From positions 13,702,001 to 13,766,000 of the forward strand of contig NC_091995.1 in the NCBI RefSeq assembly GCF_044704955.1: a stretch of 64,000 bases of DNA, read 5' to 3'. The translations under genes and the position numbers were made by a program. Source of the stretch: Pristiophorus japonicus (lineage: Eukaryota). Positions 1 to 64,000 of this stretch are shown one piece after another. The notes under the pieces are model-generated. The model saw only the letters and a program-made list of their open reading frames with translations, had not been told where the DNA came from and searched no databases. Within the stretch, counting starts at the first letter, position 1. The number at the start of each line of letters is the position of its first letter.

Positions 1-170
1 TTTACCGCCGTTTTCCTCTCCTCGACATTTTTCTCTTGGGCTGGAGCGGGAAGGAGGTGAGCACCACCAGGAACTGCCCGCTGACGTCCTCTGGTGGCCA
101 AGTCGCGTAAGTGACCTCCCGCCCGCTGAGGTGCCAGATTGGTGCAGGCGGGAGTCGGCGGGAGTCTCTA

Positions 171-277
171 TAATGGGGTACTGAAGTTGAATGTTCAGCC
201 ATGAACTCATTGAATGGCGGTGCAGGCTAGAAGGGCCGAATGGCCTACTCCTGCACCTATTTTCTATGTTTCTATGT
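171..277 (+). mobile_element. CR1 LINE 3' end fragment (3' UTR and tail)
   Basis: GGGGTACTGAAGTTG...GGCCGAATGGCCTACTCCTGCACCTATTTTCTATGTTTCTATGT is nearly identical to the 3' ends of the longer CR1 copies in the window (e.g. 41390-41499). Confidence 0.85.
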
Positions 278-683
278 CAGGGGGAAGGACCGCTGTGAGG
301 AGGCTGTTCTTACCCCGATGGTAAGAACAGGGTAAAGACCTGCAAAAGAAGATTAGTGAACATCTTTAAAACACTTTTTTTACAGCGACTTACCTGGGTG
401 GGGTCCACTGTAGGTATTCCGGTGAGTTTTTTTTGTGATGTTTTTACTTTTCAGGCCTTCCGTCCTCCCTATGCCCGACTCCATCCTCAGCGGCACTTGG
501 GCGGCAAGCTCCCGCCTGCTGCCACCCAGATTGACGGCGTAAGCCATTGTTTTACCGCTGGGCGCTACTGCCACCTCTTTTGGAGGAACCTTTCAGGCAA
601 AGTACTTCCCGGTCTCTCAGCAGCCATCGGCAGTCCTTTGGGTGGCAAATGGGTGGGCCTTGCAGCTCATGAAAAGCGGGGCC

Positions 684-890
684 TAGGTGTGGTCTCACCA
701 ATACCCTGTACAGTTGTAGCAGGACTTCTCTACTTTGATACTTTATCCCCCTTGCAATAAAGGCCAACATTCTATTTGCCTTTCTGATTATTTGTTTTAC
801 CTGCATACTCACTTTTTGTATTTCATGCACAAGGACCCCAGGTCACTCTGCACTGCAGCATTTTGTTAGCTCTCTACATTTAAATAATAT
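684..890 (-). mobile_element. CR1 ORF2 C-terminal fragment
   Basis: Translates to QVKQIIRKANRMLAFIARGIKYQSREVLLQLYRVLVRPHL, the CR1 post-RT region seen in other copies. Confidence 0.8.
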
Positions 891-2502
891 AGTCTGGGCG
901 AGGACACTGGTGTTGGTGCACCTGTCCTCCCAGGGGATTTGCAGGATCTTGCGGAGACATCGTTGGTGATGTATCTCCAGCAACTTGAGATGTCTTCTGT
1001 ACGTCGTCCATGCCTCTGATCCATACAGGAGGAAGGGTATTACTACAGCCCTGTAGACCTTGAGCTTGGTGGTAGATTTGAGGGCCTGGTCTTCGAATAC
1101 TCTTTTCCTCAGGTGCACTGGCGCACTGGAGGCGATGTGGAATCTCCGCATCAATGTCTGTCTTTGTTGATAAAAGGCTCCCGAGGTGTGGGAAGTGGTC
1201 CACATCGTCGAAGGCCGTGCAGTGAATCTTGATGACTGAGGGCAGTGCTGTGCGGTGAGGACAGGCTGATGGAGGACCTTTCTCTTACGGATGTTAAGCG
1301 TAAGGCCCATTCTTTCATATGCCTCGGTGAATATATTGACTATATCCTGGAGTTCAGCCTCAGGATGTGCTCGGACGCAGGCATTGCCCACGTACTGCAG
1401 CTCAACGACAGAGGTCGGGGTGATCTTGGACCTGGCCTGGAGGCGGCGTAGGTTAAACAGGTTCCCACTGGTTCTGTAGTTTAGTTCCACTCCAGCGGCG
1501 AGCTTGTTGATTGTGAGGTGGAGCATGGCAGCGAGGAAGAATGAGAAGAGGGTTGGGGCGATGACACAGTCCTGTTTGACCCCGGTCCAGACGTGGATTG
1601 GGTCTGTAATGGAACCGCTGGTAAGGATCATGGCCTGCATCTCATCAAGGAGCAGGTGAAGGATATTGACAAACTTTTGGAGGCATCCAAAATGGAGAAT
1701 GATGCTCCATAAGCCCTCACGGTTAACAGGCCTTTGTAAGATAGAAAAAGGCCATGTATAAGGGCTGGCGCTGCTCCCTGCATTTTTTCTACAGCTGTCG
1801 CGCTACAAAGATGATGTCGGTTTTGCCCTGTAGGAGTTGAAATCCACACTGTGATTCCGGGAGAAGCTTCTCGTCTACAGGGAGAAGGCGGTTGAGAAGA
1901 ACTCCAGTGACAACCTTCCCAGTGGTTGATAGCAGGGAGATTCCTCTGTAGTTGCCGCAGTCGGATTTGTCCCCCTTTTTAAAGATGGTCACGATCACTG
2001 CATCTCTGAGATCTCCCAGCATGCTCTCCTCCCTCCAAATGAAAGCGATGAGGTCATATATCCGCGCCAACAGCGCCTCTCCGCCATACTTTAGCGCCTC
2101 AGCAGGGATTCCATCCGCACCCGTAGCCTTGTTATACTTGAGTTGTTTCATGGCTTTGCCTACCTCATGCAACGTTGGGGTTTCACTGAGATGGTGGCGG
2201 GTCACATGTTGCGGGATGGAGTTGAGAACACTCGAGTCAAAGGCAGAGTCTCAGTTGAGGAGATCTTCAAAGTGCTCCTTCCAGCGGGCCCTGACAGCCT
2301 CGGTGTCCTTGATGAGTGTTTCCCTGTTCTTGGCCAGGAGTGGGATGCGGCCTTGGGAGTTTGGACCATAGGTGGCCTTGACTGCAATGAAGAATCCTCG
2401 CATATCGTGGCTGTCTGCCAGTCGTTGTATCTCCTGTGCTTTCTCCATCCACCACCTGTTCATCAGGTCCCGCGTTTTTTGTTGGACCTCAGCCTTGAGC
2501 CA
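891..2502 (-). mobile_element. RTE-clade LINE, RT half (degenerate); its 5' half is at 10150-11340
   Basis: Frameshifted peptides KATGADGIPAEALK, CGNYRGISLLS, TGVKQDCVIAPTLF, LQY(VGN, for ADD), LLYGSEAWT are typical of RTE reverse transcriptase. Confidence 0.85.
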
Positions 2503-2504
2503 TC

Positions 2505-3966
2505 CGCTTTGGGATACTGTTGAGGGGGATGATTCATCAGGGGAGGGCAGCAGCAGCCAAGTTAATGGCACCGTGGATGGCTCTGCTGCACAGGAGGGCA
2601 GGAAAAAGAATGTGAGAGCTATAGTGATAGGGGATTCAATTGTAAGGGGAATAGATAGGCGTTTCTGCGGCCGCAACCGAGACTCCAGGATGGTATGTTG
2701 CCTGCCTGGTGCAAGGGTCAAGGATGTCTCGGAGGGGGTGCAGGATATTCTGAAAAGGGAGTGTGAACAGCCAGTTGTCATGGTGCATATAGGTACCAAC
2801 GATATAGGTAAAAAATGGGATGAGGTCCTACGAGATAAATTTAGGGAGCTAGGAGCTAAATTAAAAAGTAGGACCTCAAAAGAAGTAATCTCAGGATTGC
2901 TACCAGTGCCACGTGCTAGTCAGAGTAGGAATTGCAGGATAGCTCAGATGAATACATGGCTTGAGGAGTGGTGCAAGAGGGAGGGATTCAAATTCCTGGG
3001 ACATTAGAACCGGTTCTGGGGGAGGTGGGACCAGTATAAACCGGATGGTCTGCACCTGGGCAGGACTGGACCAATATCCGAGGGGGAGTGTTTGATAGTG
3101 CTGTTGGGCAGGAGTTAAACTAACATGGCAGGAGGATGGGAACCGATGCAGGGAGACAGAGGGAAATAAAATGGAGGCAGAAGCAAAAGATAGAAAGGAG
3201 AATAGTAAAAGTGGAGGGCAGAGAAACCCAAGGCAAAAAACAAAAACAAAAAGGGCCACATTACAGCAAAATTCTAAAGGGACAAATTGTGTTAGAAAGA
3301 CAAGCCTGAAAGCTCTGTGCCTCAATGCGAGGAGCATTCGGAATAAGGTGGACAAATTAACTGCGCAGATAGCAGTTAACGGATATGATGTAATTGGGAT
3401 CACGGAGACATGGCTCCAGGGTCACCAAGGCTGGGAACTCAACATCCCAGGGTATTCCACATTTAGGAAGGTTAGACAGAAAGGAAAAAGAGGCGGGGTG
3501 GCGCTGCTGGTTAAAGAGGAAATTAAGGCAATAGTAAGGAAGGACATTAGCCTGGATGATGTGGAATCTGTATGGGTGAAGCTGCAGAATACCAAAGGGC
3601 AGAAAACGCTAGTGGGAGTTGTGTACAGACTACCAAACAATAGTAGTGAAGTTGGGGACAGCATCAAACAAGAAATTAGGGATGCATGCAATAAAGGTAC
3701 AGCAGTTATCATGTGCGACTTTAATCTACATATTGATTGGGCTAACCAAACTGGTAGCAATACAGTGGAGGAGGATTTCCTGGAGTGTATTAGGGATGGT
3801 TTTCTAGACCAATATGTCGAGGAACCAACTAGAAGGATGGCCATCCTAGACTGGGTGATGTGTAATGAGAAGGGACTAATTAGCAATCTTGTTGTGCGAG
3901 GTCCCTTGGGGAAGAGTGACCATAATATTATAGAATTCTTTATTAAGATGGAGAGTGACACAGTTA
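2505..3966 (+). mobile_element. CR1 LINE, left part (ORF1 SGNH esterase domain and ORF2 APE endonuclease)
   Basis: VIGDSIVR...HIGTND esterase motifs, then LNARSI, GITETW and SDHN endonuclease motifs; interrupted at GACACAGTTA by an antisense CR1. Confidence 0.9.
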
Positions 3967-5778
3967 GAAACATAGAAACATAGAAAATAGGTGCAGGAGC
4001 AGGCCATTCAGCCCTTCTAGCCTGCACCGCCATTCAATGAGTTCATGGCTGAACATGCAACTTCAGTACCCCATTCCTGCTTTCTCACCATACCCCTTGA
4101 TTCCCCTAGTAGTAAGGACTTCATCTAACTCCTTTTTGAATATATTTAGTGAATTGGCCTCAACAACTTTCTGTGGTAGAGAATTCCACAGGTTCACCAC
4201 TCTCTGGGTGAAGAAATTCCTCCTCATCTCGGTCCTAAATGGCTTCCCCCTTATCCTTAGACTGTGTCCCCTGGTTCTGGACTTCCCCAACATTGGGAAC
4301 ATTCTTCCTGCATCTAACCTGTCTAACCCTGTCAGAATTTTAAACGTTTCTATGAGGTCCCCTCTCATTCTTCTGAACTCCAGTGAATACAAGCCCAGTT
4401 GATCCAGTCTTTCTTGATAGGTCAGTCCCGCCATCCCGGGAATCAGTCTGGTGAACCTTCGCTGCACTCCCTCAATAGCAAGAATGTCCTTCCTCAGGTT
4501 AGGAGACCAAAACTGTACACAATACTCCAGGTGTGGCCTCACCAAGGCCCTGTACAATTGTAGCAACACCTCCCTGCTCTTGTACTCAAATCCCCTCGCT
4601 ATGAAGGCCAACATGCCATTTGCTTTCTTAACCGCCTGCTGTACCTGCATGCCAACCTTCAATGACTGATGTACCATGACACCCAGGTCTCTTTGCACCT
4701 CCCCTTTTCCTAATCTGTCACCATTCAGATAATAGTCTGTCTCTCTGTTTTTACCACCAAAGTGGATAACCTCACATTTATCCACATTATACTTCATCTG
4801 CCATGCATTTGCCCCCTCACCTAACCTATCCAAGTCGCTCTGCAGCCTCATAGAATCCTCCTTGCAGCTCACACTGCCACCGCAAATTTGGAGATACTAC
4901 ATTTAATCCCATTAATGTACAGTGTAAACAGCTGGGGCCCCAGCACAGAACCTTGCGGTACCCCACTAGTCACTGCCTGCTATTCTGAAAAGTCCCCATT
5001 TACTCCTACTCTTTGCTTCCTGTCTGACAACCAGTTCTCAATCCATGTCAGCACACTACCCCCAATCCCATGTGCTTTAACTTTGCACATTAATCTCTTG
5101 TGTGGGACCTTGTCGAAAGCCTTCTGAAAGTCCAAATATACCACATCAACTGGTTCTCCCTTGTCCACTCTACTGGAAACATCCTCAAAAAATTCCAGAA
5201 GATTTGTCAAGCATGATTTCCCTTTCACAAATCCATGCTGACTTGGACCTATCATATTACCTCTTTCCAAATGCACTGCTATGACATCCTTAATAATTGA
5301 TTCCATCATTTTACCCACTACCGATGTCAGGCTGACCGGTCTGTACTTCCCTGTTTTCTCTCTCCCTCCTTTTTTAAAAAGTGGGGTTACATTGGCTACC
5401 CTCCACTCGATAGGAACTGATCCAGAGTCAATGGAATGTTGGAAAATGACTGTCAATGCATCCACTATTTCCAAGGCCACCTCCTTAAGTACTCTGGGAT
5501 GCAGTCCATCAGGCCCTGGGGATTTATCGGCCTTCAATCCCATCAATTTCCCCAACACAATTTCCCGACTAATAAGGATTTCCCTCAGTTCCTCCTCCTT
5601 ACTAGACCCTCCGACCCCTTTTATATCCGGAAGGTTGTTTGTGTCCTCCTCAGTGAATACCGAACCAAAGTACTTGTTCAATTGGTCCGCCATTTCTTTG
5701 TTCCCCGTTATGACTTCCCCTGATTCTGACTGCAGGGGACCTACGTTTGTCTTTACTAACCTTTTTCTCTTTACATAT
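3967..5778 (-). mobile_element. 5'-truncated CR1 nested antisense inside another CR1
   Basis: Begins with the reverse-complemented tail GAAACATAGAAACATAG; RT motifs [22 protein letters not shown]; the host reading ...ESDTV|NSETRV resumes at 5779. Confidence 0.9.
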
Positions 5779-8008
5779 TAATTCGGAAACTAGGGTCCTG
5801 AACTTAAGGAAAGGTAACTTCGACGGTGTGAGGCGTGAATTGGCTAGAATAGACTGGCAAAGGATACTTAAAGGATCGACGGTGGATAAGCAATGGCAAA
5901 CATTTAAAGATCACATGGATGAACTTCAGCAATTGTACATCCCTATCTGGAGTAAAAGTAAAACGGGGAAGGTGGCTCAACCATGGCTAACAAGGGAAAT
6001 TAAGGATAGTGTTAAAACCAAGGAAGAGGCATAAAAATTAGCCAGAAAAAGCAACAAACCTAAGGACTGGGAGAAATTTAGAATTCAACAGAGGTTTAAT
6101 TAGGAGGGAGAAAATAGAGTACGAGAAGAAGCTTGCAGGGAACATAAAAACTGACTGCAAAAGCTTCTATAGATATGCGAAGAGAAAAAGATTAGTGAAG
6201 ACAAACGTAGGTCCCTTGCAGTCAGATTCAGATTAATTTATAATGGGGAACAAAGAAATGGCAGACCAATTGAACAAATATTTTAGTTCTGTCTTCATGA
6301 AGGAAGACACAAATAATCTTCCGAATGCACTAGGGGACAGTGGGTCGAGTGAGAAGGAGGAACTGGAGGATAGCCTTATAAAGCGGGAAATTGTGTTAGG
6401 GAAATTGATGGGATTGAAGGCCGATAAATCCCCGGGGCCTGATAGTCTGCATCCCAGATTAATTAAGGAAGTGGCCCTAGAAATAGTGGATACATTGGTG
6501 ATCATTTTCCAACAGTCTATTGACTCTGGATCAGTTCCCATCGACTGGAGGGTAGCTAATGTAACACCACTTTTTCAAAAAGGAGGGAGAGAGAAAACGG
6601 GTAATTATAGACCGGTTGGCCTGACATCAGTAGTGGGGAAAATGTTGGAATCAATCATTAAGAATGAAATAGCAGCGCATTTGGAAAGCAGTGACAGGAT
6701 CGGTCCAAGTCTGCATGGATTTATGAAAGGGAAATCATGCTTGACGAATCTTCTGGAATTTTTTGAGGATGTAAATAGCAGAGTGGACAAGGGAGAACCA
6801 GTAGATGTGGTGTATTTGGACTTTCTAAAGGCTTTTGACAAGGTCCCGCACAAGACGTTGTTGTGCAAAATTAAAGCACATGGTATTGGGGGTAATGTAT
6901 TGATGTGGATAGAGAACTGGTTGGCAGACAAGAAGCAGAGAGTTGGGATAAACGGGTCCTTTTCAGAATGGCAGGCAGTGACTAGTGGAGTGCCGCAGGG
7001 CTCAGTGCTGGGACCCCAGCTCTTTACAATATACATTAACAATTTAGATGAAGGAATTGAGTGTAATATCTCCAAGTTTGCAGATGACACTAAACTGGGT
7101 GGCGGTGTGAGCTGTGAGGAGGATGCTAAGAGGCTGCAGGGTGACTTGGACAGGTTAGGTGAGTGGGCAAATGCATGGCAGATGCAGTATAATATGGATA
7201 AATGTGAGGTTATCCATTTTGGGGGCAAAAACACGAAGGCAGAATATTATCTGAATGGCGGCAGATTAGGAAAAGGGGAGGTGCAACGAGACCTGGGTGT
7301 CATGGTTCATCAGTCATTGAAAGTTGGCATGCAGGTACAGCAGGCGGTGAAGAAGGCAAATGGTATGTTGGCCTTCATAGCTCGGGATTTGAATATAGGA
7401 GCAGGGAGGTCTTACTGCAGTTGTACAGGGCCTTGGTGAGGCCTCACCTGGAATATTGTGTTCAGTTTTGGTCTCCTAATCTGAGGAAGGACGTTCTTGC
7501 TATTGAGGGAGTGCAGCGAAGGCTCACCAGACTGATTCCAGGGATGGCTGGACTGACATATGAGGAGAGACTGGATCAACTGGGCCTTTATTCACTGGAG
7601 TTTAGAAGGATGAGAGGGGATCTCATAGAAACGTATAAGATTCTGACAGGACTGGACAGGTTAGATGCGGGAAGAATGTTCCAGATGTTGGGGAAGTCCA
7701 GAACCAGGGGACATAGTCTTAGGACAAGGGGTAGGCCATTTAGGATTGAGATAAGGAGAAACTTCTTCACTCAGAGAGTTGTTAACCCATGGAATTCCCT
7801 GCCACAGAGAGTTGTTGATGCCAGTTCATTGAATATATTCAGGAGGGAGTTAGATATCGCCCTTACGGCTAAAGGGATCAAGGGGTATGGAGAGAAAGCA
7901 GGAAAGGAGTACTGAGGTGAATGATCAGCCATGATCTTATTGAATGGTGGTGCAGGCTCGAAGGGCCGAATGGCCTATTCCTGCACCTATTTTTCTATGT
8001 TTCTATGT
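5779..8008 (+). mobile_element. CR1 LINE, right part (RT and 3' tail)
   Basis: 398-aa ORF with [10 protein letters not shown] and KFADD motifs; ends in TTTCTATGTTTCTATGT. Confidence 0.9.
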
Positions 8009-8009
8009 C

Positions 8010-8367
8010 TGTAACGTTGCTTTGCAGCTCCCGAGTTGGCTTGTTGCTTGAGGCTCAAAAATGCTCTGCGCTTACATAAAAACGGTTGACCACGAAGCAG
8101 AACCCATCATCCACAGCAGCCCTGCAGGGCCCAACACACCAGGCAGCCCAGCAAGGCCAGCTGCAGAGCAGCCCAGCGAGGGCCCAACAAATGATTCATG
8201 GCTCATCCCCTGGAGTCCCAAGGGATCCCAGAATCCCTTGGGAGCACAGGTATTTAAGGAGGCCTCACAGGTTGGAGAGGCACTCTGGAGATCTGCAATA
8301 AAAGACTAAGGTCACACTTTCCTTTGAGCTCACAGTGTTCAGTCTAACTCTTTCTCCATACACTACA
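8010..8367 (+). mobile_element. Putative solo LTR of an LTR retrotransposon
   Basis: About 358 bp bounded by TGTAAC...CACTACA (TG...CA), with a TATA-like GTATTTAA near 8250 and AATAAA near 8298. No clear TSD seen. Confidence 0.5.
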
Positions 8368-9636
8368 AGCCCCTCGAGCCCATTACTTAGGAACAGGAGG
8401 AGGTCCATTTAGCATCTTGAATCTGTTACCATAGGAACAGGAAGAGGCCCAATTTAGCACCTAGAGCCTGTTACACAGGAACCGGAGGAGACCATTCAGC
8501 CCCTTGAGCCTGTTACCATAGGAACAGGAGGAGGCCAATTAAGCCCCTTGAGCCTGTTACCATAGGAACAGGAGGAGGCCATTCAGTTCCTCGAGCCTGT
8601 TACATAAGAACAGGAGGAGGCCCATTTAGCATCTCAAGCATGTTATGTAGGATCAGGAGGTGGCCATTCAGCCCCTCGACCCTGTTACATCAGAACAGGA
8701 GGAGGCCCATTCAGCACCTCAAATCTGTTACCATAGGAACAGGAGTAGGCCCATTCAGCGCCTCGAGCCTGTTACAAAGGAATAGGAATTAGGCCCATTC
8801 AAGACCTGAAGCCCATTACATAGGAATAGGAGGAGGCCCATCCGGCCCCTCGAATCTGTTACATAGGAACAGGAGGAGGCTCATTTAGCCCCTGGAGGCC
8901 ATTACCTAGGAGAGGAGGAGGCCCATTCGGACCCTCAAATGTGTTATGTAGGAACAGGAGGAGGACCATTCAGCCCCTCGAGCCTGTTACATAGGAACAG
9001 GAGGAGGCCCATTTAGCACCTCAAGCCTGTTACGTAGGAACAGGAGGAGGCCCATTCAGCCCCACCAGTCTGTTATATAGGAACAGGAGGAGGCCCATCA
9101 ATCCCCTCAAGCCTGTTACGTAGGAAAAGGAGGAGGCCCATTCAGCCCCTCGAGCCTGTTATGTAGGAAAAGGAGGAGGCCCATTCAGCCCCTCGAGCCT
9201 GTTACGTAGGAACAGGAGGAGGCCCTGTCAACCTCTCGAGCCTGTTACATAGGAACAGGAGGAGGCACAGTCAGCCCCTCGAGCTGGTTACATAGGAACA
9301 GGAGAGAGTCCCATTCTGCCTCTGGAACACGTTATGTAGGAACAGGAGGAGGCCCATTTAGACCCTCAAGCCTGTTACATAGGAAGAGAAGGAGGCACAT
9401 TCAGCCCCTTGAGCCTGTTACATAGGAACAGGAGGTGGCCCAGTCAGCCACTCGAGCCTATTAGATAGGAACAGGAGGAGGCCCATTCAGTCCCTCGAGC
9501 CTGCTACATAGGAAGAGGAGGAGGCCCAATAAGTTTCTCGAATCAGTTACATAGGAACAGGAGGAGGCCCATTCAGCCCGTTAAACCTGTTACGTAGGAC
9601 CAGGGGGAGACCCATTCAGGCTCTTGAGTCTGTTAC
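8368..9636. repeat. 43-bp minisatellite (~29 copies) derived from the CR1 3' end
   Basis: Unit CATAGGAACAGGAGGAGGCCCATTCAGCCCCTCGAGCCTGTTA; 43-nt period read at 9121 to 9164; no unique spacers. Confidence 0.9.
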
Positions 9637-10150
9637 ATGGATGAACTTCAACAATTGTGCATCCCAGTCTGGAGTAAAAGTAAAAAGGGGAAGGTGGCTC
9701 AACCGTGGCAAACAAGGGAAATTAGGGATAGAGTTAAATCCAAGAAAGAGGCATATAAATTGGCGAGAAAAAGCAGGATACCTGAGGACTGGGAGAAATT
9801 TAGAATTCAGCAGAGGAAGACAAAGTGTCTAATTAGAAGAGGGAAAATAAAGTATGAGAGGAATCTTGCATGGAACATAAAAACTGACTGCAAAAGCATC
9901 TGTAGATATATGAAGAGAAAAAGATTAGTGAAGACTAACGTAGGTCCTTTGCAGACAGAATCAGGTGAATTCCCAATGGGAAACAAATAAATGGCAGACA
10001 ATTGAACAAATACTTTGGATCTGTCTTCACTAAGGAAGACACAAATAACCTTCCGGAAATACTAGGGGTTTGAGGTTCTAGCGAAAAGAAGCAACTGAAG
10101 GAAATCCTTATTCGTCAGGAAATTGTATTAAGGAAATTGATGGGATTGAA
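9633..10150 (+). mobile_element. CR1 ORF2 internal fragment
   Basis: MDELQQLCIPVWSK...[14 protein letters not shown], matching other CR1 copies. Confidence 0.85.
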
Positions 10151-11340
10151 CGATCTATTAGTTCTTGGATCTCCTGATCATTTTCATCAAACCAGTCCTG
10201 AGTAACCAAGTGTCTCTTCACAGGCACTGGTTATGGAGACCTGGAGGGCAGACCAAGTGCTGTGGGCATTCAGCATCTCAGGGTCGTCAAGGCACGCCAG
10301 ATTAGCTGTGAGGCGCTGGCTGTATAGGACTCTCTTAGCTGGGTCTTTAAGTGCCCCGGAATTAACTTTATTGTGGCGCTGCTTCTGCTGTCCCCTCTGC
10401 TTTGGGGCTATGGTTATATTGATGATGGATCGGATTAGGCAATGGTCCGTCCAGCAGTCATTAGCTCCTGTCATGGCGCGGGTGCTGCGCACATCTTTGC
10501 GATCCCTGGCTCAAACGATGACATAGTCGAGCAGATGCCAGCGTTTGGAGCGAGGGTGTTGCCACGATGCCTTGTATGTGTCCCTCTGGCAGAACAGGGT
10601 GTTGGTAATGAGGAGTTCGTGTTCTAGACATTTTGTCAGGAGTAGGGTACCACTGGAGTTGGCTTTCCCTACCCCCTCTCTGCCAATCACGTCTCCCCAG
10701 AGGGCTGTGTCTTTCCCGACCCTGGCATTAAAATCACCGAGGAGGATCAGTTAGTTGCCTGTTGGGACGCGGGACAGGGATGTTTCGAAGTTGGAATAAA
10801 AACCCTCTTTAGACTCATCTGTTGCATCGAGTGTTGGGGTGTACGCACTGATGATTGTGGCGCATTGGTTCCGGGATAGAGTAATGCGAAGAGTCATGAG
10901 GTGCTCATTAACCCCGCAAGGGGAGTCTTTGAGGCGGTCGACCAGTTCATTTTTGACTGCGAAGCCGACTCCATGAATGCAGCGGTCTTCTTCCTCTGGT
11001 TTTCCTTTCCAGAAAAAGGTGTAACCTCCACCATGTTCCTTGAGCTGGCTTTCCCCTGCCCACCGGGTCTCACTTAGGGCGGCGATGCCAATGTCAAAAA
11101 GTCTAAGTTCCTGGGCAATTATGGCGGTGCGGCGTTCCGGCTTGTTGCTGTTGGAATTGTCCAAGTGGGTCCTGACGTTGTAGGTCCCAAACCTCATATT
11201 GGCGAAGTGGAAGATGCCTGTACGTGAGCTCTTTTAACGTGCACACCGGCAACCACACGGGCTTAGCTGAGCAAGGTCTTGGTCGAGTGGCAAGGGGGTC
11301 GAAGCCGACTGGAGACCAGGCACTGCTGTATGGGCCTAAT
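10150..11340 (-). mobile_element. RTE-clade LINE 5' half (5' UTR and APE endonuclease)
   Basis: MRFGTYNVRT...IAALSETR...SAYTPT...TDH...DWFDENDQEIQELID; collinear with the RT half at 891-2502. Confidence 0.85.
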
Positions 11341-11919
11341 TGCCTACGGCGAGGTGTTGGCCGCAAACTCGCCGCCGAGTAGCGCCATTGATGGTAGGTG
11401 GCCCCAGACTTGGTTGGAGGGCAGCATTAGGAAGGTCAACTGTCCGCTGGGGTTCTGAGGGATGTTTCGGAAAGTTTCTTCCAAGGTTAAAGATTTCCCC
11501 AAAGGTTTCCAAGTTGTTTTAAAAATTTAGGAGTTTAAAAGTATTTCCAAATATATTTTTAAAAAGTTACACAGGTTTAATAAATAGATTAAAAGTTTGT
11601 TAAAAGTTGATTAAAAAAAATCTAAAATGTAAATCAAGTTGTTAGTGTTCACCGCTGGCGACCTCGGGCAGGTTGAGGTGACCCGGAGTACGAGGCTAGG
11701 TCGGGTCCTCTGGCTAAAGGGACCTGGAGTACGAGGTTGGGTCAGGCCTGGGATTGCAGCGGGCCGTGAGTGGGGAGGCCATTCGGCCTGGGATTGCAGC
11801 GGGCCAAGGCTTTCGGGCCCCCGGCGGCGTCCAGGCATTCGGGCCCCCTTTGGAGATGACTGGACTACTACATCCCTACAGTGCTCCAGGTGTGGTCTAG
11901 CCAGGACTTTGTACATCAT

Positions 11920-12886
11920 GGGAGTCCCTTCGGCCAGCCGACCCGGCCCAACGACACAATCCGGGTTCCTTCGGCCAGCCGGTCCAGCCCAACGACACAC
12001 TCCAGGTCCCTTCGGCCAGCCGGCCCAGCCCAATGACACACTCTGGGTCCCTTCGGCCAGCCGGCCCAGCCCAACGACACATTCTGGGTCCCTTCGGCCA
12101 GCCAGCCCAGCCCAACGACACACTCCAGGTCCCTTCGGCCAGCCGGCCCGGCCCAACGACACAATCCGGGTTCCTTCGGCCAGCCGGTCCAGCCCAACGA
12201 CACACTCCAGGTCCCTTCGGCCAGCCGGCCCGGCCCAACGACACAATCCGGGTTCCTTCGGCCAGCCGGTCCAGCCCAACGACACACTCCGGGTCCCTTC
12301 GGCCAGCCAGCCCAGCCCAACGACACACTCCAGGTCCCTTCGGCCAGCCGGCCCGGCCCAACGACACAATCCGGGTTCCTTCGGCCAGCCGAACGACACA
12401 CTCCAGGTCCCTTCGGCCAGCCGGCCCGGCCCAACGACACAATCCGGGTTCCTTCGGCCAGCCGGTCCAGCCCAACGACACACTCCGGGTCCCTTCGGCC
12501 AGCCGGCCCAGCCCAACGATACACTCCGGGTCCCTTCGGCCAGCCGGCCCAGCCCAACGACACACTCTGGGTCCCTTCGGCCAGCCGGCCCAGCCCAACG
12601 ACACACTCCGGGTCTCTTCGGCCAGCCAGCCCAGTCCAACGACACACTCCGGGTCCCTTCGGCCAGCCGGCCCAGCCCAACGACACACTCCGGGTCTCTT
12701 CGGCCAGCCGGCCCAGCCCAACGACACACTCTGGGTCCCTTCGGCCAGCCGGCCCAGCCCAACGACACACTCCGGGTCTCTTCGGCCAGCCGGCCAAGTC
12801 CAACGACACACTCTGGGTCCCTTCGGCCAGCCGGCCCAGTCCAACGACACACACTGGGTCCCTTCAGCCAGCCAGCCCAGCCCAAT
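11920..12886. repeat. GC-rich 41-bp minisatellite (~23 copies)
   Basis: Unit GGGTCCCTTCGGCCAGCCGGCCCAGCCCAACGACACACTCC; 41-nt period read at 12481 to 12522. Confidence 0.95.
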
Positions 12887-13971
12887 GTCTTTAAGCAGTA
12901 GATATACAGCGAAATAATCTGGGTAGAGACATAATCTCTATTGTTCCTTTCGATCCTGGCTCTATCTACAAATTATTAATAAATGTTCAAGATCTTTATA
13001 GTTCTCTAATTATGCACACTGATTCATTATGGCATGACAAGTGTTATTGTGAACAATACCCCAGAAATGAGATAGCTCCGACAATTCCAGATGGTCAATC
13101 TGTTTACCCATTAATCATACAACTAATCATCTCAGTCCCCATTATTTCGACCCTCTGGTCCATCCAGCATGCCCCATACAACTATGATACCTTGTGCAAC
13201 ACAATATTTACACTCCATTTCACTGTAAACCATGTGATCTCCCGGTAGAGGCAAAATACAGATAAAAAGCTAGGCCAATTTGGGAAATAAAAACTCTGGG
13301 ATATTTCTCTCTGACCCTCTTTCGGCACCTGAAACTAGTCAAGGACACAGTTATCCAAGAGATGCATAGTGTACATGACTTCAATCCATATAAAATGAAA
13401 CCGTTTGTAACATAACATGTTGTAACTACTCTAGTCATCGTATTTGAATCCAGTGATGAAAGATATGACTCTAGGAAACACGGAGATTGTGCCCCAAACT
13501 ATGACACCAATAGTGACCATTAAAAAAAAATCAATTTCCTCCAAAGCCTCAGTACTAGTATCAGAGGCTAACCTATACCTCGATATCTCCCAGTGCTACT
13601 TCCTGAGATGAAAGGTCTCAGCTAATTCGTCTTGGTCTGTGAGACTGGGCACTTGATCAGATCATAGGGCTTGATGTGAGCTAACCCATGTCTGTAGAAA
13701 ACTATAGCAGACCTGAGTTGGTTCTTCTGTTGTAGGAGTGGCTGTTTCCAGGATTTGCTCACCTATCTGTGGCCTTCCTTGCTACTCTGACCACTGTGGC
13801 CATATTGTGTAGGCAAAGGACTTTCCTGGTAATTTAAGTTACAATGAGGAGTGGCAATGAGTATCCTAGCTTGGTTTGTCTTGTGCTACTCAAAAATGCA
13901 GACCAAAGTTGCTGGTGGAGCTAAAGGTGTCAAGTGCTGCCAGTTTAACGGTCCGGTCACTTGACCCATAC

Positions 13972-14272
13972 CAATGCATTCCCGCTGACACCTGGGAGTC
14001 CCTGGCCCAAGACCGCCCTAAGTGGAGGAAGTGCATCGAGAGGGCGCTGAGCACCTCAAGTCTAAACGTTAAGAACATGCAGAAATCAAGCGCAGACAGC
14101 GGAAAGAGCGTGCGGCAAACCTGTCCCACCCACCCCTTCCCTCAACGACTATCTGTCCCACCTGTGACAGAGTCTGTGGCTCTCGTATTGGACTGTTCAG
14201 TCACTAAAGAACTCAATTCAGGAGTGGAAGCAAGTCTTCCTCGATTCCGAGGCACTGCCTGTGATGATGATC
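13972..14272 (+). mobile_element. RTE LINE 3' end fragment
   Basis: CIPADTWESLAQDRPKWRK, CPTC zinc-knuckle region and (TGA)n tail, matching 51482-51793. Confidence 0.8.
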
Positions 14273-14586
14273 AAAAGAGACAAACGTGAAGCTGGCTGTG
14301 TATCCAAGGGTGCTGGTTGAGATTTGCTCCTGTGAGATATTCTGTTTAGCGTGGGCAAAACACCTGGATAACACTCATTATCTCATTTGCAAAATAAACC
14401 TTAAAGACAGTGATCAAGGACACCCACCACCCCAGGAAACACTTCAATACATTTGGAACAGTGCTTACAGCCAGGTGATCATGCTCCCTATTTGATTAAT
14501 CTTTTTGTGATGAGTAAGAGAGAAAACTGTCCTCCTCCAAATTGTAGCTAACAAACTACAACAATTTATGAATAAAGTGAAATATC

Positions 14587-14676
14587 GAGGGGTGAAATTC
14601 GACTTCGGCGTGGGTGCGAAACGACCGATCCGCTACCGCTCGTTTTGCGCCCCAGCCAAAGTTGAATTTCATCCTC
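14587..14676. mobile_element. ~90-bp palindromic MITE-like element
   Basis: Imperfect ~37-bp inverted arms GAGGGGTGAAATTCGACTTCGGC...AAACGA and TCGTTTT...GCCAAAGTTGAATTTCATCCTC around a short spacer. Confidence 0.6.
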
Positions 14677-15529
14677 CTTTATCTCTAATGGTGCTATTAG
14701 GAATGAGTTAGGCATGCACAAGATCATCAGATATGTTGTTGATGCTGCAGGGCGGGTTAGGCTTTCACAACCTGAAAGCTGAGGTCGCCTCCAGCACCGC
14801 GACGTCACAATCAGCTTAAGTCAAAAAACCGCTGCGTTTTTTCCGTGCTGTAATGTGCCGCTGTGTACAGTCACTCCTGCGGATGCAGAGTATGGACAAT
14901 TTGACTTGTCTCTAATTTTAACCACTTCCTTTCATTCCTTGCATCAATTGTGACATTTTTACCATACCAATCATATTTGAGGGCTGGCTCCAGATAGTCT
15001 TTCACACGGGTGGCCTTTTGATGGAGGTTTAATAATCCTTCGTTCATTTATAACTGGTACTTGCTCCCCAGTCCCTGGAGACAAGACAAGCCCATAGATT
15101 GAAAAGGTTATTTAGTCGACATATGCTTAGTGTTCTCGCACGATGTTTTGCTGTTTATACTGTCGCCGTTAGTGTCTCAGTTTAGATTGAATTTACGGCA
15201 AATTTTGGCGTTTCTCATTCTTAAGACTGACAGTTTTTACGGATGATCTTCCAGTTACAGTTTCTGATTTTATTGAGTCTATTGATCTACTTTCTACTTC
15301 TAGCGCATAAACATAATCCAGGATCCGTAGATCTAACTTATATTACAAAGTTTGCATTTCCTAATCCTGGTTCTGGCGTGTTGTTACAGTGGGACAATTA
15401 GGATCTATTCTAATTGTATCTCGAAGTTAACTATAAAATAACGTGTTTTTACTCTACAATTAAATCAATCCAGCCAGAAAAGGCTTAAATTCAGCAGGCC
15501 TGAAATCAGTAGGCTGAGAGGATAATAGA

Positions 15530-17095
15530 TTGTAAAAGCTTTAGGAGATATTTCTCAAGAAAAATATATTCCAGTGAGGAGGAAAGGGTGTAAGAGAAAA
15601 GATAGCCATCCGTGGCTAACGAAAGAAATAAAAGACGGTATTCAATTAAAAACAAGGGCATACAAAGTGGCCAAAACTAGTGGGAGGACAGAAGATTGAG
15701 AAGCTTTTAAAAGCCAGCAAAGAATGACTAAAAAAAATGATTAAGAAAGGAAAGATAGACTATGAAAGTAAACTAGCACAAAATATAAAAACAGATAGCA
15801 AAAGTTTCTATAGGTATACAAAAAGGAAAAGAATGGCTAAAATAAAGGTTGGTTCCTTAGAAGAAGAGACCGGGTAATTAGTAATGGGGAACATGGAGAT
15901 GGCAGAAACTCTGAACAAATATTTTGTTTCAGTCTTTACAGTAGAGGGCACTAATAATATCCCAACAGTGGATAGTCAAGGGGCTATAGGGGGGCGGGGG
16001 GGGGGGGGGAGGAAAAGGTTACTGCACAAGATAAAAGTTCACTGGGTTGGGGGTAATATATTAGCATGGATAGAAGATTGGCTAATGAACAGAAAACAGA
16101 GAGTCGGGATAAATGGTTCATTCTCTGGTTGGCAATCAGTAACTAGTGGGGTGCCGCAGGGATCAGTGCTGGGACCCCAACTATTTACAATCTACATTAA
16201 CGACATGGAAGAAGGGACCGAGTGTAACGTAGCTAAATTTGCTGATGATACAAAGATGGGAGGAAAAGCAATGTGTGAGGAGGACACAACACATCTGCAA
16301 AAGGACTGCTAAGTGAGTGGGCAAAGATTTGGCAGATGGAGTATAATGTTGGAAAGTGTGAGGTCATGCACGTTGGCAGAAAAAAAATCTAAGAGCAAGT
16401 TATTATTTAAATGGAGAAAGATTGCAAAGTGCTGCAGTTCTGCAGGACCTGGGGGTACTTGTGCATGAAACATAAAAGTTTAGTATGCAGGTACAGCAAT
16501 TGATCAGGAAGGCCAATGGTATCTTGGCCTTTATTGCAAACAGGATGGTGTATAAAATCAGGGAAGTCTTGCTAGTTATACAGGGTATTTAGGTGAGGCC
16601 ACACCTGGAATACTGCATGCAGTTTTGTTTCTATATTTACGTAAGGTTTGGAGAAAGTTGATTCCAGAGATGAGGGAGTTGACTTATGAGGAAAGGTTGA
16701 GGTTAGGCCCCTACTCATTGAAATTCAGAAGAATGAGAGGTGATCTTATCAAAACAGAGAAGATTATGAGGGAGCTTGACAAGGTGGATGCAGAAAGAAT
16801 GTTTTCACTGATGTGAGAGATCAGAACTAGAGGGCATAATCTTAGAATAAGGGGCTGCCCATTTAAAACTGAGATGAGGAGAAATTTATTTTCTCAGAGG
16901 GTTGTGGAATTCGCTGCCTCAGAGAGCTGGGTCTTAAAGAAATTTAAGACAGAGATACAGTTTCTTAAACGGCAAGGGAATAAGGGATATGGGGAGCCGG
17001 CAGGGAAGTGGAACTGAGTCCATGATCGTATTAAATGGCGGAGCAGGCTCGAGTGGCCGTATGGCCAACACCTGCTCCTATTTCTTATATTCTTA
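15530..17095 (+). mobile_element. Degenerate CR1 (TTCTTATG-tail subfamily) with an internal deletion at the G tract near 15990-16010
   Basis: [13 protein letters not shown] and KFADD motifs; many stops and frameshifts; CR1 3' UTR present. Confidence 0.85.
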
Positions 17096-17581
17096 AAGGG
17101 AAATCTGGATCATCTTTTCAAATTGAACAAACGGACGCAGGTGAAAACTGGGAGAGGCAAATTTAGAACCGTCAGGAAATTCCTCGGTGATGAACACATA
17201 GATTAAAAAAAAACTGATTTAGCAACATTACACGCTGCGATGGGACAAGATACTTCCTAAGCGAATGGACTAAAATGGTTTGAATAATCGTCTTCATCTA
17301 TCAATTTTGCCAAATACATTGGAGCGAGAAAAAAAAACCATTTCAATTCGTAGCCATTTCTCAACACACGGCGGGTTAGTGAAACTCTTGGATGGGGACG
17401 AAGTTAAAGGTTCCAGAAGCTGGAACTAGAAACGTTCTCACCTCCCCCCAACTGGGAATCAAAAGAATGCATTATATATAAAGACATGGGAAATGGCAAG
17501 CGGCCGGGCCTGACTGCTTCCTGAACCACTTCAATAGAAATAAACATACAACTTCATATATCGTGTCATAATTTCCCCCTT

Positions 17582-17587
17582 TTTATT
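17582..17587 (-). terminator. Candidate poly(A) signal downstream of the H1-like gene
   Basis: AATAAA on the minus strand about 100 nt past the stop codon, followed by a GU/U-rich tract (GTTGTATGTTTATTT). Confidence 0.4.
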
Positions 17588-17688
17588 AAATCAAACTTTT
17601 AACACGTATGTATGGTTACTACATTTGTGCATATCTGCTACATTTTAGGTTAACATAGTGCGACTTATTACGGCCCCTTCGTCACGAA

Positions 17689-18384
17689 TTAGCGGCCCTG
17701 AAAAGAGCCAGTGTTATGATCTACCAACTCTTCCGATTTAACGCTGGCCGGCGGGGTCTGTGCGGCTGGAGTTTCAGTCGGGCGCCTGGCCACCCTCCGC
17801 ACTTTGGTCACTTTCCACCTGGCTCCCTTACGCAAAACGACGGGTCTTCTCCCGCGCCGGCTCTTCGTCGCCACCTTACGCTTCTTCCTGGCTGCCGCCG
17901 GTCGCTTGGGCTTCTTGGCCGGTCTCTTGACCGCCGCCCTTCTCCTGCGGGAGGCCTGGCCGGCCGGCTGCGACTCTTTGGCCGCCGCCACTTCCACATT
18001 ATTGCCGAGCTTGACCGAGGCGATCGCGTCTCCGGCCGTCCGCACCATCGAACACTTGGCCACCAGACCCCGAACGGCCCGGCTGAGGCGCGAGTCGTGG
18101 CGTGTCACCTTGCAACCACTGGCCGACAGCATCTTCTTCATGGTGGCCATCGATAGGCCGCGGCGCTGCCGGGTGGCCGCCACCGCCTTCATGATCTGCT
18201 CGGCCACCGTGCAGCCGAACTTCTTGTGGCGGTACGGCCGTCGCTTCTTCTTCACCTCCCCCGCAATGTTCAGCGACCCCACCTCGTCCGGGGAAGACAG
18301 CGGCAGAACAGGAGCAACCGGAGGAGGCAAGGTTGCCGGAGCAGACTGGTCCCTTCCCATCCCGTCCTGTTCGGTATCTAGCAT
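17689..18384 (-). CDS. H1: Divergent linker histone H1-like / protamine-like basic protein (231 aa)
   Basis: TVAEQIMKAVAATRQRRGLSMATMKKMLSASGCKVTRHDSRLSRAVRGLVAKCSMVRTAG...SVKL aligns by eye with the H1 winged helix ([60 protein letters not shown]...SFKL). It has a basic C-tail, is intronless, GC-rich, and carries a histone stem-loop. Confidence 0.85.
   Translation of the reverse strand: MLDTEQDGMGRDQSAPATLPPPVAPVLPLSSPDEVGSLNIAGEVKKKRRPYRHKKFGCTVAEQIMKAVAATRQRRGLSMATMKKMLSASGCKVTRHDSRLSRAVRGLVAKCSMVRTAGDAIASVKLGNNVEVAAAKESQPAGQASRRRRAAVKRPAKKPKRPAAARKKRKVATKSRRGRRPVVLRKGARWKVTKVRRVARRPTETPAAQTPPASVKSEELVDHNTGSFQGR
17694..17709 (-). terminator. Histone 3' stem-loop located inside the H1-like ORF
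   Basis: GGCTCTTTTCAGGGCC, followed by GCTAA and a purine-rich GAAGGGGC (HDE-like). Confidence 0.85.
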
Positions 18385-18489
18385 CAGATCGGCGCACTTG
18401 GTTATAGCTCTTCACTCTCGCTGCTGCTTCTTCTCCTTCACTCCGTTCCCGGGCAGCCGCGGCCGCTCTGTGCCCCCGGCCACCAGAGC

Positions 18490-18810
18490 ATTGCCTCTTA
18501 AAGCCGCAGCGCGGACTCGTTCGACTCAATCCGACGCGCAGGCCACGCCCACTCAAGCCCCGCCCACTTGCCCCACCCACGCAAGCCCCGCCCACTTACC
18601 TCACAGAGGCCACGCCCACTTGCCCCACCCACGCAAGCCCCGCCCACTTACCTCACAGAGGCCACGCCAGCTCGCCCCGCCCACTTGCCCCACCACACAG
18701 GCCCCGCCCACTTGTCTCACACAGGCCCCGCCAGCTCGCCCCGCCCACCCACACAGGCCCCGCCCACATGCCCCACCCACACAGGCCCTGTCCACTTGCC
18801 TCACACATAA
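18490..18810 (-). promoter_or_regulatory. H1-like promoter with a tandem array of GC boxes
   Basis: TATA-like CTTTAAGA near 18500, then about ten CCCCGCCC/CCACGCCC (Sp/KLF) motifs in a degenerate tandem repeat. Confidence 0.6.
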
Positions 18811-19099
18811 GCGCTTCAACCTTTTCCTTTGCACTCTACATGCTGAACTCCACCATCATTGAGGATGGGGATATTCCTAGAGCCTCCCCCTCCGAACCAC
18901 CAATCATGCCTGGATGTGGCAGGACTGCAGATCTGATCCGTTGGTTGTGCGATCACTTAGCTCTGTCAAGAGAATGCTTCTTCCTCTGTTCAGCCTGCAT
19001 ATATACCTCAGCTTCCTCAGGTTGGCACCTCATTTTTAGGTACGCCTGGTGATGCTTTTGGCATGCTCATCTACACTCCTCATTGAACCAGGGTTAGTC

Positions 19100-20065
19100 A
19101 TAAGAATAAAAGAAATAGGAGCAGGAGTAGGCCATTTGGCCCCTCAAGCCTGCACCACCATTTAATAAGATTATGGCTGATCTGATCATGGACTCAGCTC
19201 CACTTCCCTGCCCACTCCGTATAACCCTTTACTCCCTTATCGCTCAAAAATCTGTCTATCTCTGTCTTAAATATATTCAATGACCCAGCCTCCACAGCTC
19301 TCTGGGGCAGAGAATTCCACAGATATGCAACCTCTGGGGGAAGAAATTACTCCATCTGTTTTAAATGGGTGGCCCTTTAGTCTGAGACTATGCCCGCTAG
19401 TTCTCGTTTCCCCTATGAGTAGAAATATCCTCTCTGCATCCAACTTGTCGAGACCCCGCATTATCTTATACGTTTCGATAAGATCACCTCTCATCCTTCA
19501 GAACTCCAATTGGGGGTGGAGTGTAGAATGTTTCAGTATAAGGGGTGTCGCAGTTGTGTGAGGCGGACTGGTTGGACTGGGTGCTCTTTGCCTTTCTGTC
19601 ATTGTTCATAGGTTTATATGTAACCTTTAGGGCTGCTGACCAAGGGCCGTGTGGCTCTTAGTCGGCGGGCGCAGACGATGGGCCGAAATGGTCTCCTTCT
19701 GCGCTGTAAATTTCTATGTTTCTAAGTTTCACTGAATACAGGCCCAACCTACTCAACCTATCCTCATAAGTCAATCCTCTCATCTCCGGAATCAATCTAA
19801 TTATCTTCTCTGAACAGCCTCCAATGCAAGTATATCCTTCCTTAAATACGGAGACCAAAACTATACGCAGTACTCCAGGTGTGGCCTCACCAATACCCTG
19901 TACAGTTGTAGCAGGACTTCTCTGCTTTTATAATCTATCCCCCTTGCAATAAAGGACAACATTCCATTTGCTTTCCTGATCACTTGCTGTACCTGCAAAC
20001 TAACCTTTTGTGTTTTGTGCACAAGGAACCCCAGATCCCTCTGTACTGCAGCACTTTACAATTTT
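19100..20065 (-). mobile_element. CR1 3' fragment containing a nested plus-strand short element (about 19511-19724) with a CR1-like tail
   Basis: MRGDLIETYKI and RPHLEYC motifs; the insert ends GGGCCGAAATGG...GTAAATTTCTATGTTTCTA. Confidence 0.75.
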
Positions 20066-20464
20066 CCCTTCATCCAAGTCATTATTATAGATTGTAGATA
20101 GTTGAGGCCATCCGGAAAATAACCTATTTATCCAGACTCTTGTTAACTAGCCTGGCTTGATGGTAATGGTAGAGGGAAAGGCCAGGCCATGTTAAGATCG
20201 TGGTGTAATACAATTCCACTGCTGATGGCCCACAGCCTCGTGGATACCCAGTTTTGAGCCGCTAGATCTACTCTTAACACATTAATGACACATTATAGTT
20301 GGTAGCCTCAGGTCTTCATATGGATTATGAAATTAAGAGATTGAGGTTAGGATGCAAAAACGCAATGTAAGGATTAGGAGCAAGCAACCCCATATTTTTT
20401 ACCAGTTACCAATTTCTCAAAATCAATTCCCCAAGGATTTGTCTTTTCCAAGAAACAATTTAGT

Positions 20465-20480
20465 GGCTCTTAAAAGAGCC
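20465..20480 (-). terminator. Histone 3' stem-loop of H4
   Basis: GGCTCTTTTAAGAGCC about 30 nt after the stop, then ACTAA and a purine-rich GGAAAAGAC. Confidence 0.95.
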
Positions 20481-20511
20481 TTTCTGTTGAGATTTTTCTT
20501 ATCCCGTTCCT

Positions 20512-20847
<336 letters not shown>

Positions 20848-20874
20848 CTATTGTTGAATTGACCCAGCCGACGA

Positions 20875-20925
20875 CCTTTTACACCATCGCTGCGGACCTG
20901 GTTGAAGAACCAAAGAGGGGCGGAG
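20875..20925 (-). promoter_or_regulatory. H4 promoter: site II-like element, weak TATA and GC box
   Basis: Minus strand TTCAACCAGGTCCGC resembles the vertebrate H4 subtype element TTCAATCTGGTCCG (HiNF-P site); TGTAAAA downstream; GGGGCGGAG at 20917-20925. Confidence 0.7.
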
Positions 20926-22335
20926 TCCGAGGACACCGCGTCACCCGCCTTCTGTCTGCGCTCAAAAAAATGACACTCAACCAAATGATTCAAAATTGCT
21001 GAATAAATATTAATAGTTAAGCAAAAAATAACACGCTGATCATTAGTCGAACTGCAATAATATGAGAGTGAAACGGATTACTCTCGTGGAAAAAAGTACA
21101 TTTATTTTGGCACGTTCACAACAACAAAAATTCACATTTTGAAACGAATCTGAGGCCCTCATTCAGTAACGAATGAGTCTTGAGACTCAACGCCAATTGC
21201 AAATTTTAGAGGCGCAACAACAAACATCGTGGTTCTGAATTTACAAGGCGAAGTGATGTGTTCATCTCACAAATTATCTGTCATTTTACTGGCGTTCGCT
21301 TTGTCTCCTGGAATGACAATTTACATCTCCCTTCCAACAAGCTCACTTACTGCACTTTCTGTAAGAAGAAACTTAACTCTCAAGTTATCGGTTAAAGTGA
21401 AAGTAACTGGGCAAATCTGTTATTGCGAATGTGTGTTTTTTAGCACGGCCGTTTACTGGTAGTTTTCTTGGCTTATTGCACAGGTCTAAAACTCTAATTT
21501 ATAGTGATTGAATTTTCATTCTTGCTCATTTTCATGAAATTCTCACAAAATTTCAAGAGCTAAAGCTACCTTCAAGCAGCTTGGTCTCCTCTTTTGAGAC
21601 TTTGTACAGTTCTACCAATCAACCTGTTAACTCCATCAAGACCAATTCCATCTAAAACTTGAATATAGCTTCCAACGCAGGAGAGGTCTTCAATCATCAT
21701 CATAATCCTGAAGCGGATATAAGAAAACAAAGTTTGACATTATTTAGGCATTCATTCTTACAACTTCAACTCCCTCTCTCTATATAACTTTTTGGAGTTT
21801 TCTCTGTTTTGCTGAAACTATTGTAGTAATTGTCCCTCTGTTCCTCCTAAGCACCAAATAGACCATCCTACACACCTTCCTCTTCCGGCATTCTCAGTGA
21901 TTGACTCAAGATTCATTGCATTGTCTCCTAGTCTCTTTAATTCGTACGCAGGACCTAGACTTTATGGAACATAAGAACATAAGAAATAGGAGCAGGATTG
22001 GGCTATTTGGCCCCTCAAGCCTGCTCCGCCGCTCAGTAAGATTATGGCTGATCTGGAATTTTATACTTTTCTGCCTTTCTTTCCTCTTACATGCTACAGG
22101 CTCTTAAATCTTAAACTTGGTGTCACCCTACCACTGTTCTTGATTTGCCTCATCTCTTCAACCATGGTGCTGTGGGCCTTGGTTCTTTGCCTAGATTACA
22201 CAATAATCTAGGGAACATATGGATGTGGACCATAGGTCAGTTAAAAACATCAAGGAATCGATAAAAAAAAGTTTAAGTATGTGCAATTGCATGCTTAAAA
22301 GATAAAGATGTTCGATTTGACATATACATAGCTGT

Positions 22336-23859
22336 CCAGGGCCACGCCGTGGATCTTGATGACTGGGGGGGGGGGCAGTGCTGTGCGGCGAGGACAGGCT
22401 GGTGGAGGACCTTTGTCTTACGGATGTTTAGCGTAAGGCCTATGCTTTCGTATGCTTCAGTAAATATGTCGACTATGTCCTGGAGTTCAGCCTCTGTGTG
22501 TGCACAGACGCAGGCATCATCTGCGTACTGTAGCTTGACGACAGAGGTTGGGGTGGTCTTGGACCTGGCCTGGAGACGGAGAAGGTTGAACAGCTTCCCA
22601 CTGGTTCTGTAGTTTAGTTCCACTCCAGCGGGGAACTTGTTGACTGTGAGGTGGAGCATGGTGGCGAGGAAGATTGAGAAGAGGGTTGGGGCGATGATGC
22701 AGCCCTGCTTGACCCCGGTCCGGAGGTGGATTGGGTCTGTGATGGATCCGTTGGTAAGGATCACGGCCTGCATGTCATCGTGGAGCAGGCGGAGGATGGT
22801 GATGAACTTTTGGGGGCGTCCGAAATGGAGGAGGACGCTCCATAGACCCTCGCGGTTGACAGTGTCAAAGGCCTTTGTAAGGTCGAAGAAGGCCATGTAT
22901 AAGGGCTGGTGCTGTCCCCTGTATTTTTTCTGCAGCTGTCATGCTGCAAAAATCATGTCCGTGGTGCCCCGTAGGGAACGAAATGCACACTGCGTCTTCG
23001 GGAGGAGCTCCTCAGCCACAGGGAGAAGACGGTTGAGGAGGACACTAGCGACGACTTTCCCAGTGGTTGATAACAGGGAGATTCCTCTGTAGTTGCCACA
23101 GTCGGATTTGTCCCCTTTTTTAAAGATGGTCACGATCACTGCACTTCTGAGATGCAGTGGACAATGTGGGCAACGAGGACCATTTCCCATACCTCGGGAG
23201 CCTCTTATCAACAAGAGCAGACATTGACGACGAGATTCAACACCGCCTCCAGTGCGCCTGAGGAAAAGAGTGTTTGAAGACTAGGCTCTCAAATCTGCCA
23301 CCAAGCTCCTGGCTGAAGTAATACCTTCCTTCCTGTATGGGTCAGAGACATGGACCATGTACAGTAGACAACTCAAGTCGCTGGAGAAATACCACCAACG
23401 ATGATTCCGCAAGATCCTACAAATCCCCTGGGAGGACAGATGCACCAACATTAGTGTCCTTGACCAGGCCAACATCCCCAGCATTGAAGCACTGACCACA
23501 CTTGATCAGCTCCGCTGGGCAGGCCACATTGTTCGTATGCCAGACACGAGACTCCCAAAGCAAGCGCTCTACTCGGAACTCCTTCATGACAAACGAGCTA
23601 AAGGTGGGCAGAGGAAACGTTACAAGGACACCCTCAAAGCCTCCTTGATAAAGTGCAACATCACCACTGACACCTGGGAGTTCTGGAAATAGAAGTGGAG
23701 GAATTGCATCCAGGAGCACCTCGAGTCTCAACGCCGAGAGCATGCAGAAATCAAGCGCAGGCAGTGGAAGGAGCATACGGCAAACCAGTCCCACCCTCCC
23801 TTACCTTCAATGACTATCTGTCCCATGTCTTCCTCAATTCCGAGGGACTGCCTATGATG
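22336..23859. mobile_element. RTE LINE with inverted 5' segment (22336-~23155 minus, ~23158-23859 plus)
   Basis: RT motifs (FFDLTKAFDTV, LQYADD) on minus; C-terminal region and (TGA)n tail on plus; flanked by ATACATA(G/A)CTGT direct repeats. Confidence 0.85.
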
Positions 23860-24037
23860 ATACATAACTGTGAAAGAAAACACAACACAAATACAATTGT
23901 AAGTGTTACCACAGCTGCCCCTGCTTTGCACTTTTGATACAGTGCGATTCAGGAATTAGTGTTAGGGTCAATGGTTAGGGGCGAGGGTATGGGTTAGATG
24001 TTAGTGCTTAAGGTTAGGAATTGGGGCTCGGGTGTTA

Positions 24038-27000
24038 AGAACTTAGGAACTTAAGAAATAGGAGCAGGAGCGGGCCATACAGCCCTTCTAGCCTGCACCA
24101 CCATTCAATGAGTTCATGGCTGAACATGAAACTTCAGTACCCGCTTCCTGCTTTCTCGCCATACCCCTTGATCCCCCGAGTAGTAAGGACTTTATCTAAC
24201 TCCCTTTTGAATATATTTGGTGAATTGGCCTCAACTACTTTCTGTGGTAGAGAATTCCACAGATTCACCACTCTCTGGGTGAAGAAGTTTCTCCTCATCT
24301 CGGTCCTAAATGGCTTACCCCTTATCCTTAGACTGTGACCCCTGGTTCTGGACTTCCCCAACATTGGGAACATTCTTCCTGCATCTAACCTGTCTAAACC
24401 CGTCAGAATTTTAAACGTTTCTATGAGGTCCCCTCTCATTCTTCTGAACTCCAGTGAATACAAGCCCAGTTAATCCAGTCTTTCTTGATAGGTCAGTTCC
24501 ACCATCCCGGGAATCAGTCTGGTGAATCTTCGCTGCACTCCCTCAATAGCAAGAATGTCCTTCCTCAAGTTAGGAGACCAAAACTGTACACAATACTCCA
24601 GGTGTGGCCTCACCAAGGTCCTGTACAACTGTAGCAACACCTCCCTGCCCCTGTACTCAAATCCCCTCGCTATGAAGGCCAACATGCCATTTGCTTTCTT
24701 AACCGCCTGCTGTACCTGCATGCCAACCTTCAATGACTGATGTACCATGACACCCAGGTATCGTTGCACCTTCCCTTTTCCTAATCTGTCACCATTCAGA
24801 TAAAAGTCTGTCTCTCTGTTTTTACCACCAAAAGTGGATAACCTCACATTTATCCACATTATACTTCATCTGCCATTCATTTGCCCACTCACCTAACCTA
24901 TCCAAGTCACTCTACAGCCTCATAGCATCCTCCTCGCAGCTCACACTGCCACCCAACTTAGTGTCATCTGCAAATTTGGAGAAACTACATTTAATCCCCT
25001 CGTCTAAATCATTAATGTACAATGTAAACAGCTGGGGCCCCAGCACAGAACCTTGCGGTACCCCACTAGTCACTGCCTGCCATTCTGAAAAGTACCCATT
25101 TACTCCTACTCTTTGCTTCCTGTCTGACAACCAGTTCTCAATCCACGTCAGCACACTACCCCCAATCCCATGTGCTTTAACTTTGCATATTAATCTCTTG
25201 TGTGGGACCTTGTCGAAAGCCTTCTGAAAGTCCAAATATACCACATCAACTGGTTCTCCTTTGTCCACTTTACTGGAAACATCCTCAAAAAATTCCAGAA
25301 GATTTGTCAAGCATGATTTCCCTTTCACAAATCCATGCTGACTTGGACCTATCATGTCACCATTTTCCAAATGCGCTGCTATGACATCCTTAATAATTGA
25401 TTCCATCATTTTACCCACTACTGAGGTCAGGCTGACCGGTCTATAATTCCCTGTTTTCTCTCTCCCTCCTTTTTTAAAAAGTGGGGTTACATTGGCTACC
25501 CTCCACTCCATAGGAACTGATCCAGAGTCAATGGAATGTTGGAAAATGACTGTCAATGCATCCACTATTTCCAAGGCCACCTCCTTAAGTACTCTGGGAT
25601 GCAGTCCATCAGGCCCTGGGAATTTATCGGCCTTCAATCCCATCAATTTCCCCAACACAATTTCCCGACTAATAAAGATTTCCCTCAGTTCCTCCTCCTT
25701 ACTAGTCCCTCTGACCCCTTTTATATCTGGAAGGTTGTTTGTGTCCTCCTTAGTGAATACCGAACCAAAGTACTTGTTCAATTGGTCTGCCATTTCTTTG
25801 TCCCCCGTTATGACTTCCCCTGATTCTGACTGCAGGGGACCTACGTTTGTCTTTACTAACCTTTTTCTCTTTACATACCTATAGAAACTTTTGCAATCCG
25901 CCTTAATGTTCCCTGCAAGCTTCTTCTCGTATTCCATTTTCCCTGCCCTAATCAAACCCTTTGTCCTCCTCTGCTGAGTTCTAAATTTCTCCCAGTCCCC
26001 GGGTTCGCTGCTATTTCTGGCCAATTTGTATGCCACTTTCTTGGCTTTAATACTATCCCTGATTTCCCTAGATAGCCACGGTTGAGCCACCTTCCTTTTT
26101 TTATTTTTTACGCCAGACAGGGATGTACAATTGTTGTAGTTCATCCATGCGGCCTCTAAGTATCTGCCATTGCCTATCCACTGTCAACCCCTTAAGTATC
26201 ATTCGCCAATCTATCCTAGCCAATTCACACCTCATACCTTCAAAGTTACCCTTCTTTAAATTCTGGACCATGGTCTCTGAATTAACTGTTTCATTCTCCA
26301 TCCTAATGCAGAATTCCACCATATTATGGTCACTCTTCCCCAAGGGACCTCGCACAATGAGATTGCTAATTAATCCTCTCTCATTACACAACACCCAGTC
26401 TAAGATGGCCTCCCCCCTAGTTGGTTCCTCGACATATTGGTCTAGAAAACCATCCCTTATGCACTCCAGGAAATCGTCCTCCACCGTATTGCTTCCAGTT
26501 TGGCTAGCCCAATCTATGTGCATATTAAAGTCACCCATTATAACTGCTGCACCTTTATTGCATGCACCCCTAATTTCCTGTTTGATGCCCTCCCCAAAAT
26601 CACTACTACTGTTCGGAGGTCTGTACACAACTCCCACTAACGTTTTTTGCCCTTTGGTGTTCTGCAGCTCTACCCATATAGATTCCACATCATCCAAGCT
26701 AATGTCTTTCCTAACTATTGCATTAATCTCCTCTTTAACCAGCAATGCTACCCCACCTCCTTTTCCTTTTATTCTATCCTTCCTGAATGTTGAATACCCC
26801 TGGATGTTGAGTTCCCAGCCCTGATCATTCTGGAGCCACGTCTCCGTAATCCCAATCACATCATATTTGTTAACATCTATTTGCACAGTTAATTCATCCA
26901 CCTTATTGCGGATACTCCTTGCATTAAGACACAAAGCCTTCAGGCTTGTTTTTTAACACCCTTTGTCCTTTTAGAATTTTGCTGTACAGTGGCCCTTTTT

Positions 27001-28552
27001 GTTCTTTGCCTTGGGTTTCTCTGCCCTCCACTTTTCCTCATCTCCTTTCTGTCTTTTGCTTTTGCCTCCTTTTTGTCTCCCTCTGTCTCCCTGCATTGGT
27101 TCCCACCCCCCTGCCATATTAGTTTAACTCCTCCCCAACAGCACTAGCAAACACTCCCCCTAGGACATTGGTTCCGGTCCTGCCCAGGTGCAGACCGTCC
27201 GGTTTGTACTGGTCCCACCTCCCCCAGAACCGGTTCCAATGCCCCAGGAATTTGAATCCCTCCCTGCTGCACCACTGCTCAAGCCACGTATTCATCTGCG
27301 CTATCATGCGATTCCTACTCTGACTAGCACGTGGCACTGGTAGCAATCCCGAGATTACTACTTTTGAGGTCCTACTTTTTAATTTAGCTCCTAGCTCCTT
27401 AAAATGCGTTTCATAGGACCTCATCCCTTTTTTTACCTATGTCGTTGGTACCAATGTGCACCACGACAACTGGCTGTTCTCCCTCCCATTTCAGAATGTT
27501 CTGCACCCGCTCCGATACATCCTTGACCCTTGCACCAGGGAGGCAACATACCATCCTGGAGTCTCGGTTGCAGCCGCAGAAACGCCTATCTATTCCCCTT
27601 ACGATTGAATCCCCTATCACTATCGCGCTCCCACTCTTTTTCCTGCCCTCCTGTGCAGCAGAGCCAGCCACGGTGCCATGAACTTGGCTGCTGCTGCTCT
27701 CCCCTGATGAGTCATCCCCCTCAGCAGTACCCAAAGAGGTGTATCTGTTTTGCAGGGGGATGACCGCAGGGGACCCCTGCACTACCTTCCTTGCACTGCT
27801 CTTCCTGCTGGTCTTCCATTCGCTATCTGGCTGAGGACCCTTCTCCTGCGGTAAGACCAACTCACTACACGTGATACTCATGTAATTTTCAACATCGTGG
27901 ATGCTCCAGAGTGAATCCACCCTCAGCTCCAATTCCGCAACACGGACCGTCAGGAGCTCGAGGCGGACACACTTCTCACACACGTAGTTGTCAGGGACAC
28001 CGGAAGTGTCCCTGAGTTCCCACATGGTACAGGAGGAGCATAACACCCGACCAAGCTCTCCTGCCATGACTGAACCCTTAGATACACTTAAATTGTCAAC
28101 AACAATGTTAAAAGTTACTGACTGATATAAAAAAGAAAAAGAAAAACTACTCACCAATCACCAGCCAATCACTTACCCCCTAGGCTGTGACGTCACCTTT
28201 CTGTTTCTTTCTACTTCTTTTTTGCCTTCTCCTTGTAGTTGCACAAGTCACGCCTCACCAACGGACTCCCGACACCTCTCGCGGCCTTTTATCGGCCTCC
28301 GACCCCGGACTCATGCCTCACCAACGAACTCCCGACGCCTCTCCGGCCTTTTATAGGCCTCCGACCCCGGACTCACGCCTCACCAACGAACTCCCGACGC
28401 CTCTCGCGGCCTTTTATAGGCCTCCGACCCCGGACTCACGCCTCACCAACGAACTCCCGACGCCTCTCGCGGCCTTTTATAGGCCTCCGACCCCGGACTC
28501 ACGCCTCACCAACGAACTCCCGACACCTCTCGCGGCCTTTTATAGCCTTTTA
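24038..28552 (-). mobile_element. Near full-length CR1 LINE (disabled): 5' tandem repeats, ORF1 (Cys motifs, coiled coil, esterase) and ORF2 (EN and RT)
   Basis: ORF1 MAGELGRVLCSSC...CEKC...GDSIVR...HIGTND; ORF2 pieces at 26101-26934, 24912-26144, 24470-24859 and 24134-24463 separated by frameshifts and stops. Confidence 0.92.
28248..28548 (-). repeat. 63-bp tandem monomers (~5) in the CR1 5' UTR
   Basis: 63-nt period read at 28383 to 28446; most monomers contain GGCCTATAAAAGGCC on the element strand. Confidence 0.85.
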
Positions 28553-29040
28553 TCATTGGCTGATCATCGACCTCAAATCCAGTTTCCTGCCTGATCTCCA
28601 TATCCCTTGATTCCCCTAGACTCCAAATCTTTCTATCTCAGTCTTGAATATATCCAGAGACTCGGCATCCACAGCCCTCTGGGCAGAGAATTGCAAAGGT
28701 TCACAACCCTCTGTGAATAAATTTCTCCTCATCTCAGTCTTAAATGGTCAACTACTTATCCTGAGACTGTGCCCCCTAGTTCTAGATACTTCAGCCAGGA
28801 GAAACAACCTCTCAGCATCTACCCCTCCAGAATCTTGTATGTTTCAATGAGATCACCTCTCATTCTTCTAAACTCCAGAGAGTATCGGCCCATTCTACAC
28901 AATCTCTCATCATATGACAGCACTCTCATCCATGAATCAATTTAGTGAACCTTCGTTGTAACGCCTTCCAGGCAAGTATACCCTACATTAGCTAAGGAGA
29001 CCAAAACTGTGCACAGTCCTCCAGGTGTGGTCTCACCAGG
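28553..29040 (-). mobile_element. Older CR1 3' fragment
   Basis: Degenerate RGDLIE, GHSLR and NLCNSL region. Confidence 0.7.
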
Positions 29041-29719
29041 GTCCTCCAATAAATAAATCAGAACACCTAAACCAACTGTTATATGATCAGGCGACTGAGA
29101 ATGGAAATAAAAGGAAGTACCAGTCCATGAACATAACTTAATGTACCCAATGCGCTTTAGTACAGTGTGACAAAGGGTCATTGACCTGAAACGTTAACTC
29201 TGTTTTTCACGACCCGCTGAGCATTTCCAGCATTTTCTGTTTTATGTCAGATTCCAGCATCCACTGTATTTTGCCTTTGTATTAGTACAGAGTGTATTTG
29301 GTTAAGATTGCCAAATGTCTGACCTTATTGCAATTTAATTCAAAAGGCAACCGACAGGACAGCAAGCATTACAACAGCGGATGTTGCGGTGATTGTACAT
29401 AATGGTCTCAAATTCACCCAACTGTTTTGGGATAGTTTAGTCAGTGTCTGGCGAAATTAAATGAAACTCTCCGTGAACTAGCACGTTTCCTTTACTGAGG
29501 ATGAGATGAGAATTATTTGGGCTTGCCAACATCTTTGATCTTTGAAACTCCTCCAGGGTTTATCAGCAGATCACATCTAACCTTCCCAGTGATAGCTTTT
29601 CCTCCGGACCAGTCCTGATGGATCTGTCAGATTTGCGTCGTGTCAGAATTCACACCCGGAGGGGGTCAATTTAAGCTGTTGGGAAATTGGTGATCAAGAA
29701 AATAAAGACACGGGCACAG

Positions 29720-31275
29720 GTTAAGCGAATGGGCTAAGGTTTGGCAGATGGAATACAATGTCGGAAAATGTGAGGTCATCCACCTTGGAAAAAAAAACAG
29801 TAAAAGGAAGAAATTACAACATGCTGAGGTGCAGAGGGACCTGGGGGTCCTTGTGCATGAATCCTAAAAAGTTAGTTTGCAGGTGCAGCAGGTAATCAGG
29901 AAGGCGAATGGAATGTTGGCCTTCATTGCGAGAGGGATGGAGTACAAAAGCAGGGAGGTCCTGCTGCAACTGTATAGGGTATTGGTAAGGCCGCACCTGG
30001 AGTACTGCGTACAGTTTTGGTCACCTTACTTAAGGAAGGATATACTGGCTTTGGACGGGGTACAGAGACGATTCACAAAGCTGATTCCGGAGATGGGGGG
30101 GTTACCTTATGATGATAGATTGAGTAGACTGGGTCTTTACTCCTTGGAGTTCAGAAGGATGAGGGGTGATCTTATAGAAACATTTAAAATAATGAAAGGG
30201 ATAGACAAGATAGAGGCAGAGAGGTTGTTTCCACTGGTCGGGGAGACTAGAACTAGGGGGCACAGCCTCAAAATACGGGGGAGCCAATTTAAAACCGAGT
30301 TGAGAAGGAATTTCTTCTCCCAGAGGGTTGTGAATCTGTGGAATTCTCTGCCCAAGGAAGCAGTTGAGGCTAGCTCATCGAATGTATTCAAATCACAGAT
30401 AGATAGATTTTTAACCAATAAGGGAATTAAGGGTTACGGGGAGCGGGCGGGTAAGTGGAGCTGAGTCAACGGCCAGATCAGCCATGATCTTGTTGAATGG
30501 CCTACTCCTGTTCCTATTTCTTATGTTCTTATGAATGAGAGGGGATCTCATAGAAACATTTAAAATTCTGACGGGGTTAGACAGGTTAGATGCAGGAAGA
30601 ATGTTCCCAATGTTGGGGAAGTCCAGAACCAGGGGTCACAGTCTAAGGATAAGGGGTAAGCCATTTAGGACCGAGATGAGGAGGAACTTCTTCACCCAGA
30701 GAGTGGTGAACCTGTGGAATTCTCTATCACAGAAAGTTGTTGAGGCCAATTCACTAAATATATTCAAAAAGGAGTTAGATGAAGTCCTTACTACTCGGGG
30801 GATCAAGGGGTATGGCGAGAAAGCAGGAATGGGGTACTGAAGTTGCATGTTCAGCCATGAACTCATTAAATGGCGGTGCAGGCTCGAAGGGCCGAATGGC
30901 CTACTCCTGCACCTATTTTCTATGTTTATTCCCTCAGTACCCCTTCCCTGCTTTCTCTCCCTTGATCCCTTTAGCCGTAAGGGCCATATCTAACTCCCTC
31001 TTGAATATATCCAATTAACTTGCATCAAAAACTCTCTGTGGCAGGGAATTCCACAGGTTAACAACTCTCTGAGTGAAGAAGTTTCTCCTCATCTCAGTCC
31101 TAAATGGCCTACCCCTTATCCTAAGACTGTGTCCCCTGGTTCTGGACTTCCCCCAACATCGGAAACATTCTTCCCCCATCTAACCTGTCCAGTCCCGTCA
31201 GAATGTTATGTTTCTATGAGATCCCCTCTCATCCTTCTAAACTCCGGTGTGTAAAGGCCCAGTCTCTCGTCATAT
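29720..31275. mobile_element. Three abutting CR1 3' fragments (29720-30534 +, 30535-30930 +, 30933-31275 -)
   Basis: ORFs 29877-30464 and 30535-30840 encode the CR1 C-terminal region; tails near 30530 and 30925. Confidence 0.85.
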
Positions 31276-31429
31276 GTAAGCAAGGCGCCTGGCAATAAAT
31301 TCAAATGTGCTCAGGAGAATTTAAAAACAAGATGTTTCTTTCTATTGTTTATTGATGTGTGTGTTTTCGATACCCTGGCCTATCTCCCAACGATTCCCCC
31401 CCACTGATATCTTTAACGTGAATCAAGTT

Positions 31430-31680
31430 TGTGAGGCGCTGGGTTGAAAGCTGCAAGGCTGAAATCATGACACGCGCCTCAGTCAGCCGTGCGTTGACGC
31501 CATTGGTTAAGAGGTTGTCTCCTAATGCGGACTTCTGATTGGCTGCGGCCCGAGCAGTTTGCGGGGATATTTTCAATCCGCTTATGCAAATCAGGCTCCC
31601 CTGCTGCGTCACAAACGATTTACCGTTGGCTGTTGGGAGATTTGAATTTTTCAAACCTGGCCGCGGGAACGAGTTGAACC
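31430..31680. promoter_or_regulatory. CpG-rich promoter-like island with no adjacent recognisable ORF
   Basis: ATTGG at 31502 and 31538, octamer ATGCAAAT at 31584-31591, TGCGTCA near 31605, TTTGAA at 31641 and TTCAAA at 31650, CGCGGGAA at 31662. Confidence 0.5.
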
Positions 31681-32621
31681 GTCAACAATCTCAACGGCCT
31701 CAAATTATGCTCATAATATTCCACCTGTTTCTGTGCTGTAACTCTTATGTAATATATAATTTCTGAAGAACAATGTTCCAACAATACACCTTTATTATTA
31801 AACTTTAGGAGGAATTTTCCTCACCCCAGACAATTTAGTATCAATAAATATATTTAGTAAATGGTTTTTGCTCCATATCCTGAGGTTGTTGACAATGGTG
31901 GACACTTTGAAGATGGCAATCAAAGCACGCCAGAAAGCTATTACTCTAACCCTACCTTTCTTTTCTTCTCCAATGTCTTCAAATGTATTGTCACCGCCCA
32001 GCATCATGGTTATTTTTTGTTAAAATGCTTTCAGTGCTCCCCAGCAGTGAGATTCCCCAAAGACAAGGTCACCATAGCCTGGTGTGCAATTCCTCCTTGG
32101 CCACATGATTAATCACTCCATCCTCCTCTACCATCTGGTCCACCCTCACTTGGTTCCACTCCAATCCATCTCTCCCACTGCAGCAAGCACACAGCCAGAT
32201 ATCTTATGCTGTGGCTAACTCAAGATTTGTGACCGCATGCTTCTTCTCAGTCGCTTCATCCTTCGACCATGAGAACATTGGTGACACCAGGCTGTAGCAC
32301 CTTCAGCTCTTCAACCGCCACTGTGCTGTTTGACTGCTTGATCGACATTAAGTCATGAATAAAATACAACTTTCTGCAGTTTAACACCAAAGCCAATTCT
32401 GTTTGGCTCCCATTAAGAACTGCTCCTTAGCAACCATACCATCCCCACCCTGGCTGTTGGGTCAGCCTGAATCTGATGTCCTGTTTGACTCTGAGCTGTG
32501 CTTCAAACCCCATTTTATATGCGTTACCAGGATGATCTATTTCCACCTCCAGAACATTGTCTGTTTCGGTTCCATCCTTTCTACTACCGCTATTGAAACC
32601 CTCGTCCAGATTTTAGTTAAC

Positions 32622-33450
32622 ATGGCCCATTGGTAGCACTCTCACCCCTGAATCAAAAGATTCAAGACAGACTCCCAGGACTTAAGCATACAATGTAGAC
32701 CTCGGCCTCCGTGCAGTACTGAGGGAGCTGCACTGATGGACAGATGAGGTGTTAAACTGACACCTGTTCAGGTGAATGCAAAAGATTCCATGGCACTATT
32801 TGAAGAAAAGCAGGAGGTTTCTCCTGGTGCCCTGGCCAATATTTATCCCTCAGTAGGTTGTGAGTTCAAGTCCCACTCCAGAGACTTGAGCAAAAAAATC
32901 TAGGCTGACATTCCCGTGCAGGGCTGCACTGTCGGAAGGTGCCGTCTTTTGGATGAGACCAATCAAGCCAGGCCCTTTCTGCCCTCTCAGGTGGATGTAA
33001 AACGAGCCCTTGACATTATTTCTAAGAAGAGCTGGGGAGTGTTCTGGGGCCAATATTTATCCTTCAATCAATATCACTAAAACAGACTATCTGGTCATTA
33101 TCACATTGCAGATTGTGGGAACTTGCTGTGCACAAATTGGCTGCCTAATTTCCTACATTACAACAGTGACTAGACTTCAAAAAGTACTTCATTGGGTGTA
33201 AAGTGCTTTGGGATGTCTGATAGTTGTGAAAGGCGCTATAGAAATGCCAGTCTTTCTTTCTTCTTTCAGCTAACATCAATGAAACAGATTATCTTATTCC
33301 TTTTTGTAGGACCTTACCGTGTGCAATTGGCTGTCATACTTGCCTATAAAATGGCAGTGACTACCTTTCAATTCAATGGTTGTGATGCGCTTTGAAATGA
33401 TCTATTGACATGAAAAGGGTTATATAAATGCAAGTTCTTTCTTTCTTTCT
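32622..33450 (+). mobile_element. Cluster of tRNA-derived Deu-domain SINE copies (SacSINE1/AmnSINE-like); best copy about 32851-33265
   Basis: Box B-like GAGTTCAAGTCCC; central GGCACTATTT...GGCCAATATTTATCCCTCA; L2-like 3' end GGCGCTATAGAAATGC...(TTTC)n. Family assigned from recall. Confidence 0.65.
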
Positions 33451-33829
33451 TTCCTGTTACCTCCAGGTTTGGGCTCCACAACATTGTTCTTTCTTTGTTC
33501 ATGGAATCTGGGTGTTGCCAGCAAAGCCACATTTTATTGCCCATCCCTAGTTACCCCGAGGTTGTGGTGATGAATCTTCTCACTGAACCTCAGCAGTCCT
33601 TGTGATGATGGTGTCGCTTCATGATGTTAGTTAAGGAATTCCAGGACTTTGAACCATTGATGATGAAGGAACGGTGGTATGTGCCCGAGTCAGGATGGCG
33701 TGTGACTTTGAAGGGAGCAGGGAAGTGATGGCGCTCCCATGGTATTACTGCGTTATCCTGTGGTAGGTCACGGGGATGGAAGCTGCTGCTGAGGTGAGTT
33801 GGTGAGTTGATGATGTGCTCCTGGCCGAC

Positions 33830-34358
33830 ATTCCACAATCTACACTACGTAAACTTGAAGTCATCCAAAACTCAGCAGCCCATGTACTAACCCACACCAA
33901 GTCAGGATCACCCATCACCCCTGCGCTTTTTGACCTACATTTTTTTCCCAGTTAAACAACGCCTCGATTTCAAAATTATCATTCTTGTTTACAAATCACT
34001 CCATGGACTTGACCCTCTCTATCTCTGTAATCTTTTTCAGCCTCACAATCCCACAAGATGTCTGCACTCCTCAAATTCTGGCCTCTTGAACATTATAACT
34101 GCTCAACCTTCAGCTGCCTGGGCCCTAAACTCTGGAACTCCATCTCTAGACCTCTATACCTCTCTACATCTCTTTCCTCCTTTAAGGTGCTTGTTAAAAC
34201 CTACATCTTTAAACAAGCTTTTGGTCATCTGCCTTAATTTCTTCTGTGGCTTGGTGTCAAATTTATCTGTTTGTCTTTAACACTCTTGTGAAACACCTTG
34301 GGACGTTTACTACATTAAAGGCGTTATATAAATAAAATGTATTATTATTATTATTATA
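33830..34358 (+). mobile_element. L2 LINE 3' fragment
   Basis: PVKQRLDFKIIILVYKSLHGLDPLYL and an (ATT)n tail. Confidence 0.75.
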
Positions 34359-34670
34359 GTCCGGACTACAGCCAGAGTGCCCTGATGCAGATATTGAATC
34401 AGTGACAGGGGCGCCGATCAAGCAGGATTGTCCTTTTCTGTACAGTTCTGATTTTCTTGTGTGTTGTTGCAGCTGCATCTATCGAGGCTAGTGGTGAGTA
34501 TTCCATCACACTCTTGACATGAGCCTTGTAGAGAGATGGTGGAGGAGCTTTGAGGAGTCAAGGTGTGAGCTACCTGTCACACAGCGTGTACAGTCTCTGT
34601 CCTGCTCTTGTGACCACATTGTTCCTGTGGCTGGCTCAGTTAAGCTTCTACTCAATGGTGAGCCTCCCAC

Positions 34671-35125
34671 CATCATCATTATCATCATAGGCAGTCCCTT
34701 GAAATGAGGATGACTTGCTTCCACGCCAAAAAGGGATGAGTTCACAGGTGTTTCAATGAAGGGCCTAATATTCCAGGTCCCTAACTCCAACTGAAGGCCT
34801 GTGCGTGGATTTTTTTAACGTGTTGGTGGCCGTTGCTCATCAACCACCACACGGGCTTGACAGAGCTAGGTGTTGGTCCAGTGGCAAGGATTAACCAAGA
34901 CGACTGGAGACCTGCTCTGCTGCACGTACCTAGTACGCGCACATATTGCAGTGTGGGCTGGGCCCGTGCTACTCCTGGGCCCTCCCCTCTTCTGGGCCCC
35001 GAACTCACGCCTCTCCTGGGCCCCGATCACATCGCTCTGTGATCTTTCGCTGCTCCTGCGCCCCAGCCTCGCCGCTCCTGCTGTACCTGCCCGTGTTCCA
35101 ATCACCGACCTGGATCTTGGTGACC
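34671..35125 (-). mobile_element. Bipartite RTE-derived non-autonomous element (RTE 5' UTR and ORF start fused to the RTE 3' tail)
   Basis: 34795-34925 matches the RTE 5' UTR at 11215-11330; MELGTWNIR resembles the EN start; it then joins GTGGAAGCAAGTCATCCTC...GGGACTGCCTATGATGAT, the RTE 3' end. Confidence 0.7.
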
Positions 35126-35679
35126 ATGTAATAAACTGCATGGCATTTATATCAGCAGATTGGAAGGAATTAAATACCTTCGATAAATGCTTCCTATTTT
35201 AAAAAATACCTTCGGTAAGAGCATCCCACGACCATGATGTTGATGCAATGGGAAGGGAACTAAATGGGCCTTCCAAAAGATAGGAGAAACGCACATGAGG
35301 ATAGGTTTACAGTATCAACAAGGGGTTTCAGTGGTATGATGCCCCCTCCCCCGCAGTCTATTTTATTGTATGACTAGCTATTGGGCAGTTAGTTTAAACT
35401 GTTAATCACATGTGATACATGGTCTGCTTATGGAAGAGACCACTGTCACTGAACACAAGAGAATATCCCCCCAAAATTGTAACAGGTGGCAAGGAGTGTT
35501 GTCGTTTGGGCTTTTGCCCAACACCTCTACTTATAGCTGGAAGAGTTTCCATAAGCAGACTGAGCATCTTATGAACTAAAACTTGCATCTAGATTTTTCC
35601 CCTGTGCTAAGTTACCCATAGCCTATGTCCAATAATTAACCCAGACATCGGTAACTCGGGTACTGGAGGATCTATTATC

Positions 35680-36440
35680 AAACCAAATTTGACACCGAGC
35701 TACATAGGGAAACATTAGGGCAGAAAGAGGTAGGTTTTAAGGAGCGTCTTAACGGAGGAAAGAGATGTCGAGAGCCGGAGACATTTAGGGAGGGAATTCC
35801 AGAGCTTAGGGCTTTGGCAGCTGTAGGCATGGCCACCAACGGTGGAGCAATTAAGATCGGGGATGCTCCAGAGGCCAGAATTAGAGGAGCGCAGATAACT
35901 TGGAGGGTTGTGGGGCTGGAAGAGGTTACAGAGATAGGGAGGGGCGATGCCATGGAGGGATTTGAAAACAAGGATGAGAATTTTAAAATTGAGGCATTGC
36001 TTAACCGGGAGCCAATGTAGGTCAGCGAGCACAGAGGTGATGGGTGAACGGGACTTGGTGCGAGTTCGGACATGAGCAGTAGAGTTTTGGATGACCTCAA
36101 GTTTAGAGGGTAGAACGTGTGAGGCCGGCCTGGAGTTGTCAAGACTAGAGGTAACAAAGGCATGGATGAGGGTTTCAGCAGTAGATGAGCTGAGGCAGGG
36201 GCGGGGTCGGGTGATGTTCCGGTGGTGGAAATAGGCGGCATTAGTGATGGCGCGGATATGTGGTTGGAGGGGCGGGGGGGAGGGTCAAATATGATACCAT
36301 GGTTGCAAATAGTCTGGCTCAGCCAGTTGCCAGGGAGATAGATGGCGTGGGAATGGAGTTTAAGGCGGGGACCGAAGACGATGGCTTTGGTCTTTCCGAC
36401 ATTTAGCTGGAGGAAATGACAGAGAAGCAGTCTGAAAATT
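35680..36440 (-). mobile_element. L2 LINE fragment
   Basis: LADLHWLPVKQCLNFKILILVFKSLHGIAPPYL...PKLWNSLP. Confidence 0.8.
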
Positions 36441-36545
36441 AACAGGGCAAATTATTACATCAAAAATGTAATTTTCAAGCCTTGTGGAGACTCTCCTCCC
36501 ACGTGCGTGCAGTTTGATTGAAACGAGGTATCGTGAGTGTTTCTG

Positions 36546-36657
36546 ATTGGCCGGTTTGCACCCATTGTCATAATTACCACGTCAAAATATGCGCCGATTC
36601 ACCAATAGGAATCCTTCACTTTCTGATTCCTCATTTGCATACGGCTAGCTATTAAAT
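36546..36657 (+). promoter_or_regulatory. H2B promoter (CCAAT boxes, octamer, TATA)
   Basis: ATTGG at 36546, CCAAT at 36602, ATTTGCAT at 36633-36640, TATTAAAT at 36650: the classic H2B arrangement. Confidence 0.85.
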
Positions 36658-36706
36658 AGCGCGTCAGGGAAGCTTTTTCTATCATTCGCCTACTTGTGCA
36701 AGTACT

Positions 36707-37087
36707 ATGCCTGAAGCGGCGTCCAAGGGCATCGCTCCTAAAAAGGGGCCAAAGAAAGCGGCCACCAAAAAACGGGCCAAAGGCGAGAAGAAGCGCAGGA
36801 AGACCAGGAAACAGAGCTACGGGATCTACATTTACAAAGTGCTGAAGCAGGTCCACCCTGACACGGGTATATCGTCTTCGGCCATGAGTGTCATCAACTC
36901 GTTCGTCAACGACATCTTCGAACGAATCGCCTGCGAGGCCTCCCGCCTGATCCGCTACAGCCGGCGGCAGACCATCTCCTCCCGGGAGATCCAAACCACC
37001 GTCCGCCTGCTGCTGCCGGGGGAGCTGGCCAAGCACGCCGTCTCCGAAGGGACGAAAGCGGTCACCAAATACACCAGCTGCAAATAA
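36707..37087 (+). CDS. H2B: Histone H2B, divergent variant (126 aa, two Cys)
   Basis: [15 protein letters not shown]...[12 protein letters not shown]...[31 protein letters not shown]; intact ORF, promoter and stem-loop. Confidence 0.97.
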
Positions 37088-37126
37088 AGTAACTCGATCC
37101 TCCACTTTGAATATCATCAACCCAAA

Positions 37127-37142
37127 GGCTCTTTTCAGAGCC
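37127..37142 (+). terminator. Histone 3' stem-loop of H2B
   Basis: CCCAAA-GGCTCTTTTCAGAGCC-ATTCA, then GAAGGAACT. Confidence 0.95.
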
Positions 37143-37496
37143 ATTCACGATTTCTCGAAGGAACTATTTATTCTCATTTGTGGCTAAATGACACTTGAAA
37201 TTTGAACAGCACCTTCAAAAAGAATGAAATACTTAAAAAAATATATATATATTTTGTCTTCCTTTTCTGGGACAGTCTTTTAGTTAATTAATCTCGCCGT
37301 TTCAATTTTTTCCCACCTATGTTAAGGTTTTGGTGATGTGTTTATTGTAATCGTTAAATTAAAAGTTGAAATTTAACAATTATATAACACAATTGTCACT
37401 CCTGTTTTGTAAATGTACCGATTTATAAGCAGGTCGCTGAAAAGCTCGTGAAATTAAATTGCCGATTCAAGATCCAGTCAGTTTCAAGGACCAAAG

Positions 37497-37815
37497 TGCA
37501 TAATTCAGAGTTATTGATAATTATTCAGTCTCATAGATGCCATAATTTTAATGATTATTATTGACTCTCGCAGATGCCATAATTTTAATCATTCCGTCTC
37601 AGATGCCAAAATTTTAACAATAATGATTGCCGTAGTTTTAATCATTATTCAATCTCTCAGATGCCATAATTTTAACAATAATGATTATTGAGTTCCGCAA
37701 ATGCCATAATTTTAATAATTGCCATAATTTTAATCATTATTCAGTCTCTCAGATGCCATAATTTTAACAATAATGATTATTGAGTACCATAGTTTCAATA
37801 ATGATTATTATTGAG
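37497..37815. repeat. AT-rich degenerate tandem repeat upstream of H3
   Basis: Core GATGCCATAATTTTAA recurs about 8-9 times with variable ATCATTATT / CAATAATGATT linkers. Confidence 0.75.
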
Positions 37816-37904
37816 TGTCAGTCAGTTCTTCTCCTGCAGGTCGCCTCTTTGATGGTGTCAGTTTTCCCTCCTTTTTTTTGCGGCCGAGCGGATTGAAAAA
37901 CGTG

Positions 37905-37977
37905 CCAATCAAATGCAGAGATTTGCTGGGTTTCCAGCCAGTGAGAAGGCGCCGTTCGGCCGGCGGCTGCTATAAAA
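37905..37977 (+). promoter_or_regulatory. H3 promoter (CCAAT and TATA)
   Basis: CCAAT at 37905; TATAAAA at 37971. Confidence 0.75.
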
Positions 37978-38063
37978 GCAGGAGCCCAGAGCCCGTGAAC
38001 CAGCAGATCGGGGACAGGAGTTTCAGAGTAAGAAGGAGTCAGAGAAAGGAAAAGAATATTTAA

Positions 38064-38480
<417 letters not shown>

Positions 38481-38538
38481 GCCTCTCTCCTGTCCGGCCG
38501 CTTCTTGCAGTCTTGCGTATTTGAGTAACGAAACCAAA

Positions 38539-38554
38539 GGCTCTTTTAAGAGCC
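38539..38554 (+). terminator. Histone 3' stem-loop of H3
   Basis: CCAAA-GGCTCTTTTAAGAGCC, with HDE-like AAAAAAGCTG near 38571. Confidence 0.95.
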
Positions 38555-38811
38555 ATTTAAATCTTTACGAAAAAAAGCTGTAATGTAAAGAAATTAGCAA
38601 ATAATACGAATATTATACATGCAAAATGCTGATGGTGGACATTGGAATAAAAACGCAGGAAATACTCAGCAGGTTATAGATCTGAAACGCTTTAATGTAT
38701 AAAAATAAAATGCTGGAAATTTCGGCATCTGGAGAGAGGAAGCAAGAGTGTTGCAGTGACCGGATTAAAGTTGTAGCATATTAAAATCTTAAAACAGAAG
38801 GAGACCTTTCG

Positions 38812-41499
38812 TGCAATAGTTAGGAAGGACATTAGCTTGGATGATGTGGAATCTATATGGGTAGAGCTGCAGAACACCAAAGGGCAAAAAACGTTAGTGG
38901 GGGTTGTGTACAGACCTTCAAACAGTAGTAGTGATGTTGGGGAGGGCATCAAACAGGAAATTAGGGGTGCATGCAATAAAGGTACAGCAGTTATCATGGG
39001 TGACTTTAATATGCATATAGATTGGGCTAACCAAACTAGGAGCAATACGGTGGAGGAGGATTTCCTGGAGTGCATAAGGGATGGTTTTCGAGACCAATAT
39101 GTCGAGGAACCAACTAGGGGGGAGGCCATCTTAGACTGGGTGTTGTGTAATGAGAGAGGAATAATTAGCAATCTCGTTGTGCGAGGCCCCTTGGGGAAGA
39201 GTGACCATAATATGGTGGAATTCTACATTCGGATGGAGAATGAAACAGTAAATTCAGAGACCATGGTCCAGAACTTAAAGAAGGGTAACTTTGAAGGTAT
39301 GAGGTGTGAATTGGTTAGGATAGATTGGCGAATGATACTTAAGGGGTTGACAGTGGATGGGCAATGGCAGACATTTAGAGACCGCATGGAAGAACTACAA
39401 CAATTGTACATCCCTGTCTGGCGTAAAAATAAAAAAGGGAAGGTGTCTCAACCGTGGCTATCAAGGGAAATCAGGGATAGTATTAAAGCCAAGGAAGTGG
39501 CATACAAATTGGCCAGAAATAGCAGCGAACCCGGGGACTGGGAGAAATTTAGAACTCAGCAGAGGAGGACAAAGGGTTTGATTAGGGCAGGGAAAATAGA
39601 GTACGAGAGGAAGCTTGCAGGGAACATTAAGACGGACTGCAAAAGCTTCTATAGATATGTAAAGAGAAAAAGGTTAGTAAAGACAAACGTAGGACCCCTG
39701 CAGTCAGAATCAGGGGAAGTCATAACGGGGAACAAAGAAATGGCAGACCAATTGAACAAGTACTTTGGTTCGGTGTTCACTAAGGAGGACACGAACAACC
39801 TTCCGGATACAAAAGGGGTCAGAGGGTCTAGTAAGGAGGAGGAACTGAGGGAAATCCTTATTAGTCGGGAAATTGTGTTGGGGAAATTGATGGAATTGAA
39901 GGCCGATAAATCCCCAGGGCCTGATGGACTGCATCCCAGAGTACTTAAGGAGGTGGCCTTGGAAATAGCGGATGCATTGACAGTCATTTTCCAACATTCC
40001 ATATACTCTGGATCAGTTCCAATGGAGTGGAGGGTAGCCAATGTAACCCCACTTTTTACAAAAAGAGGGAGAGAGAAAACAAGACATTATAGACCGGTTA
40101 GCCTGACATCGGTAGTGGGTAAAATGATGGAATCAATTATTAAGGATGTCATAGCAGTACATTTGGAAAGAGGTAATATGATAGGTCCAAGTCAGCATGG
40201 ATTTGTGAAAGGGAAATCATGCTTGACAAATCTTCTGGAATTTTCTGAGGATGTTTCCAGTAGAGTGGACAAGGGAGAACTAGTTGATGTGGTATATTTG
40301 GACTTTCAGAAGGCCTTCGACAAGGTCTCACACAAGAGATTAATGTGCAAAGTTAAAGCACATGGGATTGGTGGTAGTGTGCTGATGTGGATTGAGAACT
40401 GGTTGTCAGACAGGAAGCAAAGAGTAGGAGTAAATGGGTACTTTTCAGAATGGCAGGCAGTGACTAGTGGGGTACCGCAAGGTTCTGTGCTGGGGCCCCA
40501 GCTGTTTACATTGTACATTAATGATTTAGACGAGGGGATTAAATGTAGTATCTCCAAATTTGCGGATGACACTAAGTTGGGTGATAGTGTGAGCTGCGAG
40601 GAGGATGCTATGAGGCTGCAGAGTGACTTGGATAGGTTAGGTGAGTGGGCAAATGCTTGGCAGATGAAGTATAATGTGGATAAATGTGAGGTTATCCACT
40701 TTTGTGGTAAAAACAGAGAGACAGACTATTATCTGAATGGTGACAGATTAGGAAAAGGGGAGGTGCAATGAGACCTGGGTGTCATGGTACATCAGTCATT
40801 GAAGGTTGGCATGCAGGTACAGCAGGCGGTTAAGAAAGCAAATGGCATGTTGGCCTTCATAGCGAGGGGATTTGAGTACAGGGGCAGGGAGGTGTTACTA
40901 CAGTTGTACAGGGCCTTGGTGAGGCCACACCTGGAGTATTGTGTACAGTTTTGGTCTCCTAACTTGAGGAAGGACATTCTTGCTATTGAGGGAGTGCAGC
41001 GAACGTTCACCAGACTGATTCCCGGGATGGTGGGACTGACATATCAAGAAAGACTGGATCAACTGGGCTTGTATTCACTGGAGTTCAGAAGAATGAGACG
41101 GGATCTCATCGAAACGTTTAAAATTCTGATGGGTTTAGACAAGTTAGATGCAGGAAGAATGTTCCCAATGTTGGGGAAGTCCAGAACCAGGGGTCACAGT
41201 CTAAGGATACGAGGTAAGCCATTTAGGACTGAGATGAGGAGAAACTTCTTCACCCAGAGAGTGGTGAACCTGTGGAATTCTCTACCACAGAAAGTTGTTG
41301 AGGCCAATTCACTAAATATATTCAAAAAGGAGTTAGATGTAGTCCTTACTACTAGGGGGATCAAGGGGTATGGCGAGAATGCAGGAATGGGGTACTGAAG
41401 TTGCATGTTCAACCATGAACTCATTTAATGGTGGTGCAGGTTCGAAGGGCCGAATGGCCTACTCCTGCACCTATTTTCTATGTTTCTATGTTTCTATGT
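38812..41499 (+). mobile_element. Young 5'-truncated CR1 with ORF2 nearly intact
   Basis: 644-aa and 204-aa ORFs in the same frame, separated by one TGA at 40769-40771 (CGA in other copies); (TTTCTATG)3 tail. Confidence 0.92.
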
Positions 41500-41689
41500 G
41501 CCTGTGCCGGCTCTTTCTATGCAATTAGTCCCGCTTTCCTGCTACTTTCACAATTATAACATTTCCTTTTGAGAGTTACCGTTGAATCTATTTTCACCAC
41601 CCTTTAAGGCAGTGTTTTCATCATCACAACAATTCACTGCATTAAAAAAATCATTTCTTAATTCAAGGGCTAACAAGGCAAGGCAATAC

Positions 41690-44600
41690 TCAATGAGAAG
41701 TGCAGAGGAACAACAGGACCTTAAAGTGCATTACAGGAAAAATGTTATTGCATTAGAGAGGGTACAGAGGAGATTTACAAGGATGTTGCCTGGTCTGGGG
41801 AATTTTAACTATGAGTAATGATTGATTAGGCTGGGTTTGTTTTCTTTGGAACAGAGGAGGCTGAGGTTAGACCATATTGAGGTGTATAAAATTATGAGGG
41901 GCTGCGACATAGTGGATACGAAGGACTTATTTCCCTTAGCAGAGGGATCAACAACCAAGAGCATAGATTTAAAGTAATTGGTAGGCGGTTTAGAGGGGAT
42001 TTGAGAGGAAATGTCTTCACCCAGAGGGTAGTGGGGGTCTGGAACTCACTGCCTGAAAGGGTGATAGAGGCAGAAAGTCTCACCATATTTAAAAAGTACT
42101 TGGATATGCCGTAAAGTGCCGTAACCTACAAGGCTACAGACAAAAAGCTAGAAACTGGGATTAGGCTGGATAGCTTTGATGACGGGTACAGAGGAGGAAG
42201 CCGAAATGGCCTCCTTCCGTGCTTTAAATTTCTATGATTCTATGAACCATTGAATTTTACAACACGGAATGGAAACTAAATATCTCCCAGTCCTCCCGTT
42301 TGCTACTTTTTCTGGCAAAATTGTATGCCTTTTCCTTGGATTTAACACTATCCTTAATTTCCCTTGTTAGCCACAGTTGAGCCACCTTCCCCGTTCTATT
42401 TTTACTCCAGACAGGGATGTACAATTGTTGAAGTTTGTCCATATGATCTTTAAAGGTTTGCCATTGCCGATCCACCGTCAACCCTTTAAGTATCATTTGC
42501 CAGTCTAATCTAGCCAATTCGCACCTCATACCATCAAAGTTACCTTTCCTTAAGTTCAAGACCCTAGTTTCTGAATTAACTTTGTCACTCTCCATCTTAA
42601 TAAAGAATTCTACCATATTATGGTCAGTCTTCCCCAAGGGGCCTCGCAGAACAAGATTGCTAATTAGTCCCTTCTCATTACACATCACCCAGTCTAGGAT
42701 GTCCAGCTCTCTGGTTGGTTCCTCAAAATATTGGTCCAGAAATCCATCCCTAATACACTCCAGGAAATTCTGCTCCACCGCATTGCTACCAGTTAGTTTA
42801 GCCCAATCAATATGTAGATTAAAGTCACCCATGATTACTGCTGTACCTTTATTGCACACATCCCTTATTTCTTGTTTGATGCTGTCCCCAACCTCACTAC
42901 TACTATGTGGTGGCCTGTACACAACTCCCACTAGTGTTTTCTAACCTTTGGTATTCCGTAGCTCCACCCATACCGATTTCACATCATCCAAGCTAATGTC
43001 CTTCCTTACAATTGTATTAATTTCTTCTTTAACCAGCAACACCACCCCGCCTCCTTTTCCTTTCTGTCTATCCTTCCTAAATGCTGAATACCCCTGAATG
43101 TTAAGTTCCTAGCCTTGGTCACCCTGGAGCCATGTCTCCGTGATGCCAATCACATCATACCCGTTAACTGCTATCTGTGCAGTTAATTCGTCCACCTTAT
43201 TCCGAATACTCCTAGCATTGAGGGACAGAGCCTTCAGGCTTGTCTTTTTAACATACTTTGACCCTTTAGAATTTTGCTGTAAAGTGGCTCTTTTTGTTTT
43301 TTGCCTTGGGTTTCTCTGCCCTCCACTTTTACTATTCTCCTTTCTATATTTTGCTTCTGTCTCCATTTTATTCCCCTCTGTCTCCCTGCATAGGTTCCCA
43401 TCCCCCTGACATATTAGTTTAACTCCTCCCAAACAGCACTAGCAAACACTCCCCCTAGGACATTGGTTACGGTCCTGCCCAGGTGCAGACCGTCCGGTTT
43501 GTACTGGTCCCACCTCCCCCAGAACCGGTTCCAATGTCCCAGGAATTCGAATCCCTCCCCTCTGCACCACTGCTCAAGCCACGTATTCATCTGAGCTATC
43601 CTGCGATTCCTACTCTGACCAGCACGTGGCACTGGTAGTAATCCTGAGATTAGTACTTTTGAGGTCCTACTTTTTAATTTAACTCCGAGCTCCCTAAATT
43701 CGTCTCGTAGGACCTCATCCCATTTTTTACCTATATCGTTGGTACCTATATGCACCATGACAACTGGCTGTTCACCCTCCCTTTTCAGAATGTCTTGCAC
43801 CCGCTCTGAGTCATCCTTGACCCTTGCACCAGGGAGGCAACATACCATCCTGGAGTCTCGATTGCGGACGCAGAAACGCCTATCTATTCCCCTTACAATT
43901 GATTCCCCTATCACTATCACTCTCCTGCTCTTTTTCCTGCCCTCCTGTGCAACAGAGACTGCCTGAGCCTGAATTTTTTTTTCCTTCAGGTACTTATAAG
44001 AACATAAGCACATAAGAAATAGGAGCAGGAGTAGGCCATACGACCCCTTGAGCCTGCTCCGCCATTAAATAAGATCATGGCTGATCTGATCTTGGCCTCA
44101 ACTCCACTTTCCTGCCTGTTCCCCATAACCCTTGACTCCCCTATAGTTCAAAAATCTGTATATCACAGCCTTGAATATATTCAATGACCCAGCCTCCACA
44201 GCTCTCTGAGGTAGAGAATTCCAAAGATTCACGACCCTTGGCCTCATCTCCGTTTTAAATGGGCGATCTCTTATTCTGAAAGTATGCCCCCTATTTCTAG
44301 ATTCACCCACGAGGGGAAACATCCTCTCAGCATCTACCCTGTCGAGCCCCCTCAGAACCTTATATGTTTCAATAAGATCGCCTCCCATTCTTCTAAACTC
44401 CAATGAGCACAGGCCAAACCTGCTCAACCTTCCCTCATAAGACAACCCCTTCAACCCAGGAATCAACCTAGTGAACCTTCTCTGAACTGCTTCCAACGTA
44501 CATATATCCTGTCTTAGATATGGAGAATAAAATTGTACGCAGTACTCTAGGTGTGGCCTCACCAACGCTTTGTACAGTTGTAGCAAGACATCCCTACTTT

Positions 44601-45190
44601 TATACTCTACAACCCTTGCAATAAAGGCCAACATTCCATTTGCCTTCCTAATTACTTGCTGTACCTGCATACTAATGTTTTGTACTTCATGTTCCAGGAC
44701 ACCCAGATCCCTCTGTACCGCAGCATTCTGTAGTCTCTCTCTCTCCATTTAAATAATATTCTGCTTTTCTATTCTATCTACCAAAGTGGATAACCTCACA
44801 TTTTCCCACATTATACTCCATCTGCCAATGTTTTACCCACTCACTTAACCTGTCTATGTCCCTTTGCAGACTATTTGTGTCCTCCTCACAACTTGCTTTC
44901 CCACCGATCTTTGTATCATCAGCAAATTTGGCTACAATATACTCGGTCCCTTCATTCAAGTCATTAATGTAGATGATCCAATTCCCTTTTGAGAGCCATG
45001 ATTGAATCTGCCTCCACCACCCTCTCAGGCAGTGCATTCCAGATCATAAACACTCGCTGCATAAAAACGTTTTTCCTCATGTCGCCTTTGGTTCTTTTGC
45101 CAATCAATTTAAATCTGTGTCCTCTAGTTGTCAACATTACTGCCAATGGGAACAGTTTCTCTTGATGTACTCTGTCTTTCCCCTGTCTGG
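41690..45190. mobile_element. Patchwork of CR1 fragments (41690-42245 +; 42285-43965 - with ORF1 esterase and EN; 43997-44975 - with RT C-terminus; short pieces to 45190)
   Basis: ORF-track peptides match the CR1 ORF1 and ORF2 of other copies. Confidence 0.8.
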
Positions 45191-46246
45191 AGAGTCTAGA
45201 ACTATTAAGAAATTAAGGATAGTATTAGAGCCAAAGAGGAGTCATACAAAGTTGTCAGAAAAAATAGCAAGCCTGAGGATTGGAAGCAGTTTAGCATTCA
45301 GCAAAAAAGGACCAAGAGGGGAAAAATGGAGTATGAGAGTAAACTTGCAACGAACATAAAAACTGACTGTAAAAGTTTCTGCAAGTACGTAAAACGAAAA
45401 AGATTAGCACAGACAAATATAGGTCCTTTACAGACAGAAATGGAAGAATTTATAACTGGGAACAAGAAAATGGCAGAACAATTAATTACATACTTTAGTT
45501 CTGTCTTCACGGAAGAGGACACAAATAACCTTCTCGAAATGCAAGGGAATCAAGGGTCTAGTGAGCAAGAGGAATTAAAGGAAATAATTATTAGTAAGAA
45601 AATAATGCTGGAGAAACTAATGAGACTGAAGGCCGATAAATCCCCAGGGCCTGATGATATGCATCCCAGAATACTAAAAGGGGTAGCCATGGAAATAGTG
45701 GATGCATTGATTGTCATCTTCCAAAATTCTATAAATTATGGAACAGTTCCTGCAGATTGGAGGGTAGCAAATGTAACCCCACTATTTAAAAAAGGAGCGA
45801 GAGAGAAAACAGGCCAGTTAGCCAAACATCAGTAGTAGGGAAAAGACTGGAGTTCATTGTAAAGGATGTGATAACGGCGCACTTAGATAATATCAACAGG
45901 ATTAAACAAAGTTAACATTTATGAAAGGAAAGTCATGTTTGACAAACCTACTGGAGTTTTTTGAGGATGTAACTGATAGAATAGATAAGGGAGAACCAGT
46001 GGATGTAGTGTATTTGGATTTTCAGAAGGCCTTTGATAAAATCCCACATAAGAGGTTAGTGTGCAAAATTAAAGCACATAGGATTGGGGGTGATGTATTG
46101 GTGTGGATTGAAAATTGGTTAACTGACAGGAAACAGAGAGTAGGAATAAATGGGTCTTTTGCAGGGTGGCGGGCAGTGACTAGTGGGGTACCACAGGGAT
46201 CAGTGCTTGAGCCCCAGCTATTCACAATATATATAAATGATTTGGA

Positions 46247-49200
46247 CACTGTCAACCGTGAGCATCCTCCTCCATTTCGGATGCCCCCAAAACCATCCTC
46301 CGCCTACTCCACGATGACATGCAGGCCATGATGCTTACAACCCCAACCTCTGTCATCGAGCTACAGAATGCAGACGACGTCTGTGTCTGCACACATACAG
46401 AGGTTGAACTCCAGGATATAGTCGACGTATTTACTGAGGCGTACAAAAACATGGGCATTACACGAAACATCAGCAAGACAAAGGTCCTCCACCAGCCTGT
46501 CCTTACCACACAGCACTGTCACCCAGTCATCAAGATCCATGGCGGGACCCTGGACAACATGGACCACTTCCCATATCTCAAGAGCTTTCTATCAACAATA
46601 GCAGTCAATGATGATGAGATCCAACACGGCCTCCAGTGCGCCAGTGTAGCCTTCGGCCGCCTGAGGAAAAGAATGTTTGAAGACCGGGCACTCAAAACTG
46701 CCATCAAGCTCATGGTCTACAGAGCTGTAGTAATACCCACCCTCCTGTATGGCTCAGAAACATGGACCATGTACAGTAGACACCTCAAGTCGCTGGAGAA
46801 ATACCTCCAAAGATAACTCTGCAAGATCCTTCAAATCCCATGTGAGTACAGACGCACCAACATTAGTGTCCTCGACCAGGCCAACATCCCCACTGACCAC
46901 ACTTGATCAGCTCCATTGGGCAGGCCACATAGTTTGTATGCCAGACACGAGACTCCCAAAGCAGGCGCTCTACTCGGAACTCCTTCACGGGAAATGAGCC
47001 AAAGGTGGGCAGCGGAAAAGGAGGTGGCAGTCGGAGAGGCCTATAAAAGTCCCAGGAGCAGTGGGAGTTCGAGGTGGCCGCAGTTGGAGAAGCCTATAAA
47101 AGGCCCGGGAGCAGCAGGAGTTCGAGGAGGTGGCAGTCGGAGAGACCTATAAAAGGCCCGGGAGCAGCGGGAGTTCGAGGAGGCGGCAGTCGGAGAGGCC
47201 TATAAAAAACCCGGGAGCAGCGGGAGTTTGGAGAGGCGGCAGTCGAGGAGCTAGCTGGTGCAGGGGCAGAGGCAGAAGGTAAATGAAGAAGTAGAAAGAA
47301 ATCAAAGGATGACGTCACAGACAAGCGGGTAAGTGAGTGGCTGGTAGATTGGTGAGTATTTAATCTTTTTTTCTTCTTTTTATTTCGTTATCAGAAGGTA
47401 ACCTTTGAAATTGTTGTCAAATTAAGTTAATCTAAGCGTTAAGTCATGGCAGGAGAGCCCAGACCTGTGTCATGTTCCTCCTGTGCTATTTGGGAAGCCA
47501 GGGATGCTTCCAGTGTCCCTGACGACTACAAGTGCAGGAAGTGTATCCTACTGCAGCACCTGACAGACCGCATTGCAGCACTAGAGCTGCGCATGGATTC
47601 ACTCTGGAGCATCCTTGATGCTGAGGGTGTCGTGAATAGCACAGTTAGTGAGTTGGTCACACAGCAGGCAACGGTTACTCAGGCAGATAAGGAATGGGTG
47701 ACTATCAGGCAGAGCAGTGGAAGGAAGGTAGTGCAAGGGTTCCCTGCAGTCCTCCCCCTCCAAAACAGATACACCATTTTGGCTACTGTTGGGGGGGGCT
47801 GACTCATCAGGGGGAGGCAGCAGCAGTGAAGTTCATGGCATCATGGGTGACTCTGCTGCATAGGAGGGCAGGAAGAAGAGTGGGAGAGCTATAGTGGTAG
47901 GGGATTCTATTATAAGGGGAATAGATAGACATTTCTGCGGCCGCAATCGAGACTCCAGGATGGTATGTTGCCTCCCTGGTGCAAGGGTCATGGATTTCTC
48001 GGAGCGGCTGCAGGACAATTTGGAGGGGGAGGGTGAATAGCCAGTTGTCATGGTGCATATAGGTACAAACGATATAGGTAAAAAATTGGATGAGGTCCTA
48101 TAAGCTGAATTTAGGGAGCTAGGAGTTAAATTAAAAACCAGGCCCTCAAAGGTAGTAATCTCAGGATTGCTACCAGTGCCATGCGCTAGTCAGAGTAGGA
48201 ATTTCAGGATAGCTAAGATGAATACGTTGCTTGAGGAGTGATGCAGGAGGGAGGCATTCAAATTCCTGGGGCATTGGAACCGGTTGTGAGGTAGGTGGGA
48301 CCAGTACAAACTGGACGGTCTGCACCTGGGTAGGACCAGAACCAATGTCCTAGGGGGAGTGTTTGCTAGTGTTGATGGGGAGAGGTTAAACTAATATGGC
48401 AGGGGGATGGGAACCTATGAAGGGAGACAGAGGGAAGTAAAATGGGGGCAGAAGCAAAAGACAGAAAGAAGAAAAGTAAAAGTGGAGGGCAGAGAAACCC
48501 AAGGCAAAAAGCAAAAAGGGCCACATTACAGCAAAAGTCTAAAGGGACAAAGTGTGTTAAAAAGACAAGCCTGAAGTGTCTGTGCCTCAATACGAGGAAT
48601 ATTCGTAATAAGGTGGACAAATTAACCGCGCAGGTAGCTATTAACGAATATGATATAATTGGGATTACGGAGACATGGCTCCAGGGTGACAAAGGCTGGG
48701 AACTCAACATTCAGGGGTATTCAACATTCAGGGAGGATAAACAGAAAGGAAAAGGAGGTGGGGTAGCATTGCTGGTTAAAGAGGAAATTAATGCAATAGT
48801 AAGGAAGGACATTAGCTTGGATATGTGGAAACTGTATGGGTAGAACTGCGGAATACCGAAGGGTAGAAAACGCTAGTTGGAGTTGTGCACAGACCACCAA
48901 ACAGTAGTAGTGAGGTTGGGGACAGCATCAAACAAGAAATTAGGGATGCGTGCAATAAAGGTACAGCAGTTATCATGGGTGACTTTAATCTACATATAGA
49001 TTGGGCTAACCAAACTGGTAGCAGTACGGTGGAGGAGGATTTCCTGGAGTGTATTAGGGATGGTTTTCTAGACCAATATGTCGAGGAACCAACGAGAGAG
49101 CTGGCCATACTAGACTGGGTGATGTGTAATGAGAAAGGACTAAATAACAATCTTGTTGTGTGAGGCCCCTTGGGGAAGAGTGACCATAATATGATAGAAT

Positions 49201-51793
49201 TATTTATTAAGAGGGAGAGTGACACAGTTAATTCAGAGACTAGGGTCCTGAACTTAAAGAAAGGTAAATTTGATGGTATGAGACGTGAATGGGCTAGAAA
49301 AGACTGGCGAATGAAACTTAAAGGGTTGATGGTGGATAGACAATGGCAAACATTTAAAGATCACATGGATGAACTTCAACAATTGTACATCCCTGTCTGA
49401 AGTAAAAATAAAACGGGGAAGTTGGCTCAACCGTGGCTAACAGGGGAAATTAAGGATCGTGTTAAATCCAAGGAAGGGGCATATAAATTGGCCAGAAATA
49501 GCAGCAAACCTGAGGACTGGGAGAAATTTAGAATTCAGCAGAGGAGGACAAAGGGTTTAATTAGGATGGGGAAAATAGAGTGTGAGAGGAAGCTTGCTGG
49601 GAACATAAAAACTGACTGCAAAAGCTTCTATAGATATGTGAAGAGAAAAAGATTAGTGAAAACAAACGTAGGTTCCTTGCAGTCAGAATCAGATGAATTT
49701 ATAATGGTGAACAAAGAAATGACAGACCAATTGAACAAATACTTTGGTTCTGTCTTCACGAAAGAAGATGCAAATAACGTTCCAGAAATACTCGGGGACC
49801 GAGGGTCTAGCGAGAAGGAGGAACTGAAGGAAATCCTTATTAGTCAGGAAATTGTGTTGGGGAAATTGATGGGATTGAAGGCCGATAAATCCCCGGGGCC
49901 TGATAGTCTGCATCCCAGAGTACTTAAGGAAGTGGCCCTAGAAATAGTGGATGCATTGGTGATCATTTTCCAACAATCTATCGACTCTGCATCAGTTCCT
50001 ATGGACTGGAGGGGAGCTAATGTAACCCCACTTTTTAAAAAAGGAGGGAGAGAGAAAATGGGTAATTATCGACTGGTTAGCCTGACATCAGTAGTGGGGA
50101 AAATGTTGGAATCAATTATTAAGGATGAAATAGCAACGCATTTGGAAAGCAGTGACAGGATCGGTCCGAGTGAGCATGGATTTATGAAAGGGAAAACATG
50201 CTTGACAAATCTTCCAGAATTTTTTGAGGATGTAACTAGTAGAGTAGACAAGGAAGAACCAGTGGATGTGGTGTATTTGGACTTTCAAAAGACTTTTGAC
50301 AAGGTCCCATACAAGAGATTGATGTGCAAAATTAAAGCACATGGTATTAGAGGTAATATATTGACGTGGATAGAGAACTGGATGGCAGACAGGAAGCAGA
50401 GAGTCGGGATTAACGGGTCCTTTTCAGAATGGCAGGCAGTGACTAGTGAGGTGCCGCGGGGCTCAGTGCAGGGACCCCAGCTATTTACAATATACATCAA
50501 TGATTTGGAGGAAGAAATTGAGAGTAATATCTCCAAGTTTGCAGATGTCACTAAGCTGGGCGGCGGTTTGAGCTGTTAGGAGGATGCTAAGAGGCTGCAG
50601 GGTGACTTGGACAGTTTAGGTGAGTGGGCAAATGCATGGCAGATGCAGTATAATGTGGATAAATGTGAGGTTATCTACTTTGGTGGCAAAAACATGAAGG
50701 CAGAATATTATCTGAATGGCGGCAAATTAGGAAAAGAGGAGGTGCAACGAGACCTGGGTGTCATGGTATATCATTGTCATTGAAGGTTGGCCTGCAGGTA
50801 CAGCAGGCGGTGAAGAAGGCAAATGACATGTTGGCCTTCATAGCGAGGGGATTTGAGTATAGGAACAGGGAGGTCTCTGCAGCTGTACAGGGCTTTGGTG
50901 AGGCCTCACCTGGAATATTGTGTTCAATTTTGGTCTCCCAATCTGAGCAAGGACGTTCTTTCTATTGAGCTAGTGCAGCGAAAGTTCACCAGACTGGTTC
51001 CTGGGATGGGAAGACTGACATATGAGGAGAAACTAGATCGACTGAACCTATAGTCACTGGAGTTTAGAAGAATGAGAGGGAATCTCATAGAAGCATATAA
51101 GATTCTGACGGGACTGGACTGGTTAGATGCAGGAAAAATGTTCCCGATGTTGGAGGAAGTCAAGAACCAGGGGTCACAGTCTAAGGATAAGGGGTAAGCC
51201 ATTTAGGACCGAGATGAGAAGAAACTTCTTCACTCAGAGAGTTGTTAACCTGTGGAATTCTCTTCCGCAGAGAGTTGTTGATGCCAGTTTGTTCGATATA
51301 TTCAAGAGGGAGTTAGATATGGCCCTTACGGATCAAGGGGTATGGAGAGAAAGCAGGAAAAAGGTACTGAGGTGAATGATCAGCCATGATCTTATTGAAT
51401 GGTGGTGCAGGCTCGAAGGGCCAAATGGCCTACTCCTGCACCTATTTTCTATGTATCTAACAAGCTTCTGATAAAGTTTCTCTGATAAAGTGCAACATGC
51501 CCACTGACACCTGGGAGACCCTGACCAAACACCGCCCTAAGTGGAGGAAGTTCATCCGAGAAGGCGCTGAGCACCTCGGGTCTCATCGCCAAGAGCATGC
51601 AGAAATCATGCGCAGGCAGCGGAAGGAACGTGCGGCGAACGAGTCCCACCCACTCTTTTCCTCAACGACTATCTGTCCCACCTGTGACAGATACTGTGGT
51701 TCTCGTATTAGACTGTACAGCTACCTAAGAACTCATGTTAATAGTGGAAGCAAGTCTTCCTTGATTCCATAGGGACTGCCTATGATGATGATG
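46247..51793 (+). mobile_element. RTE LINE 3' portion (46247-~47018 and ~51482-51793), itself split by a full-length CR1
   Basis: LQNADD, LLYGSETWT and RLPKQALYSEL on the left; DTWETL...CPTC and (TGA)n tail on the right. Confidence 0.85.
47020..51455 (+). mobile_element. Near full-length CR1 LINE (disabled) with 53-bp 5' monomers at 47020-47250
   Basis: CTATAAAA recurs every 53 nt (47041, 47094, 47147, 47200); ORF1 MAGEPRPVSCSSC; EN and RT motifs with many stops; 3' tail. Confidence 0.9.
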
Positions 51794-54634
51794 AAATGAT
51801 TTGGATGAGGGAACCAAATGTAATATTTCCAAGTTTGCTGATGACACAAAACTAGGTGGGATTGTGAGTTGTGAGGAGGATGCAAACACGCTGCAAGGAG
51901 ATTTAGATAGGTTGAGTGAGTGGGCAAACACATGGCAGATGCAGTATAACGTGGATAAATGTGAAGTTATCCATTTTGGCAGGAAAAACATAAGGACAAA
52001 GTATTATTTAAATGGCGGTGGCTTGGAAAGTGTCTATGTACAGAAGGACGTGGGTGTCCTGGTACACCAGTCACAACATGCAGGTGCAGCAAGCAGTTAG
52101 GAAGGCAAATGGTATGTTGGCTTTCATTGCAAGAGGATTTGAGTACAGGAGCAAGGATGTCTTACTACAGTTATATAGGGCATTGGTGAGACCGCACCTG
52201 CAGTATTGTGTGCCGTTTTGGTCTCCTTACCCAAGAAAGGATATACTTGCCATAGAGGGAGTGCGCCGAAGGTTCACCAGAGTGATTCCTGGGATGGTAG
52301 GACTGTCGTATGAGGAGAGATTGGGTCGACTAGGCCTGTATTCACTCGAGTTTAGAAGAATGAGAGGGACTCTCACTGAAACGAATAAAATTCTGACTGG
52401 GATGGATAGACTGCATGCAAGGAGGATGTTTCCCCTGGCTGGGATGTCTAGAACACGGGGTCACAATCTCAGGATACGGGTAGGAAATTTATGACCAAGA
52501 TGAGAAGACATTTCTTTCACTCAGAGGGTGGTGAACCTGTGGAATTCGCTACCATAGAAGGCTCTGGAGGCCAAGTCATGAAATATATTTAGAAACATAG
52601 AAACATAGAAAATAGGTGCAGGAGTAGGCCATTCGGGCCTTCGAGCCTGCAGCACCATTCAATATGATCATGGCTGATCATTCACCTCAGTACCCCTTTC
52701 CCGCTTTCTCTCCACACCCCTTGATCCCTTTAGCCGTAAGGGCCATATCTAACTCCCTCTTGAATATATCCAATGAACTGGCATCAACGACTCTCTGAGG
52801 CAGGGAATTCGACAGGTTAACAACTCTCTTAGTGAAGAAATTTCTCCTCATCTCAGTCCTAAATGGCCTTCCCCTTATCCTAAGACTGTATCCCCTGGTT
52901 CTGGGCTTCTCCAACATCGGAAACATTCTTCCCGCATCTAATCTCATCAGAATCTTATACGTTTCTATGAGATTCCCTCTCATCTATCTAAACTCCACTG
53001 TATAAAGGCCCAGTTGATCCAGTCTCTCCTTAAATGTCAGTCCAGCCATCCCTGGAATAAGTCTGGTGAACCTTCGCTGCACTCCCTCAATAGCAAGAAC
53101 GTCCTTGCTCAGATCAGGAGACTAAAACTGAACACAATATTCCTCAACAAGGCCCTGTACAATTGCAGTAAGATCTCCCTGCTCCTATAGTCAAATCCCC
53201 TCGCTATGAAGGCCAACATGCCATTTGCCTTCTTCACCGCCTGCTGTACCTGCATGCCAACTTTCAGTGACTGATGAACCATGATACCTAGGTCTTGTTG
53301 CGCCTCCCCTTTTCCTAATCAACCACCATTCTGCCTTCGTGTTTTTGCCACCAAAGTGGATAGCCTCACATTTATCCACATTATATTGCGTCTGCCAAGC
53401 ATTTGTCCACTCACCTAACCTGTCCAAATCACCCTGCAGCCTCTTAGCATCCTTCTAACAGCTCACACCGCCACCCAGTTTAGTGTCATCTGCAAACTTG
53501 GAGATATTACACTCAATTCCTTCATCCAAATCGTTAATGTATATTGTAAAGAGCTGGAGTCCCAGCACTGAGCCCTGCGGCACTCCACTAGTTGCTGCAT
53601 TCCGAAAAGGACCGGTTTATCCCGACTCTCTACTTCCTGTCTGCCAACCAATTCTCTATCCACGACAGTACATTACCTCCAATACCATGTGCTTTGATTT
53701 TAAGAGGGAGATAGATAGATTTCTGGAAACAAAAGACATCAAGTGTTATCGGGAATATGGTGTTGAGATAGAGGATCAGCCATGATCATATTGAATGGCG
53801 GTGCAGACTCGAAGGACCCCGAATGACCTACTACTGCTCCTATTTTCTCGGTTTCTGTGGGCATAGTCTCAAGATAAGGGGTCGGCCATTTAAGATTGAG
53901 ATAAGGAGGACTTTCTTCACTCAGAGGGGTGTGAATATTTTGAATTCTCTAACCCGAAAGGCTTGGGTGCTCAGTCTTTGAGTATATTCAATGCTGAGAT
54001 CAATAGATTTTTGGACTCTGGGAGAATATCGGGATGTAGTGATTGGGCGGGCAAGTGGAGTTGAGGTCCAAGATTAGCCAGAATCGTTTTAAATGGCGTA
54101 GCAGGTTGGAATGACCTAATGATCGACTCCTGCTCCTAATTATTACGTCAGCAGAGAAAAACCTTTTTGAGTTGAAAGTTCAATATTAGAATCATGGAAA
54201 CTTATGGCAAAGAAGGTGGCCATGCAGCCCATTCGACAAGACTATCCCATCACATGTGTAACATTGCAAAAATGTATGCACAATAATGTTTGCAAATCCT
54301 AGGAAATGTGATGGGGTGCATGCATCGGATTTTACCGACAACTCTGGTGCCCTGGTGAAGTGGTTGCAGCCGCCGATATTTTAAAATGCAGCACGCATGA
54401 GACAAACAGCGCGTGGGAACCTGGGTGCAGAATTAATACTCTCCCGGGATTGAAGGTTAACAGCCCAGAAATGCTGGGCGCCTGAGATCGGGGCAGATAT
54501 TCCAAATACAATAATAAAACACTGTAAACACTTCGGAAAAACAATTAGTCTTCAATTTTAGTTTTGTATTTTGCATTTGGTTTGGTGTTTTATCTACATT
54601 CTGCATTCCTTCCAACTATTGCCCGTCAAGTATA

Positions 54635-55159
54635 CAGGTTGAACTTCCGTTATCCGGCACCCTCGGGACCTGCACTGTGCCGAATAAAGGATTTTGCCGG
54701 ATGAGGGAAGGTCATTGATCCGAGGGATGGGGCGGGGGGGGGTCGGGGGAAGGCCCCCCAAGGTCAGGGAGTGGAGAGGAGGTCGGCGGCCTGAATGGGC
54801 CCGAAGAGTCGGTGGGCTGGCAGGCCCGAAAGAGTCGCAGGGCCAGTGAGCCCCAATGTGTCAGCTGGCCCAGAAGCATTGGCGCGGACCGAACAGGCCC
54901 GAGGATGCGACCCGCCTGCCTGACCCCACAGAGGCAGTGCTGAACGGAGGAGCATCTGGCCTCAGGACTGTGGCTGCAGGAGTTCCAGCAGGGCGATGGG
55001 AAGGCAGCTGATAACCCCGGCATTGAAGAGAAAGATTATATCAGTGAGTAGGATTTTGACCAGCCACGTTCTGCGCATGTACCATCCAACGACCGGGAAT
55101 GGTGCCGGACGAGGGGTGGTGCCGGACAAGAGAATCCTGGATAAGAGAGTTTCAACCTG
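54635..55159. mobile_element. Tc1/mariner (pogo/Tigger-like) MITE, copy 1
   Basis: TA|CAGGTTGAACTTCCGTTATCCGG...CTGGATAAGAGAGTTTCAACCTG|TA: terminal inverted repeats with TA TSD. Confidence 0.8.
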
Positions 55160-57361
55160 TAATGAGTTTGTAGGCATCCTCGGAATTTAGTTGCTGTTGT
55201 ATCTATATCCTGCATTCATCCCAATTAGTTTGGTATTTTATCTATATTCTACATTCTTTTCAATTACTTACATAGAAAATAGGTGCAGGAGTAGGCTCTT
55301 CGACCCTTTACCCCCATTCAATAAGATTATGGCTGATCATTCACCTCATTAGTCCTTTCCTGCTTTCTCTCCATACCTCTTGTTCCCTTGAGCCGTAAGG
55401 GCCATATCTAACTCCCTCTTGAATATATCCAATGAACTGGCATCAACAACTCTGCAGAAGGGAATTCCTCAGGTTAACAACTCTCTGAGTGAAGAAATTA
55501 CTCCTCATCTCAGTCCTAAATGGCCTTCCCCTTATCCTAAGACTGTGTCCCCTGGTTCTGGGCTTCTACAACATCGGAAACATTCTTCCCGCATCTAACC
55601 TGTCCAATCCCGTCAGAATCTTATACGTTTCTATGAGATTCCCTTTCATCCTTCTAAACTCCAGTGTATAAATGCCCAGTTGATCCAGTCTCTCATTAAA
55701 TGTCAGTCCAGCCATCTCTGGAATCAGTCTGGTGAACCTTCGATGAACTCCCTCAATAGCAAGAACGTCCATGCTCAGATTAGGAGACCAAAACTGAACA
55801 CAATATTCCAGGTAAGGCCTCACCAAGGCCCTGTACAATTGCAATAAGACCTCCTGCTCCTATACTCAAATCCCCTAGCTATGAAGGCCAACATGCCATT
55901 TGCCTTCTTCACCGCCTGCTGTACCTGCATGCCAACTTTCAGTGACTGATGAACCATGACACTCAGGTCACGTTGCACCTCCCCTTTTCCTAATCTGCCA
56001 GCATTAGGATAATATTCTGCCTTCGTGTTTTTGCCACCAAAGTGGATAACCTCACATTTATCCACATTATACTCCATCTGCCATGGATTTGTCCACTCAC
56101 CTAACCTGTCCAAATCACCCTGCAGCCTCGAAGCATCCTTCTAACTGCTCACACTGCCACGCAGTTTAGTGTCATCTGCAAAATCGTTATGGATTTGAAA
56201 GTTCAACATTAGAATCATGGAAACTTATGGCAAAGAAGGTGGCCATTCAGCCCATTCGACCAGACTATCCCATCACATGTGTAACGTTGTAAAGAGCTGG
56301 GGTCCCAGCACTGAGCACTGCGGCACTCCACTAGTCACTGCATTCCAAAAAGGACCTGTTTATTCCGACTCTCTGCTTCCTGTCTGCCAACCAATTCTGT
56401 ATCCATGCCAGTACATTATCCCCAATACCATGTGCTTTGATTTTAATAGATAGATTTCTAGAAACAAAAGACATCAAGGGGTATGGGGAATATGGTGTTG
56501 AGATAGAGGATCAGCCATGATGATATTGAATGGCGGTGCAGACTCGAAGTGCCAAATGGCCTACTACTGCTCCTATTTTCTAGGTTTCTGTGGGCATAGT
56601 CTCAAGATAGGGGTCGGCCATTTAACATTGAAATAAGGAGGACTTTCTTCACTCAGGGGGATGTGAATATTTTGAATTCTCTAACCCGAAAGGCTTGGGT
56701 GCTCAGTCTTTGAGTATATTCAATGCTGAGATCAATAGATTTTTGGAGTCTGGGAGAATATCGGGATGTAGTGATTGGGCAGGCAAGTGGAGTTGAGGTC
56801 CAAGATTAGCCAGAATCTTTTTAAATGGCGGAGCTGGTTGGAATGACCTAATGATCGACTCCTGCTCCTAATTCTTACGTCAGCAGAGGAAAACCTTTTT
56901 GAGTTGAAAGTTCAACATTAGAATCATGGAAACTGATGGCATTCGACCATTCAGCCCATTCGACCAGACTATCCCATCACATGTGTAACGTTGCAAAAAT
57001 GTATGCACAATAATGTTTGCAAATCCTAGGAAATGTGATGGGGTGCATGCATCGGATTTTAACGACAACTCTGATGCCCCGGTGTTGTGGTTGCAGCCGC
57101 CGGTATTTTAAATTGCAGCATGCATGAGACAAACAGCGCGTAGGAACCTGGGTGTATAATTAATACTCTCCCGGGATTGAAGGTTAACAGCCCAGAAATG
57201 CTAGGCACCTGAGATCGGGGCAGATATTCCAAATACAATAATAAAACACTATAAACATTTCGGAAAAATAATTAGTCTTCAGTTTTATTTTAGTATTTTG
57301 CATTTGGTTTGGTGTTTTATCTACATTCTGCATCCCTTCCAACTGTATCCCGTCTATTATA

Positions 57362-57898
57362 CAGGTTGAACTTCCGTTATACGGCACCCTCGGGACCTGC
57401 ACTGTGCCAATAAAGGATTTTGCCGGATGAGGGGAGGTCATTGGTCTGAGGGATGGGGGGCGGGTGGGGGTGGAGGTTGCCTGGGGTGGGTGGGGGGGGC
57501 GGGGGAAGGCCCCACAAGGTCAGGGAATGGAGAGGAGGTCGGCGGCCTGAATGGGCCCGAAGAGTCGGTGGGCTGGCAGGCCCTAAAGAGTCGCAGGGCC
57601 AGTGAGCCCCAAAGTGTCAGCTGGCCCAGAAGCGTTGGCACGGACCTAACAGGCCCGAGGATACGACCCGCCTTCCTGACTCCCCAGAGGGAGTGCTGAG
57701 CAGGAGAGCGTCTGGCCTGAGGACTGTGGCTGCAGGAGTTCCAGCAGGGCGACGGGAAGGCAGCTGATAACCCCGGCATTGAAGAGAAAGATTATATCAG
57801 TGAGTAGGATTTTGATCAGCCGTGTTCTGCGCATGTACCACCCAGAGACCGGGAATGGTGCCGGACAAGAGAGTCCTGGATAAGAGAGGTTCAACCTG
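57362..57898. mobile_element. Tc1/mariner-type MITE, copy 2
   Basis: Same TIRs and TA flanks as copy 1. Confidence 0.8.
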
Positions 57899-59882
57899 TA
57901 ATAAGTTTGTAGACATCCTCTGAATTTAGTTGCTGTTATATCGGTAGCCTCCATTCATCCCAATTAGTTTGGTATTTTATCTATATCCTACATTCTTTTC
58001 AATTAATTACATAGAAAATAGGTGCAGGAGTAGGCTCTTCGGCCCTTCAACCCCATTCAATATGATCATGGCTGATCATTCACCTCAGTATCCCTTTCCT
58101 GCTTTCTCTCCACACCTCTTGTTCCCTTGAGCCGTAAGGGCCATATCTAGCTCCCTCTAGAATATATCCAATGAACTGGCATCGAACTCTGCAGTCGGGA
58201 ATTCCTCAGGTTAACAACTCTCTGAGTGAAGAAATTTCTCCTTATCTCAGTCCTAAATGGCCTACCCCTTATCCTAAGACTGTGTCCCCTGGTTCTGGGT
58301 TTCTCCAACATCGGAAACATTCTTGCCGCATCTATCCTGTCCAATCTCATCAGAATCTTATACGTTTCTCTGAGATTCCATCTTATCCTTCTAAACTCCA
58401 GTGTATAAAGGCCCAGTTGATCCAGTCTCTCCTTAAATGTCAGTCCAGCCATCCCTGGAATCAGTCTGGTGAACCTTCGCTGCACTCCCTCAATAGCAAG
58501 AACGTCCTTGCGCAGATTAGGAGACCAAAACTGAACACAATATTCCAGGTGAGGCCTCACCAAGGCCCTGTACAAGACCTCCCTGCTCCTCTAGTCAAAT
58601 CCCCTCGCTATGAAGGCCAACATGCCATTTGCCTTCTTCACCGCCTGCTGTACCTGCATGCCAACTTTCAGTGACTGATGAAACATAATACCCAGGTCTT
58701 GTTGCATCTCCCCTTTTCCTAATCTGCCACCATTAGGATAATATTCTGCCTTTGTGTTTTTGCCACCAAAGTGGATAACCTCACATATTATACTGCATCT
58801 GCCATGCATTTGCCCACTCACCTAACCTGTCCAAATCACCCTGCAGCCTCTTCGCATCCTCCTAACAGCTAACACTGCCACCCAGTTTACTGTCATCTGC
58901 AAACTTGGAGATATTACACACAATTCCTTCATCCAAATCATTGATGTATATTGTAAAGAGCTGGAGTCCCAGCACTGAGCCCTGAGGCACTCCTCTAGTC
59001 ACTGAATTCCAAAAAGGACCCGTTTATCCCGACTCTCTGCTTCCTGTCTGCCAACCAATTCTCTATCCACGCCAGTACCTTACCCCCAATACCATGTGTT
59101 TTGATTTTAAGAGGGAGATAGATAGATTTCGATAAACAAAAGACATCAAGGGTTATGGGGAATATGGTGTTGAGATAGAGGATCAGCCATGATCATATTG
59201 AATGGTGGTGCAGACTCGAAGGGCCAAATGGCCTACTACTGCTCCTATTTTCTATGTTTCTGTGGGCTTAGTCTCAAAATAAGGGGTCGGCCATTTAAGA
59301 TTGAGATAAGGAGGACTTTCTTCACTCAGAGGGGTGTGAATATTTTGAATTCTCTAACCCGAAAGGCTTGGGTGCTCAGTCTTTGAGTATATTCAATGCT
59401 GAGATCAATAGATTTTTGGACTCTGGGAGAATATCGGGATGTAGTGATTGGGCGGGCAAGTGGAGTTGAGGTCCAAGATTAGCCAGAATCTTTTTAAATG
59501 GCGTAGCAGCTTGGAATGACCTAATGATCGACTACTGCTCCTAATTCTTACGTCAGCAGAGAAAAACCTTTTTGAGTTGAAAGTTCAACATTAGAATCAT
59601 GGAAACCTAAGTGGCTATTCAGCCCATTTGACCAGACTATCCCATCACATGTGTAACGTTGCAAAATGTATGCACAATAATGTTTGCAAATCCGAGGAAA
59701 TGTGATGTGGTGCATGCATCGGATTTTACCGACAACACTGGTGCCCCGGTGAAGTGGTTGCAGCCGCCGATATTTTAAAATGCAGCATGCATGAGACAAA
59801 CAGCGCGTGGGAGCCTGGGTGCAGAACTAATACTCTCCCGGGATTGAAGGTTAACAGCCCAGAAATGCTGGGCGCCTAAGAT

Positions 59883-61828
59883 AGAAACATAGAAACATAG
59901 AAAATAGGTGCACGAGTAGGCCATTCAGCACTTCTAGCCTGCACCGCCATTCAATGAGTTCATGGCTGAACATGCAACTTCAGTACCCCCTTCCTGCTTT
60001 CTCGCCATACCCCTTGATCCTCCTAGTAGTAAGGACTTCATCTAACTCCCTTTTGAATATATTTAGTGAATTGGCCTCAACTACTTTCTGTGGTAGAGAA
60101 TTCCACAGGTTCACCACTCTCTGGGTGTACAAGTTTCTCCTCATCTCGGTCCTAAATGGCTTACCCCTTATCCTGAGACTGTGACCCCTGGTTCTGGACT
60201 TCCCCAACATTGGGAACATTCTTCCTGCATCCAACCTGTCCAAACCCGTCAGAATTTTAAACGTTTCTATGAGGTCCCCTCTCATTCTTCTGAACTCCAG
60301 TGAATACAAGCCCAGTTGATCCAGTCTTTCTTGACAGGTCAGTCCCACCATCCCGGGAATCAGTCTGGTGAATCTTTGCTGCACTCCCTCAATAGCAAGA
60401 ATGTCCTTCCTCAAGTTAGAAGACCAAAATTGTACACAATACTCCAGGTGTGGCCTCACCAAGGCCCTGTACAACTGTAGCAACACCTCCCTGCCCCTGT
60501 ACTCAAATCCCCTCGCTATAGAGGCCAACATGCCATTTGCTTTCTTAACCGCCTGCTGTACCTGCATGCCAACCTTCAATGACTGATGTACCATGACACC
60601 CAGGTCTCGTTGCACCTCCCCTTTTCCTAATCTGTCACCATTCAGATAATAGTCTGTCTCTCTGTTTTTACCACCAAAGTGGATAACCTCACATTTATCC
60701 ACATTATACTTCATCTGCCATGCATTTGCCCACTCACCTAACCTATCCAAGTCACTCTGCAGCCTCATAGCATCCTCCTCGCAGCTCACACTGCCACCCA
60801 ACTTAGTGTCATCCGCAAATTTGGAGATACTATATTTAATCCCCTCGTCTAAATCATTAATGTACAATGTAAACAGCTGGGGCCCCAGCACAGAACCTTG
60901 CGGTACCCCACTAGTCACTTTCTGCCATTCTGAAAAGTACCCATTTACTCCTACTCTTTGCTTCCTGTCTGACAACCAGTTCTCAATCCACGTCAGCACA
61001 CTACCCCCAATCCCATGTGCTTTAACTTTGCACATTAATCTCTTGTGTGGGACCTTGTCGAAAGCCTTCTGAAAGTCCAAATATACCACATCAACTGGTT
61101 CTCCCTTGTCAAAAATTTCCAGAAGATTTGTCAAGCACGATTTCTCTTTCACAAATCCATGCTGACTTGGACCTATCATGTCACCTCTTTCCAAATGCGC
61201 TGCTATGACATCCTTAATAATTGATTCCATCATTTTACCCACTACTGACTGGTCTATAATTCCCTGTTTTCTCCCTCCCTCCTTTTTTAAAAAGTGGAGT
61301 TACATTGGCTATCCTCCACTCGATAGGAACTGATCCAGAGTCAATGGAATGTTGGAAAATGACTGTCAATGCATCCGCTATTTCCAAGGCCACCTCCTTA
61401 AGTACTCTGGGATGCAGTCCATCAGGCCCTGGGGATTTATCAGCCTTCAATTCCATCAATTTCCCCAACACAATTTCCCGACTAATAAAGATTTCCCTCA
61501 GTTCCTCCTCCTTACTCGACCCTCTGACCCCTTTTATATCCGGAAGGTTGTTTGTGCCCTCCTTAGTGAATACCGAACCAAAGTACTTGTTCAATTGGTC
61601 TGTTCAATTCCCTGTTATGACTTCCACTGATTCTGACTGCAGGGGACCTCCGTTTGTCTTTACTAACCTTTTTCTCTTTACATATCTATAGAAACTTTTG
61701 CAATCCGCCTTAATGTTCCCTGCAAGCTTCTTCTCGAACTCCATTTCCCTTCCCTAATCAAACCCTTTGTCCTCCTCTGATGAGTTCTAAATTTCTACCA
61801 GTCCCCGGGTTCGCTGCTATTTCTGGCC
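59883..61828 (-). mobile_element. Young 5'-truncated CR1 inserted into unit 3 of the tandem repeat
   Basis: 420-aa RT ORF; interrupts GGGCGCCT(A/G)AGAT|CGGGGCAGAT, which is contiguous in units 1 and 2. Confidence 0.9.
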
Positions 61829-61976
61829 ATCGGGGCAGATATTCCAAATACAATAATAAAACACTGTAAACACTTAGGAAAAACAATAAGTCTTCAATTT
61901 TAGTTTCGTATTTTGCATTTGGTTTGGTGTTTTTTCTACAGTCTGCATTCCTTCCAACTGTTTCCCGTCTAGTATA

Positions 61977-62500
61977 CAGGTTGAACTTCCGTTATCCGGC
62001 ACCCTCGGGACCTGCACTGTGCCGAATAAAGGATTTTGCCGGATGAGGGGAGGTCATTGGTCCGAGGGATGAGGCGGGGGGGGGCGGGGGAAGGCCCCCC
62101 AAAATCAGTGAGTGGAGAGGAGGTCGGCGGCCTGAATGGGCCCGAAGAGTCGGTGGGCTGGCAGGCCCTAAAGAGTCGCAGGGCCAGTGAGCCCCAAAGT
62201 GTCAGCTGGCCCAGAAGCGTTGGCGCGGACCTAACAGGCCCGAGGATACGACCCGCCTTCCTGACCCCACAGAGGGAGTGTTGAGCAGGAGAGCGTCTGG
62301 CCTGAGGACTGTGGCTGCAGGAGTTCCAGCAGGGCAATGGGAAGGCAGCTGATAACCCCGGCATTGAAGAAAAAGATTATATCAGTGAGTAGGATTTTGA
62401 CCAGCCGCGTTCTGCGCATGTACCACCCAGAGACCGGGAATGGTGCCGGACGAGGGGTGGTGCCGGACAAGAGAATCCTGGAGAAGAGAGGTTCAACCTG
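61977..62500. mobile_element. Tc1/mariner-type MITE, copy 3
   Basis: Same TIRs and TA flanks as copy 1. Confidence 0.8.
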
Positions 62501-64000
62501 TAATAAGTTTGTAGACATCCTCTGAATTTAGTTGCTGTTGTATCTATATCCTCCATTCATCCCAATTAGTTTGGTATTTTATCTATAATCTACCTTCTTT
62601 TCAATTATTTACATAGAAAATAGGTGCAGGAGTAGGCTCTTCGGCCCTTCACCCCCATTCAATAAGATCATGGCTGATCATTCCTCTCAGTGCCCCTTTC
62701 CTGCTTTCTCTCCATACCTCTGGTTCCCTTGAGCCGTTAGGGCCATATCTAACTCCCTCTTGAATATATCCAATGAACTGGCATCAACAATTCTGCAGTA
62801 GGGAATTCTTCAGGTTAACAACTCTCTGAGTGAAGAAATTTCTCCTCATCTCAGTCCTAAATGGCCGACCCCTTATCCTAAGACTGTGTCCCCTGGTTCT
62901 GGGCTTCTCCAACATCGGAAACATTCTTCCCGCATCTAACCTGTCCAATCCCGTCAGAATCCTAAACGTTTCTATGAGATTCCCTCTCATCCTTCTAAAC
63001 TCCAGTGTATAAAGGCCCAGATGATCCAGTCTCTCATTAAATGTCAGTCCAGCCATCCCGGGAATCAGTCTGGTGAACCTTCGCTGCACTCCCTCAATAG
63101 CAAGAACGTCCTTGCTCAGTTTAGGAGACCAAAACTGAACACAATATTCCAGGTAAGGCCTCACCAAGGCCCTGTACAATTGCAGTAAGACCTCCCTGCT
63201 CCTATACTCAAATCCCCTCGCAATGAAGGCCAACATGCCATTTGCCTTCTTCACCGCCTGCTGTACCTGCATGCCAACTTTCAGTGACTGATGAACCATG
63301 ACACCCAGGTCTTGTTGCACCTCCCCTTTTCCTAATCTGCCACCATTAGGATAATATTCTGCCTTCATGTTTTTGCCACCAAAGTGGATAACCTCACATT
63401 TATCCACATTATACTCCATCTGCCATGCATTTGTCCACTCACCTAACCTGTCCAAATCACCCTGCAGCCTCTAAGCATCCTCCTAACTGCTCACACTGCC
63501 ACCCAGTTTAGTGTCATCTGCAAACTTGGAGATATTACACTCAATTCCTTCATCCAAATCGTTAATGTATATTGTAAAGAGCTGGGGTCCCAGCACTGAG
63601 CACTGCGGCACTCCACTAGTCACTGCATTCCGAAAAGGACCAGTTTATTCCGACTCTCCGCTTCCTGTCTGCCAACCAATTCTCTATTCATGCCAGTACA
63701 TTATCCCCAATACCATGTGCTTTGATTTGATAGATAGATTTCTAGAAACAAAAGACATCAAGGGGTATGGGGAATATGGTGTTGAGATAGAGGATCAGCC
63801 ATGATCATATTGAATGGTGGTGCAGACTCGAAGGGACGAATGGCCTACTACTGCTCCTATCTTCTCAGTTTCTGTGGGCATAGTCTCAAGATAAGGGGTC
63901 GGCCATTTAAGATTGAGATAAGGAGGACTTTCTTCACTCAGAGGGGTGTGAATATTTTTAATTCTCTAACCCGAAAGGCTTGGGTGCTCAGTCTTTGAGT

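Follow-up and report, generated by a model that had tools for sequence, protein, structure and literature searches.

Among described histone genes, the closest in working to the gene studied here are the dual-ended ones, which carry both a 3′ stem-loop (SL) and a downstream poly(A) signal. They include H2AX, HIST1H1C and HIST2H2AA3 (PMC5100578, PMC9526256) as well as the germline genes H2B.1 and H2B.W (PMC8857922). The SL of such genes lies in the 3′ UTR, both mRNA forms keep the stop codon, and the poly(A) form serves cells outside S phase. For SL-ended mRNAs, the U7/CPSF73 cut falls five nucleotides after the stem (+5), and the usual spacing between stop and SL is 25–60 nt (bioRxiv 10.64898/2026.10.14.759114). 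The same source surveyed 2,281 metazoan species for core histones, downstream of the stop only and with linker histones excluded, so it could not have seen an SL in the coding sequence of an H1 gene. We found no publication on a coding histone SL or on the H1 group described below, as judged by titles and the openings of abstracts, with most subscription papers outside the search.

Here we describe a histone H1 variant gene in a window of the Pristiophorus japonicus genome, the window being the whole stretch of 64,000 nucleotides that was analysed. Like replication-dependent histone genes (RF00032; H4, H2B and H3 of the window), the gene is intronless and clustered, with a 6-bp stem, a 4-nt loop and a purine tract about 15 nt downstream; unlike them, it has its SL inside the open reading frame (ORF), has lost the adenines that flank the SL and gives no match to RF00032. 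Judged from these sequence features, namely the position of the SL and the flanks bound by SLBP, it does not class as a canonical replication-dependent gene. It differs from the dual-ended genes in that its SL is translated and that trimming would leave the stop codon on no form but the poly(A) one; we infer the same use of the poly(A) form, in non-S-phase cells, for the H1 variant. Our best explanation, to which we give a probability of about 0.6, is that the gene's own SL was made coding by the loss of a stop at codon 217, that the productive mRNA is polyadenylated at AATAAA, and that SL-ended copies are unproductive.

The gene, its stem-loop and its stop codon

The ORF list and Pfam identify an intronless ORF (17689..18384, minus strand) for an Arg-enriched histone H1 variant of 231 aa from the first ATG, while the database form of the protein (P0001) starts at the second ATG, 18360, and has 223 aa. 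The match to PF00538 (Pfam Linker_histone; E 4e-6, 27.4 bits against a cut-off of 22.4), together with the basic tail, agrees with the winged-helix globular domain between basic tails that defines linker histone H1. Lysine makes up 10.8% and arginine 13.9% of the protein, compared with 28% and 1–2% in two canonical amphibian H1s, and no S/T-P-x-K/R motif was found in it. Protamine-like H1 proteins are sperm-type H1 variants, and the Arg-rich composition would allow a guess at a germline or sperm-related use. In composition only, the protein is like replication-independent or sperm-type H1 such as H1.0 (PMC5100578), being divergent, Arg-enriched, without S/T-P-x-K/R and likely polyadenylated. 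However, H1.0 has no SL and lies outside the clusters, whereas the H1 variant has an SL and lies 2 kb from an H4 gene.

The histone cluster of the window comprises the H1 variant and intact H4, H2B and H3 genes, all four scattered among LINE fragments. The H2B (36707–37087, plus strand, 126 aa) has diverged from the canonical protein and has a C-terminal TSCK, and no H2A ORF of at least 95 aa is listed in the window. Directly 5′ of the H1 variant is a tandem GC-box array (18542..18804, minus strand) with units of periods 15, 28, 52 and 64; a DNA-run contig contains a 64-nt back-joint at 18700/18637, so the copy number may differ from the assembly. TTTAA occurs upstream of the gene at 18502 (minus strand), and within 350–400 nt of the ATG neither CCAAT nor the H1 box AAACACA was found. 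The missing CCAAT carries little weight because H4 also lacks it.

The SL (17694..17709, minus strand) is read in frame as codons 226–231, that is GSFQG and the first base of R, and is followed by the 5-nt flank GCTAA (17689..17693), in which the TAA stop (17691–17689) occupies positions +3 to +5 after the stem. Its first base is 21 nt short of the ORF end, whereas the SLs of H4, H2B and H3 lie 31, 39 and 58 nt after the stop; the spacing between stop and SL that is characteristic of replication-dependent histone genes is absent here, the SL being within the ORF. The initial annotation had described a 16-nt SL in frame as GSFQG and followed by GCTAA, a stop that ends at the predicted cut site, and ribosomes that cross the SLBP site. 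The sequence is as it described: the ORF is intact, the last base of TAA is at +5, and ribosomes would pass over the SL. The SL inside the H1 ORF is real and no artefact.

The stem is made of GC, GC, CG, U·G, CG and UA pairs, the U·G of pair 4 being its single wobble, and the loop is UUUC. The length of 16 nt, the G-C at pair 2, the loop U1 and U3 and the closing U-A pair are all those of a histone SL. The predicted fold has −8.5 kcal/mol (z −2.85), the three canonical SLs of the window having −9.3 to −9.4. With a degenerate SL pattern, which was written so as to admit the H1 variant copy, we found six strand-matches at four places in the window, the H1 variant, H4, H2B and H3; 1.13 were expected, and six were reached in 0 of 100 shuffles.

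The coincidence of stop and cut site needs no design, since the SL of H4, when read in the same frame, also has a TAA in register that gives a stop at +5 (H2B and H3 have none, making one of three canonical genes). Design as the cause was rejected on this ground, and the stop was likely supplied by the A-rich flank of the SL.

Reading frame, relatives and the ancestral stop

A simpler reading of the ORF end had been put forward in the initial annotation, in which an assembly error or a private 1-nt indel creates the read-through and the true ORF ends at an upstream TAA or TGA. The out-of-frame TAA that it named is indeed present (17738..17740, minus strand), 28 nt before the SL, which is a normal spacing, and an out-of-frame TGA occurs at 17776–17774 on the same strand. 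Nevertheless, contigs from three sequencing runs cross the ORF end without a gap: X1 (17467–18590), X4 (17200–18590) and X5 (17579–18156). X1 and X4 come from sample S1, possibly the assembly's own source, and X5 from sample S2 of another study. Four of the seven listed runs (X1, X4, X5 and X6) were compared with the window, as contigs, which lose rare variants. X6 gave no contig that matches the region, and X6 and X7 contain almost no matching words, neither being evidence on tissue specificity. At 18329 the X5 sequence has a single-letter difference from the window (A>G, plus strand) at whole contig depth, which fits another individual. Short X1 and X4 contigs, with depths of 9.7 and 29, agree with the globular domain over 36 nt (18174–18209) and then diverge; they are probably other H1 genes of the P. 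japonicus genome.

The relatives argue in the same direction. When the last 32 residues of each relative were compared with the three frames of the window region, frame 0 was followed past the upstream TAA in Rhinoraja (p = 0.003), Pristis (0.004), Heptranchias (0.016), Leucoraja (0.022) and Amblyraja (0.031), while the two remaining frames stayed above p = 0.05 for all 13 proteins, 8 of which had no significant frame at all. A resemblance of the Callorhinchus C-terminal end to frame 2 was rejected (p = 0.87). The rays and the sevengill shark Heptranchias read through the TAA in frame 0, so it is a Val-Lys codon junction, in a segment that rays have in common with the window protein, and no former stop. 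With no gap in three runs, an independent sample included, and with orthologues in the same frame, the indel reading is refuted as the simpler alternative, and we consider it very improbable.

The relatives are proteins named 'histone H1-like' in RefSeq, by automatic annotation only, from Heptranchias, Heterodontus, Chiloscyllium, Pristis and skates, among the named shark and ray matches. They share the basic motif KKKRRPYRH with the H1 variant and fall into one shark-and-ray clade of 13 rows (the window protein and 12 others; support 96/97), within which the six sharks are grouped at 84/92 and outside which the Callorhinchus protein lies; the tree leaves the fork of window, Heptranchias and Heterodontus open. 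As a gene clade, the H1 variant that carries the coding SL appears from these sequences to be common to sharks and rays. A profile search over 1.84 billion representatives gave no further protein with a KKKRRPYRH-type basic motif in its best 150, a metagenome scan for the relatives' DNA gave 314 matching stretches with none encoding a relative, and no short orthologue fragment was found among 53 candidates. A second shark-and-ray H1 paralogue group (P0014, P0015, P0018 and P0021) has acidic C-terminal extensions after the basic tail.

Next we examined the ends of these proteins by back-translation of the terminal hexapeptide to the SL consensus, anchored at the stop codon. The last six residues require no change in the window protein and in both Chiloscyllium proteins (GSSQSL), and GSSLSH of Heterodontus requires one change and is followed by the stop. 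The Phe-to-Ser difference presumably corresponds to loop position 2, where we take the consensus to allow either pyrimidine. In all, an SL-codable hexapeptide followed by a stop is found in four of six sharks, the window included, and in none of seven rays; the other two sharks are Heptranchias, which ends earlier, and Scyliorhinus torazame (six changes). Among the rays Mobula requires three changes and the others nine, and all seven ray ORFs are intact despite lacking an SL-codable end. By comparison, none of the termini of 155 non-orthologous H1-like proteins had a score of 2 or below, and a score of 1 or below was seen in 14 of 36,392 hexamers overall. In the MAFFT alignment the shark hexapeptides do not fall in one column, and the match rests on the anchoring at the stop. 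The comparison was made on peptides, and at that level a hairpin-type C-terminal end is shared among sharks.

Read-through of an SL is not unique in itself, as the corresponding peptide also occurs internally in 7 of the 155 non-orthologous H1-like proteins. For example, P0047 (366 aa, Arg-rich, H1-like, with a similar globular domain) has it in another frame and 20 residues from the C-terminus. What is unusual is the terminal register shared within one orthologous group.

The likely ancestral stop lies at codon 217 (17734..17736, minus strand), 24 nt before the SL, which is close to the usual 25–60 nt and makes an old stop there plausible. The Heptranchias orthologue ends at this column, and the TCG (Ser) of the window is one substitution from TAG; the direction of the change is inferred. 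Under the explanation that we favour, this stop was lost by substitution, and translation would have continued through the former UTR of 24 nt and through the SL until it met a stop in frame, the TAA of the A-rich flank. The stop may have been lost once, in the ancestor of sharks and rays, and regained in Heptranchias, or it may have been lost several times independently; the open fork in the tree does not separate these histories.

We also considered that stops were lost recently and separately in several shark lineages with a weakly constrained tail, some copies perhaps being decaying genes. Each SL would then look intact for the sole reason that it was still an ordinary element of the 3′ UTR a short time ago. 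In agreement with this reading, Heptranchias ends before the SL column and the SL read-through peptide occurs internally in unrelated H1-like proteins. Furthermore, Hypanus (P0011) and Mobula (P0012) use two frames of the same C-terminal DNA (1 mismatch in 17 codons, 0 of 300 shuffles), which indicates a loosely held C-terminal extension. The window branch is long (0.68) and the wing of the globular domain (about 18050–18000, minus strand, residues 111–127) has GDAIAS in place of the GSGASGS, or a close variant of it, that is seen in most orthologues, which points to faster change in this lineage. However, across codons 214–225 skates and window share 6 of 12 residues without a gap, compared with a tail identity of 28–32%, the same frame and stop register recur in four sharks, and the ORF is intact in two samples. 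Accordingly, we hold separate recent losses to be improbable, if less so than an indel.

Processing signals and the predicted mRNA

Two adenines in the 5′ flank and one in the 3′ flank are reported to be needed for full SLBP affinity (PMC10388802). These SLBP-contacting adenines are replaced in the H1 variant, whose 5′ flank (17710..17714, minus strand) ends in C and T where H4, H2B and H3 of the window have two adenines, and with the altered flank the stem gains a further pair, U·G. RF00032 recognises the 3′ ends of H4, H2B and H3 at 35–36 bits; on 17600–17800, which contains the SL of the H1 variant, it gives no match even at E ≤ 1. On the other hand, the two features diagnostic for SLBP, stem pair 2 and loop U3, have been kept. 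Further downstream, from +15, an HDE-like purine tract (17671..17679, minus strand) can pair 8 of 9 bases (six exact, two G·U) with the 5′ end of human U7 (PMC11417402), which may differ from shark U7. By the same measure H3 reaches 8/9, H2B 7/9 and H4 at most 6/9, with a background of 3.3% of positions; the tract lies outside the ORF and pairs as well as or better than those of the canonical genes of the window.

In mammalian data, the tail of an SL end is trimmed by 2–3 nt in the cytoplasm and held at 3 nt by 3′hExo and TUT7 (PMC12775136). Computed on the sequence, trimming of the H1 variant end to +3 or +2 would remove the TAA, and because of this a U7-cut copy is predicted to be a nonstop mRNA.

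A putative alternative 3′ end is marked by an AATAAA (17582..17587, minus strand) at position +107 from the SL and by a G/T-rich segment (17557–17538) about 30–50 nt beyond it, so that a poly(A) signal lies 3′ of the SL as in H2AX-type genes. By itself the hexamer proves little, since AATAAA or ATTAAA also follows the SL at a distance of up to 400 nt in H2B and H3 (two of three canonical genes). X5 consists, over the window, of two contigs confined to 18428–17579, reaching 115 nt past the SL and ending 3 nt after AATAAA, where contigs of the DNA runs continue beyond 17579. With 165 million letters X5 is small beside the roughly 2,500 million of the DNA runs; this and the shape of its contigs suggest that it is an RNA run, and its passage beyond the SL is a weak hint of a longer, polyadenylated mRNA. 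It represents one study; contigs reveal neither RNA ends nor strand, and poly(A) selection would miss SL-ended RNA.

Termination at a stop codon that lacks any 3′ base is expected to be poor. This bears on the model of the initial annotation, in which the working mRNA ends five nucleotides after the SL with essentially no UTR and could escape S-phase decay, in our reading through ribosomes that strip SLBP. The geometry of stop and cut site is exact, the stem and the HDE-like tract are present, and decay is reported to depend on a fixed spacing from stop to SL (PMC12775136, PMC7407380). However, besides the poor termination, trimming by 2–3 nt would remove the stop, the SLBP flanks are degenerate and RF00032 finds no match, and AATAAA and the X5 contig point, weakly, to an mRNA that extends past the SL. 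A stable SL-ended mRNA without a UTR is thus not supported as the working form, and we consider this model unlikely.

In the explanation that we favour, the working H1 variant mRNA would instead be polyadenylated at AATAAA, 107 nt 3′ of the SL. A U7 cut at +5 followed by trimming of 2–3 nt would give a stopless mRNA that is predicted to be cleared, and SL-ended transcripts would be no source of H1 variant protein. Uncoupling of the H1 variant from S phase is then predicted to occur via poly(A) and not via a UTR-less SL end.

Finally, we examined whether the SL behaves as a relic. In a neutral simulation the chance of an intact SL consensus was about 0.05 in the window lineage, 0.02–0.03 in Chiloscyllium and 0.38 in Heterodontus; the simulation was calibrated on tail identity, which may overestimate divergence as the tail is poorly aligned, assumes that the SL has been unconstrained from the common ancestor onwards, and relies on a consensus broad enough to admit the window copy. 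A rough hand product, in which lineages without the motif are not counted, gives a joint neutral chance of 1e-3 to 1e-4. In terms of this model, the SL stem and the HDE-like tract appear better kept than a relic predicts.

Such preservation is what one would expect if the coding SL and the HDE-like tract were under selection in sharks as a means of turning the gene off, the U7 cut of stray transcripts at the stop codon and the trimming leading to nonstop decay in cycling cells. Protein would then come only from cells with little SLBP/U7 processing, in which transcription extends to the poly(A) site. Such a self-destruct SL would have been kept since before the two superorders of sharks split, with the Arg-rich H1 made from poly(A) mRNA only, in cells that no longer carry out U7 processing, for instance late germ cells. 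The poly(A) step is common to this proposal and to the explanation that we favour; what it adds is selection on the SL. Consistent with selection, SL-codable ends occur in three separate shark lineages while the rest of the tail is only 24–40% identical (40% between window and Heterodontus, 24% with Chiloscyllium), the joint neutral chance is low, the HDE-like tract outside the ORF can pair 8 of 9 bases (background 3.3%), and stem pair 2 and loop U3 are retained. Against it, neither Scyliorhinus torazame (six changes) nor any of the seven rays has an SL that can still be recognised, the SLBP flank adenines are lost, and the simulation assumes an ancient release, a consensus that admits its own case and a divergence that may be inflated. 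We therefore regard selection on the SL, and likewise its retention as a self-destruct element, as a tentative possibility, ahead of the UTR-less and separate-loss readings. In the polyadenylated H1 variant, the SL is probably a translated remnant.

Implications for the H1 family of sharks and rays

The spacing between stop and SL (25–60 nt) governs the translation-coupled decay of histone mRNA, and this H1 family offers a natural series in that respect: the stop precedes the SL column in Heptranchias, the SL is translated, with the stop at the cut site, in Pristiophorus, Chiloscyllium and Heterodontus, and it has decayed in rays and the catshark. The series would mark one likely route by which a histone gene of a cluster becomes a polyadenylated variant, with a C-terminal extension drawn from what had been its 3′ UTR. 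Should U7 still be recruited by the SL, the histone 3′-end machinery would here be silencing a gene and not maturing it.

Follow-up and report, generated by a model that had tools for sequence, protein, structure and literature searches.

An arginine-enriched linker histone H1 of Pristiophorus japonicus with a histone-type stem-loop inside its reading frame

H1t, H1T2 and HILS1 are divergent, Arg-enriched H1s that act around chromatin condensation, and erythrocyte H5 is also Arg-enriched. Protamine-like (PL) proteins contain about 35-50 mol% of Lys and Arg together; protamines reach 30% Arg or more, are small and have no globular domain. The dogfish S1/S2 proteins and the scylliorhinine protamines are short (under about 90 aa), Arg-containing proteins of spermiogenesis without a winged helix. 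The precursor of protamines is proposed in PMC11607694 to have been of the replication-independent H1/H5 type. At the RNA level, trimming leaves mature histone mRNA with 2-3 nt past the stem-loop (PMC4604434, in excerpt). In differentiated tissue, cluster histone genes such as H1C turn to poly(A) signals beyond the stem-loop, and in round spermatids this is true of one H2A (excerpts of PMC5100578). Passages from PMC9526256 and PMC554098 describe H2AJ as polyadenylated only, and the former also lists H1t as a histone cluster member.

The gene considered here comes from the window, i.e. the whole 64,000-nucleotide stretch of Pristiophorus japonicus DNA that was analysed, which is LINE-rich and contains four histone genes: H1, H4, H2B and H3. 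The ORF list and its translations place at 17689..18384 of the minus strand an intronless ORF for a 231-aa, Arg-enriched variant of linker histone H1. It is a single exon with a GC3 of 76%, and database protein P0001 corresponds to this frame from Met9 onward. The H4 gene (20512-20823, minus strand) is located 2.1 kb away, and the genes of H2B (36707-37087) and H3 (38070-38480), both on the plus strand, about 18-20 kb away. Two traits of replication-dependent genes, absence of introns and clustering with core histone genes, are therefore present for H1. No H2A was found among the ATG-initiated ORFs of at least 90 aa in the window, and four stem-loop matches occur in its entire length.

The four histone genes are scattered between LINE copies. 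The H4 protein differs from the canonical one by Val to Ile at 66 and Ala to Ser at 70 (Met = 1), and its gene carries a canonical stem-loop flanked by TAA at +3 to +5. H3 is H3.2-like, with Gln to His at 126 (Met = 1), a canonical stem-loop, and AATAAA beyond the stop, at +166 and +224. The H2B gene has an intact ORF and a canonical stem-loop, and codes for a divergent protein. A comparison by hand with chicken H2B over residues 33-126 gives about 17 differences, among them two Cys and, in the H-Y-N-K-R region, Arg gains; judging by its sequence, it is possibly a germ-line variant. A long tandem repeat array at 11918-12917 (plus strand), in which two open frames of about 300 codons overlap, is probably a minisatellite.

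Stem-loop, stop codon and flanking signals of the H1 gene

A histone-type stem-loop of six pairs, one of them G-U, is present in the H1 gene at 17694-17709 (minus strand, as are all features of this gene given below). The original prediction had assumed histone-type 3' processing, and such an element does exist, but its location is inside the ORF and not in the 3' UTR. The stop codon (17689..17691) falls at +3 to +5 past the stem, a candidate purine-rich HDE-like element, recognized by motif score, lies at +15 (17671..17679), and an AATAAA poly(A) signal is found 102 nt past the stop (17582..17587). Measured from the end of the stop codon, the stem of H1 begins 21 nt upstream, and those of H4, H2B and H3 begin 31, 39 and 58 nt downstream, respectively; a canonical stem-loop in the 3' UTR is thus what H1 lacks. 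The 5' flank of its stem-loop is devoid of the AAA present in the three neighbouring genes, and the hairpin has -6.9 kcal/mol versus -7.8 to -7.9 for the neighbours. The Rfam model Histone3 (RF00032) found the other three stem-loops of the window and left that of H1 unscored, even at E 5. The HDE-like element scores 7 of 9 against an HDE core, and those of the neighbours 5, 6.5 and 8. The near-canonical H3 of the window carries an AATAAA about 100-170 nt downstream as well, thus the hexamer alone is weak proof of polyadenylation.

Histone-type processing is unlikely to yield a working message from this gene, because trimming would cut into the stop codon. The assumption that the gene still uses histone-type 3' processing is therefore unsupported, with the stop at +3 to +5 falling in the trimmed region and a poly(A) signal downstream. 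Under the original prediction, U7/SLBP would still process the message at the stem-loop, and translation would use a transcript ending at or just past the stop. This would be in agreement with the retention of all six stem pairs and of the HDE-like element, and cleavage five nt past the stem would leave the stop whole at the very end. However, trimming to 2-3 nt takes the stop off (PMC4604434, in excerpt), the flanks are non-canonical and without an Rfam match, and ribosomes would have to traverse the SLBP site. We consider such a mode of expression very unlikely.

The overlap of ORF and stem-loop is unlikely to be an assembly slip, because one contig of run X1 is identical to 17579-18156, with neither mismatch nor gap, and spans stem-loop, stop and AATAAA. 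An assembly error as the source of the overlap was rejected, since this contig bridges it and the ends of three orthologues agree. Run X1 is small (164 Mb of contigs), the kind of data is not on record, and it may come from the source sample. Its second contig corresponds to 18158-18428 with one difference, at 18329, where A to G in X1 changes Leu19 to Ser, which could represent an allele or another individual. The run has no coverage at 17100-17578 and 18429-18560, and the contigs end just beyond AATAAA and 44 nt before the ATG. This transcript-like look is not counted here toward expression or polyadenylation, and the holes between contigs prove nothing.

Upstream of the ORF, a TATA-like TTTAAG (18497..18502; motif match only) occurs at -118 from the ATG, and a tandem array with nine matches to GC-box motifs extends over 18542..18804. 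CCAAT and H1 boxes, searched for as motifs, were found nowhere within 450 nt upstream of H1. The GC-box array is minisatellite-like, with periods of 15-64 and a 52-nt unit at 93% identity.

Composition of the protein and its relatives in cartilaginous fishes

The protein begins with the acidic, Pro-rich N-terminal extension noted earlier (residues 1-43; 18256..18384), which contains seven Asp/Glu, one Arg and no Lys and is similar in orthologues. It is followed by a basic signature motif ending in Cys58 (residues 44-58; 18211..18255), nearly invariant in elasmobranch orthologues, and by an H15 winged-helix globular domain (residues 60-126; 18007..18207). The latter was confirmed by the Pfam check that had been suggested, in which PF00538 (Linker_histone) scored 27.4 bits versus a cut-off of 22.4 over residues 60-126, and by a PDB search, with chicken GH1 as the best solved match (E 1.4e-10). 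The wing appears degenerate in this copy, and a structure model of low confidence (mean pLDDT 55, 10-sequence alignment) has three helices and zero wing strands. The basic tail (residues 143-203; 17776..17958) contains 18 Arg and 11 Lys, i.e. 29 basic residues in 61, with no acidic residue and no S/T-P-x-K/R motif. Acidic ends flank the basic part of the protein on both sides.

The previous hand count was exact, the protein having 31 Arg, 24 Lys, three Cys (positions 58, 91 and 111) and one Trp (position 190). All the motifs named with it were found: RQRRG at 72-76, RHDSRLSRAVRG at 95-106, SRRRR at 145-149 and SRRGRR at 175-180. Trp190 sits in the tail, outside the winged helix. Arg amounts to 13% and Lys+Arg to 24% (55 of 231), the median of Lys+Arg in the subfamily described below being 24% too. 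The Lys-to-Arg shift is a swap without gain of charge, because total Lys+Arg is 24%. Regarding the characterization of the protein as an Arg- and Cys-rich H1, Arg enrichment holds and Cys richness is overstated, as three Cys in 231 residues make 1.3%. Neither is Cys richness a family trait, the only conserved Cys being Cys58: it is common to 11 of the 14 subfamily members, Cys91 to two and Cys111 to one, and in the window copy the last two stand in for a conserved Tyr and Gly. Cys-rich protamine character was rejected on the basis of per-member Cys counts in all 14.

A separate problem is whether the protein might be a true PL-I or protamine precursor, which stays in mature sperm chromatin or is cleaved into it. 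The winged helix, the Arg clusters and the single Trp would be compatible with this idea. Of the features expected of PL-I, a winged helix with basic tails is present, but Lys+Arg at 24% is below the threshold of about 35-50 mol%; a protein of 231 aa with 13% Arg and an H15 domain is also unlike a P-type protamine. Moreover, the Trp is in the tail, acidic ends flank the basic part, and the origin is from a replication-dependent H1. H1-derived protamine precursors do occur in clams, tunicates, spiders and liverwort (PMC11607694, in part), and still we find it highly improbable that this protein is one of them. The idea of an H1-to-protamine intermediate by descent is unsupported as well, given the levels of Arg and Lys+Arg and a domain nearest to replication-dependent H1, and is further opposed by the subfamily staying full-length H1 from Callorhinchus to skates. 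Because the proposed protamine precursor is of the replication-independent H1/H5 type, the window H1 looks like a parallel Lys-to-Arg shift rather than a missing link.

The named close relatives of the window H1 are all cartilaginous fishes. Members were gathered by homology searches, name look-ups and a cluster-representative profile search (best 150 of 642 matches), and those called here subfamily A comprise one full-length protein in each of 13 elasmobranch species and in Callorhinchus, 14 in total with the window one: Heptranchias, Heterodontus, two Chiloscyllium, Scyliorhinus torazame (annotated from an internal Met), Pristis, three skates, Narcine, Hypanus, Mobula and Callorhinchus being the others. 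Databases name them merely 'histone H1-like'. Accessions of orthologues include XP_043534339, GCC39257, XP_067865052, XP_067829783, XP_051899490, XP_055486377, GCB78245 and XP_007882588. A nearly invariant basic motif of the KKKRRPYRHKKFGC type precedes the globular domain across the subfamily, which forms a clade of 14 rows with support of 97/84 (98/94 without Callorhinchus). Arg/(Arg+Lys) is 0.45-0.73 in its members; in the tail, the median is 0.61 in the 14 members versus 0.07 in 61 other H1 matches, these being the ones among 120 that qualified by a basic tail of at least 50 residues. Judged from these proportions, the Arg shift is not a matter of chance. The original prediction of a conserved H1 with a Lys-to-Arg shift, for which pseudogenised orthologues were to be the refuting observation, is upheld, as the orthologues are mostly intact. 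Subfamily A did not surface for Carcharodon, Scyliorhinus canicula, Rhincodon or Stegostoma in word- or cluster-limited searches, which does not imply absence, and a metagenome scan gave 314 pattern matches with no relative among them.

Divergence of the window copy exceeds that of most orthologues, its globular-domain identity to them being 53-71% versus 64-91% for Pristis. Within a genuine family, this copy might be decaying or under relaxed constraint, its extra Cys and broken wing being a result of drift. Private changes at near-invariant sites (Tyr91Cys, Gly111Cys, Ser121Ile and a one-residue wing deletion) point in that direction, as do the long branch, the odd composition, the wing absent from the model, and the presence in other species of a degenerate protein (Narcine P0013) and of an apparently frame-shifted C-terminus (Mobula). 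On the other hand, all 231 codons are intact with high GC3, the N-terminal motif is retained and the Pfam score exceeds the cut-off. The Chiloscyllium and catshark copies are as diverged as that of the window, and the wingless model is a low-confidence one built on 10 sequences. Decay of the window copy thus appears quite improbable.

Descent of the globular domain and of the C-terminal extension

Scored with the family profile, chicken GH1 and human H1.1-H1.4 reach 76-90 bits, whereas H1.0/H5 reach 27-32 bits and H1x 15 bits. Because the first scores are far above the others, the family is, on profile evidence, derived from the replication-dependent H1 class; assignment to the H1.0/H5 replacement subtype failed, the domain being nearer to replication-dependent H1. 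The Arg-rich proteins, 34 rows when sister groups are included, have Arg at position 75 in 33 cases, where other matches mostly have Ser. Helix-3 Lys101 is changed to Asn or Ser in most of them, and wing Lys117 of the canonical QTKG motif is found in none of the 34 versus 105 of the 120 other matches. Since these two lysines, main dyad-binding residues of H5, are lost in most or all of the Arg-rich rows, nucleosome binding is likely to be altered in the family.

Besides subfamily A, 20 further rows fall in sister groups B-E and are mostly Arg-enriched; the source was looked up for 14 of them and is chondrichthyan in each case. Cartilaginous fishes thus have at least four further groups of H1 paralogues, Arg-enriched for the most part (P0020, P0022, P0024, P0026-P0029, P0032, P0036, P0037, P0041, P0058, P0105, P0134 and unnamed neighbours), and in none of these B-E paralogues is a stem-loop peptide the C-terminal end. 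Several groups occur within one species: A, B and C in Heterodontus, A, B and E in Heptranchias, and A and E in Callorhinchus. Co-occurring groups have neighbouring accession numbers and equal-sized contigs, those of Callorhinchus being on a 64,591-base contig, which suggests that the groups form a linked cluster predating the chimaera-elasmobranch split.

In a tree of 76 columns with unsettled bootstrap, whose rows were chosen after a quick tree, 35 rows (the 34 Arg-rich ones and one alligator H1) were split from 23 mostly Lys-rich H1s at 94/92. The free tree grouped 33 of the 34 chondrichthyan Arg-rich rows at 93/87, and a constraint uniting all 34 was not rejected (p-AU 0.34). A single clade of chondrichthyan Arg-rich H1s is neither rejected nor established by these sequences, and a shared Lys-to-Arg drift could pull Arg-rich rows together. 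Arg-rich H1s are also found beyond chondrichthyans, in alligator (P0108) and flounder (P0030). P0108 is a short, multicopy protein on a long branch beside the chondrichthyan rows; its placement could reflect a link to amniote spermatid H1s or attraction by composition. The searches returned no H1t, H1T2 or HILS1 sequence.

The C-terminal extension of the window H1, residues 217-231 with the stop (17689..17736), would be a former 3' UTR that is now translated. The Heptranchias orthologue stops at the position of residue 217, which is an ordinary one, the catshark has no extension, and Callorhinchus ends near the ordinary position. Skates and sawfish have S-V-x-x-x-x-L-V-D in common with the window protein and lack the stem-loop peptide, which in batoid extensions read in other frames was never better than two mismatches. 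The final hexapeptide is G-S-F-Q-G-R in the window protein, G-S-S-Q-S-L in both Chiloscyllium and G-S-S-L-S-H in Heterodontus. These four of the 14 members end in a hexapeptide that a stem-loop could encode, compared with none of 149 other H1 matches, a control set that leaves out the degenerate P0013. Aligned in frame to the stem-loop consensus, with the stop directly after, three have no mismatch and one has a single mismatch, for which the chance per protein is about 1e-5 and 4e-4, respectively. The peptide occurs internally, never terminally, in seven of the 149 controls, as expected of frame-shifted gene models, and read-through is common in predicted gene models. In 10 of the 14 members the stem-loop peptide is not C-terminal; for all species other than that of the window, the state of stem-loop and poly(A) signal is deduced from protein ends and not from DNA.

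A reading frame that lost its stop would naturally end in the stem-loop flank, with selection not required, because the flank of the window H4 likewise has TAA at +3 to +5. The simplest history inferred from these sequences would be acquisition of the extension in an early elasmobranch, followed by decay or reversal in some lines. By eye, the C-terminus of Mobula P0012 looks like the extension of Hypanus P0011 read in another frame, and this difference suggests weak constraint on the residues of the extension. Narcine has P0013 as an extra copy.

Proposed expression and relation to known systems

One plausible scenario, to which we give about an even chance, is that the gene codes for a polyadenylated, replication-independent, Arg-enriched H1 compacting chromatin in non-dividing cells, most probably spermatocytes or spermatids. 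An early elasmobranch copy would have lost its stop, so that the frame read the old 3' UTR up to the TAA in the stem-loop flank. Once cleaved past the stem-loop and trimmed to 2-3 nt, the transcript would have lost its stop and be a non-stop message, and full protein could be made only from read-through, polyadenylated messages. Since the form ending at the stem-loop would carry no stop, transcripts reading on to the poly(A) signal are the most likely source of the protein. Dependence on poly(A) would uncouple the gene from S phase, and its product might serve as a stage-specific linker histone, similarly to mammalian H1t, H1T2 and HILS1, acting before protamines, with a loosened grip on the nucleosome dyad and an Arg tail binding DNA tightly. 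A role in spermatids is plausible by analogy, although as a cell type they are a best guess at about even odds, with erythrocytes and other differentiated cells as the main rival.

According to that rival explanation, the same polyadenylated Arg-rich H1 would act in somatic terminal differentiation (e.g. in nucleated erythrocytes, like avian H5) or in oocytes and embryos. Polyadenylated forms of cluster histones were reported in many differentiated tissues (PMC5100578, in excerpt), nucleated erythrocytes use H5, which is a replication-independent linker histone (PMC11607694, in part), and a GC-box promoter would fit broad expression. However, the globular domain is not of the H1.0/H5 type, and divergent paralogue groups with fast tail turnover resemble the pattern of germ-line chromatin proteins. 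Somatic or early embryonic use is possible, though in our opinion rather unlikely.

A bolder variant of the spermatid scenario would make the in-frame stem-loop a working gate. In dividing cells the transcript would be cut at its own stop and undergo non-stop decay, whereas post-replicative germ cells would reach the poly(A) site and make the protein; SLBP/U7 histone-type processing might thus serve to turn off a chromatin-compacting H1, itself part of an undescribed chondrichthyan Arg-rich radiation. The residues that vary among the four sharks (Phe/Ser, Gly/Ser and Arg/Leu/His) are at sites where the stem-loop consensus is itself degenerate, a pattern that selection at the RNA level would produce. 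We regard the gate as unlikely.

Expression supplements of PMC11406177 gave no match, and the accessible parts of PMC4574566, PMC13052469 and PMC11979771 added nothing on the window H1 gene. No account of the subfamily, or of a stem-loop absorbed into a histone ORF, turned up in searches of open-licence text; older biochemistry of shark sperm proteins (e.g. Saperas 1997) and the 2023 catshark proteome may bear on the matter. If the proposed reading is true, cartilaginous fishes hold old, apparently undescribed Arg-enriched H1s from the replication-dependent class, and a vertebrate Lys-to-Arg shift that is datable can be tested against the H1-to-protamine hypothesis. It would also offer a concrete route to replication independence for a cluster histone, in which loss of a stop codon swallows the stem-loop. 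Species appear to differ in stage, with an early stop in some, an in-frame stem-loop in others and a lost stem-loop in further ones, and the route is therefore testable with public genomes and testis RNA.

Compared with human H1.1-H1.4 and chicken GH1, which are its best structural matches, the window H1 is alike in being intronless, in its place among H4, H2B and H3 genes, and in having a stem-loop and an HDE-like element. It differs from replication-dependent H1 by an Arg-enriched tail without SPKK-type motifs, loss of the wing Lys, the stem-loop inside the ORF, and the absence of CCAAT and H1 boxes. The presence of a poly(A) signal beyond the stem-loop is shared with HIST1H1C and HIST2H2AA3 (PMC5100578, in excerpt) and H2AX (PMC9526256, in excerpt); in those genes, as far as these excerpts go, the stem-loop is 3' of the stop and both mRNA forms are coding, whereas the window H1's stem-loop form would be without a stop. 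H2AJ is similarly intronless, derived from the replication-dependent class and located beside an H4 gene (PMC9526256 and PMC554098, in part). It has no stem-loop at all, and the window H1 keeps one in its coding sequence. PL-I and the H1-derived protamine precursors resemble the window H1 in combining a winged helix with an Arg-enriched basic region, but the latter is much less basic and nearest to replication-dependent H1, not to the H1/H5 type. The dogfish S1/S2 proteins and scylliorhinines are Arg-containing chondrichthyan proteins as well, set apart by their descriptions. By description there is a parallel with H1t (H1.6), H1T2 (H1.7) and HILS1 (H1.9), likewise divergent Arg-enriched H1s, and by this analogy the window H1 may work like a replacement or spermatid linker histone.
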